The notes beneath the pieces are model-generated. The model had not been told where the DNA came from and did not search any database. It was given only the letters and a program-made list of their open reading frames with translations. A DNA stretch of 30,281 bases from a virus (taxonomy: Duplodnaviria; Caudoviricetes), in IMG/VR virus record IMGVR_UViG_3300025066_000108, positions 1 through 30,281 of that record; one strand, 5' to 3'. The position numbers were made by a program, and so were the translations under genes. This document shows positions 1 through 30,281 of the stretch, piece by piece. Every line of letters starts with the position of its first letter. Position 1 is the stretch's first letter.

Positions 1-32
1 GTTTAGTAAAAAAAGGCTCTTATGATTGAAAA

Positions 33-137
33 CCCCCCCTTATAGGCTAAAAACGGCTATGCCCCTCATTTTTGGGCTAAAAAGCCGCACGCATTATTAG
101 GCTAATAATGGGGTATACCCTCATAACAGGCTAGAAA
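33..137. repeat. Non-coding repeat/palindrome cluster downstream of the HNH gene; probable cos/packaging-proximal region
   Basis: GGCTA(A/G) cores at 45, 75, 100 and 129 (spacing 30/25/29). Perfect palindrome CATTATTAG-G-CTAATAATG at 92-110, GGGTATACCC at 111-120, C7 run at 33-39. Position between HNH and the terminase module (assuming the ends join) is where cos lies in HK97-like phages. Confidence 0.5.
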
Positions 138-314
138 GGGCGTTTTTTTGCTCGCTATTTTCTGAGACGTTCTTTTTTTATTTAATTTATGCAGCCACAA
201 CATCATGAAGCCCTGTATGCCCTTCTAAGCATTTGATTCTCTTGATTGCATGACAACGCAACCACCGCGTATAGGTTTGCTGCATCCAATCCTGTGTCCT
301 TATACGGCACGCTG

Positions 315-683
315 CTACCTTGTTTCCTTCGCCGTCTTAATGGCGTGGCAACTGTGGCACAACGGCTGCAAGTTATTTAGTGCCAACCTAGCACCGCCTT
401 GTTTCAATGGCGTAATGTGGTCAACCATCGTGGCTACTGCATTCTGGCAGTGTCTGCATATCGGTTCGTTTGTTCGGACGTACTTGCTAACCTTTGCCCA
501 TGTCCAATCATATCCACGTTCACTTGCGTTACCTTCATGTTCTACACGTTTCTGTTCAGCCTGTGCCTTTACTTCTGCATTGCGTACTTCGCGTTCCTTG
601 TAACACTTGATGCAAAGTCTTGAACCATGCACGCCTTTGCCAGTGCAACCATTAACACAGAATGTTTTAACGCGCGAAGGCAT
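315..683 (-). CDS. HNH endonuclease (HK97 gp74-like terminase cofactor)
   Basis: CRHC...VDHITPLKQGG...NNLQPLCHSCHAIKT motif; N-terminal C-x4-C; terminal genome position. Confidence 0.92.
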   Translation of the reverse strand: MPSRVKTFCVNGCTGKGVHGSRLCIKCYKEREVRNAEVKAQAEQKRVEHEGNASERGYDWTWAKVSKYVRTNEPICRHCQNAVATMVDHITPLKQGGARLALNNLQPLCHSCHAIKTAKETR

Positions 684-973
684 TACAGTATCTTTGTTGT
701 TGCTCCACCGTGAATTGCTAGGATTGCATAAGCACAGCGCGCGCCTTCAATCCAATAATCCTTTACGTTGTCTGGCAACTTATCCCATTCAGGAAAGGCA
801 TCTTGTTCTTCGTCCCTGTCTACTGCTGCTCGACCTGCTACCGAAAGATGAATACCCACTGCCATTTCGTTTAGTAATTGTGCGGTTGGCTCTGGTATTG
901 TGGCATCGGTATGGTCTACCTTAACTGCATCGGGTTTTGGTTTAGGTTTACGCATATGAACATAAATCCTCAC
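683..973 (-). CDS. Hypothetical protein
   Basis: 96-aa ORF (GTG start); its TAA overlaps the HNH ATG (TAATG coupling). Confidence 0.7.
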   Translation of the reverse strand: MRIYVHMRKPKPKPDAVKVDHTDATIPEPTAQLLNEMAVGIHLSVAGRAAVDRDEEQDAFPEWDKLPDNVKDYWIEGARCAYAILAIHGGATTKIL

Positions 974-974
974 C

Positions 975-1103
975 TTACTTGCCCAACATTGCTTTCACAC
1001 GGTCTGCCATCCAGACACCCGCAATAAAAGAAACAGAACCTACCAAAAGAATAAACCAAACTGTTCCAAGAAAACTATCTAATCCACTTGCTAAAACATT
1101 CAT
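975..1103 (-). CDS. Small single-TM membrane protein (42 aa), possible lysis component
   Basis: Translated by hand: MNVLASGLDSFLGTVWFILLVGSVSFIAGVWMADRVKAMLGK; AAGGAG upstream; fills the gap between neighbouring genes. Confidence 0.7.
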   Translation of the reverse strand: MNVLASGLDSFLGTVWFILLVGSVSFIAGVWMADRVKAMLGK

Positions 1104-1107
1104 ACTA

Positions 1108-1491
1108 TCACTCCTTGTCTTTTAAGACTTGTTTGTACGTTACGTAACCCCACGCAATGCTGACCATTCCTGTTGCGATAAGCACAGGAATTAGAATCCA
1201 CGTTGCGAAAGTTGCCACAACGAAATTCAATATACAACAAAAAATTCCAATTAAAATTGCCCTCATTCCCATGCGACCACCAGAAATTACAAGCGCTGCA
1301 ATTCCTGCGAGTGTTGCAATTCCACCAACGAATGACAACATAGCCAACCCACCACCTGACTTGCCTACTTCACCCGCTACATGGCTTACCTTATCTGTTA
1401 ATGTTGGTTCTGGTGCAAACCATCTACCAACTGTACTACATCCTGCCAAGAAGAATACTAACAACGACAGGCACAAGACCTGCAAACGCAC
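1108..1491 (-). CDS. Putative lipoprotein with C-terminal transmembrane helices (spanin/holin-like)
   Basis: GTG at 1491 after AGGTG gives MRLQVLCLSLLVFFLAG|C (lipobox LAGC), then about 3 hydrophobic segments and a KQVLKDKE tail; start is inferred. Confidence 0.7.
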   Translation of the reverse strand: MRLQVLCLSLLVFFLAGCSTVGRWFAPEPTLTDKVSHVAGEVGKSGGGLAMLSFVGGIATLAGIAALVISGGRMGMRAILIGIFCCILNFVVATFATWILIPVLIATGMVSIAWGYVTYKQVLKDKE

Positions 1492-1666
1492 CAATAACAC
1501 CTGCTGCCATTCTCGATTGTGCAGCGTGAATTGCATACTGCTTTTCAAGTTTCTCAATCCGTTTACGCATTTGCCTAATGTCATGTTCTACTTCCTCTTG
1601 TCTGTGTAACACCAGTTTCTTGTTCTCTGTCCATCCGTTTTCGGATGGGTTATACTTCCCTGTCAT
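1436..1666 (-). CDS. Coiled-coil plus C-terminal TM protein (holin/XhlA-like architecture)
   Basis: Heptad segment EEVEHDIRQMRKRIEKLEKQ followed by hydrophobic AAGVIGAFAGLVPVVVSILLG; TAATG-coupled to the upstream gene. Confidence 0.65.
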   Translation of the reverse strand: MTGKYNPSENGWTENKKLVLHRQEEVEHDIRQMRKRIEKLEKQYAIHAAQSRMAAGVIGAFAGLVPVVVSILLGRM

Positions 1667-2010
1667 TAACCTTTATCTCCCTGTTTAGTTATCGTGGCGA
1701 CAACCGATTGGCAGAAACCTTTCAGGTCTGATGCACGCACGGTTATCAAAATATCTTGCCTATTCTTTTTTGAAACAACATAGGGGATTGCATCACCACA
1801 ATCAGCAACCGCTTGCATAAACGCTTTCCTAAGATTTAATTGCTCAGTCCATTTGCATTCAGGGTGTGTGTTGGGGAATCCACCAACAACATCTGCATTA
1901 CCCGCCAAGCCACAGTACTGCTGCCCACGCCTTGCATCTAATCCGAAGTTGTCACACAACCAATGTGCATATTCAAGTTCACCGCGTTTCCCTTTTGCTT
2001 TTGAGTTCAT
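1666..2010 (-). CDS. Holliday junction resolvase-like PD-(D/E)XK nuclease
   Basis: MNSKAKGKRGELE...ARRGQQYCG..GNADV...HPECK pattern typical of phage Hjc-like resolvases. Confidence 0.85.
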   Translation of the reverse strand: MNSKAKGKRGELEYAHWLCDNFGLDARRGQQYCGLAGNADVVGGFPNTHPECKWTEQLNLRKAFMQAVADCGDAIPYVVSKKNRQDILITVRASDLKGFCQSVVATITKQGDKG

Positions 2011-2488
2011 CACGTAACCTTTCTGCATTTGCTCTTTGTTCTTGGTAACTCATCCCGCGCCTGCGTAATTCTATTGCACCGAAGCCTGAGAGTCTAGCAG
2101 CAAGCCATTGTTGGTTTACATTTGTTGTGGTTGGCTTTGGTTCAAGCATTTGCATGGGGCATTCCGTTTGTGCTTGGCTTGCTATCGTATCATCAACAAA
2201 CTCTGTTTTTCTGTACCTTCTCTTGCCGTCCACATCTGTTAAATACCTTTCGCCGTTGGCGTTCCTGTATTTGTGCCGTACATCCATCGGCAGTGCATGC
2301 CAAAGGAATGTAGACAACGCGCCCTTCTCTGGTTTGTATCTGTCACGTTGCAGCAGGTGCATGGCAGCAATGAATGCTTCGCTGTGAAGTTCTGCCAACT
2401 CCCAACGTGGAAATAGACGTAACGCCTTGCGCGCCCAACGCAGGGTCAATTCACATAGCATGTCTTTATCTATTTCATTGGCATCCAT
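1979..2488 (-). CDS. Sigma-70 region-2-like transcription factor
   Basis: ELHSEAFIAAMHLLQRDRYKPEKGALSTFLWHALPMDVR resembles sigma region 2 (D/EL.qeg..g....yd..kg.fsty); possible C-terminal HTH (LSGFGAIELRRRGMS). Confidence 0.55.
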   Translation of the reverse strand: MDANEIDKDMLCELTLRWARKALRLFPRWELAELHSEAFIAAMHLLQRDRYKPEKGALSTFLWHALPMDVRHKYRNANGERYLTDVDGKRRYRKTEFVDDTIASQAQTECPMQMLEPKPTTTNVNQQWLAARLSGFGAIELRRRGMSYQEQRANAERLRDELKSKRETR

Positions 2489-2543
2489 GATTATTCAACA
2501 ACTTCCATGTTATATTATTGCATCGTCAGATTTTAGTAACAGG

Positions 2544-2586
2544 CACAAAAAAAGCCCCGCACAACAATTAAGTTGTACAGGGCTTG
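2544..2586 (-). terminator. Intrinsic terminator ending the second early-gene cluster
   Basis: Minus strand AAGCCCTGTACAAC-TTAATT-GTTGTGCGGGGCTT, running into a T7 tract. Confidence 0.85.
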
Positions 2587-2627
2587 CCTTAACTTACGAT
2601 GGAATCTTCGGCTACCAAAGTGGGGTG

Positions 2628-2897
2628 TCAGTCAAGGTCTTGTTCCTCAACTTCTTCGCTTGCATGGGAGTCTACCACATTGGCGGATGCAGGCGTGGAA
2701 GATTGTTGTACAGAATGAATAAGCAATCGGTTGTGCGTGTCAACTATCTTGACAAATGCCAACAGCATATCCTGTTCTATACGCCTTGCTGCCAATTCTT
2801 CTGGTTCTACTGGTTTACAGTTCACCCGCATTGCATCCAATTCACTTTTGGTTGGATGTTGCAGGTCACAATGAAACTTGTTGGTCTGTCTGTTCAT
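2628..2897 (-). CDS. Hypothetical protein
   Basis: 89-aa ORF overlapping the upstream stop; acidic C-terminus. Confidence 0.7.
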   Translation of the reverse strand: MNRQTNKFHCDLQHPTKSELDAMRVNCKPVEPEELAARRIEQDMLLAFVKIVDTHNRLLIHSVQQSSTPASANVVDSHASEEVEEQDLD

Positions 2898-3220
2898 AAT
2901 GCACCTGCCTGTTTGGTTAATGTTTCAAAAGTGACATGCTTAACAAACTCACTGTACTCATGCTTGCTACTTTCCCTTTCACCATCATCGCGACCCAACA
3001 CAAACATTGCCAACGCAATGCCACGCGGTGTACCTTGCACCGTCAACTTCTCCAACTTGGCTTGTGGATTGTTTGCACATGCTTCTTCATACTTTTCTTT
3101 TGCTTGTGCAAGCAATGCGAATGGCGTTCGCTGTGTGTAGTAGTGGTGGGTTTCTTCCGTAAACACAGTTGAGGTCACAATGTAGATTGAAGTTTTCAAA
3201 TAGTTTTTACGCTCTAACAT
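2894..3220 (-). CDS. Hypothetical protein
   Basis: 108-aa ORF, AAGGTGG upstream, tightly packed with neighbours. Confidence 0.7.
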   Translation of the reverse strand: MLERKNYLKTSIYIVTSTVFTEETHHYYTQRTPFALLAQAKEKYEEACANNPQAKLEKLTVQGTPRGIALAMFVLGRDDGERESSKHEYSEFVKHVTFETLTKQAGAL

Positions 3221-3623
3221 CTAAGCCACCTTCCACTATTTCATCTAACCGTGCGTTCAATTGCTGTTGATAGGATTTACGGTAACGGCATTCTTGCCAA
3301 GTGTAGGCTACGCCAATGAGAACGAACAGCCCTGCACCTATCCAACTTGTAATAGTTGCAACAGGTTGTTCGACAATTGTTATGCCAAGCGTGACAAAGA
3401 AAGTCACCGCCAACAAACACACAAATACTTCTTCCGCATTGTCTTGGCGTGTCATACGCATTGACTCTTTACGTTCTGTGCTGTTTGCTTTTGCCAGTGC
3501 TTTGTTTGCCCACAGGTCTGCTTGCTGTGCATACTTTCGATATGTGGCAACAGTTTTTGCACGGCTATTTATCGCCTTGACCAAACTATCACGCACCATT
3601 GCTATTTCATGTTGATTGTTCAT
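3207..3623 (-). CDS. Hypothetical membrane protein (2 TM)
   Basis: Hydrophobic segments VFVCLLAVTFFVTLGITIV and ITSWIGAGLFVLIGVAYTW; AAGGA RBS; ATGA overlap. Confidence 0.75.
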   Translation of the reverse strand: MNNQHEIAMVRDSLVKAINSRAKTVATYRKYAQQADLWANKALAKANSTERKESMRMTRQDNAEEVFVCLLAVTFFVTLGITIVEQPVATITSWIGAGLFVLIGVAYTWQECRYRKSYQQQLNARLDEIVEGGLDVRA

Positions 3624-3829
3624 GTTGTTTCCTTTTTAATTTCTTTGTTCAATTTTAATTGCTTATCCACGATTTCATGTCCTGCATTTATGCAGTTAAT
3701 TGTTAAATCCAAATCCCTGACTTGCCCATTTCGGAAGTTTGTTATCTGTGTACCCTTGCACATCAGGTCTGCCAAATCATCAGCAATGTGTAATACTTCT
3801 TTCAATGTTTCAAGTTGTCTGGTTTTCAT
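3620..3829 (-). CDS. Hypothetical protein (MKTRQLETLK...)
   Basis: AAAGGAAATAGCACAATG start; ATGA overlap with the upstream gene. Confidence 0.7.
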   Translation of the reverse strand: MKTRQLETLKEVLHIADDLADLMCKGTQITNFRNGQVRDLDLTINCINAGHEIVDKQLKLNKEIKKETT

Positions 3830-4032
3830 TGTGCTATTTCCTTTCCGTGCTGTGCAACCCAATAATCAATGATGGCACGCACTTCTTTATCTTTAAGGTC
3901 TTGGTCAAAGTCCTGCAAGTAAGTTCCCGCAGCACACATTCTGCAAACACCTGCAAGTTGTAAGGCAACAAGCAATACAACGTGGTCTGGTGTTAAACAC
4001 CGTGGTGTTTTAATCCTTGCCAAAGTTCTCAT
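3826..4032 (-). CDS. Hypothetical protein (MRTLARIK...)
   Basis: AAAGGAACAGCACAATG start, nearly identical to the start context at 3829. Confidence 0.65.
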   Translation of the reverse strand: MRTLARIKTPRCLTPDHVVLLVALQLAGVCRMCAAGTYLQDFDQDLKDKEVRAIIDYWVAQHGKEIAQ

Positions 4033-4186
4033 TGTGCTGTTCCTTTGTTTCTGCGATAAGTTCAAGTGCTGCATCTTCGATAAAGCCAATGCCTGTGACC
4101 TTGGTCAACAGTTGTTTGTTGCTGCCAGTGTGTTCTTCAATAACACGTTCCGCTTCTTCGTACATTTCATATTCAAGTTGTGTCAT
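4010..4186 (-). CDS. Small acidic hypothetical protein (MTQLEYEMYEE...)
   Basis: GAAAGGAA RBS and GGC-GAAA-GCC hairpin just upstream of ATG 4186; ORF-track start at 4228 is an alternative. Confidence 0.65.
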   Translation of the reverse strand: MTQLEYEMYEEAERVIEEHTGSNKQLLTKVTGIGFIEDAALELIAETKEQHNENFGKD

Positions 4187-4217
4187 AACATTATTCCTTT
4201 CGGCTTTCGCCTGTTTG

Positions 4218-4964
4218 TTATCCTTCAACCGATGCCAGATGGTTTACAAGTTCTCGTACTAATTTTTGTGAGTGTGTGTGCAATTCATCCCACCTGCCAA
4301 TGCTAGATTTGTTTGCTGTTTCCTTTGGTCTGCACCATTCATCAATGTATGCCATTGCTTCACCATACGTTTCAAAAGTGGCTTCCCATTTGTATTCGCC
4401 CTCTGGAATAACAAAGTAGTGGTGGTCATCAATGCCGATGTCATCTTGTGTGTAAGCACTTCGGTCTTTGTAGCCAAGCCAAGTAATACTGTATTCAGTA
4501 CCCATAACTTTGCCACCAAGTTCACGTTCAAACAATTCAATGGCTGCATCTTCCGAGTAACCAACCTTCATAATCCAAGCAATCATGTGCATTGGTGGTA
4601 GGTCTTGCATACTTTCCATCAAATCACATGCATCGTCATACATATCATCAGGTAATCTATTACCAGTTGCAGTACGCTTAATATCACTTTCAAAACTTGT
4701 TCCTTTGAATATGGAATCTGGCTTTTCTACTTCACTCATGGTTATTGCAACTGATTCAAACCATTTGTTGTCAAGTTTCAAACCACAAACTGCAATGTGG
4801 TGGCATAATTTTAACCATGCAAGGCGTTCCGCTTCTTCCATAGTTTCTGCTGCAAATGTCATTCCAATTATTTCTTCGCTTGGGTCTGTCACAACACCAA
4901 CCGAAGTTGTTGCTGCTATTGATTTCCCATTTGTGTGTTCGCAATTTTCTACTTTGTAATTCAT
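4218..4964 (-). CDS. Hypothetical acidic early protein (248 aa)
   Basis: Long ORF with GAAAGGAA RBS inside the repeated element. Confidence 0.8.
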   Translation of the reverse strand: MNYKVENCEHTNGKSIAATTSVGVVTDPSEEIIGMTFAAETMEEAERLAWLKLCHHIAVCGLKLDNKWFESVAITMSEVEKPDSIFKGTSFESDIKRTATGNRLPDDMYDDACDLMESMQDLPPMHMIAWIMKVGYSEDAAIELFERELGGKVMGTEYSITWLGYKDRSAYTQDDIGIDDHHYFVIPEGEYKWEATFETYGEAMAYIDEWCRPKETANKSSIGRWDELHTHSQKLVRELVNHLASVEG

Positions 4965-5006
4965 AACTGTAATTCCTTTCTAAGAATCGTTGTGCCTTGC
5001 GGCGGT
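4965..5006 (-). repeat. Intergenic repeat element, short copy A
   Basis: ACCGCC-GCAA-GGC-ACAACGATTCTTAGAAAGGAATTACAGTT-ATG; fills the whole gap from stop to start. Confidence 0.85.
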
Positions 5007-5279
5007 TTATCCCTGCTGTTGTAGATATAGTGGCAAGGTTTCCAAGTGTAGCAAGCGTTTCTTTTCCATTTTTTCTTCAAGACTAACTATCTCCCGAAGC
5101 GAGTTGATTGCGGCTTTTGCATTTTCGATATATGCTGTGTATGGGCAGTTTGGGTTTGACTCATCTTGGAATATGCACATATCTATAATTGTAATTCCTA
5201 ACCAATCCATTCGTTGATGTAATAGTGGCAATTTGTCCGCAGGTGTCATTGATATACACATTGTTGTTTCGTTGTTCAT
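5007..5279 (-). CDS. Hypothetical protein (MNNETTMC...)
   Basis: RBS GAAAGGAA in repeat copy B; true start inferred at 5279. Confidence 0.75.
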   Translation of the reverse strand: MNNETTMCISMTPADKLPLLHQRMDWLGITIIDMCIFQDESNPNCPYTAYIENAKAAINSLREIVSLEEKMEKKRLLHLETLPLYLQQQG

Positions 5280-5381
5280 CTTTATTTTCCTTTCAAGAAT
5301 CGTTTTGCCTTTCGGCGGTTTGTTCGCACCGAGTTGTGCGGATGGATACTCCCGCAGGAGTACCCGACCTCGCAACCTTGG
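5280..5381 (-). ncRNA. Structured intergenic element, long copy B (putative cis-regulatory RNA)
   Basis: AAGGTTGCGAGGTC-GGGTACTCC-TGCG-GGAGTATCC-ATCCGCACAACTCGGTGCGAACAAACC-GCC-GAAA-GGC-AAAACGATTCTTGAAAGGAAAATAAAG-ATG. Confidence 0.6.
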
Positions 5382-5651
5382 TTACTTAGTTCTGTAAGAA
5401 TCATCCCATTCTTTACCTGCGTAAAACTTGTAGTGACTTCTCGCTTCCTTTCCTTCGGGTGTGTCTGGTTGAGTATCCAAGCAACCATTTTCCCATTGTG
5501 AAATCCAGAAACAATTTCTGCACAGTTCGCAGTTTGATTCTCCATCACCTGTTTCTCTAGTTAGTTTCCCGCAATCATGGCAAGTGTAACATCCTGAACC
5601 TTTTTGGAATGTTTTTTTTCCCCATGTTTCGTTTGTTGTTTCGTTTTTCAT
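5382..5651 (-). CDS. Small zinc-finger-like protein
   Basis: CHDC...CELCRNC (CxxC pairs); RBS in repeat copy C. Confidence 0.75.
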   Translation of the reverse strand: MKNETTNETWGKKTFQKGSGCYTCHDCGKLTRETGDGESNCELCRNCFWISQWENGCLDTQPDTPEGKEARSHYKFYAGKEWDDSYRTK

Positions 5652-5753
5652 AACTGGTAATTCCTTTCAAGAATCGTTGTGCCTTTCGGCGGTTGTGTTC
5701 GCTACAAAGTTGTGCGGTGATACACACCCGCAGGTGTGCATCGCCTCGCAACC
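5652..5753 (-). ncRNA. Structured intergenic element, long copy C (putative cis-regulatory RNA)
   Basis: GGTTGCGAGGC-GATGCACACC-TGCG-GGTGTGTATC-ACCGCACAACTTTGTAGCGAACACAACC-GCC-GAAA-GGC-ACAACGATTCTTGAAAGGAATTACCAGTT-ATG; stem sequence differs from copy B but pairing is kept. Confidence 0.6.
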
Positions 5754-6026
5754 TTAGATTCTTTCAGACCAAAAACTTTCATCCTGCGGTGCTTCGCTGC
5801 TACCCCACTTAATCATTAAATCGATTCTTGACTTGCATTCTTTAATGGTTGAGTGACACCAAACAAGTTTGCCATAAGAATCATAAACATATCTTCGTGT
5901 GACCTTGCCACCATGTACGCCTCTGCTTGTTTCAGTAACAATCGCGAAGTTCCTGTAATCGATTTTGTTTTCTGCATTTTCGATGTTGCTCATTTTTTCT
6001 GCTTGTCGTTTTTCTGTGTTGAACAT
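5754..6026 (-). CDS. Hypothetical early protein (MFNTEKRQ...)
   Basis: First gene after the promoter; GAAAGG upstream of ATG 6026. Confidence 0.7.
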   Translation of the reverse strand: MFNTEKRQAEKMSNIENAENKIDYRNFAIVTETSRGVHGGKVTRRYVYDSYGKLVWCHSTIKECKSRIDLMIKWGSSEAPQDESFWSERI

Positions 6027-6071
6027 TGTTCTTGCCTTTCGTTTGGGGGTTTGTTTCCTTTGACTACGTGT

Positions 6072-6100
6072 ATATTGGCACAATCCACCCCATCTGTCAA
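6072..6100 (-). promoter_or_regulatory. Putative sigma70 early promoter
   Basis: TTGACA (6100-6095), 17-nt spacer ending in TGC, CAATAT (6077-6072); AT-rich upstream sequence. Confidence 0.6.
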
Positions 6101-6224
6101 GTAATAATAGGATAATTTTCAAGTTTTTTTGCTTTATGGCGTTTTCAGGCTAATAATGCACATATACCCACAAAAAAAGTAGTATATTCTTTGCTTTTAC
6201 CCTAGCCAAACGGCAAGAATGTGG

Positions 6225-6698
6225 TCAAAGAATACATGCAGCAGGTACATCGCGTGGTGTTACACGCTCTGCATACGGCACAAGTGTGCTGCGTTTTATC
6301 AGGTACGCTTCCTTCACGGTCGTATCACCTTGTTCAAAACCATTGCCACCAACATAAGTTTGCAGCATTGGATTCGTTTGTACGATGCAATCCTTAACAC
6401 GTTCGGGCTTGAACCAAATCACTTCATCGTTTGTGATGTATGCCCAATACGCAGCAAGTGTAACCATTAAGCCAGATGGTTTTCCACCCAACGAGATTTC
6501 AATAAATACGTTGCCAGTTTTGTGTGACATTGAATCAACCTTCACTTCTATGCCTGCGGATATTTCAGGCACAAATAAATCATACGCTTTGAAACTTCCT
6601 TCAATAGCAAATGCCTTTGGATAAGTTTTCTGCACACAGGCAAGAATTGCACGTTCTGCTTCCTTGCCTTCTTGCAAATCCAATTCAAAGAAACTCAT
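6225..6698 (-). CDS. PD-(D/E)XK restriction-endonuclease-like protein
   Basis: GKEAE...YDL...IEVKVD..SHKTGNVFIE...GKPSGL..T.AAYW pattern common in phage nucleases; ATGA overlap. Confidence 0.7.
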   Translation of the reverse strand: MSFFELDLQEGKEAERAILACVQKTYPKAFAIEGSFKAYDLFVPEISAGIEVKVDSMSHKTGNVFIEISLGGKPSGLMVTLAAYWAYITNDEVIWFKPERVKDCIVQTNPMLQTYVGGNGFEQGDTTVKEAYLIKRSTLVPYAERVTPRDVPAACIL

Positions 6699-7213
6699 GA
6701 CGATTGCATTTGCATGCTGCGGAATGCACACAAGAAACCGCAAAAGGTTTTTGACCAAGTAGACATATCAGCAGGGTTGTTTCTTTCTGCAAGCATTGGA
6801 TGGCGTTTCAAGAAAGTTTTTGCCCACTGTGTACGTTCGGCTGCATCCATGTCTTGCATGGTTTTCCAATTGCGAACACGGTCAAAGTTACAAACCTCAA
6901 CATGATGTAACCATTCTTCATTTTCTTTCTCGCGTTGCAAGACTGCTGAATTACTTTCATCCAATGGAATGCCTTGATGCCCTGCGCGTACTTGCCGAAA
7001 AGATTCTGCCAACCATTTGGGCTTTGGGTTTTCGCCTGTCCACTGGCTGTACATTTTCTTGCACGCTTCTTGCAACCACTCTTGATTGCACATTCCAAAC
7101 TGTTCCTTCCACGCCATGAGTTGTTGCGTGGTCACTTCCCACCGTGGATACAATCCCTTCAATACTTCCAACGTATCTTGCCAGTGCTGTTGTTTAGTTT
7201 CTAGTTCTTTCAT
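6695..7213 (-). CDS. Possible helicase loader/inhibitor (SPP1 G39P-like N-terminus)
   Basis: TLEVLKGLYPRW......LMAWKEQF....EWLQEAC pattern; lies downstream of the initiator; GGAG RBS before ATG 7213. Confidence 0.5.
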   Translation of the reverse strand: MKELETKQQHWQDTLEVLKGLYPRWEVTTQQLMAWKEQFGMCNQEWLQEACKKMYSQWTGENPKPKWLAESFRQVRAGHQGIPLDESNSAVLQREKENEEWLHHVEVCNFDRVRNWKTMQDMDAAERTQWAKTFLKRHPMLAERNNPADMSTWSKTFCGFLCAFRSMQMQSS

Positions 7214-7386
7214 ACTGTTACTCCAATCATTTTCAAAAAGACCCAAGCACCAAAGGAATACAAGAAACCTTTGAATGCAGTAAATGCAAACAACCAGAAA
7301 ATGTAATTCAATGAATACATGCAACCTCTTTGTTGTTTACGCTTCTCGATACCATCAACCAAACACGACCATTCTTTGTAATTCAT
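7210..7386 (-). CDS. Small membrane protein (58 aa)
   Basis: Translated by hand: MNYKEWSCLVDGIEKRKQQRGCMYSLNYIFWLFAFTAFKGFLYSFGAWVFLKMIGVTV; ATGA overlaps at both ends. Confidence 0.65.
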   Translation of the reverse strand: MNYKEWSCLVDGIEKRKQQRGCMYSLNYIFWLFAFTAFKGFLYSFGAWVFLKMIGVTV

Positions 7387-7712
7387 AGCAAGCCACCTGC
7401 ATCCAAATGTTCTTCTTCTATTTCACCAAACAAGGTTTCAAACCAATCAACGCCAAAAAACTGCAACACTGCAACTTCTCTTTTGCCATCTTTGCTGCAC
7501 AAAGTTAATGTGCATTCTGCCCATTCAACTTCGATGTCAGATGGTGACGGTGCTTCATCGCAATCTTCGTAAGAGGAAGAACCACACCGCATGCTTCCAC
7601 TACTTCCTGCGGTGTAGTTCACTTCCACTGTTGTTGCCAAAGCACCGTTGTACTTCTTGCCATTTATTTCAATGGTGCAATCATCTTTTTCTAAATTAAG
7701 TTCCATTTTCAT
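7383..7712 (-). CDS. Hypothetical acidic protein
   Basis: 109-aa ORF, AAAGGAA RBS, ATGA overlaps. Confidence 0.75.
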   Translation of the reverse strand: MKMELNLEKDDCTIEINGKKYNGALATTVEVNYTAGSSGSMRCGSSSYEDCDEAPSPSDIEVEWAECTLTLCSKDGKREVAVLQFFGVDWFETLFGEIEEEHLDAGGLL

Positions 7713-7867
7713 TTTGTTCCTTTCGTTTCGTTTTTGCGAATACGTTGTATTGATACAAGTATTTCCCTTGCACCTATTTCTGCTTTCTCGTAATCCCGCA
7801 TGGAAATTGCAATGCTCATTGCAATTATCGCATTTGAAATAATCTTATGCTCAAATTGTGATTCCAT
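7709..7867 (-). CDS. Small hypothetical protein (52 aa)
   Basis: Translated by hand: MESQFEHKIISNAIIAMSIAISMRDYEKAEIGAREILVSIQRIRKNETKGTK; starts immediately after the initiator stop; AAAGGAA upstream. Confidence 0.6.
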   Translation of the reverse strand: MESQFEHKIISNAIIAMSIAISMRDYEKAEIGAREILVSIQRIRKNETKGTK

Positions 7868-8722
7868 CTATGTTGTTCCTTTCGTTTCTGGCATTGAATC
7901 CCAACCAGATGTTGGCTTTGGTTTTGCTCTGGATTCCCAAACGCTAACATCTACCAAGTGCCTATCTTCATCAAGCCATTTGTCAGGGTCTTTGTGATGT
8001 CCACCTTTACCTTCGGTTGAAGCATAATAAGCAGCCATTCGTTCTGCAAGTAAATGTGCAGCCTGTTCACGTTCTGCTTCGTTGGTAGCATTGCTTCTGT
8101 TTACCGCAGCAACGATTGATGCACAAAGCAGGACAGGTGACTTCATTCGATTCTTCGGTAGTGCCTTGGCAACAATTTTGAATACTTCAACTCTTGTATA
8201 TCCTCTTGCAAACGTGCGCACCAAATCATTATGAGGGTCATCGCTGTCTGGAAAAAAAGCGGTTTTGTTCTGTACTATTATTTCTTGTTCTGTTGTGTTA
8301 TGTTCTGTACTGTTATGTAATGTAGTACCTACTGCGTTGATAGCGTGGTCACACTGCGGTATCACTGCGGTATCACTGCACTGTGAAACCCATTTAAGAG
8401 ATACAAGAAGCGGGATTGCATACTCAATCGCTTCGGTTTTACAGCAAGCGTACAGGGCAAGGTCATCGAATGAATACGGTTCGCCATCTTCATCTGCAAG
8501 CCTACCGCGAATGGGTGCTTTACTTGCAATCTGCACAAGAAGAATCCAAACAGCGAAGATTTCCAACCCTCTATCGTCCCGCATTATCTTTTTGAATCCA
8601 AGCCCTTCATGCTTGTTGGGCATCGCGACCCATGAATGCTTGGCAACTGGTTTGCTTCTAGTCTGAGCCTTCTCAAAATGCTGATTCCAATTAGTAATTT
8701 CGTACACTTTATTTGTTGTCAT
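7868..8722 (-). CDS. Putative replication initiator (replisome organiser-like)
   Basis: N-terminal winged-helix-like region (FAVWILLVQIA...RGRL...GEPYSFDDLA...AIPLLVSLKW), low-complexity linker with DNA repeats, C-terminal KDPDKWLDEDR motif; located after SSB and recombinase genes. Confidence 0.65.
   Translation of the reverse strand: MTTNKVYEITNWNQHFEKAQTRSKPVAKHSWVAMPNKHEGLGFKKIMRDDRGLEIFAVWILLVQIASKAPIRGRLADEDGEPYSFDDLALYACCKTEAIEYAIPLLVSLKWVSQCSDTAVIPQCDHAINAVGTTLHNSTEHNTTEQEIIVQNKTAFFPDSDDPHNDLVRTFARGYTRVEVFKIVAKALPKNRMKSPVLLCASIVAAVNRSNATNEAEREQAAHLLAERMAAYYASTEGKGGHHKDPDKWLDEDRHLVDVSVWESRAKPKPTSGWDSMPETKGTT
8286..8379. repeat. Putative replication origin repeats inside the initiator gene
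   Basis: CACTGCGGTAT x2.5 (8352-8379) next to eight TGTNN pentamers (8286-8325). Confidence 0.55.
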
Positions 8723-8766
8723 TTGAGATTCCTTTCATTTGACACTGCTTTGGTTTTTCTTTTCCT

Positions 8767-8802
8767 AAAATCCGCAGGCAGGGCTTTCGCCCCACCCACG
8801 GA
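8767..8802 (-). terminator. GC-rich hairpin with GAAA loop and short U tract after the SSB-like gene
   Basis: TCCGTGGGTGGGGC-GAAA-GCCCTGCCTGCGGA-TTTT (several G-U pairs). Confidence 0.6.
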
Positions 8803-8820
8803 GAAAGGAATAACTGACTA

Positions 8821-9282
8821 TCAAAAAGGCACATCATCGGGCAAAGGTTTAACATCCTTGTCATCGGTGGGTACAACAGGCGGGTCATTGTCTGTTGATT
8901 TATTACCAATGCCTGAAACATACTTTACGATAGAGTTACGTTCTGAATAGGTCTTGCCTTCAACGGTACGTTCTGGTTCAATCTTTGTCAACACGCGCAT
9001 CCGCCTGCCAATCAATAACTGTTCATCCAAGATACCGTCAAACTCTAATTCACAACAACGGCAAATGGATTTTAATTTGTATATGGTGCTAGGACTCACA
9101 ATGTAATCATACACCCGAACCTTTTCACCATCGTTGCCGTACAAACACAGCACCAATTTAATCATGTCGTTGCCTGCTTTGGAAACGGTTTCTTCGGCAT
9201 CAACAATCTCACATTCATATTCGCCATTTTCTAAAACTGCATATTCTGATTTTACTTCTTTGGGGTTATATTCAAAACTCAT
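8821..9282 (-). CDS. DUF669-like single-stranded DNA-binding protein
   Basis: LENGEYECEIVDAEETVSKAGNDMIKL motif; acidic tail ending DDVPF; directly follows the Sak4-like gene. Confidence 0.85.
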   Translation of the reverse strand: MSFEYNPKEVKSEYAVLENGEYECEIVDAEETVSKAGNDMIKLVLCLYGNDGEKVRVYDYIVSPSTIYKLKSICRCCELEFDGILDEQLLIGRRMRVLTKIEPERTVEGKTYSERNSIVKYVSGIGNKSTDNDPPVVPTDDKDVKPLPDDVPF

Positions 9283-10139
9283 TTCGTTGCTCCTACTGTT
9301 TTAAGTCCAAGTGATTTAATAAAGTGGTCAATCATCTTCTGTGCTTGCTCTGTGGTCAAGTCAGCAAGTTGTGTAACCTTTGCCTTCCGCATACATTTGT
9401 CCACGAAGTCCTTGCCTTCTGCAAGTTTGGTAGACAGCACTGCAATTTCTGAAAGTTGTTCATCAGTTGCAGTTGTAATTGTATCCACTTGGCGTTCCAG
9501 TTCGTTCTTGGAATAACGCTCTGTCAATGAATCATAATTCCATTCAAATGTTTCACCATCAGGGAATGATTCAATTCTTGTTTTAACAACCTTGGCATAA
9601 CGCTTGGTTGGTGTTTGCTTTCGCAGTTCCAACACAAGGTCAAAGATGTAATCAAGTCGTTTCCAACCATCGAATGTAATGCCGTCCTTCTTCATGTCCT
9701 CACCATACACAACTTTTGCATGACAAGTAACAACCACATTCATATCCAAACGCATGATTAAGTTAATCAACCGTTTCATTATCTTGTTGGCTTCGCCATA
9801 ATGCTTGCCCCATTCATTACCGTGTTCTGCTTCCATCTTTTCAACCAAGTCAAAATACAATGGTGTGAATGAATCAATGAACAAGGTTGTGAAACCATGT
9901 TTCTCAGTAGACAGTTTGCGTACTTCTTCAATTACTTCATCAATGTCAGTGGTGTGCAAAACTGCACCACCCACTTTGTTGATTGCTTTGTAATAGTTTT
10001 CAGTACCACGTTCGGTGTCGATGATGTACGGCTTGGGCAGTTGTAAACCTGCCGTTGTTTTACCAACACCTGCGTCACCGTACATAAATAACTTCAACCG
10101 TTTTGTTTTATTGGTTGGTTTCTTCGCACGTAGTGCCAT
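9279..10139 (-). CDS. AAA_24 / Sak4-like recombination ATPase
   Basis: Walker A GDAGVGKT, IDTERG, Walker B TLFIDS, VVVTCH; AGGAG RBS before ATG 10139. Confidence 0.88.
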   Translation of the reverse strand: MALRAKKPTNKTKRLKLFMYGDAGVGKTTAGLQLPKPYIIDTERGTENYYKAINKVGGAVLHTTDIDEVIEEVRKLSTEKHGFTTLFIDSFTPLYFDLVEKMEAEHGNEWGKHYGEANKIMKRLINLIMRLDMNVVVTCHAKVVYGEDMKKDGITFDGWKRLDYIFDLVLELRKQTPTKRYAKVVKTRIESFPDGETFEWNYDSLTERYSKNELERQVDTITTATDEQLSEIAVLSTKLAEGKDFVDKCMRKAKVTQLADLTTEQAQKMIDHFIKSLGLKTVGATK

Positions 10140-10282
10140 GTTATGCACTCCTTTCCTTTGCAATAGTTTTGGTTGGCGTTACGTTGCCATGACTTAAAAT
10201 CCAAAACTACAATGAGTCCTTTCGTTGCATGGGTGTTATACCATAACCCAAAAGCCACCATGAATAAAACTAGGATTCTTAT

Positions 10283-10609
10283 TCATGTCAATAATCCTTC
10301 ATTGACTTCTTCACAAAGAATCTCGGATTGAATATCGGAAATCAGTTCTGCCTCATCAATCATTTGCCGAACCTCTACGCCCTTTGAAATCATGCTGCCA
10401 ACATGAAGGGATGCACTGGCTACGCTGCGTGGTGTTCCAGTGAACGACCACTTTCGCAGCGTAACGCCACCCCATGTAACATCACCCATCCTTAACCGCT
10501 TGGCTTCTCTGCTAAACAATGCCATTGCAGGTCGTTGCTGAATGTACACCTTTGGCTGCTCAGTACTCATGTCATATTCTACTGTATAAATTGCTGTCAT
10601 CATTTTCAT
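10283..10609 (-). CDS. Hypothetical protein
   Basis: 108-aa ORF with AAAAGGAAA RBS in repeat copy D. Confidence 0.75.
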   Translation of the reverse strand: MKMMTAIYTVEYDMSTEQPKVYIQQRPAMALFSREAKRLRMGDVTWGGVTLRKWSFTGTPRSVASASLHVGSMISKGVEVRQMIDEAELISDIQSEILCEEVNEGLLT

Positions 10610-10638
10610 TTTCCTTTTCTGCCTTGCGGCGGTTGGGT
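10610..10638 (-). repeat. Intergenic repeat element, minimal copy D
   Basis: ACCCAACC-GCC-GCAA-GGC-AGAAAAGGAAA-ATG. Confidence 0.75.
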
Positions 10639-10935
10639 TTATTTGATTTTGGGGTATTCGACAACTTCGTAATTATCTGATGGCTCTCCGTAAGTAGCCA
10701 TGTAATCCCATTCTTCATTTGAGATTTCTACAACATTGTTTTTCAATTCTTCCAAAATATCTTTTATCCCACCACCTGTACTCATCACCATGTGGTCAAA
10801 GACAAACGGTTTTGATAAATACACATGATGCCATCGGCAACTTTGTATTTCCTCAAACATATTAACATCGTAATTTTCTTCATCGAGAATCTGCGGGTTT
10901 GCTTTTATGAACGCTAGTACTTTTTTTGATTTCAT
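10639..10935 (-). CDS. Hypothetical acidic protein
   Basis: 98-aa ORF; RBS in repeat copy E. Confidence 0.8.
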   Translation of the reverse strand: MKSKKVLAFIKANPQILDEENYDVNMFEEIQSCRWHHVYLSKPFVFDHMVMSTGGGIKDILEELKNNVVEISNEEWDYMATYGEPSDNYEVVEYPKIK

Positions 10936-10983
10936 CTTTATTTTCCTTTCAAGAAAATCGTTTTGCCCTTTGGCGTTTCTAAT
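10936..10983 (-). repeat. Intergenic repeat element, copy E
   Basis: AAAC-GCC-AAAG-GGC-AAAACGATTTTCTTGAAAGGAAAATAAAG-ATG; TTCTTGAAAGGAAAATAAAGATG is identical to copy B. Confidence 0.8.
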
Positions 10984-11340
10984 TTAGTTCCATACTTTCC
11001 AAACTGTTTTCAATACTTCTTCTGTTCGTGTTCCGTCTTTGTGTGTTATCACAAAAGTTCTTTTGTATGCAACTCGGTTTCCGTCTTTGTGCCAAGTGTA
11101 CATGTCAGTTCCTTCTTTGCTTGAATCAAAAACTAGACGGTCATGGATTTGTTCTTTTCGACCATCTGCTTTGTAAGCAACTTCTTTGCCTTGCAATAAT
11201 GCTTTGCGAACCATCGCATCAACTTCTTTACCTTCGCCTAAAATGATTTCACTTCTGGCGATTCGGATTCCCGCTTCGTGTTCAATTATGATTGCTGTCT
11301 TTGCTAGTTCTGCAATTCGTTGTTGTGTTTTGTGTGTCAT
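10984..11340 (-). CDS. Hypothetical early protein (MTHKTQQ...)
   Basis: 118-aa ORF, AAGGAATCACC-ATG start. Confidence 0.8.
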   Translation of the reverse strand: MTHKTQQRIAELAKTAIIIEHEAGIRIARSEIILGEGKEVDAMVRKALLQGKEVAYKADGRKEQIHDRLVFDSSKEGTDMYTWHKDGNRVAYKRTFVITHKDGTRTEEVLKTVWKVWN

Positions 11341-11384
11341 GGTGATTCCTTAGTATTCTTTGGTGCAACCATTGCACCTGTGTA

Positions 11385-11612
11385 TTATTCTATGCCTAAT
11401 TCATCAAGCCAAAAATCAATGTTTACCTTGGCTTGTGATAGTGTTGCCGAGTGTTCTCTTAGCAGTAGTACGGCATCATCATTAGACCATATAGATATCT
11501 GCCATGTTGCAGTTTTACCATAACAATCTACCGCTTCTTGGTGGCTATGTTCTATGGTGTAGCCGCGATACGTGTAGTTGCCTCGGTGGTTCTTAGTTGC
11601 TTTGTGTGTCAT
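11385..11612 (-). CDS. Hypothetical early protein (MTHKATK...)
   Basis: Same 23-bp start context as the gene at 11340; first gene after the promoter. Confidence 0.75.
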   Translation of the reverse strand: MTHKATKNHRGNYTYRGYTIEHSHQEAVDCYGKTATWQISIWSNDDAVLLLREHSATLSQAKVNIDFWLDELGIE

Positions 11613-11652
11613 GGTGATTCCTTTGGTTGGTTGTTCGTTTGTCATGCTCTTT

Positions 11653-11680
11653 ATTATATCGACCGATTCACGCACCGCAA
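11653..11680 (-). promoter_or_regulatory. Putative sigma70 early promoter
   Basis: TTGCGG (11680-11675), 16-nt spacer, TATAAT (11658-11653); AT-rich upstream sequence; heads the first early cluster. Confidence 0.6.
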
Positions 11681-11777
11681 CCACCATTATTGAAGATTAT
11701 TAACCTCAATTTGCAATATCATGCTAAAAACCCCATTGGCAGTACCAATATGGCTGTTTTTGACTATGAAGTTTTTT

Positions 11778-12104
11778 TTATTTTCTTCTCTTTGCCCTGC
11801 AAAATAACGGCAATGCAAAGACTGCAAGCGTACTTGGAGCAGGGAATACACCAACAGCATTACCACCACCAATGTCCAAACCTTCTAGCAAGCCAAGCCA
11901 CTCACCAACAAACTCCAATGCTTCCTTGCCAATCAATGTGCCTGCAACGGTTGCAATTATCGTGAGAGTAATAACTTTTTTGTTTAACTCTTTGAGTCGC
12001 TTTTCTTTGCGTTTGTTTTGTTCCCTGCACTTTTGCAGTTCACTGCTCTTCTCTTGTTGGAGAAGTTTTCTGTAAGGGCAATCAGGTACGCATTCAGGTA
12101 TCAT
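11778..12104 (-). CDS. Membrane protein: coiled coil, TM helix and C-terminal PEP-CTERM-like signal
   Basis: Basic coiled coil, TM VITLTIIATVAGTLIG, C-terminus VFPAPSTLAVFALPLFCRAKRRK; GAGGT RBS. Confidence 0.75.
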   Translation of the reverse strand: MIPECVPDCPYRKLLQQEKSSELQKCREQNKRKEKRLKELNKKVITLTIIATVAGTLIGKEALEFVGEWLGLLEGLDIGGGNAVGVFPAPSTLAVFALPLFCRAKRRK

Positions 12105-12122
12105 TTTTTTCTACCTCTTTCA

Positions 12123-12893
12123 CTAATCCAACGCAACCAATTGTGCTGACCAAGAATCTTTGCCAAGCCTATCTGCTCTGCCAATCTTACATTCACCAAA
12201 CAGCACAGCCCTGCCCCATTGTTGTATATCAAATCTGTTGGTGTAACTTGGACGTTCTTCAAATGCCATGTAGCCAACATTGCAATAGTGCCAAGGTAGT
12301 TTGACCCTTGCACTACGCTTGCACTGTGTTGGCGGAACAGGGCGGTGTGTATGCCCTCTAACAATCAACCTGTGTGCATGTCCACCACACGCCATTGCAA
12401 GTTGTACCGCTTCTAAATCATCTGAGGTTGCCGAAGCAGAATAGCCATGATGGAAAATTACTGCACCTAGTTGGTAACAACTTCCAAACCGATACGGAAC
12501 GTGCTGCCAACGGTTGTATTCATCTGCAACGCCTTCAATCTTTCTTGGATTGCAAAGTTCACGCAGGTCATATTTAATTCTTCTGCTGTCTGGTTGCTGC
12601 ACGTTGTCATCATGGTTACCATCCAACAAGACCAACTTGCAATCTGGTGGCAACGCTTCCCGAATCCTTCGTAACATATCTGCTGCAACTTTGTATTCTT
12701 CTATCAACGTATGACCAACAGGCTCGTTGCCGTTATGAACGCTCGCAGCCTCTGCATCTACCACATCCCCGCAGTGAATGAAGTGCGTAAGTTTTCTGCC
12801 TTTTAATTCTTCAATCAGTTTTTCAATTGCACGTTCCGATTGGTACGGACAATGCGTACAACTGATAGCAGCGAATTGTGCGTATTTGCTCAT
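12123..12893 (-). CDS. Calcineurin-like metallophosphoesterase
   Basis: Motifs SCTH (in place of DxH), GDVVD, GNHD, HHG, GHTH. Confidence 0.88.
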   Translation of the reverse strand: MSKYAQFAAISCTHCPYQSERAIEKLIEELKGRKLTHFIHCGDVVDAEAASVHNGNEPVGHTLIEEYKVAADMLRRIREALPPDCKLVLLDGNHDDNVQQPDSRRIKYDLRELCNPRKIEGVADEYNRWQHVPYRFGSCYQLGAVIFHHGYSASATSDDLEAVQLAMACGGHAHRLIVRGHTHRPVPPTQCKRSARVKLPWHYCNVGYMAFEERPSYTNRFDIQQWGRAVLFGECKIGRADRLGKDSWSAQLVALD

Positions 12894-14332
12894 GTTATAG
12901 TTAGCGTTCGTCCAACATCCACAACAAACCTACCACCACCGCGAAAAGTCAATTCAGCGTTGGGATTCCAAGCACCAACATTTGTTCGTGGGTCAAATGT
13001 ACCGTTCTTCCATAAAATAATATCTTCGGTTTCAATACTAGCATTTTCATTATCCTTAAAAGATAACTTTCCATTTAGCAAGTTGATGGTTGAATCTATG
13101 TTTTTTGATAAAAAGGAAACATAAGAATTGTCTGTAATATAACTGTCCAAAGTTTGTGCCAAATTGCCACCTGTTGCATACATCTTAGAACCTTCACCAA
13201 GCACAAAATCTTTACTGCCGTTTGTAACAAACAGTTTGGTTTTCAACGCTTTTATTTTGGTTGGATTTCCAGAAGTTTCAATGCTCTTGGAATGCTTGTT
13301 ACCTGTTGCAGATAAAACAAAGTCACCATCAAGTTCCAACTTTCCTGTTGTTTTGATAACTGTTGTTTCCATGTTCCCTGTCAAAAGCGTATACAACCTA
13401 CCACCATCAGAAGGGCAGTTGGCAATGTTTATTTTCCACGCATTTGCACTGCTAAATCCTAAATCAAACTTGCCACGCTTTTGATTGATGACCACCTTAT
13501 TGGTTTGAGGATAACCCGCAACGGCAGATGATAAAACATTTATTGCACTTCCATCTGTTGCTTCTATTGTACCTGTGTATTCTTCGCTAATAAACAAAGA
13601 GTTGCAAGCAATATAACCGCTTGTAACATTAACTGCACCATCATTGAAAATAACATGGTCATAGTAATCTGGTGCAACGTCACCAACATAATTACTTGCG
13701 GTTTGAGCGTTACCGTCACCCGCGCTGCCGTCCCAAACAATTCTATCTGCTGTTATACATTCCAATCTTGGACGGTCACTCGGAAAGGTCGCTTCCAGTG
13801 AGTGATATTGACCGCTTGCCCTTGACGTTGCGGTGTCGCTTAATGGAATACCTACCCATAAATAAAGTGTTCCGCTCCTGCGGTTGATAGCATCAACAAC
13901 TAACTTTGTTATATCAACCGAGACATCATCGTCCGTCCTAAAACCAACATCAAAAGTTGCGTAAGGTTCGGTTGTTGCACTGTCACTTGCACCACCATCG
14001 GCTGCCGTCCAATCTGTTCCAGTTGCAGAAACAAGCCAAGTTGCTTGATTTTCAACAAAATCCCGTGTTAATCGGTATACATAACACTGCCTGACACCCG
14101 CACCTTTTGCATTGCTTTTAAAATTAAGTTTGAAGTTCACCTGCGTTAATAAACTTGGTGTTAAAGCGGAAACGTCAAAAGCAAAGATGCCATTAGCCCT
14201 TTCGCCTTCTGTGCTAAATCCAATTGTTTGCTGTCCTAATGCTATTAAGTTATCACCTGAATTATTTGTGCTTGTATTATCGCCGTCAAGCCAAGTGTCT
14301 TTTGAAGCATAAATTGTTGAAGTTGTAGACAT
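12890..14332 (-). CDS. Putative receptor-binding/tail appendage protein: DNRLRE(CBM96)-like domain plus beta-helix-like domain
   Basis: ASKDTWLDG..STNN...FDVS...YVYRLTRDFVENQATW....GTDW...VDITKLV...YHSLEA...RPRL, then IVWDGSAGDGN...SNY..DVAP...DHVIF. Confidence 0.65.
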   Translation of the reverse strand: MSTTSTIYASKDTWLDGDNTSTNNSGDNLIALGQQTIGFSTEGERANGIFAFDVSALTPSLLTQVNFKLNFKSNAKGAGVRQCYVYRLTRDFVENQATWLVSATGTDWTAADGGASDSATTEPYATFDVGFRTDDDVSVDITKLVVDAINRRSGTLYLWVGIPLSDTATSRASGQYHSLEATFPSDRPRLECITADRIVWDGSAGDGNAQTASNYVGDVAPDYYDHVIFNDGAVNVTSGYIACNSLFISEEYTGTIEATDGSAINVLSSAVAGYPQTNKVVINQKRGKFDLGFSSANAWKINIANCPSDGGRLYTLLTGNMETTVIKTTGKLELDGDFVLSATGNKHSKSIETSGNPTKIKALKTKLFVTNGSKDFVLGEGSKMYATGGNLAQTLDSYITDNSYVSFLSKNIDSTINLLNGKLSFKDNENASIETEDIILWKNGTFDPRTNVGAWNPNAELTFRGGGRFVVDVGRTLTIT

Positions 14333-15243
14333 TATGTTACCGTTATACTTCTGCCTAAGTCTGGCATGAATACACCGCCATTACTTAAAATTGGATTGGT
14401 GTAAACTGCATTTTCTAAACCATTGCGTTCATCAATCATTGAACCAGAATAGATTGTTGCGTTGGTTATTGTGTGTGTTGGTGCATTGCAACCACGCATA
14501 TCAAAGTATCCGCCATAAATTACCAACGCTGTAAGTGTCGCATCATCTGTTGGTTTGTATTTACAAGTTCCCTTGTACATCGTAATTGCATTTGTAGTTT
14601 GTGTGCTTGTGAGAATTGCAACAGTACCGCCGTACTGCGTGATGGTATCACACCCCATGTAAGTCAAGAACGTGCCTTTGTCAATTGTTAAGTCCGCAGC
14701 ACTCACTGTTGCATTACTTTCAATCTCTACCTTGACACTACTCGCACCAATCATGTTAATGTTTCCGCTAACTGTTGAGTTTTCATCCACAAAAACAGTC
14801 CCGCTTCCACCTGTAACGTGCAAGTTGGTTATTGTTGATGCTTGAAACTTTAATGCGGGTGAATCAATTGAAGTTGCTTGGACGTTGACTGTTGTAAAAG
14901 TACCTTCCAAACCAACCGAACCAAGTTTGTTTGCATAGTCAAGTGACGTTGCATTTATTTCTGCAACTGCAAGTGTATCGGTTGTTGTGACACCGCTTGT
15001 TGGGTTTACCACTTCTACAAATGAACCTGTCCACTTAACACCGAAGTTCAAACTTGTTAAGGTCACTCCACTGCTATCAACGGTATCCGCTTGGACATCT
15101 TGGCTGCCACTTGTAAAATAAACGTCATCGTCTGCAACAGGTACAACACCCGCATCTGCACCATCTTCATCCAACCAATTGTGACCTTCATCCCAATTGC
15201 CAATCTGCCCTGCAAATGTTCCTAGCCATACTCTTACTGCCAT
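14332..15243 (-). CDS. Putative tail appendage beta-helix-like protein, paralog of the C-terminal part of 12890..14332
   Basis: VRVWLG...GNWDEGHNW.....VPVADDDVYF N-terminus; T/S/G/V-rich; C-terminus GGVFMPDLGRSITVT. Confidence 0.65.
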   Translation of the reverse strand: MAVRVWLGTFAGQIGNWDEGHNWLDEDGADAGVVPVADDDVYFTSGSQDVQADTVDSSGVTLTSLNFGVKWTGSFVEVVNPTSGVTTTDTLAVAEINATSLDYANKLGSVGLEGTFTTVNVQATSIDSPALKFQASTITNLHVTGGSGTVFVDENSTVSGNINMIGASSVKVEIESNATVSAADLTIDKGTFLTYMGCDTITQYGGTVAILTSTQTTNAITMYKGTCKYKPTDDATLTALVIYGGYFDMRGCNAPTHTITNATIYSGSMIDERNGLENAVYTNPILSNGGVFMPDLGRSITVT

Positions 15244-15248
15244 TTAAT

Positions 15249-15686
15249 TCACCATCGTTGTTGTGGGCAAGGGCTGCCCGATTTTAATTTCACCTTCGCT
15301 GCTGTAAAACAACCACAGTCATTACACACACCAAAGTCATAAGTACCACAAGCAAGACATATTGCTTTTCTCTTTTCTATTGTCGCATCATCTGCCGCAT
15401 CAATACCTAGTTCCGCTTTTAACAATCCTGCACTTCCCTTAATCAAGCCCATCAAACCACGCTTATTTTTTGATTGCTCACATGAAGTACAACCGCTTTT
15501 TTTCTTTACTTCTTTCACTTCTTGAATAACTTGCTCAACTTCACCCACATCTTCTGCCTTTGCAACTATTTTATGTTTAATGACAGGCATGGTTTCTTTG
15601 ATTTCACATTCTTCTCCAAGTTCAAGTGCAACCATCTTTTCTTCGCCGTTGTATGTCCATTTTATAAATTGCGTTTTCATATTCAA
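15249..15686 (-). CDS. Cys-rich metal-binding protein (DUF6171-like C-terminus)
   Basis: CTSC and RKAICLAC-x7-CNDCGC...K......CPQQRW. Confidence 0.7.
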   Translation of the reverse strand: MNMKTQFIKWTYNGEEKMVALELGEECEIKETMPVIKHKIVAKAEDVGEVEQVIQEVKEVKKKSGCTSCEQSKNKRGLMGLIKGSAGLLKAELGIDAADDATIEKRKAICLACGTYDFGVCNDCGCFTAAKVKLKSGSPCPQQRW

Positions 15687-16897
15687 CTCACATTCAAAGA
15701 TGCTCCCGCCTTTGCAATTCCTTCATTTGAATACTCTGTGTACGAACCACCAAAGTTTTCACCACCTGCACCTGAATCCCAAACGCAGTCACCTGTATCT
15801 GGGTCAGTTACATCATCCGAAGTAAGTATTTGTGCATAGTCGCTGTGGAATGTCCAGTTTGCATATTGGCAACCACAAAAGTCATCACAACAGTATGCAC
15901 CACTTGCACCATAATAATCTGCAAAAATAACTATTGTGTAAGAATAAGAGTTTGGTTTGGTGTATTGAAACTCAACAGCGTTGTCCGTTATATCATACCA
16001 ACCCGAATCTTCACCAAAAGAATCATCACCAGTTCCATCGCCCAACCTCAAATTGCGCCACAAGTTTTTGTTTGATGTTTCTCCAACACCCCGAATTGCG
16101 ACATCTTCGTTTAATTCAAGACCTTCATATAACTCGCCAAGTTCGTTTGTTGCAATTGCAAACTCGTCACCATACACTTTATTTTCTGGCGAACCTGTGT
16201 CCCACTCTTTTGCTACATACCAACGCACTTGCAAGTTTGAAGATTGTGTTTTTCTTGCAAATATCTTTCTCAACCCTTTTGCGTATGACGAACATCCATC
16301 CACTTCAACAGGATAACCAATGAAAGTTTCTGGTGTGCCTTTGATAGAAACACTGCTTGCGTACCAATCTGCATCAATGGTAGATGTTCCGTTGCTACTT
16401 TGTTGAATATAACCTGCTGCACCCATAGTTGTACTTGCTACATCATCATAAGTAAAAGTTGGGTAGCAATTAGTATAACCAAATGTTCCCGTGCTGAAAC
16501 ACTTAACTGCATACTCCTCTGCACCACTTCCATCACAACCCCAATCACTTCCAGAAGAACATGGTGGGTCTGTACAACTATCAGATGATTGGCAACTTGT
16601 CCAATACTCAGATGCGTTGCATGATGTTGGGTCAGAAGAAACCTTTGCTGTTCCTGATTCAGAATGTGTCAATGGGTCACTGTCGCAATAGGTTGTTGAC
16701 TTGCTGCACGCTGTTGGCACTCGAAAAACTAAACTACTCGCATTTATACTAATTGAGTTATCAAAAACGCCTTGCGTTGCATCTATGTTGTGAGCAGTCC
16801 CGCTAATATCTTGCAGCCAATTTACAGACTCAGTTGAATAAGTTGTAGGTGAACAGCAATTGGTACACGGTTGGATTGTTGCTCGATTATAAGACAT
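15683..16897 (-). CDS. Cys-rich acidic tail-tip/virion protein
   Basis: 404 aa, S/T/G/D-rich with CTNCC, CQSSDSC and CCDDFCGC clusters; located in the tail module. Confidence 0.65.
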   Translation of the reverse strand: MSYNRATIQPCTNCCSPTTYSTESVNWLQDISGTAHNIDATQGVFDNSISINASSLVFRVPTACSKSTTYCDSDPLTHSESGTAKVSSDPTSCNASEYWTSCQSSDSCTDPPCSSGSDWGCDGSGAEEYAVKCFSTGTFGYTNCYPTFTYDDVASTTMGAAGYIQQSSNGTSTIDADWYASSVSIKGTPETFIGYPVEVDGCSSYAKGLRKIFARKTQSSNLQVRWYVAKEWDTGSPENKVYGDEFAIATNELGELYEGLELNEDVAIRGVGETSNKNLWRNLRLGDGTGDDSFGEDSGWYDITDNAVEFQYTKPNSYSYTIVIFADYYGASGAYCCDDFCGCQYANWTFHSDYAQILTSDDVTDPDTGDCVWDSGAGGENFGGSYTEYSNEGIAKAGASLNVS

Positions 16898-16905
16898 GGG
16901 TTTTC

Positions 16906-17589
16906 CTATGAAGTGGTGTCAAACGTTACTATATTTTCATCGCTATCTATAAACTTGGGGTCACCATCTGTGCCGATATAAATATAACCATAGGTTGATT
17001 CGGCAGGAATTGCAGGAGTATCTATTCCATCTGTAACTGCCAAGGCTGTTGTGTTACAAATGCCGTCATGCTCATTTACTGCACTGAAAACATATCGCGG
17101 TACTGTTTCTGTGTTCCTACCAGAAACCCTTGTAAGCATAACTATTACGTCACCAATAGACACTTCACAGCCTGTACCAGAACAACTACCACCACCCATT
17201 GCCTGCATCGTCCAACCTGATGGATATGAACCTGTCATTGAAACACCTGCGCTTGTAAATGTAGAAGTGTTTGCAATTTCTATTAAGTTTACCGCAGCAA
17301 AATCATACTCATCTGTGTCACCCGTAGATGTTTTTCCATCTGTAACAACTGACCAAGAATTGTCATCATTCAAAACAACTTGTCTCCAAGCATAAATGTA
17401 TCGGTTCGGGTCAATACACTTTGCCTTTGTCAACTCTACAAGGTAGGGTTTGTTTATTGTGCTTGATAATTTTCCTGTTTCATCTCTCGTACCTTCCTCA
17501 TAATTACGCAGCATGTTCATGATTCTACGCCAGAGGTCAGGAGTCAAGAGCCCTAAACCACGCTCAATAATTGGGTACTGACCTGTCAT
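16906..17589 (-). CDS. Putative tail-tip/baseplate protein
   Basis: 227-aa ORF, second gene after tape measure; ATGA overlap. Confidence 0.65.
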   Translation of the reverse strand: MTGQYPIIERGLGLLTPDLWRRIMNMLRNYEEGTRDETGKLSSTINKPYLVELTKAKCIDPNRYIYAWRQVVLNDDNSWSVVTDGKTSTGDTDEYDFAAVNLIEIANTSTFTSAGVSMTGSYPSGWTMQAMGGGSCSGTGCEVSIGDVIVMLTRVSGRNTETVPRYVFSAVNEHDGICNTTALAVTDGIDTPAIPAESTYGYIYIGTDGDPKFIDSDENIVTFDTTS

Positions 17590-18575
17590 GGTGCAAACTG
17601 AAAACTGGTTGTGTTTGGAAAAGGTTGTTTCAAAAAGATTTTAAGCGTGCCGTCTGATTCTGGTTTGAGTTCGCCATCACTATCGCGGTTTGGCACTTCA
17701 CGCATATGGCTCCACTCATCCCACGCGAAGTTGTAAGTTATGTCCCAAGAATAAGCACCCTGTCTTTGCACACTCATTCCAGTAAACAAGACACTTCCAG
17801 TATCAAAACCATAAAAAGGTGATGCGTTTCTTTTTCCCGCTTTTAAGTTTGTGTTGTTTAGAGAATAATACTCGCCACCTTGACTTTCAGAAAGTGCAAT
17901 TGTTGTTATTGGTATTGGTATGGTTATAGGCTCGCCACCAACGTGGACAACCGTGCCGTCACCCGCAGGGATTTCATAGCCATCAGCACCACCCTGTGAA
18001 CCTGCATAAGGAATGGTTGGACTGCCAACATAACCGTCAACAAGTGCAACACTAGCATTGATTGAAACACCTGTGAAAGTTCGTTCTGCTGCGCCACCTG
18101 TTCCATCTTCTGATGGTTCATCTTCTTCTACACCATCGTCACCTTCTTCTGCATCACCACCGCCCGAACCACCACCGCCGCCGCCGCCACCGCCGCCACC
18201 GCCGCCACCGCCTGTTGGTGGGTCAAATACATCGTCCTCATCGCTACCGTTGTCTGTGTTATCTCCTTCGCCATCGTAAGGGTCATCATCGCCACCCGCA
18301 TCAGTGGACTCTGTTGGCTCTGCATATTGCCATGAAAGTTCCCAAGTTTCTTTTCGTTCACGCGATGCTGAGATAGTAAAACTGTTTGCATAAATCCCTG
18401 AAATATCTGGATGCCCATCGCTAAATGAAACGCCTTCTTCGTAATTCACTGCATCTTCCAAAGATAAAAACTCGCCTGCATCATCATAAATCAAAAAAGT
18501 TCTTGATGCTGTGTACACACTTGCATTCCTCGTTACACTTCTGCTGCCCATGAGTTCAATGTACTGTATGGTCAT
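17586..18575 (-). CDS. Putative distal tail protein with an acidic/poly-Gly insertion
   Basis: Immediately downstream of tape measure (ATGA overlap); beta-rich; internal G15-S-G3 tract. Confidence 0.65.
   Translation of the reverse strand: MTIQYIELMGSRSVTRNASVYTASRTFLIYDDAGEFLSLEDAVNYEEGVSFSDGHPDISGIYANSFTISASRERKETWELSWQYAEPTESTDAGGDDDPYDGEGDNTDNGSDEDDVFDPPTGGGGGGGGGGGGGGGSGGGDAEEGDDGVEEDEPSEDGTGGAAERTFTGVSINASVALVDGYVGSPTIPYAGSQGGADGYEIPAGDGTVVHVGGEPITIPIPITTIALSESQGGEYYSLNNTNLKAGKRNASPFYGFDTGSVLFTGMSVQRQGAYSWDITYNFAWDEWSHMREVPNRDSDGELKPESDGTLKIFLKQPFPNTTSFQFAP
18156..18212 (-). repeat. (GGY)n trinucleotide tract encoding G15-S-G3
   Basis: Mixed GGC/GGT codons; plus strand shows CCG/CCA repeats. 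Confidence 0.9.
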
Positions 18576-20983
18576 GTCAAAGGACTCCCACTGCCACCAG
18601 ACATAATAGCGGTTTGCGTTTTTAGTTCAGTTAGTTCTTGCCAATTCGCAGCACGCACTTCACCAAGCAAGTATTCTGTGTGTGTCATGTCACTGCTTGG
18701 AATGTTTAATGTTGCACTCTCTACACCGTTTGTAATTATATTTTGCAAACCACCCCAACTAATTCCAACACTTAGGTTACCAAGTTTAGATAAGATGCTA
18801 TCCGCCTTTGATGCAGTAACACTTGATGATTCTGCACTTTCAGAAGTTGTTGAAGATATTGCACTGGTCAATGCTTGCATATTTTCTGCAACACGTAAAG
18901 ACTTTTCTGCAATCTGTTCTGTTTTTGAAACTTGACCCGCAACCTTGACTGTTCCAAGTGCAGTCTGCAATCCTTCAATTACTCCCTTCGTGACGATGTT
19001 TATTTCTAAATCATCTGCTGTTTTTTCTTTCAGTTTTGCAAGTGCTTTATCGTATTGTTCCAATGTCAACAATGATTTCTTTTTCATTTCTTGTAACTTT
19101 GATTGCTCATCATTAAATACTTCCATCGGTGAACGCAGCGATTTAATTATGCTTTCAGCAGCAGACTTTAATCTTTCTGCATCTTGTTCTGTTTGCTTTG
19201 TTGCATCTTCCTGTGCTTTTTGATTGTCTTTCAATGCTTGCAGTTTCAATTCAAGTGCTAGTGTTCCATTGATAACTTCCGAGTTTACATCTGCGTTAAC
19301 TGCTTTTGCAATTAGCATTTCTGCATTTGACATGCCAAAATACTTAATCTGTTCCTCTAACTTAGCATTCAACTTAGTTCCCGAATCAATCAAGTCCATC
19401 TGTGTATCGTTAAGTTTGTCAGTTTCCTCAACAACTTTTTCTACAACTTTTGGTACACCTGCTTCAAATACACCTTCCATCCCCACCATTACTGCTGCGC
19501 CTGCTGTTTCACCTACGGCACTCATGCCCTCTGCCAATGCTCCCATATTTTTATATGGTGCAATCAACCCTTCACCAAAAGCAGCGTTAAAGTTTGCACC
19601 TGCATCTGCACCTGCTTGGACTGTATCCGCAGCCCAATCTTCTATCCATCCTTCAAGTTTTTCAATACCAGACCTGTCGGCAGTCCCACCAAAAAACTCC
19701 TTGACAGCAGCACCCGCTTCAACCAAGTTCTTTACAAGAACCATAACTGATGTCAGAAGACCATTAAACAACGTCTTGATACCGTTTACTGCGAAAGCAC
19801 CAATTTCATAAAATCGTTTAAACTTGTCAGTGATAAAGATGATAATTGAACCAACTGCAACTAGCACCCACCTGAAAGCGTTCATGCCTGCTTCTGCTTC
19901 TGCTGTTGATTGTTTTGTTCTACCCATTGATTCAGTTAAGATGTTTACAAAGTCCGTTGCTGCTTGCACAGCATCACGCATTGTTGGTGAAAGTTGTTCA
20001 CCAATTGCAACCTTCAATCCACTTACAGCAGATTCAAAAAGCGTTACATCACCTGCAAGTGTGTCCAAACGTGTTTTTGCCATCGTATCAACAACATCTG
20101 CTGCTTCTTCCATTGCAACTGTTAGTTCTTTTGTTTCATCTACAACGCCTGACAAAACACCCGCAGCCGTCACACCAATCTTGCCAAACTTTTCCATGTT
20201 TTCTGTAACACTGTGTTGTGCTTCAAGATAATCATAAAAAGCCTGCGTTCCTTCTTTTTCAATTGTTGACCCAAGTTTTAACATCATGGTACGTAATGCA
20301 GTACCACCTTTTGAGTTTTTAATACCTGCATCTGCCAACTTGCCAAGCATTGCAGTTGTTTCTTCAATACTAAAACCAAGTTGGTTTGCAACTGGTGCAA
20401 CATAAGACATGGCATCGCCAAGACCTTCAACGGTTGTGTTTGTCTTACTTGCAGCAAGTGCAAGAACGTCTGCAACGTGTGCTGTTTCTGATGCCTCTAA
20501 ACCAAAGCCACGCACTGCAACTGCTGCAATGTCTGCTGCTGTTGCAAGTTCCATTCCTGTTGCACTTGCTAAGTTAAGAACGGCAGGTGTTGCAGCAAGT
20601 ATTTCATTGGTAGCAAAACCTGCACGTGCTAAGTTTGCCATTCCACCTGATGCTTCTTCCGCAGTGAATGCAGTTGTAGCACCTAACTTCTTCGCCGAAT
20701 CTTCCAATTTCGCAAAATCTGAATCACTCACATCCGTTAAAATAGATTTCACTTCTGCCATCCCCGCTTCAAATGCCATAAACTCTTTTAGTGCAGCACC
20801 AAGCACTTTAACAGTTAATGCAATTGCAGCCGTCAATCCTGCGAATGCAGCCGTTGCCAAACCCGCAGGGCTTGCAGCAAACTTACCAAACTTGCCCAAC
20901 ATGCCTTTGGCTTTACCGAGACCTTTGGAAAGACCACTGGTGTTAGACTTTACGTTAATCCAAAGATTGCCTATTGTCGCCAT
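18572..20983 (-). CDS. Tail tape measure protein (TP901-family core)
   Basis: 803 aa, Ala-rich; AKKLGATTAFTAEEA..GM.NLARAGF...ILAATPAVLNLA..T, ADVLA.AA..TNT.V..LG.AM.YVAP. Confidence 0.95.
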   Translation of the reverse strand: MATIGNLWINVKSNTSGLSKGLGKAKGMLGKFGKFAASPAGLATAAFAGLTAAIALTVKVLGAALKEFMAFEAGMAEVKSILTDVSDSDFAKLEDSAKKLGATTAFTAEEASGGMANLARAGFATNEILAATPAVLNLASATGMELATAADIAAVAVRGFGLEASETAHVADVLALAASKTNTTVEGLGDAMSYVAPVANQLGFSIEETTAMLGKLADAGIKNSKGGTALRTMMLKLGSTIEKEGTQAFYDYLEAQHSVTENMEKFGKIGVTAAGVLSGVVDETKELTVAMEEAADVVDTMAKTRLDTLAGDVTLFESAVSGLKVAIGEQLSPTMRDAVQAATDFVNILTESMGRTKQSTAEAEAGMNAFRWVLVAVGSIIIFITDKFKRFYEIGAFAVNGIKTLFNGLLTSVMVLVKNLVEAGAAVKEFFGGTADRSGIEKLEGWIEDWAADTVQAGADAGANFNAAFGEGLIAPYKNMGALAEGMSAVGETAGAAVMVGMEGVFEAGVPKVVEKVVEETDKLNDTQMDLIDSGTKLNAKLEEQIKYFGMSNAEMLIAKAVNADVNSEVINGTLALELKLQALKDNQKAQEDATKQTEQDAERLKSAAESIIKSLRSPMEVFNDEQSKLQEMKKKSLLTLEQYDKALAKLKEKTADDLEINIVTKGVIEGLQTALGTVKVAGQVSKTEQIAEKSLRVAENMQALTSAISSTTSESAESSSVTASKADSILSKLGNLSVGISWGGLQNIITNGVESATLNIPSSDMTHTEYLLGEVRAANWQELTELKTQTAIMSGGSGSPLT

Positions 20984-21324
20984 TACTTGTATGCCTCTTT
21001 TGGTGCTTGTCCTGTCATTGCTTGCAGTATGTTTTGCATTTCATCTTCTTCCATTACTTTATCTTGTGCATGTTCGCCAACTGCCATGAAATCCTTTGGT
21101 GAGAATGATTTACTGTGCTTTGTTCGGTTACAGTTTGCAATCGTTGAAGCAATAATTCCCGCAGGTAAATCAGCAGACCTAAAATAACCAAATGGTTCAA
21201 TCGAATAAAATGCAGCCCATTCACTAAGTTCCTTGCTATCCATAGAAGCCAACAACTGCCTGACAGTCATGCCAAGTTCTAGTGCCAGAGTAAAGTAAAA
21301 ACGCCGTTCTGGACGGCTCTTTAA
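20983..21324 (-). CDS. Tail assembly chaperone C-terminal extension (gpT-like), reached by -1 frameshift
   Basis: -1 frame is open from the slippery site: LKSRPERRFYFTLALELGMTVRQLLASMDSKELSEW... Confidence 0.85.
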   Translation of the reverse strand, partial: LKSRPERRFYFTLALELGMTVRQLLASMDSKELSEWAAFYSIEPFGYFRSADLPAGIIASTIANCNRTKHSKSFSPKDFMAVGEHAQDKVMEEDEMQNILQAMTGQAPKEAYK

Positions 21325-21680
21325 TTTTTTGCCAAGTCCTCAACATCTTCGTTCCCAAGCCCATTCAACTTTTGTGCCACTGAGAAAATTAAGTCAAGAC
21401 ACATTGCAGACTTCTTACCAAGTGCATCAATATCCCGCGCATCAAATAACCGTTCACCTGTTTCATTGCAAATTGTAAGAACACACAAGCGCGCACGGAT
21501 ATTTTCCATGTTCACACCACTGTTCTTACCCTTGCTTTTTATGCAACTGGCTTCAAATTGGTCACGTTCCGTACCAGTTAAAGTCCTCACCCAAACGCTT
21601 CCACCCCATTGTTCAACTTCTACTTCTTCACGTGGTAGGTCATCGCTATTGAGAATTGCCTTTTTGTCAAGCACGGTCAT
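21321..21680 (-). CDS. Tail assembly chaperone (gpG-like)
   Basis: EEVEVEQWGGSVWVRTLTGTERDQFE...GERLF pattern; lies between tail tube and tape measure. Confidence 0.88.
   Translation of the reverse strand: MTVLDKKAILNSDDLPREEVEVEQWGGSVWVRTLTGTERDQFEASCIKSKGKNSGVNMENIRARLCVLTICNETGERLFDARDIDALGKKSAMCLDLIFSVAQKLNGLGNEDVEDLAKN
21324..21330 (-). other. -1 ribosomal frameshift slippery heptamer A AAA AAT
   Basis: GCA AAA AAT TAA at the end of the chaperone gene; fits X XXY YYZ. Confidence 0.8.
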
Positions 21681-21693
21681 GCTCCTTGTTTGA

Positions 21694-22089
21694 TTATGCG
21701 GATGGGAAGGTTATTGAATCTGTAATTTTCATTCCGAGACTTGCTGTTACAACGGAATCCATTGCAGCAGTAATTGAAAAACTTGTAATGATTGCACTAA
21801 ACTCTGTTTCTTTTGTGTCACTGTACACAACTTTGATGTCTTTCGCTGTTCCATCAATCGCTGCTTCAATTGTTAAGTGCGAAGTTGATGCGGGGTCATA
21901 ATTGATTTCAAACGTGCATTCACCACCATCTTTGATTCCACCAATAAATGTTCGCCACGTTGAATCAAGGTTGCTTGTATCCAAAGTTGCCAAACTTAAT
22001 GACATTGGTGAGATGGAAGTAACATCTGCAAGGGCTGTTGTACCCCCATCAATACTTATTGTTGTCGTGTTTCCTGTAATCGCTGCCAT
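21694..22089 (-). CDS. Major tail (tube) protein
   Basis: LDTSNLDSTWRTFIGGIKDGGECTFEINYDP motif; AGGAG RBS. Confidence 0.9.
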   Translation of the reverse strand: MAAITGNTTTISIDGGTTALADVTSISPMSLSLATLDTSNLDSTWRTFIGGIKDGGECTFEINYDPASTSHLTIEAAIDGTAKDIKVVYSDTKETEFSAIITSFSITAAMDSVVTASLGMKITDSITFPSA

Positions 22090-22110
22090 TTTCCTGCTCC
22101 TGTTTTCTTG

Positions 22111-22521
22111 CTAATCAGAGTACCATACTATGTAACTACTTTCAATAATCGAAACGCCTCGACTATTGCCAATTTGAGAATCTTCAACAATCCCTATATC
22201 ATTATCGTGGACAAGGGATTTGATAGCCACGCCATTTGTGGGAGTTCCTGTATATCCATTTAAGGCATCAAGCACGTGGGCTGCCAAAGTCTTTGCCCCA
22301 CCATAAGTTGTTGCAACATTGCTTATGGTCAATTCTGCACGTGTCATTCCACCGTAGCCATCAAGGTCTTGTTCTGGCTCTGTGCCATCCAATTCATAAA
22401 CAATTGCAGGGAATGTTGTGCCTTGTTGTCGAATCCAAGGGAATACCCTTGTGCTAACCAATGCACTTACATCTGAATCGGCAATCAATATGCTGCGTAT
22501 TCCTTGTTCAAGACTTGCCAT
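22111..22521 (-). CDS. Tail terminator (DUF3168-like)
   Basis: VSALVSTRVFP......FPAIVY pattern; synteny. Confidence 0.85.
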   Translation of the reverse strand: MASLEQGIRSILIADSDVSALVSTRVFPWIRQQGTTFPAIVYELDGTEPEQDLDGYGGMTRAELTISNVATTYGGAKTLAAHVLDALNGYTGTPTNGVAIKSLVHDNDIGIVEDSQIGNSRGVSIIESSYIVWYSD

Positions 22522-23039
22522 CAGTTCACCGACCTAATCTTTTGGAGTTCGCGTGCCAATGCTCTTTGGAATATCCTCTTTGCTTTTGGTGTTGTCACAT
22601 CAAATCCTTCATCAGCCATGTGTTGTGCTTTCATCCTGCCCACATTCATCTTCCTTGCACGTTGCCTGTAACCACGTTTCTTCAAACCCCACTTGTCTTT
22701 CACAAACCTGTCACCTGTGCCGTGTTCAACCAAGTGTGCATGCCAACCATTCCTGCCTGATTTCCTGCCAAAGTACATACGCCCTTTGATGAAAAACTTT
22801 TTCATTATCTTAACATCGGTTGTGACGGACTTTCTCAATATGCCTGTTCGTTTTGGTGTTCGCTTTCGTACTTCTTTGCGATATTCGGCAACGGTTTTCC
22901 GCACTGCCTTCTTCATAACCTTCTTGTTTATCCTTCGTTCAAGTTTGGTCAACGCCCTATCAATTTCTTTTATGCCAGAAACAGAACCCGCTTTTTCGGT
23001 AATGCCCAATCCCAATCCTCTGCCTTTACTTCCAAGCAT
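22521..23039 (-). CDS. HK97 gp10-like tail-completion protein
   Basis: Basic; GIKEIDRAL..L...P.RTG.LRKS...WHAHLVEHGT. Confidence 0.85.
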   Translation of the reverse strand: MLGSKGRGLGLGITEKAGSVSGIKEIDRALTKLERRINKKVMKKAVRKTVAEYRKEVRKRTPKRTGILRKSVTTDVKIMKKFFIKGRMYFGRKSGRNGWHAHLVEHGTGDRFVKDKWGLKKRGYRQRARKMNVGRMKAQHMADEGFDVTTPKAKRIFQRALARELQKIRSVN

Positions 23040-23040
23040 A

Positions 23041-23367
23041 TTAGTTAGATTCCTCTTTGCATTGAAGTTGCATAAACTCGTTGCGTTCTTCGTGGTTTAG
23101 CACAGATACAATTCCAAATATCCTAGCACCAAACAGTAGACGTTTCTTTGGTGTTGCATTTGCCGTGTAACGTATGAAAATGCGGTGGGTAATAATCCCC
23201 GCCTGACCTTCACCAATGTCCACTTCGTTGCCACCTGTTGGCTCTATCGAAGCCCAAACGGTTTCATCGGTTGACCAACTCGCAGTAGGTTCGCCATACG
23301 AATCAACCGCAGTGCTTTCGGTTTGAATAGAAACCCTGTGGCGTAATTTGCCTGCAAGCAGTGCCAT
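23041..23367 (-). CDS. Head closure / head-tail adaptor (SPP1 gp16-like)
   Basis: AGKLRHRVSIQ.....DSYGE....W....TVWASIEP..G.E...THRIFIRY. Confidence 0.92.
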   Translation of the reverse strand: MALLAGKLRHRVSIQTESTAVDSYGEPTASWSTDETVWASIEPTGGNEVDIGEGQAGIITHRIFIRYTANATPKKRLLFGARIFGIVSVLNHEERNEFMQLQCKEESN

Positions 23368-23369
23368 TG

Positions 23370-23993
23370 TTAATTTACCTCTGGTACTTTGTTTACTGCA
23401 ACAATCATCTGCAAGCCCAAGGGCAAATCCTTCACGTTGCCAATTGTGGTTGCTTCCCTGTTATTGTAAAAGTGACCAACAAACATTCTGTGACCAACCA
23501 CAAATCCTTGTGGTATCTCACCACGCGATGCGTACCCTGCTATGTATTCAACTTCAACTTTATTGAATACACTTGCAGTTGGTGTGCTGCCTGTGGTTGG
23601 GTATGACTCACTTTCAATTGGCAGTATTTCCGCAGGCATTTTGCCAAGCGTACTTACCTCATACAACGAGTTTGACCACGTTTGTTGCGTGCCATCGCTG
23701 TCCACGTACTTGATACTTGTAACGCTAATGAGTGGTGGTCTTGGCAATCGCATTGGTGTGCCTTCGGGCGGAAAGCCATTGAAGTACACTTTCATTGTTT
23801 GCTGCAACATTGTTGTGTTCGTCAAATCTTCAAGCAGGTTTTGACATGCCATGCCGATGTAAGCAATTTCAGTATCTTCATCAGACGTATCAACACGCAA
23901 CCAACTTTTTAAGTCTGCTGTTGTTGATGAACACTCTGTGCTTGGGGTGCTTACGTGGAAACGCTCATAGGAATATGGGGATTGATAAACCAT
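23370..23993 (-). CDS. Head-tail connector (gp6 / phiE125 gp8-like)
   Basis: LKSWLRVD..EDT.I...LPRPPLISVTSIKY.D.DG..QT...EYIAGY...VGHFYNNRE. Confidence 0.9.
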   Translation of the reverse strand: MVYQSPYSYERFHVSTPSTECSSTTADLKSWLRVDTSDEDTEIAYIGMACQNLLEDLTNTTMLQQTMKVYFNGFPPEGTPMRLPRPPLISVTSIKYVDSDGTQQTWSNSLYEVSTLGKMPAEILPIESESYPTTGSTPTASVFNKVEVEYIAGYASRGEIPQGFVVGHRMFVGHFYNNREATTIGNVKDLPLGLQMIVAVNKVPEVN

Positions 23994-24193
23994 TATTCTT
24001 CTTCAACTGCTTGTTCAAGGTCATGTGGTTTTGTAACTGCTCTTTGTTTTTTCTTGCTTGATGAACCTTTGGCAACAACCAAACCTTTTGAAAGTAAATG
24101 CTCTGCATATTCAGGGTCAAGTTCAATGACTCTACCCGCAGTTATGTGCCGTCCATCTTTTGCCATGCCGTTTTTAACACATTCATATTTCAT
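23993..24193 (-). CDS. Small head-associated protein
   Basis: AGRVIELDPEYAEHLLSKGLV pattern common after HK97 capsid genes; AGGAG RBS. Confidence 0.75.
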   Translation of the reverse strand: MKYECVKNGMAKDGRHITAGRVIELDPEYAEHLLSKGLVVAKGSSSKKKQRAVTKPHDLEQAVEEE

Positions 24194-24207
24194 TATTCAA
24201 TTCTCCT

Positions 24208-24250
24208 GCTACTGCGGGAAGGGTAGTTGCCTACCCCTCCCATGTGTAGC
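24208..24250 (-). other. Stable hairpin after the capsid gene (mRNA stabiliser or partial terminator)
   Basis: GCTAC..GGGAGGGGTAG-GCAA-CTACCCTTCCC..GTAGC; no U tract; abuts the next RBS. Confidence 0.65.
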
Positions 24251-24278
24251 GGTTTAGTAACCAATAAACTTATGGCTC

Positions 24279-25487
24279 TTATGCCATGAGGATATGTTTA
24301 ACGGATTCGCCTTGTGTAAGTTTTCCATCGACCCTTAACATGCCACGGATTCCTACGAGACCATTTGCAGCATACAGTTCATCCAAGCGTTGTATGGAAA
24401 TACCTGCGTTGTATGCCACGTAGTAATATGACATGTCACCAAACAGAATTGGCTTTAAGCCAGTGGTCATTGCATTTGCCTCATCACTCACAATGACTGG
24501 TCTACCTAGAATTGTATCTGGTGAACCTTCTGCCATGTTTGGTTGCCAAATGTAACTTTCTGTTCCACTTGCATACTTGAGTTGACGCAATGCTGAAAGT
24601 GTTGTTGTGCTCATTAGCCAAGAACCATTCTTGCGATAGGATTCTTTAACTGAATAGAACAGGTCTTGCACTTCATCAAATGTTACTGCTGCTGCACCTG
24701 CTGCATCTACACCTTTGTCACTTCCATCTGTGACACCTGTTGGCTGTCCAGAACCATTACCATTAACAAATGCTGCTTCTAACAGTGCAGCAAACTTTCT
24801 TCCGATGTTTGATGCAACGAACGCTTCAAGATTGACAACGGAATCTTGTAAAAGTTCCTCTGAAATCTGTGTCAAAGTTCCCGCCTTGTAAGGAGTCAGA
24901 GTCAACTGTCCAAACGCAGGGTCGCTTTCGGTATACGCATCGCCTTCTGCTGCAATCCATGCAGCACTACCAGTGGAAGTTTCCGTTGGTATTGTTACTT
25001 GACCTTCAATGTTGAATTGTGTAGTAGCAGGGGAAAAGTTTTGTGCATCGTTCATGGTTTCAATAATCATGTCCTGCATGTTGGCTTGACCTTGTGCAAA
25101 CATTGGTGCAATGTAACCACCTGCTGTGTTTGTGCCTTCTGTCAAATCCCGATATTCTGCATGGCTCAAACTACTTTTGCCACCACGAAGAAACTGCATA
25201 AATGCATAACGGTATGATTCCGTTGCAACACCACGTGCTTCTTCTGCAACTGTTGGTTCTGAAATTGCGAGTTCGCTTTTCTTGCCTGCTGTTGCTTTAA
25301 TTTGTCGTTCTTCTGATTCGATTGCTTCAACTCTGTCGATGTCTGCTTTCAAAGTGTCAGAATCGTTGAGCATTGCATCTACCGCCGAGCGTTGTTCAGC
25401 ATCAAGTGTTTCTGTGCTGTCCATTATTTCGCGTGCATCTGCAATTAGTTTGCAGCGTTGTTCACGCATTTCTTTTGCTTGTGACAT
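24279..25487 (-). CDS. Major capsid protein, HK97 fold with N-terminal delta/scaffold domain
   Basis: Coiled-coil N-terminus; GGYIAP, AAWIAAEG, ISEELLQDS..NLE, F.NGNG..QP.G, YIWQP....G.PDTILGRPV, FGD. Confidence 0.96.
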   Translation of the reverse strand: MSQAKEMREQRCKLIADAREIMDSTETLDAEQRSAVDAMLNDSDTLKADIDRVEAIESEERQIKATAGKKSELAISEPTVAEEARGVATESYRYAFMQFLRGGKSSLSHAEYRDLTEGTNTAGGYIAPMFAQGQANMQDMIIETMNDAQNFSPATTQFNIEGQVTIPTETSTGSAAWIAAEGDAYTESDPAFGQLTLTPYKAGTLTQISEELLQDSVVNLEAFVASNIGRKFAALLEAAFVNGNGSGQPTGVTDGSDKGVDAAGAAAVTFDEVQDLFYSVKESYRKNGSWLMSTTTLSALRQLKYASGTESYIWQPNMAEGSPDTILGRPVIVSDEANAMTTGLKPILFGDMSYYYVAYNAGISIQRLDELYAANGLVGIRGMLRVDGKLTQGESVKHILMA

Positions 25488-25528
25488 TTTCTATGTCCTC
25501 TTTCTTTTTAGTTCCAAGTTCCTGTGAT

Positions 25529-25609
25529 AATTGCAACGGCAATTCTGTGTGTGTAAAGTCAACGGACTTCCATTATTGTTATAGTAGCAACAAGTAAATC
25601 AACGCAATT
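25529..25609 (-). promoter_or_regulatory. Tandem CGUU-loop hairpins in the capsid 5' leader
   Basis: AAGTC-CGTT-GACTT (25569-25556), AATTGC-CGTT-GCAATT (25544-25529), weaker AATT-GCGTT-GATT (25609-25597). Confidence 0.55.
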
Positions 25610-25658
25610 GCTGTTGGGGTTGGTCTTAAAATTACCCATAATCTTGCCCAATACAGCA

Positions 25659-25763
25659 TTAGTGCGATAACCTACAAACAGCAAAGACAATGCCACCAGT
25701 TAGCATTGCCATTGTAAACATTGTGCTGAGTTCTAAGATTTTCAATTTAGTTTTGTAACTCAT
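25659..25763 (-). CDS. Possible 34-aa hydrophobic peptide
   Basis: MSYKTKLKILELSTMFTMAMLTGGIVFAVCRLSH; TAATG-coupled to the protease stop. Confidence 0.45.
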   Translation of the reverse strand: MSYKTKLKILELSTMFTMAMLTGGIVFAVCRLSH

Positions 25764-26392
25764 TATTCTTGTTCCGCAATCCGCAATCGGAATTGCAGTT
25801 TTGATGTTTCGCCAATTGAGTTGAAATCTGTTGTATCTAAGACCTGCTGTGCCTTGTGTGCTTCCAAACTTCGCAACGCGGGTTCTGCACGTACAGAACA
25901 TGAGGCTGCCGAATAAGCAGGATTGCAAACAATAGAAACGTCAAAAAGTCTTGCAGTATTTATTGTGCGTACATCCTTGCCTTCCATCATTGACCACGAA
26001 TCGGAAACATCAAAGAAACCAAATGACATACTGACCAAATCATTTCTTCTAAGCAATTCGACAACATCCTTGCCAACTGTGGTGTTTGGTGGGTCAAGTT
26101 CCATTCTTAAACCGTGGTCATCTTCCCACAGTTTCAACGTGCCTGAACCCAATCTACCAAGCACCTTGTCATCATCATGGTTGAACAACGCATGGACTTC
26201 ATCGCCATTTGCAAGTGATTCAGCAAACGCACCACGTTCAACCTTCTCAACAAACCCACCCAAATCATTGGACAAAGAATCAAACACAACAGGATAACCA
26301 ACAATCTTAGGTGCTGTTTCTTCTGTTTCGTTTTCATCACGCACTTCTAATTGCACTGCTGTGCTAATTCGTATTTCTTTTTCGTTACTCAT
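25763..26392 (-). CDS. HK97-family prohead protease
   Basis: IVGYPVVFDSLS.DLGGFVE...GAF...ALFNHD...LGR..SGTL.L.ED..GL...MSFGF...LFDVSIV..PAY; AAGGAG before ATG 26392. Confidence 0.95.
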   Translation of the reverse strand: MSNEKEIRISTAVQLEVRDENETEETAPKIVGYPVVFDSLSNDLGGFVEKVERGAFAESLANGDEVHALFNHDDDKVLGRLGSGTLKLWEDDHGLRMELDPPNTTVGKDVVELLRRNDLVSMSFGFFDVSDSWSMMEGKDVRTINTARLFDVSIVCNPAYSAASCSVRAEPALRSLEAHKAQQVLDTTDFNSIGETSKLQFRLRIAEQE

Positions 26393-27959
26393 GCTTGTTG
26401 CTCCTTTGGACAAGTACCTTGGCACTGTCACTATTCAAAAAACTCTTTGCCCAATTGTCACACGCTTCAACACGCAATGTTGGTGTATCGGCATTTGCCA
26501 CAGCAGACTTCCACGTATTGACAAGTTCATTGCCAACTTCTTTTTCATTAACTCCCATGCTACGGCAGCACGGTTCTAAAATTGATTCCACTTTTTTGCC
26601 CAACGATTCATCACCTTGCACAAATGTATTCCAATCTTCTGCACCTTCTTTGTTGGCATTTCGATTGGATGCGTTGCGTACTATCGCAACTGCCCTGCGT
26701 ACAGAATCCACCAACCAATCATCTGGTGGCTTGGGTTGTTCACGCACTTCATCTTCAATTAGTTCTGCTTCAAGTTCTGAACCAACGTCTGCAAAGTTCA
26801 ATGGCATTATGTACTTATCGCCTTCTTCACCAATGGTATTAAGGTTTTCACGCTTGCGGATTTCATTGATTGAAAGCCAACCTGATTCGCGTGCAGTCCT
26901 GTATGCAGCGTACCTGTCAATCGTGTTACCACGCAACGCTTCTTCTGCAAGAAACTCTGCATAAATACTTTTGTCATCAACACCCAACAACTTCCTGCTT
27001 ATTTCTTCTTCCCACCTACGCAGCCAAGGCATCAACGTGCCTTGCATGTATTGGATTTGTTGGCTTTCAATATTGGAATAGGTGGCACGACTTAAATCTT
27101 GAATCATGTGTGGTGGCATTCGGTAGATACGGCAAATGTCTTGCAGTGCGTATGCCCTTGCTTCCAACCATTGTGCATCAGCATGTGGAATACTTAACGA
27201 TTGCCATTGCATTGATTCTTCTAAAATTGCAGTTTTTCCGTGATTGTTCGCTGAGGAATACATGGAATCCCAACCTTTTCGCAAACGTTTGGCTGCATCT
27301 TCAGACAACTTTGCGGGATGTGATAACACGCCTGATGGTCTACTGCTGTTCTGGAAAAAAGTTCCTCCGCTCTTGCTCATGGCTTGAGCCATGCCGATGG
27401 TTTCACGTGCGTAACCAATGGGAGAAAATCCCAAAATCCCATCGTGTCCCAAGCCTTTAATGTGTAAGATGTTTTCACTTGCTATTCTTGTTTGTCCGTT
27501 GTACACATACCAAACTTTGCCTTCAGTTATTTCTACCGCCATGTTCTCTGGCAACAGTATCCACAAGCCAATGGGCGTGCCACTATTGTCACGCTCAATC
27601 TCTGCATAGGCATTTCCATACAACAAAACATGAGCAGTCATTGTTTCCTTGAAGGTGAATGGTGTCATTTCAGGGTTAGGTTTGCTGTGCAACAACTTAG
27701 CAACAGGGTGTGAATCAATTGGCTCACGCACCATGTCGGACACTCTTGAATAGATTTTAATTGGCAGCGATGCAACGTCCTCACTTATTACCCTGACACA
27801 AGCAAACACGGCAGGTTGTCTTAATGCCGTATCTTGTGTAACTGTTTCACCCGAATAAGTTGATGCACCTGCAAACACTGTTTTCCACCAACCAACATCT
27901 GTCAGTTGGCTGCGTGTTTCTTTTTCTTTTCCTTTGCCTATCCATTTCATCAATCCCAT
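26385..27959 (-). CDS. Portal protein, HK97 family
   Basis: AVFACVRVISEDVASLP, PNPEMT, LLYGNAY, ILHIK...DG..G.SPI, ICRIYRMPP, YSNIE, GWLSINEIR..ENL. Confidence 0.96.
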   Translation of the reverse strand: MGLMKWIGKGKEKETRSQLTDVGWWKTVFAGASTYSGETVTQDTALRQPAVFACVRVISEDVASLPIKIYSRVSDMVREPIDSHPVAKLLHSKPNPEMTPFTFKETMTAHVLLYGNAYAEIERDNSGTPIGLWILLPENMAVEITEGKVWYVYNGQTRIASENILHIKGLGHDGILGFSPIGYARETIGMAQAMSKSGGTFFQNSSRPSGVLSHPAKLSEDAAKRLRKGWDSMYSSANNHGKTAILEESMQWQSLSIPHADAQWLEARAYALQDICRIYRMPPHMIQDLSRATYSNIESQQIQYMQGTLMPWLRRWEEEISRKLLGVDDKSIYAEFLAEEALRGNTIDRYAAYRTARESGWLSINEIRKRENLNTIGEEGDKYIMPLNFADVGSELEAELIEDEVREQPKPPDDWLVDSVRRAVAIVRNASNRNANKEGAEDWNTFVQGDESLGKKVESILEPCCRSMGVNEKEVGNELVNTWKSAVANADTPTLRVEACDNWAKSFLNSDSAKVLVQRSNKHE

Positions 27960-29579
27960 TTATAGAATCTCCATGTCCTGTGATTCATACTTGCTCTCTG
28001 CACCATCAGTTGCTGCATTGGCTCTGCCAATTCCCATCACTGCTGCAACCAATAAATCTATACGTTCCGTGCTTTTTCGTTTGCTCAATTTTATGTTCCC
28101 TGCTGCATCTTCTTCCGCAGCACATACGCTTGCGTTGAATCTTAATACTGGATGACCGCCATGCCTAAACTTTCCACTCATTATCATGGCTTCTAGATGT
28201 TTGCAAGGTGCTGACATGCTTCTATAACCCATTCCATAGAAGCCAACATTCAATCCTTCTTGTTCAAGTTGCACTGCCAGTTGTGTCGCGCACCATCTAT
28301 CCAATATGACTTCTCTTATGTTATAGTGGATATGCAAGTCTAACACCTTTTTTTTGATAAAAGAATAGTCAACAACGTCACCTTCGGTGGCTATTAAGTG
28401 TCCATCATCACGCCATTGGATATAAGGCACGCCATCGTCATGCTGCCTTCTTGCTATGTTCTCATTCGGAACAAAGCAATATGGCAAGACATCAAAGCCA
28501 CCACCTTCTTCCTCTGTTCGCGGAAAAATCAAAACCAATGCAGTCAGGTCAAGCGTGGACGATAAATCGAGTCCTGCATAACACGCACGCCCTTTCAATT
28601 CTTCTGCTGTGTAAGGTTCTTCACATGAATCAAACGCTTCCATTGAAATCCATCTATCCATTTGTTCCGTTGGCTGATTCAGGTACAAACGTCTGAACGC
28701 ATTCTGGTATGACGGTAGTGCTTTTGCCTTTGTGCATTCTTGTTCGTAAAACTCCACATCGACAGTTGTACCCAAGGATGGATTACACTTTGCCCACACT
28801 TCGGGGTCATCCCATTTGTCATCTTTCTTTGCTGCCCATATTGCAGGCATGAATGACGAATCAACAACCGTGCCATCTTGAACCTTGCGTGCATAGTTAT
28901 GAAGGTCTAACCAAAGCGTTGGTTCTGCCGTTCCTGCTGTGGTGATGGAAATGTTGATGGGCTGCCTTCTTGCACCTTGCGAAGTAATCAACGCTTCGTA
29001 CAACTCTCTTGCATCAGGTCGTGTCCATACGTGCAACTCGTCCGCCACGACACAACTGGCAGAAAGCCCATGTGCAGTTCTTGAATCTGATGACAACGCC
29101 TTCATGGTTGAACCAGTTGAAGGAACAACTATTGCGTGTCGATAAATCTTACAATGCTTTGAAAGGTATTCATCTGATTCAACAAACCGCTTTGCAATGT
29201 TGAATACAATGTTGGCTTGGTCGCGGTCTGCTGCTGCTGTGTAAACTTCACCGCCTTCTTCATTGTCCCCAACGAGGCAGAATAATCCTAGCCCTGCCGC
29301 AAGGTGACTTTTCCCTGACTTTCGAGGCAACTCACAAAGACAACTCCTGAACCTGCGGGTGTTGTCAGGGCGTATCCAACCGAACAAGTTTGCAACAATT
29401 GATATTTGCCAATCAGATAAAACAAAACTTTCACCTGCCCATCTTCCCTTGTGGTGTTTCATAAACAAGGGAAAGAAATTGACAGCGTGCATTGCCTTCT
29501 CTGAATCAAACGTGGAATCCAAACACTGCACGGTTGGGTCATAGTCAGGCAACAGTAAACTAATTTCCTTATCTGTCAT
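27960..29579 (-). CDS. terL: Terminase large subunit
   Basis: LSDWQ, Walker A PRKSGKS, Walker B VVADELH, ITTAG, nuclease GLDLS...DLTA, RIDLLVA. Confidence 0.97.
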   Translation of the reverse strand: MTDKEISLLLPDYDPTVQCLDSTFDSEKAMHAVNFFPLFMKHHKGRWAGESFVLSDWQISIVANLFGWIRPDNTRRFRSCLCELPRKSGKSHLAAGLGLFCLVGDNEEGGEVYTAAADRDQANIVFNIAKRFVESDEYLSKHCKIYRHAIVVPSTGSTMKALSSDSRTAHGLSASCVVADELHVWTRPDARELYEALITSQGARRQPINISITTAGTAEPTLWLDLHNYARKVQDGTVVDSSFMPAIWAAKKDDKWDDPEVWAKCNPSLGTTVDVEFYEQECTKAKALPSYQNAFRRLYLNQPTEQMDRWISMEAFDSCEEPYTAEELKGRACYAGLDLSSTLDLTALVLIFPRTEEEGGGFDVLPYCFVPNENIARRQHDDGVPYIQWRDDGHLIATEGDVVDYSFIKKKVLDLHIHYNIREVILDRWCATQLAVQLEQEGLNVGFYGMGYRSMSAPCKHLEAMIMSGKFRHGGHPVLRFNASVCAAEEDAAGNIKLSKRKSTERIDLLVAAVMGIGRANAATDGAESKYESQDMEIL

Positions 29580-30058
29580 CCACCAAGGTACTTCATGCGT
29601 TCGTCTTGTTGCTTGCTTTGATTGTCACTGGTTGTTTGTACTCGGCTGCGTGCTGATGGTGTTAAACCAAACTCACACAACAAATCCTTCAACGCCTTTG
29701 CAGAGTTCCTAGCAATTGAAACGTATGGTGACTGTTGCAGGTATTTCACGTTGCCATCATTGTCTTTTATTGGGTAAACATCACCGTCTTTTTTAATCAT
29801 GTCATCTGCCCTTCGCCAAGTTGCAAAGGTTTCTGCAAGCAAATACAACGCCATTCCATCTGCCACTGTCAACACTTTCATGTCTGACAGAATCGGCACA
29901 AGTTGTTCCCAACAATCCTTAGCCATTCCATCAAGTCCTGTTGGCATTTCAGGTGCAACCGCTTCGGGCTGCGGTTCGTTTTTATTTATTTCGCCACGCC
30001 AACTTCCACGCAATTTTAAAATGTTTGTTGGTGTTGGTTTTGTTCCTCGTCTACCCAT
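29576..30058 (-). CDS. terS: Terminase small subunit, P27 family
   Basis: MGRRG.KPTPT..LKLRG...EP.P...P.GL...A...W...P...EFGLTPSARSR. Confidence 0.93.
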   Translation of the reverse strand: MGRRGTKPTPTNILKLRGSWRGEINKNEPQPEAVAPEMPTGLDGMAKDCWEQLVPILSDMKVLTVADGMALYLLAETFATWRRADDMIKKDGDVYPIKDNDGNVKYLQQSPYVSIARNSAKALKDLLCEFGLTPSARSRVQTTSDNQSKQQDERMKYLGG

Positions 30059-30281
30059 TGCATACCGCCTTCTCACCTGTAAGATTTTCCCAACGCTTCA
30101 CAATTACATCACAATACAAAGGGTCTATTTCCATTCCATAGCATTGACGGTTCAACTGTTCGCAAGCGATGAGTGTTGAACCTGAACCGAGGAAGCCATC
30201 CACAACAAGTTCAAGTTCTTTTGTAAAATCCAAAAGAATTTCACCTAGCATTCTTGTCGGCTTTTGCGTTGGATGAACACG
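30051..30281 (-). CDS. DNA N4/N6 methyltransferase, C-terminal part (5' end outside window)
   Basis: Frame is open to the window edge: RVHPTQKP...VVDGFLGSGSTLIACEQLNRQCYGMEIDPLYCDVIVKRW. Confidence 0.9.
   Translation of the reverse strand, partial: RVHPTQKPTRMLGEILLDFTKELELVVDGFLGSGSTLIACEQLNRQCYGMEIDPLYCDVIVKRWENLTGEKAVCNG

What the first reader, a model, noticed from the sequence alone, without database searches (positions are those of the whole stretch)
4965..5753. Repeated structured element with compensatory stem changes fills the gaps between early genes
Seen: three consecutive small genes are each preceded by one element family that occupies the whole stop-to-start gap. Long copies B (5280-5381) and C (5652-5753) share AGGUUGCGAGG, a stem capped by C(UGCG)G (a UNCG-type loop), CCGCACAACU, GCGAAC, AACC-GCC-GAAA-GGC, AACGAUUCUUGAAAGGAA (RBS) and then AUG. 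The central stem is GGGUACUCC/GGAGUAUCC in B but GAUGCACACC/GGUGUGUAUC in C, so the sequence differs while pairing is kept, including G-U pairs. In both copies CGCAC can pair either upstream with GUUGCG or downstream with GU(A)GCG, which are mutually exclusive folds. Inference: an uncharacterised cis-regulatory RNA. It could be a switch, a phage-protein binding site, or an RNase III-type processing signal analogous to those between T7 early genes. It also divides the region into recombinable one-gene cassettes, like the PeSL modules of T4-type phages.
Basis: partly seen in the sequence, partly recalled or inferred. Interest (0 to 1): 0.85.

Follow-up and report, generated by a model that had tools for sequence, protein, structure and literature searches.

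The report
Refolding RNase III-like phage hairpin repeat
A group of uncultured phages repeats one conserved RNA hairpin between unrelated small genes; it has the size and upper-stem sequence of phage T7's RNase III cutting sites, so it is likely cut by the host enzyme, and the freed downstream message is predicted to refold into its own small protective 5' hairpin.

Summary
Real, on the minus strand of a 30-kb HK97-type phage whose host is probably Phycisphaerae. The gap element has two separable modules: a long hairpin (copies B, C) and a short GNRA-hairpin/Shine-Dalgarno module (A-E). I collected 47 distinct long copies from 33 loci; 13 of 19 pairs covary. Rfam has no match. The hairpin is about 22 steps long and its upper stem has fixed length. 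That stem mirrors T7 RNase III sites R1.1 and R1, with an invariant C-G at the middle-box position. The T7 register puts the 3' cut exactly where a second, mutually exclusive 5-bp hairpin begins, so cutting would release a message with a 5' hairpin (inferred). Against: 29 of 34 stems carry a G-C pair that inhibits E. coli RNase III, and the second hairpin has weak covariation. A translation switch is unlikely, as SD accessibility hardly changes between folds. Cassette exchange is supported; clean indels cross over in the short module. The scan noted T7-like intergenic hairpins in other phages (unchecked), but not this sequence. Verdict: new variant of a known kind; cleavage untested.

The parts
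5754..6026 (-). Upstream ORF (90 aa, unknown function); its TAA abuts the base of hairpin C
   Evidence: no family in PHROGs or Pfam (scanned as the longer 5754-6122 ORF)
5708..5753 (-). Long hairpin, copy C: lower stem with conserved A.G and C.A mismatches, C.A centre, 10-bp upper stem, C(UGCG)G loop (T7 R1-like)
5716..5717 (-). Predicted RNase III 3'-side cut in C (C^CGCAC) by the T7 R1.1 register; the 5'-side partner cut would be 5743/5742
   Evidence: inference from PMC1540722 geometry
5700..5716 (-). Alternative hairpin P3 of copy C (CGCACA/UGU-A-GCG, bulged A); overlaps the 3' strand of the lower stem
5652..5699 (-). Short module of C: A-rich spacer, GCC-GAAA-GGC hairpin (5681-5690), SD GAAAGGAA (5661-5668) in a weak hairpin
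5382..5651 (-). Gene C (89 aa, Cys-rich, weak phrog_3633); found with a nearly identical long element in L044
5332..5377 (-). Long hairpin, copy B: U.U and C.A centre, 9-bp upper stem, C(UGCG)G loop
5340..5341 (-). Predicted RNase III 3'-side cut in B; the 5'-side partner cut would be 5367/5366
   Evidence: inference
5325..5340 (-). Alternative hairpin P3 of copy B (CGCAC-6 nt-GUGCG)
5280..5324 (-). Short module of B: GNRA hairpin 5307-5316, SD 5287-5294
5007..5279 (-). Gene B (90 aa, unknown); unit B + gene B is shared with L184 at 89% identity, with both alignment ends in elements
4965..5006 (-). Copy A: short module only (GCC-GCAA-GGC 4994-5003, SD 4973-4980)
4218..4964 (-). Gene A (248 aa, unknown)
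   Evidence: no family, no usable look-alike
10610..10638 (-). Copy D: short module only (GCC-GCAA-GGC plus SD)
10936..10983 (-). Copy E: short module only (GCC-AAAG-GGC plus SD hairpin)
6072..6100 (-). Possible sigma-70-type promoter (TTGACA-17-CAATAT) upstream of the gene cluster; weak support
   Evidence: not flagged by the scan; same pattern not found at a matching place in 16 related loci
2552..2585 (-). Terminator-like hairpin with U tail that may close the cluster

Best explanation
The long element is a covarying RNA hairpin repeated between unrelated small phage genes, likely a T7-type processing site for host RNase III, whose predicted 3'-side cut would let the downstream message refold into a built-in 5' hairpin. 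Shown: the fold, its fixed dimensions, its position straight after a stop codon, its independence from the downstream gene, and its sequence match to the upper stems of T7 R1.1 and R1. Inferred steps: (1) RNase III binds the ~22-step helix in the T7 register. (2) The mismatched lower stem biases it to nick at C^CGCAC. (3) The upstream message keeps the 10-11-bp stem as a 3' stabiliser. (4) P3 displaces the weak lower duplex, releasing the downstream message with a hairpin at its very 5' end, followed by an A-rich spacer and an SD. G-C pairs in the proximal box may make cleavage partial. The repeated short module also acts as a crossover point for one-gene gain and loss.
For: Upper segment is 26 or 28 nt in 43 of 47 copies. 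The 28-nt class gives the 11-bp helix + tetraloop + 2-nt overhang that PMC1540722 defines as minimal. C-G at position -9 is invariant in 47 of 47 copies, with 0 parsimony changes against 2-7 at the other 10 positions; it equals the middle-box pair C13:G26 of uR1.1. Distal-box U.G in 26 and U-A in 21 of 34 stems. C-G/A-U/U.G run in 19 of 34 stems against 4 of 708 background hairpins; full CAUUC/GAGUG in 14 of 34 against 1 of 708. Copies B and C share the UGCGG loop of T7 R1, and C also its UGCGGGUG run. Of 7 registers the T7 one scores best, 159/272 against at most 92. Pairing ends at lower position 10-11, giving about 22 steps (PMC3867540 Fig. 5 legend). P3 starts exactly at the predicted cut and forms with p>0.5 in 46 of 47 cut products. 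A sequence-unrelated family upstream of sak4 in 10 distant phages has the same register, A-U/U-A at pb2 in 8 of 10, and a separate small hairpin downstream. Two divergent hairpins in L156 keep the upper register with other lower sequences. Candidate hosts encode RNase III (5 of 5) with the dsRBD LQxxxQ motif.
Against: G-C at pb2 in 18 of 34 stems and at pb4 in 14 of 34; A-U/U-A at pb4 in 0 of 34; only 5 of 34 are free of both. These pairs cut reactivity about 7- to 17-fold for E. coli RNase III and 10-fold for the Aquifex enzyme. The register rules come from R1.1, so that score partly restates sequence likeness, and the 34 stems descend from about a dozen types (my grouping). The lower half shows no clear register. 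RNase III does not by itself explain the near-invariant lower sequence, although the search pattern inflates that invariance (only 8 of 47 copies lie outside it). P3 has one double change in the alignment, reached by 61 of 500 shuffles; in the divergent L156 copy it has 4 of 5 pairs but is not the minimum-energy fold. No host pre-rRNA stem could be identified to calibrate host specificity.
Confidence: 0.55

Rival explanations
1. Binding site without cleavage: RNase III (non-catalytic binding) or a phage- or host-encoded RNA-binding protein recognises the helix and its conserved A.G and C.A mismatches, and tunes stability or translation of the next gene.
For: 29 of 34 stems carry a pb2 or pb4 G-C. 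PMC3867540 notes that G-C at pb4 can give binding without cutting. The lower mismatches are kept in 46 of 46 flanks, and mostly as the same bases.
Against: G-C at pb2 blocks binding as well as cutting in E. coli. The divergent L156 copy keeps the first mismatch positions with other bases, which suggests shape rather than sequence reading. It gives no reason for P3 to start at the predicted cut.
Confidence: 0.2
2. Two-state switch: a ribosome terminating at the upstream stop codon melts the 5' strand of the lower stem, P3 forms, and this toggles processing or decay of the message (translation-gated rather than ligand-gated).
For: Folds are nearly isoenergetic: median difference 1.7 kcal/mol; lower stem dominates in 26 and P3 in 18 of 47 uncut copies. 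An ORF stop lies within 15 nt upstream of the conserved UUG in 40 of 47 copies.
Against: No SD or terminator output: SD accessibility is 0.61 against 0.60, and no copy has a U tract. Unrelated downstream genes argue against a ligand.
Confidence: 0.12
3. Passive intercistronic stabiliser and insulator: a 3' barrier for the upstream message and a 5' hairpin for the downstream one after cutting by a single-strand nuclease; RNase III is not involved.
For: Stable stem with frequent UUCG loops straight after the stop codon; A-rich single-stranded spacer.
Against: Does not explain the fixed stem length or the invariant internal C-G.
Confidence: 0.08
4. Pseudoknot (RRUU paired with the AAYY loop of P3, around the central stem) acting as a ribozyme or aptamer.
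For: The G-C to A-U change at lower position 9 (7 copies) and P3 are both compatible with it.
Against: The inner lower-stem pair G-C to A-U in L181 is explained only by the extended hairpin. A 2-nt linker would have to span 4-5 pairs. No ribozyme family matches.
Confidence: 0.04
5. DNA-level site (operator palindrome CGCAC-N6-GTGCG, or an attC-like ssDNA recombination site).
For: Inverted repeats; cassette-like gene exchange.
Against: G.U 45 against A.C 1 on the sense strand, and UUCG loops. All 18 single changes in P3 are G.U-compatible. No tyrosine integrase in the record. Indels cross over in the short module.
Confidence: 0.02

Closest known systems
Phage T7 RNase III processing sites (R0.3, R0.5, R1, R1.1, R1.3, R4.7; model substrate uR1.1, PMC1540722)
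   Same: Intergenic hairpins between small co-directional genes. Upper stem CAUUC-NNNN-GAGUG (R1.1) or CAYC-UGCG-GGUG (R1). Middle-box C-G, distal-box U.G/U-A, mismatched centre, about 22 steps.
   Different: G-C-rich proximal box. Conserved lower stem with A.G and C.A mismatches. An overlapping alternative hairpin that begins at the predicted cut. Up to three copies per contig, travelling with exchangeable genes. Unrelated phage type and probable Phycisphaerae host.
PeSL cassettes of T4-type phages (PMC2839356)
   Same: Repeated stop-to-start intergenic cassette ending in SD and start codon; associated with one-gene gain, loss and exchange.
   Different: No sigma-70 promoter and no terminator tail inside the element; fixed-length covarying helix; crossovers seen in the short SD module.
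Start-associated sequences (SAS/ESAS) of cluster K mycobacteriophages (recalled, no call)
   Same: A repeated SD-containing motif before non-structural genes, with a longer version at some of them.
   Different: Here the extension is an RNA helix with covariation; no sequence comparison was made.
SPO1/SP82 early RNase III sites (recalled; one search listed no paper on them)
   Same: Repeated conserved processing hairpins between early genes.
   Different: Not compared at sequence level.

Membership tests
T7-type RNase III site | Intergenic RNA hairpin on the sense strand | tested here: met
T7-type RNase III site | At least ~11-bp helix between cut and loop, ~22 bp overall | tested here: met
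   28-nt class 30 of 47; the 26-nt class (13 of 47, including B and C) is one pair shorter, like T7 R1
T7-type RNase III site | Distal box U-A/U.G and middle-box C-G | tested here: met
   21, 26 and 34 of 34 stems; B and C have C-G pairs in the distal box
T7-type RNase III site | Proximal box free of G-C/C-G at positions 2 and 4 (E. coli and Aquifex rule) | tested here: not met
   5 of 34 free of both; B has pb2 G-C, C has pb4 G-C. The host enzyme's rule is unknown, so this is filed as 'works like', not as a shown member.
T7-type RNase III site | Host encodes RNase III | tested here: inconclusive
   5 of 5 candidate host genomes do; host assignment rests on Sak4 at 53-56% identity
T7-type RNase III site | Site-specific cleavage by RNase III | not testable with these tools
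   needs an in vitro assay or RNA end mapping
PeSL | Sigma-70 -35/-10 inside the cassette | tested here: not met
   no site flagged in A, B or C; a -10 spaced from TTGCGA would fall in the variable stem
PeSL | Stem-loop acting as terminator or attenuator | tested here: inconclusive
   0 of 47 have a U tract after the hairpin; attenuation itself cannot be tested here
PeSL | Modular shuffling with breakpoints in the repeat | tested here: met
   L159/L176 and L171/L182 indels; window B unit in L184
Any Rfam 15 family (riboswitches, ribozymes) | Covariance-model match | tested here: not met
   no hit on the element at E<=5 in the window or in 8 homologous loci
Riboswitch | Expression platform and link to one gene class | tested here: not met
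attC-like site | Cognate tyrosine integrase | tested here: not met
   PF00589 not found in the record; the record may be incomplete

The most novel reading that the evidence does not exclude
A self-releasing, translation-gated processing site. The ribosome ending the upstream gene and RNase III cutting at C^CGCAC drive a strand displacement that swaps the lower stem for a new 5' hairpin. One 60-nt unit would thus cut, cap and stabilise both messages and make any gene a plug-in cassette. It would also imply that a Planctomycetota RNase III accepts proximal-box G-C pairs that block the E. coli and Aquifex enzymes.
Probability: 0.3. Interest if true: 0.7.

Novelty: new variant of a known kind. 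Interest (0 to 1): 0.5.

Why it matters
It adds a well-covarying RNA motif that is absent from Rfam, from a phage group with no cultured member found here. It gives a nucleotide-exact prediction (C^CGCAC) that one in vitro assay can test. If right, it shows a processing site designed to refold after cutting, and 34 natural stem variants become a ready-made specificity series for RNase III of a phylum where I found no study of it. Such units could also serve as portable mRNA insulators.

Tried and rejected
Rfam: nothing on the element. Cultured phages by blastn: 76 records at E<=10, none covering 80% of the query; the listed ones are 22-nt matches. Genome collection pattern scan: 71 loci, none with the fold; treated as chance, including a Verrucomicrobia repeat. 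Model R1 on 151 genomes of the candidate host class: not found in those searched, with no positive control. Model R1 on 97 Sak4 loci: full hits in 3 loci only, all at 62% Sak4 identity; no T7 hit. Host pre-16S stems as native RNase III substrates: no clear long stem found, inconclusive. Sequencing runs: no RNA holder listed. Single-protein Sak4 search of genomes gave nothing; the alignment search did. One search used a mis-registered structure string and is void; redone. Rows dropped before counting: L170 and L178 (pattern match without stem), L177 (contig the same length as the window with the same two copies). T7 records in the collection do not annotate RNase III sites. Breakpoint enrichment (41 of 198 alignment ends in elements against 3.7% of sequence) is confounded by gene boundaries and by homology of the repeat, so I rely on the individual indels. 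Literature searches without a description of this motif. Supplements of PMC10690425: 4 of 6 held files searched, no hit; two zip files and three large files could not be read and may hold the motif. Atlas search of gene A gave no usable hit.

Full report
Setting. The window is one 30,281-base virus record. The 49 ORFs I scanned, which tile the record, all lie on the minus strand: terminase, portal, HK97-type capsid, tail, a metallophosphoesterase, Sak4, SSB, a replication protein, RusA-like and HNH genes. The finding lies in a run of unknown ORFs downstream of the replication genes; 'early' is inferred from position. In the genome collection, 25 of the 26 best Sak4 relatives (53-56% identity) lie in Planctomycetota genomes, nearly all Phycisphaerae. 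The SD GAAAGGA complements the 16S 3' tail seen in such genomes. The host is therefore probable, not shown.

Observation. The three gaps are filled stop-to-start as described, and B and C fold better than all 200 shuffles. The element splits into two modules. The long hairpin is only in B and C; a filter-free model search finds no third copy in the window. The short module (A-rich spacer, 3-bp GNRA hairpin, SD, often in a weak hairpin) is in A, B, C and at 10610-10638 and 10936-10983. Rfam has no match on the element in the window or in 8 homologous loci.

Homologues. Pattern scans of viral and metagenome contigs and profile searches of their flanks gave 49 matches. I dropped 2 without a stem, leaving 47 distinct copies in 33 loci and 34 distinct upper stems. 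Eight of the 47 do not match the scan pattern (read), so conservation of the pattern positions is inflated. Among 97 Sak4 loci the model hits fully in 3, all at 62% identity; it was not found in 151 genomes of the candidate host class. An ORF stop lies within 15 nt upstream in 40 of 47 copies, and 40 downstream proteins form 36 clusters.

Structure. The extended hairpin has 19 pairs, 97.1% of cells paired, 13 pairs with double changes, and 0 of 500 shuffles as high; slid controls give 40-53% (RNAalifold agrees on 18 pairs). The sequences are related and the structure was derived from them, so this is strong but not a p-value. G.U outnumbers A.C 45 to 1 on the sense strand, which points to RNA. 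The segment between GG and CC is 28 nt in 30, 26 nt in 13, 27 nt in 2 and 30 nt in 2 copies. Its first pair is always a mismatch and its eighth always C-G, with 0 parsimony changes against 2-7 elsewhere. The lower stem keeps mismatches at positions 3 and 5 and ends at 10-11. The alternative hairpin P3 (CGCAC-6 nt-GUGCG) is 99.6% paired; all 18 single changes are G.U-compatible, but it has one double change and one break, and 61 of 500 shuffles reach it. The two folds are close in energy. The short hairpin also varies in pairs: GCC/GGC 40, GUC/GAC 4, GCG/CGC 3 among 62 such hairpins at 236 starts.

Comparison with RNase III sites. T7 intergenic hairpins read from the fetched genome show CAUUC-GCAA-GAGUG before gene 1.1 and CAUC-UGCG-GGUG before gene 1. 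These match the 28-nt and 26-nt classes here. From PMC1540722 (abstract, passages, sections 10, 15 part 1, 18, 22 part 1): an 11-bp helix, a 28-nt product, distal box UA/UG, middle-box C13:G26, proximal box GC, AU/UA, AU, AU/UA. This fixes a register in which the invariant C-G is the middle-box pair and the cut falls at C^CGCAC, the first base of P3. The same register gives T7 positions 890, 1468, 3138, 5887, 6448 and 13892, which agree with the annotated sites as I recall them; the fetched records do not list them. The C-G/A-U/U.G run is in 19 of 34 stems against 4 of 708 background hairpins, and this register scores 159/272 against at most 92 for six others, though the rules derive from R1.1. 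PMC3867540 (passages and section 7) gives the 22-bp idealised substrate and notes that mismatches favour single-strand cuts that leave stabilising 3' hairpins. The bioRxiv B. subtilis map (passages) reports similar preferences in a distant enzyme. PMC9291653 (passages) names a guanine preference near the cut.

Independent support. Of 110 Sak4 loci with upstream sequence, 12 (10 distinct, Sak4 44-48%) carry an unrelated hairpin in front of sak4. C-G and A-U were required by my search; U.G follows in 8 of 10, pb2 is A-U/U-A in 8 of 10, the centre is mismatched, and a small covarying hairpin with a 6-nt loop follows before the SD. These are untested too. L156 holds two divergent intergenic hairpins in the same upper register with other lower sequences. 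Candidate hosts encode RNase III (5 of 5), and the dsRBD glutamines align with a solved bacterial enzyme (equating them with Aquifex Q157/Q161 is recalled).

Evidence against. G-C stands at pb2 in 18 and at pb4 in 14 of 34 stems; 5 are free of both and none has A-U/U-A at pb4. These changes inhibit the E. coli enzyme and the Aquifex enzyme (PMC3074117, abstract and section 14). The lower half has no clear register. Host pre-rRNA stems could not be resolved as a calibration. In L156 the P3 register has 4 of 5 pairs but is not the predicted minimum-energy fold. I therefore file the element as working like a T7-type site, not as a shown member.

Rivals. A translation switch has no output: SD accessibility changes by more than 0.2 in 1 of 47 copies, and none has a terminator tail. 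Binding without cutting remains open. A pseudoknot and a DNA site fit less well.

Cassettes. Unit B with its gene occurs in L184 at 89% between different neighbours, ending in the GNRA hairpin of A; unit C with its gene occurs in L044. L159 lacks a ~290-base stretch that L176 has between two AACCGCCG(A/C)AAGG copies, and L171 has a 77-codon gene that L182 lacks between two SD modules. This resembles PeSL shuffling (PMC2839356, abstract and section 14), but the element has no promoter. A role for Sak4 annealing in these short-homology crossovers is inference.

Novelty. I found no description in the searches, nor in 4 readable supplement files of PMC10690425 (search listing and supplements only); its alignment archives were unreadable. 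The scan's own notes list T7-like intergenic hairpins in other phages (unchecked) but nothing on this sequence. The kind is known; the overlapping hairpin that starts at the predicted cut and the G-C-rich proximal box are the new parts.

Noticed in passing
L224, L252, L254, L255, L258, L263, L264, L270, L273, L301 (within 165 nt upstream of sak4); also L226:25-100: A second, sequence-unrelated family: RNase III-like hairpin with a good proximal box, then a covarying 4-bp hairpin with a UUAAAU loop, an A-rich spacer and the SD of sak4.
   Followed up: partly
L156:770-830 and L156:2625-2690: Two divergent intergenic hairpins with the same GG/CC base and C-G at pair 8 but different lower stems.
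   Followed up: partly
L235:9210-9252 and L025:7189-7259: Truncated copies: one with the upper stem nearly deleted, one with only the P3 half, both still before an SD.
   Followed up: no
L021, L022, L028, L029, L030, L036, L040, L042: The short AACC-GCC-GNRA-GGC...GAAAGG start module occurs in other phage contigs of 41-64% GC that lack the long hairpin; it may be a widespread translation-start motif.
   Followed up: no
L167 and L175: Copies use AAGGAGG with the SD in a hairpin loop; L167 carries a 370-aa ORF related to ORFs in L241 and in the Phycisphaerae MAG locus L209, possibly an integrase.
   Followed up: partly
L173 versus L148: Shared segments appear in permuted order with junctions at AAACAAACCCCG; a mini-circle, a rearrangement or an assembly artefact.
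   Followed up: no
L313-L316: Phycisphaerae 16S genes show no obvious long processing stem in the 260 nt upstream and 220 nt downstream, and two copies are followed by terminator-like hairpins.
   Followed up: partly
L077, L083, L089, L100, L113, L114, L116, L134: One Verrucomicrobia MAG has a dispersed repeat that matches the scan pattern but lacks the stem; unrelated.
   Followed up: no
window 5600-5651, 5240-5279: Genes behind the elements often begin with similar N/E/T-rich codons (MKNETT, MNNETT), which extends the repeat into the reading frame.
   Followed up: no
window 8768-8800 (minus): GC-rich hairpin with a short U tail at the end of the SSB gene region, the source of the weak IsrM hit.
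   Followed up: no
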